NCBI GenBank assembly: GCA_040384765.1
Contig: JAZKIQ010000007.1
Span: 1-10,631 of the forward strand
Direction: 5' to 3'
Length of the DNA: 10,631 nt
Source of the DNA: Patescibacteria group bacterium
Lineage (GTDB): Bacteria > Patescibacteriota > Minisyncoccia > Phycocordibacterales > JBBUBG01
Positions within the stretch are counted from its first letter, which is position 1. Each line of letters begins with the position of its first letter. The notes under the pieces are model-generated. The model worked only from the letters and a program-made list of their open reading frames with translations, had not been told where the DNA came from and ran no database searches. The position numbers and the translations under genes were made by a program. This document shows, piece after piece, positions 1 to 10,631 of this stretch.

Positions 1-199
1 GAAGTTGGAATTGCTAGTAATCGCAGGTCAGCTATACTGCGGTGAATACGTTCTCGAGTCTTGTACTCACCGCCCGTCAAGTCAGGGAAGCCGGGAGCGC
101 CCGAAGTCTCACGTATGTGGGCCTAAGGCGAGCTTGGTAACAAGGATTAAGTCGTAACAAGGCACGGGTAGCGGAAGCTGTTCGTGGAATTTTTCAATG
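1..199 (+). rRNA. rrs: 16S rRNA, 3' end (partial); divergent, with short h44 and no anti-SD
   Basis: Conserved SSU motifs are present: GCTAGTAATCGC, GGTGAATACGTTC, TTGTAC(T)CACCGCCCGTC and AAGTCGTAACAAGG (149-162). The h45 hairpin is CACGGGTAGC-GGAA-GCTGTTCGTG. The 3' end is placed by alignment to the E. coli tail and is approximate. Confidence 0.97.
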
Positions 200-415
200 A
201 AAAATCGGTGTACGTCCTTCGGGGCGCACTCCTGATCGTGTCGATGTTCTGGGTTCCTTAAGGATTCGGAACGGATAATGATTGTGTATCTCGAAACACC
301 AATCGGGCAGCCAGGGAAGACTGGTTCGGTCGGTCCGCAAGGATTTAGGCTGAGGGGCAGAACAAAAGAATAAGTATTTGTTTCTCGAGATCATTGTGCT
401 TTCAGTTTTCAAATA

Positions 416-449
416 ATGCAAAAAAGCGCCGTAAGGCGCTTTTTTGTAT
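416..449. terminator. Bidirectional intrinsic terminator between the 16S transcript and the convergent CDS
   Basis: AAAAAAGCGCC-GTAA-GGCGCTTTTTT: a GC stem with an A-tract on one side and a T-tract on the other. Confidence 0.9.
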
Positions 450-469
450 TTCTAGTCCCTGAGTCGAGT

Positions 470-613
470 CTACGCTGCTTTGCTCAGAGCCAGTCACAGC
501 TCGCTTTCTTCTGAAAGCGGTCGCGACCCCGCCTCCTCGCCTTCGCTCGTCCGGCCCGTGGCTCTGGTAACTGCTGCGCTAGCTCGCAGTTACGCAGCCT
601 TGGTCAGAGCCAC
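470..613 (-). repeat. Structured repeat element A: 65-bp scaffold (493-557) with arms derived from the host gene
   Basis: The scaffold aligns without gaps to 1435-1499 (43/65 identical by manual count). It is flanked by an imperfect direct repeat at 471-492/591-612 and carries an inverted arm GTGGCTCTG at 558-566. Confidence 0.75.
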
Positions 614-1060
614 GCCACCCACTGTAAAGGCCAAGGCTGAGAGTGCGAGTGCAAGGATGATCTCTCTTGCATCACCTCCAACTCCAGTGTTAGGCAGGCC
701 AGGTGTTGCTGTTGTATTTTCAGCATTCACGCCCTGGTTGAGGCCGGTCGAGTTTGCACTAGTATTCGCCGCCGCTCCTGCTGTTGTGTAGTAGTAGAGG
801 TATGAGTTGTCGTTTGGATCTGTATTCTGTCCGTTCACATTCAGGCTTGTGTTCGCCGCCGCTCCGTTTGTGTCGGCTGGATCGGCACTCGACTGTGATG
901 AGCCTGTCTGCCCGTTGTAATAATAGTAGTACGTTCCTTCTGTGTAATCAGGCGTGCCTGCGCCTCCTGTTGTGGCGGTCTGTGCAAATGCCGCTCCCGC
1001 TGCAAGCGCGAACCCAGCTGTAAATGCTCCGGCTCCTGCGATTATTTTTGAAAATGTCAT
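590..1060 (-). CDS. Secreted low-complexity surface protein with a C-terminal LPNTG (sortase-like) motif and TM helix
   Basis: Signal peptide MTFSKIIAGAGAFTAGFALAAGAAFA|QT, a T/N/G/A-rich body with two Tyr runs, and PGLPNTG followed by a hydrophobic helix. ATG 1060 is preferred over the ORF-track start at 1081. Confidence 0.8.
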   Translation of the reverse strand: MTFSKIIAGAGAFTAGFALAAGAAFAQTATTGGAGTPDYTEGTYYYYYNGQTGSSQSSADPADTNGAAANTSLNVNGQNTDPNDNSYLYYYTTAGAAANTSANSTGLNQGVNAENTTATPGLPNTGVGGDAREIILALALSALAFTVGGVALTKAA

Positions 1061-1129
1061 AATTAATGGACTACATAACAACGATATCTTTTGACCTTTG
1101 CTTCGAGGACGCGCTCAGCTGTGTTTCAT

Positions 1130-1164
1130 TACAAAAAGAGCACCTAAAGGGTGCTCTTTTTGTA
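1130..1164. terminator. Intrinsic terminator downstream of the tRNA locus (minus-strand transcript)
   Basis: 15-bp inverted repeat TACAAAAAGAGCACC-N5-GGTGCTCTTTTTGTA. Confidence 0.85.
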
Positions 1165-1170
1165 GATACA

Positions 1171-1211
1171 TTGGTGCGCGCGCCAAGATTCGAACTTGGG
1201 ACCTATCGAGT
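1171..1211 (-). repeat. Perfect 41-bp duplicate of the tRNA-Ile 3' half (A37 through CCA)
   Basis: Identical to 1279-1319. Confidence 0.95.
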
Positions 1212-1251
1212 GAGGAGCGAAGGCTTGGAGCTCCGCAAGACCTTTTGCGAG

Positions 1252-1388
1252 CTTTTAAAACTACTTTAATTGCCGAGCTTGGTGCGCGCGCCAAGATTCG
1301 AACTTGGGACCTATCGAGTATCAGTCGATTGCTCTACCAACTGAGCTACGCGCGCACTAAGCGCATTAATTTAAAGTAGTTTTAAAAG
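1252..1388. repeat. 18-bp perfect inverted repeat bracketing tRNA-Ile
   Basis: CTTTTAAAACTACTTTAA (1252-1269) pairs with TTAAAGTAGTTTTAAAAG (1371-1388). The stem extends outward via 1240-1247/1392-1399 and 1227-1232/1404-1409. Confidence 0.9.
1280..1355 (-). tRNA. tRNA-Ile(GAT), 76 nt, CCA encoded
   Basis: Cloverleaf: GCGCGCG TA GCTC AGTTGGTA GAGC A ATCGA CT-GAT-AC TCGAT AGGTC CCAAG TTCGAAT CTTGG CGCGCGC A CCA. Confidence 0.95.
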
Positions 1389-1417
1389 ATCCAAAAGGTG
1401 TACAGCTCCTGTAGGGA

Positions 1418-1538
1418 GTCGGTAGAGAGCAACTGTCACAGGTTCTTTTCTGCTGAAAAGCCCTGCGACCCCGCCTCGCGCACTTTTGCGCTCCGGCCCT
1501 TGATTGCTTCAGGTCTTCGCAATCAAGCTACGCGCGCA
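1418..1538 (-). repeat. Structured repeat element B: 65-bp scaffold (1435-1499) plus a degenerate copy of the tRNA 5' half (1500-1537)
   Basis: Same scaffold as element A. The 13-bp AGCTACGCGCGCA at 1526-1538 equals 1344-1356. Confidence 0.75.
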
Positions 1539-1553
1539 TAAAATGTAAACCTT

Positions 1554-1582
1554 ACCCTATCAAAAAATCGAAGCTCCTTCAA
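1554..1582 (-). promoter_or_regulatory. Putative sigma70 promoter for the tRNA locus
   Basis: TTGAAG-N17-TAGGGT with an extended -10 TG, located upstream of the outer tRNA-like 5' fragment. Confidence 0.45.
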
Positions 1583-1588
1583 GCCCTT

Positions 1589-1617
1589 TTGCCTTTTCTG
1601 CCCATGACCGTTAGTAT
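1589..1617 (+). promoter_or_regulatory. Putative sigma70 promoter for murC (leaderless)
   Basis: TTGCCT-N17-TAGTAT, ending 6 nt before ATG 1624. Confidence 0.55.
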
Positions 1618-1623
1618 TGCCCA

Positions 1624-2922
1624 ATGACCCTCTCGGAGCTTGGCGAATTGAAAAAGGTGCATTTTATCGGCATCGGCGGCATCGGCGTATCGGCTATTGC
1701 TCGCAAGATGCTTCTTGAAGGTACAAAGGTGGCAGGCTCAGATCAGAGCGAGTCGCCTATTACGGAGGAGCTCAAAAAGCTTGGTGCAGAGGTGTATATC
1801 GGGCATCGGGCAGGGAACCTGGCCGATGATGCAGATCTCGTTGTGTACACTATTGCAATTCCTGATACGAATTCTGAGCTCGTGAAGGCAAAGGAGTTGG
1901 GCATCCGGACCCATACCTATCCAGAGATGCTTGGCGCTATCTCAGCCGAGCATTTTACAGTCGCTATTTCGGGTACTCATGGCAAAACTACAACAACGGC
2001 GATGCTTGGAAAGGTTGCCCGGGACGCCAAGCTCGACCCGACGGTGATCGTTGGCAGCATCATGAAAGATGCCCAGTCTAATTTGATTGTTGGCCAGGGG
2101 AAATATCTTATTGCTGAAGCATGCGAGTACCGCCGATCTTTCCTCAATCTCTTCCCAAAAGTGCTGGTTATAACAAATATCGATGCAGCTCATCTCGACT
2201 ACTACAAAGATCTTGCTGATGTGCAAAAAGCTTTTTCTGAGCTTGTAGCAAAAATGGGAAAGGAGGGGGTGCTTGTGTGCAATCCAAACGATCCGCATGT
2301 CGCGCCGGTGGCTGAAAAAGCCGAGTGTCTTGTGGTTGACTACACAAAGGTGGACCCGCACTTTACTCTCAAGGTGCCTGGCGAACATAATATTAAAAAT
2401 GCTCAGGCGGCGACTGCTGCAGCGGGTGTTATCGGCGTCTCTGAGGGTGCTATACGCTCTTCGCTCGCAGAGTTTAGCGGCACTTGGCGCCGCCTTGAGG
2501 ATAAAGGGCTTACCAAGGAAGGGGCTCACCTCTACGACGACTATGCCCATGAACCCGAAGAGGTGGCAGCGTCTCTTTCAGCCATTCGCGGGTTGTATCC
2601 GGACAAAAAAATCACGGTCGTTTTCAGGCCGCACCTCTACTCACGTACCAAGACGCTACTTCGCGAGTTCGGAATGAGTTTCAAGGATGCTGATGAGATT
2701 TTAGTGACTGACATATATGCTGCTCGAGAGCCACTCGATCCATCTATCCACGCGCGTGACGTTGTGGCAGAGATTGGCAAGCACAAAAGTGGCGCGACCT
2801 ATGTTGAAAATTTTGTTTATGCCGAAACCTATCTCCGCGATAGGCTAAAGCCGGAAGAGGTGGTGATCACCATGGGTGCCGGCGATATCTACGAGCTTGC
2901 AGAAAAGCTCGCGCAAAAATGA
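1624..2922 (+). CDS. murC: UDP-N-acetylmuramate--L-alanine ligase
   Basis: Motifs HFIGIGGIGVS, GTHGKTTTTAM, EACEY, DDYAH, FxPHLYSRT and MGAGDI. Confidence 0.93.
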   Translation: MTLSELGELKKVHFIGIGGIGVSAIARKMLLEGTKVAGSDQSESPITEELKKLGAEVYIGHRAGNLADDADLVVYTIAIPDTNSELVKAKELGIRTHTYPEMLGAISAEHFTVAISGTHGKTTTTAMLGKVARDAKLDPTVIVGSIMKDAQSNLIVGQGKYLIAEACEYRRSFLNLFPKVLVITNIDAAHLDYYKDLADVQKAFSELVAKMGKEGVLVCNPNDPHVAPVAEKAECLVVDYTKVDPHFTLKVPGEHNIKNAQAATAAAGVIGVSEGAIRSSLAEFSGTWRRLEDKGLTKEGAHLYDDYAHEPEEVAASLSAIRGLYPDKKITVVFRPHLYSRTKTLLREFGMSFKDADEILVTDIYAAREPLDPSIHARDVVAEIGKHKSGATYVENFVYAETYLRDRLKPEEVVITMGAGDIYELAEKLAQK

Positions 2923-3599
2923 GCACTCTTTTTATTGTTTCAACGCCGATCGGTAACCTCGAAGATATTACGCTTCGGGCTATTCGCATTTTGAAGGAGG
3001 TTGATCTCATTTTGTGTGAAGATACGCGCGAGACAAAGAAGCTTCTTGATAAGTACGAGATTTCAAAACAGCTGCTTTCGTACAACGCTCATGCAACAGA
3101 TGCCCGGCATACGGAGGTGATCGAACTTCTTCGTGAAGGTAAAAATATTGCACTGGTATCAGATGCCGGCACACCCACCATTTCAGATCCAGGTTCAATG
3201 ATCGTAGCTCGCGCGAGAGAAGCTCTGGGAGATGAGCTCTCGATCGTTCCTATCCCGGGCCCTTCCGCACTTCTTTCTGCTCTTGCGGCCTCCGGATTCC
3301 CTGCGTCAGATTTTCTGTTCTTGGGCTTTTTGCCGCACAAAAAGGGGAGAGAGACGTTGTTTAAAGAGATTGCTGCCTCAGAGCGCACCGTGGTTTTTTA
3401 TGAATCTCCGCATCGATTTGAGAAGGCGCTTTTGCAGCTTTCAGCCGTTGCCGTAGGTCGGCGGATCTGCGTCGCCCGAGAGCTTACAAAACTATTCGAG
3501 GAGGTGAAGGTTGGAACGGTAGAAGAGATTTCTGCATATTACACAGAGAATCCCGACAAGATGCGCGGGGAGTTTGTGGTTGTGGTTTCGAGTATTTAA
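2919..3599 (+). CDS. rsmI: 16S rRNA (cytidine1402-2'-O)-methyltransferase
   Basis: Motifs TPIGNLEDITLRA, CEDTR, SDAGTPTISDPG, YESPHR, RELTKLFEE and RGEFVVVV. ATGA overlap with murC. Confidence 0.95.
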   Translation: MSTLFIVSTPIGNLEDITLRAIRILKEVDLILCEDTRETKKLLDKYEISKQLLSYNAHATDARHTEVIELLREGKNIALVSDAGTPTISDPGSMIVARAREALGDELSIVPIPGPSALLSALAASGFPASDFLFLGFLPHKKGRETLFKEIAASERTVVFYESPHRFEKALLQLSAVAVGRRICVARELTKLFEEVKVGTVEEISAYYTENPDKMRGEFVVVVSSI

Positions 3600-3621
3600 A
3601 CTATCCACCTACTACCCTCTC

Positions 3622-3829
3622 GAAAAATAAAAAGCAAAATAGTTTCAGAAACATCTGCAGCTGACCTTAAAAATAAGGGAGCATTCGGCCATCAAAAATA
3701 GGGGTCGTAGCCTGTAAATGGCGAGGGAACCGCGGCGCGGTTTCCTCGCGCATTTTTGAATGGCCGAGGCAACCATTATTTTGTAGTCGGCGAAGCTGTT
3801 TCTGAAACTATTTTGCTTTTTCATTTTTC
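3622..3829. repeat. ~200-bp fold-back (long imperfect palindrome) element, MITE/REP-like
   Basis: A perfect 25-bp IR at 3629-3653/3797-3821, inner arms at 3685-3699/3752-3767, and a central GC hairpin at 3721-3749. Confidence 0.85.
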
Positions 3830-3840
3830 CGTTCTACACT
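3813..3840 (+). promoter_or_regulatory. Putative sigma70 promoter (leaderless)
   Basis: TTGCTT-N16-TACACT, ending 6 nt before ATG 3847. Confidence 0.55.
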
Positions 3841-3846
3841 CTCTTT

Positions 3847-4056
3847 ATGCAGCGCCACCTCTCAAAATTATGGGGCATCTTCTTTCTCGGCGTATGGATC
3901 ATGGTGATCCCTCTTCTTGGCGTTCCCCGCTCATGGATCAACGCCTTTGTTATCTTTTCGGGCCTTGCGGTAGTGGTGACGTCGTTTCTCCTCGCTCGTG
4001 GTCTTGCTCAGAATGTTCCATCGACACACGCCCCTCGCGATGTACACTCGAGCTAA
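3847..4056 (+). CDS. Small two-TM membrane protein
   Basis: Two hydrophobic segments separated by PLLGVPRSW, a pattern I recall from small Parcubacteria proteins. It has a promoter directly upstream and overlaps the next gene. Confidence 0.7.
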   Translation: MQRHLSKLWGIFFLGVWIMVIPLLGVPRSWINAFVIFSGLAVVVTSFLLARGLAQNVPSTHAPRDVHSS

Positions 4057-5200
4057 TATTTCTCTCATAGCCACAGCGCTTCTTCTCGGCGGAGCTGGCC
4101 TTTTTTTGATACAGATGAAAAGTGCGCCTGTTGCTTATGTTGCATCCGCACAGGGTGAGGCTACTTCGACCCCGGCTATTCCTCCTGAGCCTGTTTTTGT
4201 CGTCACCCACGTTCCCATGCCAGAATCGGTGAAAGCAATCTATATGACTTCTTGGGTGGCGGGGACAAAAAGCCTTCGGGAAAAACTCGTGAAGCTTATT
4301 GATGAGACGGAGGTAAATGCGGTCGTAATTGATGTAAAAGACTACACTGGCCGCATTGTATTTCCTGTCCAGGATCCTTATCTAAAAGAGATCGGTGCCG
4401 AAGAGGTGAGGGTGCGCGATATGAAAGAGTTTATCGGCGTACTTCACGAAAAAGGTGTCTACGTGATTGGTCGTATTTCTTCGTTTCAAGATCAGTATCT
4501 TACCGAAAAGCGGCCAGAGCTTGCCGTGCGTCGTGCGTCAGATGATGGCATCTGGAAAGATCGCAAAGGGATCAGCTGGCTCGACGCAGGCTCGCGTGAG
4601 GTGTGGGACTATCTGGTGGCTGTAGGCAAAGAGTCCTATAGAGCGGGGTTTGATGAGCTCAACTTCGACTACATTCGCTTCCCTTCAGACGGCAACATGA
4701 AAGATATTGCGTACCGCTTTTATGATGAGTCGACGATGACAAAGGCCGATCAGATGAAGGAATTTTTTGCCTATCTGCACGGAGAGCTTTCAGGTACTGG
4801 TCCTGTACTGTCGGCTGATTTTTTTGGACTTACCTCTTCTGCGACAGGAGATTTGGGTATTGGGCAGATTCTTGAAAATGCCGCCCCCTATTTCGATGCT
4901 ATTGCCCCAATGGTGTACCCCTCGCACTATGCGTCGGGGTTTAACAATCTGAAAAATCCTGCCGATCATCCCTATGAGGTGATCTTTTCTGAGATGCAAA
5001 AGGCGAGCGAAAAGCTTACTGCAGCAAGCTCTACTCCGGCAAAGCTTCGCCCCTGGCTTCAGGATTTCAACCTCGGTGCTACCTATACAGGAGATATGAT
5101 CCAAAAGCAGAAACAGGCGGTGTACGACGCAGGCTTGACCTCATGGATGATCTGGTCCCCTTCGAATGTGTACACAAAAGGCGGGCTCGATGTTGAGTAA
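4040..5200 (+). CDS. Putative glycoside hydrolase (DUF4015-like), N-terminally anchored or secreted
   Basis: Motifs VKAIYMT, NAVVIDVKD, GFDELNFDYIRFP, PMVYPSHY and RPWLQDF. A hydrophobic N-terminus follows ATG 4040, which is preferred over 3998. Confidence 0.8.
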   Translation: MYTRANISLIATALLLGGAGLFLIQMKSAPVAYVASAQGEATSTPAIPPEPVFVVTHVPMPESVKAIYMTSWVAGTKSLREKLVKLIDETEVNAVVIDVKDYTGRIVFPVQDPYLKEIGAEEVRVRDMKEFIGVLHEKGVYVIGRISSFQDQYLTEKRPELAVRRASDDGIWKDRKGISWLDAGSREVWDYLVAVGKESYRAGFDELNFDYIRFPSDGNMKDIAYRFYDESTMTKADQMKEFFAYLHGELSGTGPVLSADFFGLTSSATGDLGIGQILENAAPYFDAIAPMVYPSHYASGFNNLKNPADHPYEVIFSEMQKASEKLTAASSTPAKLRPWLQDFNLGATYTGDMIQKQKQAVYDAGLTSWMIWSPSNVYTKGGLDVE

Positions 5201-5242
5201 AAGGTTTGTAGGACATTGGTCGGTCTATTTAATATCTGCAAG

Positions 5243-5293
5243 AAGACCCGAGCAATTGTGTATGCTCGGGTCTTGTGACGCATGGCGTCACAA
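5243..5293. terminator. Tandem hairpins between convergent genes (probable terminator)
   Basis: AAGACCCGAGCA/TGCTCGGGTCTT (5243-5274) and TTGTGACGC/GCGTCACAA (5273-5293). The U-tracts are weak. Confidence 0.55.
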
Positions 5294-5298
5294 AAGAA

Positions 5299-6405
5299 CT
5301 AGATACCAGGGTCAGAAGTACCGACACTCCAGGTGCTCCGCATCTTCTTAAACTGCTTGAAGTCGCGCGTCCCATCCTTGAACTTCACCTTGTGGTGAGG
5401 GAGGAACGCGAACTGCCCGTTCTCAAGATGAATACAGTGCAGGAGGTCGTTTCCTTCGTACCAGTCGACCGTAAAGAGGTACTGGCCAGTGAGCCAGATC
5501 CTCCGCTCCTTAAAGAATGCGTTCACACCTCCTTTGAGTTCCCTGTGACAGATGAGTACAAACTTCTCTGATGGGCAGTCGTGATATACAAGCTCTTTCC
5601 GCGAGAGAACGAGATCGCCGCAATGAGGAACCTCAGGGCTCCCTACGGCATCTGGCGGAAGGTAGGAGAAGACGCTGCCATCGAATGTGCGTACCGTGAA
5701 CGTTGGGACCGAACCTTTGTAGCACGCGAGCGCAAACGCTCGAGCGGGGACAAACTCGCCCTCGTGGTCTGGATCCATGTCGTAGAAGAACTCTTCGCCG
5801 ACCATCAGATCGAGCGGCAGAGGGAGATCCGCGTGAACGAAGCTGTGGATGTCCTGATTCGTTCTTGAGTCGCTTGCAACAGCCTCAGCTATCGAAGGGA
5901 GTACCTCCTCCATTGTTGCTATTCGTGTTCGGTCGCAAGGCTTGTACGAGATCGTGAACACCTGTTTAAAACGCTGTCCCCCGATAAGCCTGGTCTTTGC
6001 AAGATAAGCGAGGTAGGTGCCAATGATCTCGACTCCCTCCTCAAACACTGTTCCCGGCTCACCGCCAGGGCGCGTGAGGCAGATCGCAATATCCTTCTCG
6101 GAGCGGAAGAGATGCATAAAGTCGCGTGGGTTTCGGATGCCGCTGATAACGCAGGGGCGATCGAGGTCATGATGCATTGCCAGATACTCCACACATGCTG
6201 CTGGCTTCTTTGCGAGCTCTGCGATCGAGAATGCCGTGATAGCGGCAACATACTCCTCGCGCGACGGAAACGAATCAACGCTTCGTCCGAAGCGCGCCTT
6301 CACCCACTCGGAAGCCTCTATGTGAGGGATGTTACATTCTCCCGCGAGCGCCTTTCCAAGGGTTGTCTTTCCATCACCTGTCTTGCCAATAATGAACAGT
6401 CGCAT
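5299..6405 (-). CDS. P-loop (NMP/dNMP kinase-like) domain fused to a C-terminal phage-like domain of unknown function
   Basis: N-terminal IIGKTGDGKTT Walker A and an ISGIR motif. The C-terminal region contains EEFFYD, YLFTVDW and LENGQFA. SD AAGGAG lies 7 nt upstream. Confidence 0.7.
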   Translation of the reverse strand: MRLFIIGKTGDGKTTLGKALAGECNIPHIEASEWVKARFGRSVDSFPSREEYVAAITAFSIAELAKKPAACVEYLAMHHDLDRPCVISGIRNPRDFMHLFRSEKDIAICLTRPGGEPGTVFEEGVEIIGTYLAYLAKTRLIGGQRFKQVFTISYKPCDRTRIATMEEVLPSIAEAVASDSRTNQDIHSFVHADLPLPLDLMVGEEFFYDMDPDHEGEFVPARAFALACYKGSVPTFTVRTFDGSVFSYLPPDAVGSPEVPHCGDLVLSRKELVYHDCPSEKFVLICHRELKGGVNAFFKERRIWLTGQYLFTVDWYEGNDLLHCIHLENGQFAFLPHHKVKFKDGTRDFKQFKKMRSTWSVGTSDPGI

Positions 6406-6430
6406 GAACCTACTCCTTTGTTCGCGCTAG

Positions 6431-6937
6431 TTAGAAAGGATTCTCCGCGTGGAGCCACTCCTTCATCTCAGGATCGAACTCGGCAACGATTGCGAATACC
6501 AGATGTCCTTCGGGTACGAACTGTGCAGAGGTCTGTCGCACGATAACTCCGATACCCTCCTTCTTCTCTCCGGTTGCGTACTCAACATGTATGTACTTTG
6601 CCTCGTAGCGATCCTCGGGGAACACGGAGAGAGTTATGAGCCGTTCGATGTGCCAGCCCGCCTCGGTAACGCTATGGCAGTCACTCTCGGTATAAGCGTC
6701 TCCAAACGTGAGCCGCGAGCGCTCGATACACTCAAACTTCCAACCGAACTCATAGCAGGTGCGTTCCTCCAGATACTGCTTGCGCCATGCCATGCCGAGC
6801 CGCTTGTTCTTTCGCAGGGTGCCGGAAGCATGGTTCTCGACGAAGGTGTCAGCGCTCATCTCTCGCACTGCGAGCCGGCGCACCAGTACAGAGGCGCTCC
6901 GGGTCTCTTTACTAACGGGCACCTTTTCAGTCTGCAT
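6431..6937 (-). CDS. Hypothetical protein (~168 aa), first gene of a two-gene operon
   Basis: Long ORF with SD AAGGAGG (6948-6954) and a 25-bp gap to the next gene. The start is ATG 6937 or TTG 6943. Confidence 0.75.
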   Translation of the reverse strand: MQTEKVPVSKETRSASVLVRRLAVREMSADTFVENHASGTLRKNKRLGMAWRKQYLEERTCYEFGWKFECIERSRLTFGDAYTESDCHSVTEAGWHIERLITLSVFPEDRYEAKYIHVEYATGEKKEGIGVIVRQTSAQFVPEGHLVFAIVAEFDPEMKEWLHAENPF

Positions 6938-6970
6938 TGTCAAAGAACCTCCTTTTGTGGTGGGGAAACG

Positions 6971-7008
6971 AAAAAAGAATCCGCTCCCCCTTGCGGGGGA
7001 GCGGATTC
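6971..7008 (-). terminator. Terminator-like hairpin in the 5' leader of the two-gene operon
   Basis: 14-bp perfect stem GAATCCGCTCCCCC, GCAA loop, followed by TTTTTT on the minus strand. Confidence 0.75.
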
Positions 7009-7032
7009 ATGAGAAACCGATATCCTCATATC

Positions 7033-7060
7033 ACTTTACAGATATTCCCAAAATTGTCAA
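7033..7060 (-). promoter_or_regulatory. Putative leftward sigma70 promoter
   Basis: TTGACA-N16-TAAAGT on the minus strand. Confidence 0.55.
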
Positions 7061-7070
7061 GTTTTTATAT

Positions 7071-7099
7071 TTGACAAATAGCAAAATATATTATATAAT
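7071..7099 (+). promoter_or_regulatory. Consensus rightward sigma70 promoter
   Basis: Exact TTGACA-N17-TATAAT. Confidence 0.85.
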
Positions 7100-7160
7100 A
7101 AAAAATGGTGAGGCTGCGTATGCCTCAGACAAGATCTAAACCATCTAGAAGAGGAGATGA

Positions 7161-7418
7161 GTGAAGTTGTCCAACAGAGTTGAAATCACGCTCGCAGAGG
7201 CACAGCAGCGCGCTGCAAGCGTGGCTCCGGACTGTGACTTTGAAGCGTTGCCGGCTTCGGTTGAGGAGCTCGAGGCGATCAAGGAAAAGATCGTCGACGG
7301 GTTCTATGCCAAGGCCCGCTCAATACCTGGTTATGTGTGTAACGTTAGCGCTGCCTCGTATGGCAAGGTGGCGGTCTGGAAGTCTTACCCCCTCAAGGTG
7401 CACGTCTTCTGGTACTAA
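7161..7418 (+). CDS. Hypothetical protein (85 aa)
   Basis: GTG start with GAGGAG at 7151-7156, its own consensus promoter and a downstream terminator. Confidence 0.7.
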   Translation: MKLSNRVEITLAEAQQRAASVAPDCDFEALPASVEELEAIKEKIVDGFYAKARSIPGYVCNVSAASYGKVAVWKSYPLKVHVFWY

Positions 7419-7422
7419 CAGG

Positions 7423-7468
7423 CCCTCGCAGAGAGACCCCGTGGTCTCGCGCTGCGGGGGTCTTTTCT
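7423..7468 (+). terminator. Probable intrinsic terminator
   Basis: Imperfect GC hairpin CCCTCGCAG..GAGACC/GGTCTC..CTGCGGGGG followed by TCTTTTCT. Confidence 0.6.
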
Positions 7469-7514
7469 ATTATGACTAGTCCGTAATTCCTTCTGAACTA
7501 GTCCCTTTCTCTCG

Positions 7515-7523
7515 TGGTATAAT
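7515..7523 (+). promoter_or_regulatory. Extended -10 promoter element
   Basis: TGgTATAAT, ending 9 nt before ATG 7533. Confidence 0.6.
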
Positions 7524-7532
7524 ATGCGCACA

Positions 7533-9464
7533 ATGAGCTCTAACGAACCAGTAACCTATTTTGCGGAGACTGATTTCCGAGGCAAAAAGACTAAGTTTGG
7601 GATCAGGCGTAAGGACCGTGCCCGACACGTCTATGTGATCGGGAAGACCGGTATGGGAAAGTCGACCATGCTTGAAAACATGGCGATTCAGGATATTCAA
7701 AATGGTGAAGGTCTTGCCTTCATCGACCCTCACGGCGCGACTGCCGAGAAGCTTTTGCAGTATGTGCCTGAGCATCGCATCAAAGATGTGATCTATTTTG
7801 CGCCGTGGGATCTTGCGTACCCCCTCTCTTTTAATGTAATGGAGGATGTGGGTAAAGATCAGCGGCATCTTGTTGCAAACGGCCTAATGGCTGCATTTAA
7901 AAAGATCTGGCCAGATGTATGGAGTGCGCGTATGGAGTATATTCTCAACAATATTATTCTCGCGCTTCTCGAGTACCCCGACTCGACACTTCTCGGGGTG
8001 AACCGCATGCTCGCCGATAAGGCGTTTCGTGATGCTGTCGTCGCAAATGTTACCGATCCGTCCATCAAAGCGTTCTGGGTAGACGAGTTTGCAAAATATA
8101 CTGATAAGTTCATGACGGAGGCTGGCGCTGCGATTCAAAACAAGATTGGACAGTTCACCTCGAACCCGCTCATTCGCAATATTGTCGGCCAGCCCAAGGG
8201 CTCGCTCAATATTCGAAAGATCATGGATGAGAAGAAGATTCTCATCATGAACCTCTCCAAGGGGCGCATGGGAGAGATCAATGCAAACCTTATCGGTGGT
8301 ATGTTGATCACCAAGATCTATCTTGCCGCCATGTCACGTGCTTCAGCCTCGCCTGCGGAGATGGCCGTGCTTCCCGATTTTTATTTTTATGTTGATGAAT
8401 TTCAGTCGTTCGTAAACGAAAGCTTCAAAGATATTCTTTCAGAGGCACGCAAATATAAGCTCTGCCTTACAATTGCGCACCAATATATTGAGCAGATGCC
8501 CGAAGAGGTGCGTGATGCCGTGTTTGGCAACGTAGGTACGACGATCGCATTTCGCGTGGGTCCTTTCGATGCAGAGGTGCTTGAAAAAGTGTTTGAGCCA
8601 CAGTTTATGGCGATCGATATTGTTGGCCTTGGATTTGCACAGATCTATCTCACCCTGATGATTGATGGCGTAGGCTCGCCTCCTTTTTCGGCGCGCACTA
8701 TTGATACGATCTCGCCGCCTCCGATCTCGTTTGTGCCACGTATCATGGAGTGGACACGAGGCACCTATGCAAAGCCTGTGGCTATTGTGGAAGAAGAGGT
8801 GCGCAAGTGGCACGAGCCTATTATCCCGCCCAGGAAGGAGCTTCCCCCGAGAGCACAAGGGGGTATGGGGCCTCCAAATGGAGACCGCCCGCACAGACAG
8901 CCCTCCTTTTTCAAGATTGGTGCGGAGCAGCAGCGTCCACCTATGCCTTCCAGGGGGCCCCAGGGTGCACCAAGCGGCCCGCGGCCTCCTGCGCGCGATT
9001 TCCCTCCGCGAGGGGGGAGTGGAGATCGAACGGCAAGCAGCAATGCGGGTCGATCGAACGAGCGTCCTCTCCCTCCGGTAAGGCCTCGAGATCCGCTTCC
9101 ACCGCCAGCACCATTCCAGCCATCGCAGCCACCAGCACAACCTGCGGTTTCTCTCGAGCAACTTAAAAAGAACGCTCCCGAAGAGGGAGGAAAAACAACT
9201 TTGCGTGAAGCGCTTGCTGCAGCTATGAAGGAGCAAGAGGAGCGCAAGAAAAACTCAACCGTTCAATCGGCGTCTTCAAAAACAGAAGCGCCTAGAGTTG
9301 CACCTCCGCAACCCTCTCCTGTCCAGTCGGCCGTGGAGCCAAAAAGAGAGGAGAAGCGTCCAGACCAAAGAGCGCCTGTCGCCTCTCCGGAAAAGATGTT
9401 GTCTCCTACTGCGGAAGAGATCAAACGCATGTTTGAAACCGGCACACCTCCAGAGCAGTTATAG
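7533..9464 (+). CDS. TraG/TraD/VirD4 (TrwB/HerA-like) type IV secretion coupling-type ATPase with a Pro-rich disordered C-terminus
   Basis: Walker A GKTGMGKS, IDPHG, Walker B YVDEFQ, LSEARKY, AHQY and FGNVGT. ATG 7524 directly abuts the -10 box, so 7533 is preferred. Confidence 0.85.
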   Translation: MSSNEPVTYFAETDFRGKKTKFGIRRKDRARHVYVIGKTGMGKSTMLENMAIQDIQNGEGLAFIDPHGATAEKLLQYVPEHRIKDVIYFAPWDLAYPLSFNVMEDVGKDQRHLVANGLMAAFKKIWPDVWSARMEYILNNIILALLEYPDSTLLGVNRMLADKAFRDAVVANVTDPSIKAFWVDEFAKYTDKFMTEAGAAIQNKIGQFTSNPLIRNIVGQPKGSLNIRKIMDEKKILIMNLSKGRMGEINANLIGGMLITKIYLAAMSRASASPAEMAVLPDFYFYVDEFQSFVNESFKDILSEARKYKLCLTIAHQYIEQMPEEVRDAVFGNVGTTIAFRVGPFDAEVLEKVFEPQFMAIDIVGLGFAQIYLTLMIDGVGSPPFSARTIDTISPPPISFVPRIMEWTRGTYAKPVAIVEEEVRKWHEPIIPPRKELPPRAQGGMGPPNGDRPHRQPSFFKIGAEQQRPPMPSRGPQGAPSGPRPPARDFPPRGGSGDRTASSNAGRSNERPLPPVRPRDPLPPPAPFQPSQPPAQPAVSLEQLKKNAPEEGGKTTLREALAAAMKEQEERKKNSTVQSASSKTEAPRVAPPQPSPVQSAVEPKREEKRPDQRAPVASPEKMLSPTAEEIKRMFETGTPPEQL

Positions 9465-9489
9465 TAGCTGACCCTCCTATTAGGCCTCT

Positions 9490-10631
9490 ATGAAGATTCT
9501 TGTTTTTTCTACTGCCTACTACCCGTTTGTCGGAGGTGCCGAAGTGGCGATCAAAGAGATTTCTGATCGGCTTCCCGAGCATGAATGGCATGTCATAACT
9601 GCGCGCATGAGTCGCTCGCTCCCCAAGATGGAGCGGGTTTTTGGAGTAACCGTGCATCGTGTCGGGGTCGGTTTTAAAACAGTTGATAAATTTCTGCTGC
9701 CATTCTTGGGTGCACGCACTGCACGGTCGCTCGCACGATCAGGGTCAATCGATCGCATCTGGGGGATGATGGCGAGCCAAGGTTCTCTGGGAGCGGCATT
9801 CTTTAAGCGAAGCGTACCTACGGTGCCGTTCGTACTTACCCTTCAAGAGGGTGACGAGGAGGCGTATCTCGCTCGCTACGTCGGAGGTAGTCAGATTTTG
9901 TACAAACTTTTTATTCGGCCCTGGTACCGATACATATTTAAAAAAGCAGATCGTGTTACGGTGATCAGTCGATATCTAGGAGATCGCGCGCGAGCCGCTC
10001 TTTTTTCTGGGCCAGTAGATCTGGTGCCAAACGCTGTAGATCTGGCGCGCTTCACGCCGGGGGCAGAGCGCACCCCCGACGGAAGGACTGTGCTTGTTAC
10101 TACGTCACGGCTTGTTGAGAAGAACGCTGTGGGGGACATCATCGCTGCGCTTGTGCTTTTGCCCAAGAGTGTGCACCTCTCGGTTATTGGAGAGGGGCCG
10201 CTTGGGAGTGCGCTTCGCCAGCAGGTCCAGGTGCTTGGCCTCTCTGATCGCGTTGTTTTCCATGGACACAAGGAGCACGCGGAAATGATCATCTTGCTCA
10301 GGCAGGCTGATATTTTTATTCGCCCCTCGCTTTCCGAAGGGCTCGGCATATCGTTTCTCGAAGCGATGGCGATGCGCTTGCCTGTCGTGGCGACTCTCGT
10401 GGGAGGGATCCCTGATTTTCTTGCTGACGGGGTAACGGGCGTTGCATGCAAGCCGCATGATCCCGCCAGTATTGCTATGGCAGTAGAGAGACTGACTGGT
10501 GACAGTGCTTTGCGGGAACGGATCATCGAGAATGCCCAGCAGATGATTCAGGACCGATACGACTGGAATAGTATTGCAAGAGAGATGGAAAAATCTCTCG
10601 AAGAAGCGACTCTTTTGGGACGATCTGTTGT
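9490..10631 (+). CDS. Glycosyltransferase family 4 (GT-B), truncated by the window end; absent from the ORF track
   Basis: Manual translation gives MKILVFSTAYYPFVGGAE...SRLVEKN...RPSLSEGLGISFLEAMA (EX7E motif)...GGIPD...YDW, with no stop before the window end. Confidence 0.92.
   Translation, partial: MKILVFSTAYYPFVGGAEVAIKEISDRLPEHEWHVITARMSRSLPKMERVFGVTVHRVGVGFKTVDKFLLPFLGARTARSLARSGSIDRIWGMMASQGSLGAAFFKRSVPTVPFVLTLQEGDEEAYLARYVGGSQILYKLFIRPWYRYIFKKADRVTVISRYLGDRARAALFSGPVDLVPNAVDLARFTPGAERTPDGRTVLVTTSRLVEKNAVGDIIAALVLLPKSVHLSVIGEGPLGSALRQQVQVLGLSDRVVFHGHKEHAEMIILLRQADIFIRPSLSEGLGISFLEAMAMRLPVVATLVGGIPDFLADGVTGVACKPHDPASIAMAVERLTGDSALRERIIENAQQMIQDRYDWNSIAREMEKSLEEATLLGRSV

Follow-up and report, generated by a model that had tools for sequence, protein, structure and literature searches.

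The window, by which we mean the whole 10,631-nt stretch of Patescibacteria DNA that was analysed, contains a surface-protein gene and a tRNA-Ile(GAU) gene. Each of them is accompanied by one copy of a small folded element, named copy A and copy B (Table 1). When positions 493-557 and 1435-1499 were aligned, no gap was needed, and the blocks GTCACAG, GCGACCCCGCCTC and TCCGGCCC fell at offsets 0, 30 and 57, as an earlier, sequence-only reading of this DNA had described. The hairpins that it had placed at 567-593 and 1500-1526 were also recovered, each with 8 bp and an 11-nt loop.

Copy A was said to carry direct and inverted copies of the surface-protein 3' end, and both were found. The direct repeat is 22 nt long (471-492 versus 591-612, 86% identity), and the inverted repeat joins 557-578 with 593-614. 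Repeat copy 2 differs from copy 1 at 4 positions, 3 of them silent. The antisense arm S' can pair with either the gene end (604-613) or the downstream copy (484-492). The minimum-energy fold uses the gene end; the alternative is the closing stem P1, in which S' and the downstream copy form 8 contiguous pairs. The 5' strand of the hairpin at 567-593 contains the stop codon of the surface-protein gene, whose reading frame (590-1081) matched no family in NCBIfam. Within this gene, the motif TCACCTCC at 670-677 was considered as a displaced 16S tail, pointing to an intron. This idea was rejected, as the motif lies in the Gly-Gly-Asp codons of the protein and the same altered 16S tail is present in a second genome, G001.

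At the tRNA-Ile locus, GGTAGAGAGCAA was found at 1421-1432 and ttgctctacc at 1329-1338, where they had first been noticed. The flank of copy B does resemble a tRNA D-arm, but it was not simply copied from the neighbouring tRNA, as had been supposed, because a paralogue far from any tRNA (C10:53029) shares it. The stem sequence of the copy B hairpin recurs at three other copies in the same genome (C4:38771, C4:49375 and C10:53029). The remnant at 1212-1230 is read, from its complementarity, as a relic of an older inverted copy between tRNA-Ile and the second 3' end. The syntenic tRNA-Ile locus in G001 has a different set of copies.

Table 1. Features of the two element loci in the window
Feature	Position	Strand	Details
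Bidirectional intrinsic terminator	415-450	.	After the downstream repeat of copy A; inverted repeat
Copy A, direct-repeat copy 2	470-492	-	Second gene end ALSKAA, stop TAG; 3' strand of P1
Copy A core	493-555	-	Covariance-model match 478-570 (-), 82.3 bits
Core architecture (copy A)	493-555	-	GCC-GGA-(hairpin 1 with tandem G.A)-GA-GGC, GGG, GUCGC-(hairpin 2)-GUGAC
Copy A antisense arm S' (CAGAGCCAC)	558-566	-	Inverted repeat
Copy A hairpin	567-593	-	8 bp, 11-nt GA...CA loop
Live gene end, direct-repeat copy 1 (S)	590-613	-	3' end of ORF 590-1081, VALTKAA, stop TAA
Surface-protein gene	590-1081	-	LPNTG motif, hydrophobic tail; copy A at 3' end
Terminator after second tRNA-Ile 3' copy	1130-1164		Inverted repeat
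Exact second copy of tRNA-Ile 3' part (anticodon loop to CCA), 41 nt	1171-1211	-	Direct repeat
Remnant of hairpin-1 region, opposite orientation, 19 nt	1212-1230	+	84% complementary to 533-551
26-nt inverted repeat bracketing tRNA-Ile	1244-1269 / 1371-1396	.
tRNA-Ile(GAU)	1280-1355	-	80 nt downstream of copy B, same strand
Copy B core	1435-1497	-	Covariance-model match 1421-1512 (-), 78.7 bits
Copy B hairpin	1499-1527	-	9 bp, 11-nt loop; inverted repeat
Exact 13-nt copy of tRNA-Ile 5' end	1526-1538	-	Direct repeat

Copies in the source genome and its relatives

The genome from which the window comes (G000, 822 kb) was searched for the block pattern, as the sequence-only reading had suggested, and further copies were found. 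Our own scans and a covariance model gave 24 copies in all (57-93 bits), of which 493-555 and 1435-1497 in the window are two. The exact three-block pattern had 2 matches in the genome and the pattern with up to 2 mismatches had 13, while the reversed controls gave 0 in both cases, so the blocks common to copies A and B far exceed chance. The core is a three-way junction of 61-96 nt, and the "fixed 65-nt scaffold" first proposed is one length class within this range.

In covariance-model searches, 126 of 151 genomes of the order carried the family, as did 8 of the 151 in a phylum-wide sample, and its fold is conserved across the order and beyond. The idea of a dispersed family with a constant structured core was supported. 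Viral contigs gave 2 exact-pattern matches; one of them, L158, is without the hairpins and looks like chance.

The G000 copies are diverged mosaics with a mean column identity of 58%, and the covariance-model scan of this genome showed no trailing off into decayed copies from 57 down to 40 bits. Together, these two observations fit selection on every copy. One variant of hairpin 2, that of copy B, was present at 5 loci of G000, and none of the 150 other genomes of the order had it, which suggests multiplication within the lineage. Partial and tandem copies were also present (L054, L056, L047 and L049).

Two sister families, with at least 16 copies together, were seen at hairpin tips in G000. 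Contigs C8, C11 and C12 had been considered as rRNA insertions of these sister families and were rejected after comparison with Rfam.

Fold and covariation of the core

Over the 24 G000 copies, 86.8% of the cells in paired columns were paired, compared with 38-43% when the partners were slid. Double-sided changes were seen in 25 of 30 pairs, and 0 of 500 shuffles reached the observed values. The covarying stem noticed between copies A and B is matched by strong covariation in the family. Across 29 genomes, in an alignment that had been fitted to the covariance model, 96.5% of the cells were paired and 24 of 30 pairs had double changes. In P1, all 8 of 8 pairs change on both sides, and the stem differs between copies.

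The minus strand had been suggested as the RNA strand from a single G-U pair, and this was upheld. A G.U was present in the GUCGC/GUGAC helix of all 24 copies, and on the folding strand G.U outnumbered A.C both within the genome (55 versus 23) and across genomes (74 versus 10). The strand call rests on these counts because folding energies discriminate poorly (z was -2.0 and -3.7 on the minus strand and -2.7 twice on the plus strand). The junction nucleotides are invariant, and the G.U adjoins the P3/P1 joint. A tRNA-like cloverleaf was rejected from the sequence, in which hairpin 2 is a 4-nt loop on a 6-7-bp stem and a T-arm is absent.

Duplication of gene ends around the element

Along a gene, the 3' end (S) is typically followed by x, which is a hairpin or terminator, and then by an antisense copy of the end (S'), a 3-nt joint, the core and a second S. 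S' can pair with the first S to form a long hairpin, or with the second S to form P1, which closes the junction. The arms do match local DNA, as had been noticed in the window: one repeats the 3' end of the adjacent gene directly and the other in inverted form. Targets are the 3' ends of tRNA, tmRNA, rplL and uvrB genes and, in the window, the surface-protein gene and the tRNA-Ile locus. The insert is about 130-170 nt long and has no ORF.

In G000, 10 of the 24 copies, a count that includes a hand correction of C4:49034, lie within 200 nt downstream of a co-oriented tRNA, where about 0.13 would be expected by chance. In other Patescibacteria genomes, 61 of 120 loci follow a co-oriented tRNA. 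The direct repeat varies from 9 to 41 nt, starts in the T-loop or anticodon loop and ends at the tRNA end. An exact repeat of at least 12 nt comes right after the core at 27 of 120 loci; where such a locus is linked to a tRNA, the first copy begins 18-21 nt before the tRNA end, in the T-loop, in 21 of 22 cases. The second S at tRNAs usually runs from the T-loop to the last tRNA base. No exact repeat of at least 8 nt was found at 90 of 120 loci, which means that most insertions are old or that insertion does not depend on the repeat.

Identity of the second gene-end copy extends past the stretch that pairs and takes in loop and acceptor-end bases without a partner in P1. Four gene-end pairs were compared (copy A in the window, rplL in G000, L065 and L068), and 9 of 10 base differences were silent or stop-to-stop. 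Judged by these differences, the second copy after protein genes looks like an old gene end; the bias to silent changes could partly be due to constraint on the live gene end alone. At tRNA loci, a terminator with a U-tract lies between the tRNA and the element. When copies A and B were tested as intrinsic terminators, no U-run was found after P1 of either, and the true terminators are those at 415-450 and 1130-1164.

Occupancy and orientation at target genes

A comparison of filled and empty sites, which had also been proposed, showed that relatives differ in whether a given site holds an element. The rplL gene is followed by an element in 2 of 29 sampled genomes, and the remaining loci have a plain terminator and no antisense arm. 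The tmRNA gene is followed by one in 7 of 29, and the tmRNA of G000 itself is without an element. At rplL, both species of a same-genus pair are filled, so this pair offers no empty allele to fix the insertion boundaries. Here the antisense arm follows silent changes of the gene, and S, S' and the second S co-vary. Three genomes have in common the arrangement tRNA-Lys, element, tRNA-Leu. Judged from rplL and from tRNA-Lys/tRNA-Leu, some copies are orthologous across species and have persisted.

Within a tRNA array (C9), some copies sit between the genes. Elements point either way relative to the target, and direct repeats accompany both orientations. An antisense copy lies at the 3' end of tRNA-Gly in G000 (C4:49375), and another lies upstream of tRNA-Ile in G001.

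Searches for enzymes and known RNA families

The window holds no gene for a cognate enzyme, in agreement with the sequence-only reading. In G000, which is 99.83% complete, there were 0 matches to reverse transcriptase (RVT_1, PF00078), Y1_Tnp HUH/RAYT (PF01797, with positive controls), IS110 DEDD (PF01548), the TnpB zinc ribbon (PF07282) and the Nop domain (PF01798, a Pfam model that divergent Tas proteins could escape). The recombinases of this genome are one Xer-type tyrosine recombinase and one serine-recombinase cluster, and neither is linked to the elements. The similarity of the Xer-type protein to integron integrase models was weak and below threshold. Self-BLAST of G000, searched for an autonomous copy, found no multi-copy repeat of IS size.

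Scanned against Rfam 15 with E up to 1, the window showed no match on the cores; the sole overlap was an sraL match at 417-518 that scored 21.8 bits, where the gathering score is 39. A further scan of 20 element loci against Rfam 15 also found no match. No description was found in Rfam 15 or in the literature searched. These elements are apparently an undescribed, large family of small folded non-coding elements of Patescibacteria.

Interpretation

With slightly better than even confidence, we consider these to be non-autonomous insertion or homing elements that enter inside the 3' end of a gene and bring a replacement end. They would settle within the last 9-41 nt of conserved genes. Entry would be a single crossover within S, in which the partner is a small DNA with the order S-x-S'-core, either circular or an incoming fragment; the observed order S-x-S'-core-S is what one such crossover would give. 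The gene would be rebuilt from the element-borne end, and the old end would be left as the second copy. Spread would be mainly by re-entry of the same conserved gene in other genomes, that is, homing through homology, with occasional multiplication within a genome. The fold of the sense strand, as RNA or single-stranded DNA, may be needed for propagation; alternatively, it may hold the antisense arm in a stem with the old gene end and so spare the gene product. This reading draws on the position of the copies beside tRNA genes, the duplicated gene ends, the filled and empty sites, the two orientations and the hairpin-2 variant confined to G000. Counting against it are the absence of matches to the five enzyme families searched in G000, the signs of selection on every copy, the orthologous copies that have persisted and the many loci that lack an exact repeat.

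It is possible, though it falls well short of likely, that the element is instead an RNA module that acts in cis at gene 3' ends and is inherited vertically, a switch for processing, stability or termination. S' would pair with the upstream tRNA or mRNA end or with the decoy copy, and formation of the junction would report the folding or translation of the upstream RNA to a protein or RNase. Such a module would suit the strand-specific fold with its invariant G.U, conserved across the order and beyond, and the tandem G.A modules, which suggest protein binding. Most copies are indeed co-oriented with tRNA, tmRNA or rplL, some of them inside one tRNA array, but copies antisense to neighbouring genes exist, and the U-tract terminator separates the tRNA from the element. 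The co-variation of S, S' and the second S at rplL in two species of one genus and the lack of decaying copies in the G000 model scan also point to a module, whereas occupancy of the same site is low and patchy at rplL and tmRNA, with none at the tmRNA of G000. The minimum-energy fold of copy A, in which S:S' is the hairpin and P1 the alternative, is also in keeping with a module; however, the identity of the second gene end extends past the bases that P1 pairs.

A bolder version of the insertion and homing reading is that the elements are a new class of self-propagating structured nucleic acid, which would enter conserved genes by means of a double-stranded replica of the target, a stem of the antisense arm and a gene-end copy capped by the conserved three-way junction; it would bring a spare gene end and act via a host factor or its own catalysis. 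This would explain dozens of copies per genome across Patescibacteria, and we regard it as unlikely.

The sequence-only reading had likened the element to guide-directed insertion, and we think it improbable that the element is a programmable guide RNA or DNA for a recombinase or nuclease acting in trans, as IS110 bridge RNA and TIGR-Tas guides are, and that its arms specify the insertion site. In favour of a guide, the element has a constant scaffold with two variable arms that match both strands of one DNA site, and the arms differ at every locus, with one core variant at five differently armed loci. According to PMC12045711, TIGR systems occur in parasitic bacteria and the two spacers of their guides target opposite strands. 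Against this, the arms are complementary to each other and adjoin the very site that they match, arrays are absent, and none of the five enzyme families searched has a match in G000. The flanking repeats are long and variable with no fixed stagger, and they resemble the identity blocks of tRNA-integrating elements rather than a guide.

We regard it as very improbable that the element is a small ribozyme, self-cleaving or self-splicing, that behaves like an intron in T-loops and gene ends and for which the duplicated end makes splicing needless. Several features would fit: the three-way junction is compact, its junction nucleotides do not vary and a G.U adjoins the P3/P1 joint; the insertion points in T-loops and anticodon loops are classic intron sites of tRNA and tmRNA; and S' acts like an internal guide pairing with the flanking "exon". 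Against it, scans with E up to 1 matched no Rfam ribozyme or intron family, group I and group II introns need a larger core, and antisense-oriented copies could not splice the target RNA.

Significance

Patescibacteria have some of the smallest free-standing bacterial genomes, and in G000 the 24 copies and at least 16 sister-family copies make up a sizeable share of the non-coding DNA. Most genomes of the order contain the family, and so do many other Patescibacteria lineages. If it is a mobile element, it would enter tRNA, tmRNA and protein genes without an integrase and without breaking them, and it would offer a tractable case of gene-end replacement and of spread via the homology of conserved genes. 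If it is an RNA module, it would be a 3'-end device that is both new and very widespread, in organisms about whose RNA processing little is known. Elements are also located at contig ends, so assemblies are probably broken by them. In addition, the elements create pseudo-tRNA fragments, and masking or modelling them is advisable in annotation.

Comparison with known systems

Group I introns occur in the anticodon loops of tRNAs and in the T-loop of a tmRNA. Like them, the element is a structured RNA that occupies these loops of tRNA and tmRNA genes and has an internal segment whose sequence is complementary to the flanking gene. Unlike them, it has a core of 61-96 nt, matches no Rfam intron, and leaves the gene intact without splicing because the gene end is duplicated. 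TnpB/IscB omega-RNA lies next to a TnpB gene or an IS end, and retrons and related elements have a reverse transcriptase; PF07282 and PF00078 each had 0 matches in G000.

In the bridge RNA of IS110, the guide loops are unpaired. The tigRNA of TIGR-Tas has tandem spacers (PMC12045711). The element shares with bridge RNA and tigRNA a constant scaffold and a pair of variable segments, one matching each strand of a DNA site, but the elements are dispersed and not arrayed, and their arms pair mutually beside the matching gene. The adjacent DEDD recombinase of IS110 has no counterpart (PF01548, 0 in G000), nor has the Nop-domain Tas protein (PF01798, 0 in G000), and the dispersed copies do not form tandem dual-spacer arrays.

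Integron attC sites, and attP(+) of CTX phage, which XerCD uses, are folded single-strand sites. As in these sites, structure is kept while sequence varies and one strand folds, and the Xer-type protein is the only tyrosine recombinase in G000. In contrast to attC, no integron integrase or cassette array was seen, the targets vary, and no core site like an R-box was recognised.

MITE-like and REP/BIME repeats (REP-RAYT, Correia and Rickettsia palindromic elements) are small, multi-copy, non-coding and strongly folded, and they are intergenic or 3'-flanking and often at terminators. The element resembles them in size, copy number, non-coding nature, strong fold and placement. Unlike these repeats, its closing stem differs per locus and copies the neighbouring gene end. 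Terminal inverted repeats common to all copies, with a short fixed target duplication, were not found, and G000 has no gene for a Y1 RAYT transposase.

As K. P. Williams is said to have described in 2002, islands and prophages integrate in tRNA and tmRNA genes through tyrosine integrases, at T-loop and anticodon-loop sublocations. Our element differs from such islands in its length of about 130-170 nt, in coding nothing and carrying no integrase (a lone Xer-type gene lies elsewhere in G000), and in having many targets per genome, which include the ends of protein genes. Two further differences are the antisense target copy that it carries and its conserved three-way-junction fold. The likeness lies in the repeat, which runs from the T-loop or anticodon loop to the gene 3' end: the element-borne copy would rebuild the gene, and the old end would be left at the far side. 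The direct repeat of the tRNA 3' part that marks tRNA-integrating elements starts in the T-loop at 21 of the 22 tRNA-linked loci with a repeat of at least 12 nt, and in the window it is the 41-nt repeat of tRNA-Ile.

Structure and folding strand

The fold was derived from an alignment of 24 copies of the element in the genome of the window (G000), read on the window's minus strand. This alignment supports a three-way junction. The closing stem P1 is different at every locus and is followed by a 3-nt joint. P2 consists of GCC/GGC around GGA...GA and hairpin 1, which often reads C-GA-GC-GAAG-GC-GA-G with tandem G.A inside. After a GG(G) joint, P3 (GUCGC/GUGAC) runs on into the A/U-rich hairpin 2. 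With this fold, 86.8% of the cells were paired, versus 38-43% with the partners slid; 25 of the 30 pairs showed two-sided changes, and none of 500 shuffles reached the observed covariation. In other genomes (39 copies, 29 genomes), 96.5% were paired and 24 of 30 pairs changed on both sides, but these figures lean towards the structure because the alignment was fitted to the model.

One P3 pair was G.U in all 24 copies and would be A.C on the opposite strand. In total, G.U and A.C numbered 55 and 23 within G000, and 74 and 10 across genomes. These wobble-pair counts indicate that the minus strand is the folding strand, which bears out the sequence-only reading. Folding energies alone did not separate the two strands. 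The minus-strand fold applies to RNA and single-stranded DNA alike.

Copy number and distribution

The two window copies align without gaps (493-557 with 1435-1499) and share the blocks GTCACAG, GCGACCCCGCCTC and TCCGGCCC at offsets 0, 30 and 57. In G000 (822,710 bases, 12 contigs, 99.83% complete), this exact pattern matched twice, both times within the window (reversed control 0), and 13 times with up to two mismatches (control 0). Looser scans and the covariance model gave the 24 copies (57-93 bits). A further 21 matches were weaker (14-40 bits, E up to 1), all below the 24 copies. Sixteen of the 20 inspected belonged to two sister families, which have the same three-way-junction design and hairpin modules with other junction sequences. 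Both are placed at the tips of locus-specific hairpins, some followed by a T-run. Several further repeat families of about 140-180 nt are also present in G000.

One hairpin-2 variant was present at five G000 loci and absent from 150 other genomes of the order, suggesting that modules are multiplied or converted inside one lineage. Between these five copies hairpin 1 and P3 vary, so the copies are mosaics.

Within the order, 126 of 151 genomes gave covariance-model matches to the family, per-genome counts being limited to the at most 27 candidates scored in each. A sample drawn from the whole phylum gave matches in 8 of 151 genomes, among them G000 and a second member of the order. Public genomes held at least 120 stretches with the exact pattern, a handful of such matches being expected by chance. 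Their labels were Saccharibacteria, Paceibacterota, Kaiserbacteria, Nomurabacteria, WWE3, Berkelbacteria and others, with three Elusimicrobia contigs and one Microbacterium contig among them. The Elusimicrobia-labelled loci (L181, L188, L225) carry the pattern at canonical spacing; at L188 a tRNA-Arg precedes the element and a 28-nt repeat is present. These matches could be due to transfer between phyla or to mis-binned contigs. Many copies sit close to contig ends, no more than a few hundred bases away (G000:C5:244, C9:14710; G015:C11:41, G143:C66:7, G100:C3:108, G093:C6:141 and others), and the assemblies were probably broken by the repeats. No Rfam family matched in scans of the window and of the element loci, and full-text searches of openly accessible articles, with passages of PMC12045711 among the text read, turned up no description of the element.

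Positions at gene ends

Ten of the 24 G000 copies (C4:49034, behind tRNA-Arg, included) lie within 200 nt downstream of a co-oriented tRNA gene, where about 0.13 would be expected by chance; an eleventh comes after a tRNA cut by a contig end. One other copy lies past the rplL stop codon, and further ones occupy the uvrB-uvrA interval and the space separating a murA-like gene from ddl, the gene names being taken from ORF termini. In other genomes of the order (29 loci), 28 of 39 matches had a same-strand tRNA within 400 nt upstream. The remaining 11 included five after rplL and four after an apparent tmRNA 3' end, one of which was confirmed by tmRNA search. In named Patescibacteria assemblies, a co-oriented tRNA ended within 150 nt upstream at 61 of 120 loci.

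The same sites are patchily occupied. In other genomes of the order, the element directly followed the rplL stop codon at 2 of 29 loci, with two further weak matches (23.5 and 17.7 bits); the rest showed no antisense arm by eye and had ordinary sequence past the stop, mostly a plain terminator hairpin. Two more filled rplL sites (G014, G032) came from the top matches. One or two copies lay downstream of tmRNA at 7 of 29 loci, and the tmRNA of G000 is without an element. In one genus rplL is filled in both species; the two cores have drifted apart, and each antisense arm tracks the silent changes in the rplL of its own species, which argues that copies can persist through speciation.

Duplication of the gene end

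Along the gene, a typical locus reads: gene 3' end (S), loop or terminator hairpin (x), antisense copy of S (S'), 3-nt joint, core, second S. This order was seen both sense and antisense to the target gene. P1 is formed by S' and the second S, with eight contiguous pairs in copy A; the alternative pairing of S' with the first S is the minimum-energy fold of copy A. At tRNA and tmRNA loci the second S starts immediately past GUGAC, and the repeat, where preserved, covers the tRNA from its T-loop to its final base. Exact repeats of at least 12 nt were found at 27 of 120 loci. Twenty-two of these were tRNA-linked, and in 21 of the 22 the first repeat copy begins 18-21 nt before the tRNA end. No exact repeat of 8 nt or more was present at 90 of 120 loci, a count in which the simple boundary rule may miss some.

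At protein genes the second S retains the reading frame and stop codon; at uvrB it provides another possible end in frame. At copy A, the live end is VALTKAA with TAA and the second copy ALSKAA with TAG, and three of the four differences are silent or stop-to-stop. Both differences are silent at G000 rplL, and the same holds at loci L065 and L068, giving 9 of 10 silent or stop-to-stop over the four pairs. Such differences would be expected if the element had entered within the gene end bearing a foreign allele of it. Constraint on the live end only could explain part of the silent bias.

The window loci

Copy A sits after the ORF of a putative LPNTG-motif surface protein. Its signal-like N-terminus, its Tyr-rich repeats and the combination of LPNTG with a hydrophobic tail make it look like a sortase-type protein of the cell surface; it had no match among NCBIfam families. 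The 16S rRNA tail (186-199) reads GGAAUUUUUCAAUG in place of the bacterial consensus GGAUCACCUCCUUU, so that the CCUCC anti-Shine-Dalgarno core is absent; the tail in the relative G001 is similar.

Copy B lies upstream of tRNA-Ile on the same strand, beside a 13-nt copy of the tRNA 5' end. In G001, of the same family, the syntenic order is 16S, antisense copy, tRNA-Ile on the 16S strand, terminator and sense copy (L152, G001:C54), and the 11-nt-loop hairpin of the antisense copy overlaps the tRNA-Ile 5' end. Unlike in G001, the G000 block is inverted relative to 16S. It contains nested exact repeats of both tRNA ends, and tRNA-Ile is bracketed by a 26-nt inverted repeat. We read this locus as struck more than once and afterwards rearranged. 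In the sequence-only reading, the copy B flank was tRNA D-arm-like sequence that matched local host DNA. Instead, its 'D-arm-like' 3' flank (GGTAGAGAGCAA) is similar to that of the paralogue C10:53029, and the hairpin stem CTTGATTGC/GCAATCAAG was found at four copies, suggesting that these parts move with the element and were not copied from the local tRNA.

Features of the window and of other G000 contigs (C1-C12); positions without a contig are in the window
Feature	Position	Strand	Remark
16S rRNA gene 3' end	1-199	plus	window begins inside it
Copy A core	493-555	minus	
Direct repeat flanking copy A	471-492, 591-612		22 nt, 86% identity
Inverted repeat at copy A	557-578, 593-614		
Hairpins next to copies A and B	567-593, 1499-1527		follow on plus strand; 8-9 bp, 11-nt loop
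Surface-protein ORF	590-1081	minus	163 aa
Inverted tRNA block	1130-1540		
tRNA-Ile second 3' part	1171-1211, repeating 1279-1319		41 nt, exact, anticodon loop to CCA
Hairpin-1 remnant	1212-1230	opposite orientation	19 nt, between tRNA-Ile and its 41-nt second 3' end
tRNA-Ile(GAU)	1280-1355	minus	
Copy B core	1435-1497	minus	
Long palindrome	3620-3815		inner ~150 nt another repeat family, 79% identity to C1:75874-76026
Sister family, 12 matches	C3:7889-7972, C12:6742-6825, C4:89418-89505, C11:5197-5280 and 8 more		
Sister family, 4 matches	C4:17565-17647, C5:4744-4826, C8:556-638, C5:15543-15625		
560-nt repeat	C4:10060-10619, 12458-13017		100% identity, same contig
tmRNA gene	C6:10733-11127		119.6 bits by Rfam model; missed by ARAGORN
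Resolvase-domain (serine recombinase) cluster	C1:90958-92473		3 matches, one in a 572-aa frame

Origin of the element

We lean slightly towards an element that spreads by insertion or homing. In favour of this reading are the patchy filling of a given site among relatives, copies of old gene ends with mostly silent differences, antisense-oriented copies, tandem and partial copies, and lineage-specific multiplication. The S-x-S'-core-S order would result if the chromosome and a small DNA with the arrangement S-x-S'-core crossed over once within S.

A function in place of mobility, of the kind of an RNA switch, is a rather unlikely account that has several observations on its side: every copy is conserved and covarying, decaying copies are absent, orthologous copies persist, and the alternative pairing of S' with either S has the logic of such a switch. 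The patchy occupancy and the antisense-oriented copies favour insertion. That the element is a programmable guide for an enzyme is improbable. No match to RVT_1, Y1_Tnp, IS110 DEDD, TnpB zinc ribbon or Nop was found in G000, with controls positive in each case; none of the HUH/RAYT, IS110 or reverse transcriptase genes proposed as partners in the sequence-only reading was thus matched. G000 has a single Xer-type tyrosine recombinase in addition to the serine-recombinase cluster, and no IS-sized multi-copy repeat. A small ribozyme or intron is very improbable.

The S-x-S'-core-S order, with its long stretches of identity beginning inside tRNA loops, is the mark of a tRNA-integrating element reduced to about 150 nt and deprived of its integrase.

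Follow-up and report, generated by a model that had tools for sequence, protein, structure and literature searches.

Organization of the nested tRNA-Ile locus

The window analysed here, which is the whole stretch of 10,631 nucleotides from contig JAZKIQ010000007.1 of a Patescibacteria group bacterium (GenBank assembly GCA_040384765.1, genome G000 below), contains on its minus strand an intact tRNA-Ile gene enclosed between the two ends of a second, broken tRNA-Ile (Table 1). The inner gene is the only tRNA-Ile(GAT) found by ARAGORN in this 99.8%-complete genome. The unit reads in the order tRNA positions 1-10, repeat E, a relic of the D loop and anticodon stem, the 5' half of repeat B, the intact tRNA, the 3' half of B and tRNA positions 38-76. 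E, a structured repeat of ~100 nt, is located in the D arm of the outer tRNA-Ile, and B in its anticodon loop, at about position 36/37. The intact tRNA is placed in the loop of the long central hairpin of B, where it is followed by a trailer with a GCTCG motif that several empty B copies also have in their loops.

Table 1. Features of the nested unit and of its surroundings (coordinates refer to the window)
Feature	Position	Strand	Remarks
Outer tRNA-Ile relic, positions 1-10 (GCGCGCGTAG)	1528..1537	minus	Identical to inner tRNA
E hairpin P1, 9-bp stem CTTGATTGC/GCAATCAAG	1499..1527	minus	Arms identical in the C4:49374-49469 copy
E core: GCCGGA, hairpin P2, GAGGCGGGG, hairpin P3	1435..1497	minus	
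Outer tRNA-Ile relic, D loop and anticodon stem	1417..1434	minus	AGTTG, CTCTAC, CGACT
B 5' part: hairpin Pa and conserved GTACACC	1397..1416	minus	
B, 5' arm of long hairpin Pb	1371..1396	minus	18 bp perfect plus extension
Leader separating Pb arm from inner tRNA	1356..1370	minus	
Inner intact tRNA-Ile(GAT), encoded CCA	1280..1355	minus	76.1 bits
Trailer, inner tRNA to Pb 3' arm	1270..1279	minus	Contains GCTCG
B, 3' arm of hairpin Pb	1243..1269	minus	Inverted repeat
B 3' part: TCTTGCG, hairpin Pc, terminal TCA	1211..1242	minus	
Outer tRNA-Ile relic, positions 38-76 including CCA	1172..1210	minus	Identical to inner tRNA
Perfect 15-bp hairpin rich in A/T runs	1130..1164	minus	Inverted repeat
Second E copy in the window	493..600	minus	Directly after the stop of ORF 590-1081

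The outer ends are recognized by two perfect direct repeats. A repeat of 41 nt (1171-1211 and 1279-1319), a length that includes base 1171 and the A at 1211, whose assignment is ambiguous, spans the tRNA-Ile from the anticodon loop through CCA. The second, of 13 nt (1344-1356 and 1526-1538), corresponds to the 5' end of the tRNA and takes in one upstream T as well as a CT that also starts hairpin P1; it gives two matches within the window, where 0.00 are expected from 200 shuffles. The relic between E and B was assigned by comparison with the inner tRNA, with genomes G382 and G008 and with the tRNA-Thr locus of G000. It has CTCTAC where the inner tRNA has GTAGAG, a scrambled piece of the D stem, and the CT at 1418-1417 is used by the outer pairs of hairpin Pa. 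The anticodon GAT is absent from the outer shell in G000.

No open reading frame is found in the 67-nt and 288-nt inserts. The unit has the opposite orientation to the 16S gene, inside which the contig begins, and the A/T-rich hairpin beyond its 3' end is likely a two-way terminator that closes it. The second E copy of the window has no adjoining tRNA.

Support for the assembly

The central junction is covered by the Logan contigs of run X1, probably the source sample, which are a separate assembly and not an independent sample: one contig of 127 nt spans 1182-1308, and others cover 1000-1200 and 1290-1800. The depth of the Logan repeat node is 16, against 6-8 in the flanks, which fits two copies of the repeat. 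A chimera of the metagenome-assembled genome might be suspected from the start of the contig within a 16S gene, from the exact 41-mer repeat, near common k-mer sizes, and from the presence of the sequence in one sample only. The bridging contig and the doubled depth speak against it, as does the same nested order in the separately assembled genomes G382 and G136 (and in G062, by coordinates), so that misassembly is hardly credible as the source of the nested repeats.

Nature of the outer shell

The preliminary description of this DNA proposed an intact tRNA-Ile nested within a second tRNA-like shell. The two ends of a second tRNA-Ile do bracket the intact gene, whereas the shell does not adopt a tRNA-like fold. 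The acceptor 5' strand is real, the tRNA-derived part on this side being limited to GCGCGCGTAG (1537-1528). The perfect 3' half through CCA is confirmed as well and lies within the 41-nt repeat, and the ~288 nt that separate the outer ends do contain the intact tRNA. The D stem (GCTT/AAGC) with its compensatory change and the ATCAA taken for a 4/5 anticodon-stem strand turned out, together, to be the paired arms of a single 9-bp hairpin, P1 of E (1527-1499). Indeed, the E copy at C4:49374-49469 has P1 arms identical to those of the nested locus, and the copy at C10:53025-53125 differs by one base in one arm.

The folding that had been anticipated for 1172-1537 on the minus strand is obtained with RNAfold, in which the 5' GCGCGCG pairs with the 3' CGCGCGC and the outer T arm forms (MFE -157.6 kcal/mol, z = -7.4, 0/100 shuffles as good). 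In such a model, this acceptor and T-arm pairing would be expected for any copy of tRNA ends and is no sign of function. A consensus scan of 1050-1700 made no promoter or terminator call on the minus strand. The putative promoter is therefore not upheld, no sigma-70-like sequence being found upstream of 1537. The suggested terminator fares better, as the perfect 15-bp inverted repeat at 1130-1164 is present; the scan did not call it because its T run falls inside the stem.

In the window, ARAGORN and Rfam call the inner gene as the sole tRNA, and the Rfam scan also gives a low-scoring tRNA hit at 1175-1240 (15.9 bits, where the gathering score is 29). When E and B are removed in silico, ARAGORN calls no tRNA, in G000 or in G382. 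The outer shell, as judged from its sequence, is not a cloverleaf: two structured repeat elements, unrelated to each other, have broken the gene.

Several other candidates were rejected. An intron-containing or split tRNA gene is not compatible with exons that rebuild no tRNA, nor with splicing genes that are not found in G000 (no match to the tRNA-splicing endonuclease PF01974 or to RtcB, PF01139, in this 99.8%-complete genome). A tandem duplication of a 108-nt unit fails, as just 41 nt of this unit are repeated. A tmRNA-like RNA was discarded on the basis of ~20-31 copies per genome and of the lack of an alanine identity pair.

Two repeat families associated with tRNA genes

Repeat E was detected in G000 by nhmmer (19 matches at an E-value below 0.01) and by model R2 (31 hits), which scores the nested copy at 76.2 bits and finds the family in 115 of the 150 genomes sampled from the order. 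A loose regular expression was dropped because most of its 1153 hits were false; a stricter version had 13 hits. Hairpin P3 has 14 pairs that are 97.2% paired among 26 copies, with a covariation of 0.577 against 0.187 in shuffles. E contains a G.U pair that is invariant in 26/26 copies, a strand-specific feature, and its junction sequences are conserved. To judge by the sequences, the invariant G.U looks like a property of an RNA and not of selfish DNA.

Nine of the 19 E copies of G000 lie within 400 nt of a tRNA, often with a terminator-like hairpin between the tRNA and E. Many tRNA-linked copies are framed by an acceptor-like plus a T-like helix, and in many the left flank is the perfect complement of the 3' end of the tRNA. 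These flanks convert tRNA G.U pairs to A-U (Ala position 3, Glu position 2, Arg position 50). They cover the discriminator and the next genomic base, not CCA, and were therefore copied from DNA. Priming of a retroelement from a mature tRNA was rejected on the same ground, the genomic base being copied instead of CCA, and on the lack of a reverse transcriptase match. Long near-perfect palindromes centred on the terminator loop are observed at the Leu(CAA), Ser(GCT) and Leu(GAG) loci.

Repeat B is present in 89 of the 150 genomes according to model R1, in 1 to at least 26 copies. Its structure comprises 25 pairs, 94.4% paired over 16 copies from 9 genomes, with almost no G.U pairs in the stems; covariation reaches 0.451, compared with 0.125 for shuffles and no more than 0.12 after sliding of the partners. 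At locus L014, where no tRNA is found, an 81-nt B splits an E copy. Its removal yields a contiguous E match of 42.0 bits, in place of 18.7 + 5.3 bits when split. In this one clear B-in-E arrangement, judging by the restored match, B behaves as an insertion.

When one B copy was taken from each of 40 genomes, 24 were found within ~450 nt of a tRNA gene, a proximity for which the chance level is, by our own estimate, about 7%. An exact partial copy (>=12 nt) of the neighbouring tRNA occurs in the same 1-kb locus for 20 of these 24, and many such copies touch the ends of B. For short relics, a tRNA profile run with nhmmer lacked sensitivity (3/40 loci), and exact-word matching was used instead. 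Locus L037 contains tandem units, each made of a relic and a B 5' half.

Recurrence in relatives and at other tRNA genes

An exact pattern requiring the two B halves 90-220 nt apart was found in 8 of 401 genomes. Five of these genomes have a whole tRNA between the two halves, flanked by relics of the same tRNA: tRNA-Ile in G000 and G382, tRNA-Leu(TAG) in G179, G391 and G085. Overall, nested tRNA-Ile is found in genomes of two other families as well, and nested tRNA-Leu in one further family. G062 has the same outer and inner tRNA-Ile layout, from coordinates only. In G136, the outer tRNA-Ile bears E in its D arm and an empty B in its anticodon loop, and the intact tRNA is within the first hairpin of E, unlike G000. 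This recurrence is pointing to undescribed small elements that target tRNA genes.

The nested loci of G000 and G382 share their neighbours, the 3' end of 16S and a DUF4015 gene, and the locus is therefore inherited and old. In G382, the tRNA-Ile is downstream of 16S on the same strand. The outer and inner acceptor stems of this locus are not the same (GCGCGTG/CACGCGC outside, GCGCGCA/TGCGCGC inside), and both types are those of ordinary tRNA-Ile genes in other relatives, which fits two genes of different history. The T stem of the outer relic is mutated in this genome and holds a further insert.

The preliminary description offered as a simpler alternative two independent insertion scars, one on each side of the tRNA, and regarded 5' and 3' duplicates occurring independently in relatives as evidence against a single composite unit. 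Such loci exist in part: G008 has the 5' relic with E and lacks the 3' relic, and in G032 the 3' relic is found beside the 3' half of B, the 5' relic being missing. These single-ended loci would be the expected product of a deletion between the direct repeats of the nested form. The two-scar alternative was only half right, the two ends being those of one disrupted gene.

The phenomenon is not limited to tRNA-Ile. At least 12 of the 43 tRNAs of G000 have partial copies of themselves within ~320 nt, and at the ten loci inspected these copies flank E cores or reversed B-like sequence. The copy of tRNA-Ile (41 nt) starts in the anticodon loop, those of Arg, Gly, Ala, Tyr and Glu (15-19 nt) start in the T loop, and the copies end at the discriminator or one to two bases beyond.

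Searches for known families, enzymes and viruses

No Rfam family was assigned to E or B by cmscan in E-value mode, applied to window positions 200-1700 and to 15 E/B loci; the scan returned tRNA, rRNA and chance-level matches only, and no intron or ribozyme family. As a separate observation, G000 carries a true group I intron in its tRNA-Asn. The portion of the literature searched gave no description of E or B, and the conserved motif strings had no match in the literature search. The terms checked did not occur in a 2026 preprint on noncoding families.

G000 has no match to the Y1 transposase (PF01797), TnpB (PF07282) or reverse transcriptase (PF00078) families. The single Phage_integrase match (PF00589) is on contig C4, and no tyrosine recombinase lies within or beside the inserts. 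Among 40 relatives, 25 carry Y1_Tnp-like genes; the 20 such genes inspected had neither a B nor an E motif closer than 1.5 kb. Among the viral contigs of IMG/VR, the B 5' pattern had no hit, and the nine hits of the E pattern were discarded as chance matches in GC-rich phage genes without the rest of E.

Origin of the nested locus

The best explanation of the 366-nt unit, to which an even chance of being correct may be given, is that insertion elements split a resident tRNA-Ile gene and that one of them carries a replacement tRNA. E would have entered the D arm of the old gene and B its anticodon loop, and B would have brought a complete tRNA-Ile as cargo in the loop of its central hairpin; both elements would be, or would have been, mobile. 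The inner gene would now be the only tRNA-Ile(GAU) of the cell and the outer pieces the relics of the old gene, kept like the inner gene, it may be supposed, by gene conversion between nearby repeats. The one-sided loci would derive from a nested ancestor. Selection would presumably explain why a given tRNA is found only inside the same tRNA, since an insertion in a single-copy essential tRNA gene would be survivable only with this same tRNA supplied. The relics decay, as illustrated by the anticodon lost in G000 and the T stem mutated in G382. Certain observations are less favorable to the relic interpretation: no enzyme able to move E or B was found in the searches, and the flanks complementary to tRNA 3' ends have no explanation in it. 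The survival of ~290 nt of supposed relic in streamlined genomes, together with the 41/41 identity, could indicate selection on the whole structure. Finally, the tRNA might have entered the loop by a route other than as cargo; in G136 the intact tRNA occupies a different hairpin of the same locus.

A functional composite RNA of ~366 nt, made as one transcript, is an unlikely rival that deserves consideration. The outer acceptor/T-arm minihelix with its CCA would either give protection or offer a handle to RNase P, RNase Z or the CCA-adding enzyme. E and B, which flank the inner tRNA, would be functional RNA modules that release it and that serve in processing, in regulation or in the binding of proteins. 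The pairing of both ends in RNAfold with an outer T arm agrees with this proposal, and so do the layout kept in at least three families, the neighbours common to G000 and G382, the identity of the outer 3' part to the inner tRNA and the cores of E and B conserved across the order. The RNA-like motifs of E (invariant G.U, conserved junctions) and the acceptor-like and T-like helices framing many of its tRNA-linked copies can be added. A single RNA is difficult to reconcile, however, with losses that differ between genomes (G000 lacks the anticodon, G382 has lost the T stem, and G008 and G032 each miss a whole half), with the terminator-like hairpin that often parts the tRNA from E, and with the absence of a minus-strand promoter call upstream of 1537. 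The near lack of G.U in the B stems suggests instead a constraint at the DNA level, and mobile DNA is a better match than a housekeeping RNA for copy numbers that go from 0 to more than 26 and for a patchy distribution (B in 89 and E in 115 of the 150 genomes).

Two further explanations dispense with a functional transcript. Local duplication by replication or repair errors would involve no mobile element. Hairpin-rich DNA (tRNA arms, terminators and the hairpins of E and B) would trigger template switching and fold-back synthesis, and direct as well as inverted partial tRNA copies would arise around E and B, these being functional motifs already in place. Such duplication accounts for the DNA-copied flanks that perfectly complement neighbouring tRNA 3' ends, for the palindromes at the Leu(CAA), Ser(GCT) and Leu(GAG) terminator loops and, through unequal exchange, for the tandem units of L037. 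It is rendered rather improbable by E and B sequences that recur at dozens of unrelated sites, behind protein genes as well as within one another, and by breakpoints that fall at the same tRNA loop positions across tRNAs and genomes. The repeats might otherwise be scars of integration by a tyrosine integrase in anticodon or T loops, the elements having been mostly deleted, with the gene restored by the element's own 3' (or 5') part and with E and B as element ends. These two loops are reportedly the classic att sublocations in tRNA genes, and the partial copies do begin there and end near the discriminator. This scenario is nonetheless very doubtful: no integrase is present in or near the units, the supposed elements are just 67-250 nt long, and B is also inserted in an E copy without tRNA. 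In addition, 5' half relics, a complete inner tRNA and relics on both sides of one gene are observed, and the complement segments beside E are not expected at att sites.

The interpretation as a split and replaced tRNA-Ile gene can be extended to a more general proposal, which is possible and is put forward tentatively. E and B would be a new kind of hairpin element that targets tRNA loops and is able to carry a complete tRNA in its own loop, replacing the same resident tRNA from within and leaving the old gene as a shell. Such a self-compensating gene-replacement element would explain the nested tRNA-Ile of three families, the nested tRNA-Leu of a fourth and many half-tRNA relics.

In the Patescibacteria (Candidate Phyla Radiation) genomes are tiny and tRNA genes are single-copy, and insertion into these genes should consequently be lethal. 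If the elements are mobile, selfish DNA has here a new means of settling in essential genes while the host survives, and tRNA genes have a route of exchange or replacement. If they are functional RNAs, they constitute two widespread, previously undescribed motifs tied to tRNA loci. In both cases the nested loci offer a concrete, testable system for tRNA gene evolution in reduced genomes. As regards annotation, such loci give false partial tRNA hits, may hide real tRNAs and break assemblies.

Comparison with known systems

Integrative elements and genomic islands insert in tRNA genes and restore them, with att duplications in the anticodon or T loop. The loci described here share with them the tRNA target, the breakpoints in these two loops, the partial direct repeat ending at the tRNA 3' end and an inserted DNA that supplies what keeps the tRNA working. 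They differ by the lack of an integrase in E and B, by inserts of 80-250 nt and by the additional 5'-half relics. A whole tRNA gene is supplied here, hence the relics on both sides, and the conserved part consists of covarying hairpins instead of a recombinase gene.

Small non-autonomous hairpin elements are exemplified by MITEs, by REP/REPIN sequences with RAYT and by the palindrome-associated elements of the IS200/IS605 group. Like these, E and B are ~100 nt long, multi-copy, intergenic and patchy in copy number, they nest in each other, and the B stems covary with almost only Watson-Crick pairs. Unlike these, they have no cognate transposase beside the inspected copies or matched in G000, and they are distinguished by their strong preference for tRNA loops, by the tRNA in a hairpin loop and by the invariant G.U of E.

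In rRNA operons, long inverted repeats flank 16S, 23S and the spacer tRNAs as processing stems. The position of tRNA-Ile downstream of 16S and the long perfect stem that encloses it are reminiscent of this organization. The stem is however a dispersed repeat, B, also found empty at many unrelated sites, and the G000 unit is inverted relative to 16S. Interrupted tRNA genes, whether the intron-containing, split and permuted genes of archaea or those with a bacterial group I intron in the anticodon loop, offer a parallel in insert position, with structured inserts in the anticodon loop, D arm and T loop. In the present loci, by contrast, the broken copy is not the working gene, and the intact copy lies inside it.

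Anatomy of the nested tRNA-Ile locus

The source genome (822,710 bases in 12 contigs, of which the window is C7, with a completeness rating of 99.83%) carries 43 tRNA genes according to ARAGORN. Its sole tRNA-Ile(GAT), encoded at minus-strand positions 1280-1355, is also the sole tRNA of the window, which opens with the last ~200 nt of a 16S rRNA gene (1-199, plus strand). A MurC-like gene starts at 1624 in the orientation opposite to the tRNA; its closest relatives are labelled Parcubacteria, Jorgensenbacteria, Vogelbacteria and Paceibacterota, among others, which places the genome in the Patescibacteria (Candidate Phyla Radiation). The part-by-part anatomy of 1537-1172 identifies the tRNA-like shell around this gene as a second tRNA-Ile gene, with the repeat E in its D arm, the repeat B in its anticodon loop and the working gene in the central hairpin of B.

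Parts of the 366-nt unit and the hairpin that follows it, in 5' to 3' order
Feature	Position	Strand
Outer tRNA positions 1-10	1537-1528	minus
E hairpin P1	1527-1499	minus
E core	1497-1435	minus
D-loop/anticodon-stem relic: AGTTG; CTCTAC (GTAGAG in the tRNA); CGACT; anticodon absent	1434-1417	minus
B 5' part	1416-1397	minus
B hairpin Pb, 5' arm	1396-1371	minus
Leader	1370-1356	minus
Intact tRNA-Ile	1355-1280	minus
Trailer	1279-1270	minus
Pb, 3' arm	1269-1243	minus
B 3' part	1242-1211	minus
Outer tRNA positions 38-76 + CCA	1210-1172	minus
Hairpin	1164-1130	minus

The preliminary description of the shell had caught a real and unusual feature and misread its 5' part. The 3' half is indeed a perfect tRNA copy (1171-1211 equals 1279-1319 over 41 nt, from the anticodon loop to CCA), and the 5' end repeats 13 nt of the tRNA (1526-1538 equals 1344-1356; chance expectation 0.00 in 200 shuffles). 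The supposed D stem and anticodon-stem strand are the two arms of one 9-bp hairpin, P1 of the dispersed repeat E. The assembly finds support: in the single run containing the sequence, separate Logan contigs bridge the spacer 1182-1308 and the depth of the repeat node is twice that of its flanks. An upstream promoter had also been proposed, for which a scan of the minus strand gave no sigma-70-like candidate. The proposed terminator does form a perfect 15-bp inverted repeat, with no call there in a terminator scan.

Elsewhere in the window, an unannotated ORF of 163 aa (590-1081, no Pfam match) has its stop directly followed by a second E copy (493-600), and ~40 nt past this copy a perfect two-way terminator-like hairpin (415-450) faces the end of the 16S gene. 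An ORF of 646 aa (7524-9464), a few kb from the locus, has weak matches to TrwB/TraG domains of type IV secretion coupling proteins (E ~1e-6 to 1e-7) and may encode a conjugation- or DNA-transfer-related ATPase.

Two families of structured repeats

Element E consists of a variable hairpin, P1, followed by a core of ~61 nt comprising GCCGGA, hairpin P2, GAGGCGGGG and hairpin P3. The genome contains 19 copies detected by nhmmer (E < 0.01) and 31 by the covariance model R2, which in a sample of 150 genomes of the order also matches 115, with 1 to 33 copies each. In a 26-copy alignment, P3 (14 pairs) shows 97.2% pairing and a covariation of 0.577, versus 0.187 for shuffles and no more than 0.17 with the partners slid. 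One G.U pair of P3 is invariant in all 26 copies (columns 50 and 84 of the E-copy alignment, A2; region 1485-1435 of the window), and the two conserved purine-rich joining strands, GCCGGA and GAGGCGGGG, surround a three-way junction. These features suggest that E adopts a specific RNA fold or binds a protein. Nine of the 19 copies have a tRNA within 400 nt, and the remainder lie 3' of protein genes.

Element B (~85-105 nt) runs from hairpin Pa, with a TAC-containing loop, through a conserved GTACACC, the long A/T-rich hairpin Pb, TCTTGCG and hairpin Pc to a terminal TCA(A). Across 16 copies from 9 genomes, its 25 pairs are 94.4% paired, with a covariation of 0.451 versus 0.125 and almost no G.U pairs. 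Its covariance model, R1, matches 89 of the 150 sampled genomes with 1 to at least 26 copies, just two being present in the source genome. B behaves as an insertion. In locus L014 an E copy is split by an 81-nt B; once this B is taken out, the E copy scores again as one match of 42.0 bits, versus 18.7 + 5.3 bits. In a sample of 40 B copies from 40 genomes across the order, 24 lie within ~450 nt of a tRNA gene, where ~7% would be expected by our own estimate. Exact partial copies (at least 12 nt) of that tRNA occur in the same 1-kb locus for 20 of these 24, and many of them abut the ends of B. Neither element matches an Rfam family, and nothing was found on their conserved strings in the literature searched.

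Nested, one-sided and tandem forms

The same architecture, for which a survey of other loci and relatives had been suggested, does recur. An exact pattern of B halves 90-220 nt apart matched eight of 401 genomes of the order, five of which have a complete tRNA between the two halves: tRNA-Ile in G000 (the source genome) and G382, tRNA-Leu(TAG) in G179, G391 and G085. The other three (G203, G033, G054) have tandem B copies or repeated units. In the tRNA-Leu loci B is antisense to the tRNA and splits the outer gene in its T loop, the intact tRNA and its own upstream region being held within B.

In G382, which belongs to another family, the 5' side reads outer 1-24, E, outer 27-36 including the anticodon, and B enclosing an intact tRNA-Ile; the outer 3' part has a mutated T stem and a further insert. 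The outer and inner acceptor stems (GCGCGTG/CACGCGC versus GCGCGCA/TGCGCGC) are both known from ordinary tRNA-Ile genes of other relatives. The nested locus is inherited and corresponds to the tRNA-Ile found 3' of the 16S gene, since its neighbours in G382 (locus L040) and the window are the same, namely a DUF4015 gene and the 3' end of the 16S gene. All three features share one strand in G382; in the source genome the nested unit is opposite in direction to the 16S gene and is separated from the DUF4015 gene by murC and a methylase gene. G062, from the family of G382, has the same order judging by coordinates alone. G136, from a third family, has the same outer tRNA-Ile with an empty B in its anticodon loop; a truncated E occupies the D loop, and its first hairpin contains the intact tRNA and a promoter-like stretch.

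Other loci keep one relic. In G008, outer 1-12, E and 14-41 lie 43 nt upstream of an intact tRNA-Ile bordered by an A/T-rich inverted repeat, and the 3' relic is absent. Downstream of its intact tRNA-Ile, G032 has the 3' half of B fused to positions 38-62 of the same tRNA, the 5' relic being absent. The tRNA-Thr(TGT) of the source genome has 1-25, E and 27-37 placed 14 nt upstream of the intact gene, and tRNA-Phe of G024 is arranged in the same way. With a and b as tRNA halves, the nested form is a - B5' - [a b] - B3' - b; exchange between two a or two b copies would yield exactly the one-sided forms, the reciprocal product being tandem [a - B5'] units, of the kind present in locus L037. Tandem arrays of a tRNA 3'-end relic with the 5' half of B (G179, locus L037) or with a whole B (G033, locus L041) look like products of unequal exchange between repeats.

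Partial tRNA copies across the genome

At least 12 of the 43 tRNAs have an exact partial self-copy within ~320 nt, tRNA-Thr(TGT) being a 13th. The usual order is intact tRNA, terminator-like hairpin, perfect complement of the acceptor 3' strand, hairpin, complement of the 3' strand of the T stem with TTCGAA at its end, E core or reversed B, and a direct tRNA copy reaching from the T loop (CGAAT...) as far as the discriminator. On their left side, tRNA-linked E cores have flanks that perfectly complement the 3' end of the adjacent tRNA (examples at C2:17071-17270, C5:175241-175470, C10:70855-71070 and C1:118444-118700) and form long palindromes with the terminator hairpin. Within these flanks, G.U pairs of the tRNA become A-U (Ala position 3, Glu position 2, Arg position 50). 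These segments were copied from DNA, since they cover the genomic base after the discriminator and not CCA; we have no mechanism for them.

The anticodon loop of tRNA-Asn(GTT) (C5:86077-86372) is split by a ~222-nt group I intron (CTGT, intron, TAA) matching RF00028 at 74.7 bits (324-548 of locus L133); ARAGORN missed this gene without its intron option and miscalled it as Thr with it. Beside it lie partial copies of its own 3' end and a reversed B-like element. ARAGORN also called an odd tRNA-Ser with anticodon ACT (C5:175092-175178) and, in this 99.8%-complete genome, no tmRNA gene.

Origin of the nested arrangement

The shell most likely represents the remains of the resident tRNA-Ile, the working gene sitting in an element inserted there. 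We think of E and B as present or former insertion elements, small and non-autonomous, with a preference for tRNA-gene loops. In genomes with single-copy tRNAs, survivable insertions would be those into spare or partial copies, or those bringing a replacement for the disrupted gene, a filter which would explain why a tRNA is found nested solely inside its own kind. Relics identical to the working gene, as in G000 (41/41), G032 (25/25) and also G008, would be maintained through gene conversion, the repeats lying ~100 nt from each other. That E and B are self-compensating gene-replacement elements is a tentative proposal, which we consider possible rather than probable.

Several points weigh against insertion elements. 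No enzyme able to move E or B was found: the source genome gave no match to Y1 transposase, TnpB or reverse transcriptase, and one tyrosine recombinase match elsewhere. Among 40 related tiny genomes, 25 have Y1_Tnp-domain ORFs of ~220-260 aa (at most six matches per genome; e.g. G038, G020, G001), but neither element lies within 1.5 kb of any of the 20 Y1-like genes inspected, and neither was found in the viral contigs of IMG/VR. The locus is moreover old and retained, and the invariant G.U pair of E resembles an RNA feature. Because of these weak points a functional composite RNA, although rather doubtful, is kept under consideration; RNAfold does pair the ends of minus-strand 1537-1172 and form the outer T hairpin, as proposed earlier, a fold expected of any copy of the tRNA ends. 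Splicing of the outer gene is unlikely, because its exons, with E and B removed, give no tRNA in ARAGORN and because neither a splicing endonuclease nor RtcB was found in the genome. Integrase scars and pure repair artefacts would each explain part of the observations, but leave the dispersed, nested and conserved elements unexplained.

Partial tRNA duplicates beside inserted DNA are classic, and in the known tRNA-gene insertions, as proposed for E and B, DNA enters tRNA genes and makes good the damage. In a combination that we have not seen described in the literature searched, the present inserts differ from that kind in being ~100 nt long and gene-free and in forming two conserved structured families across an order, and the nested loci in having a complete inner tRNA that is flanked by relics on either side and lies within a hairpin loop of the insert.
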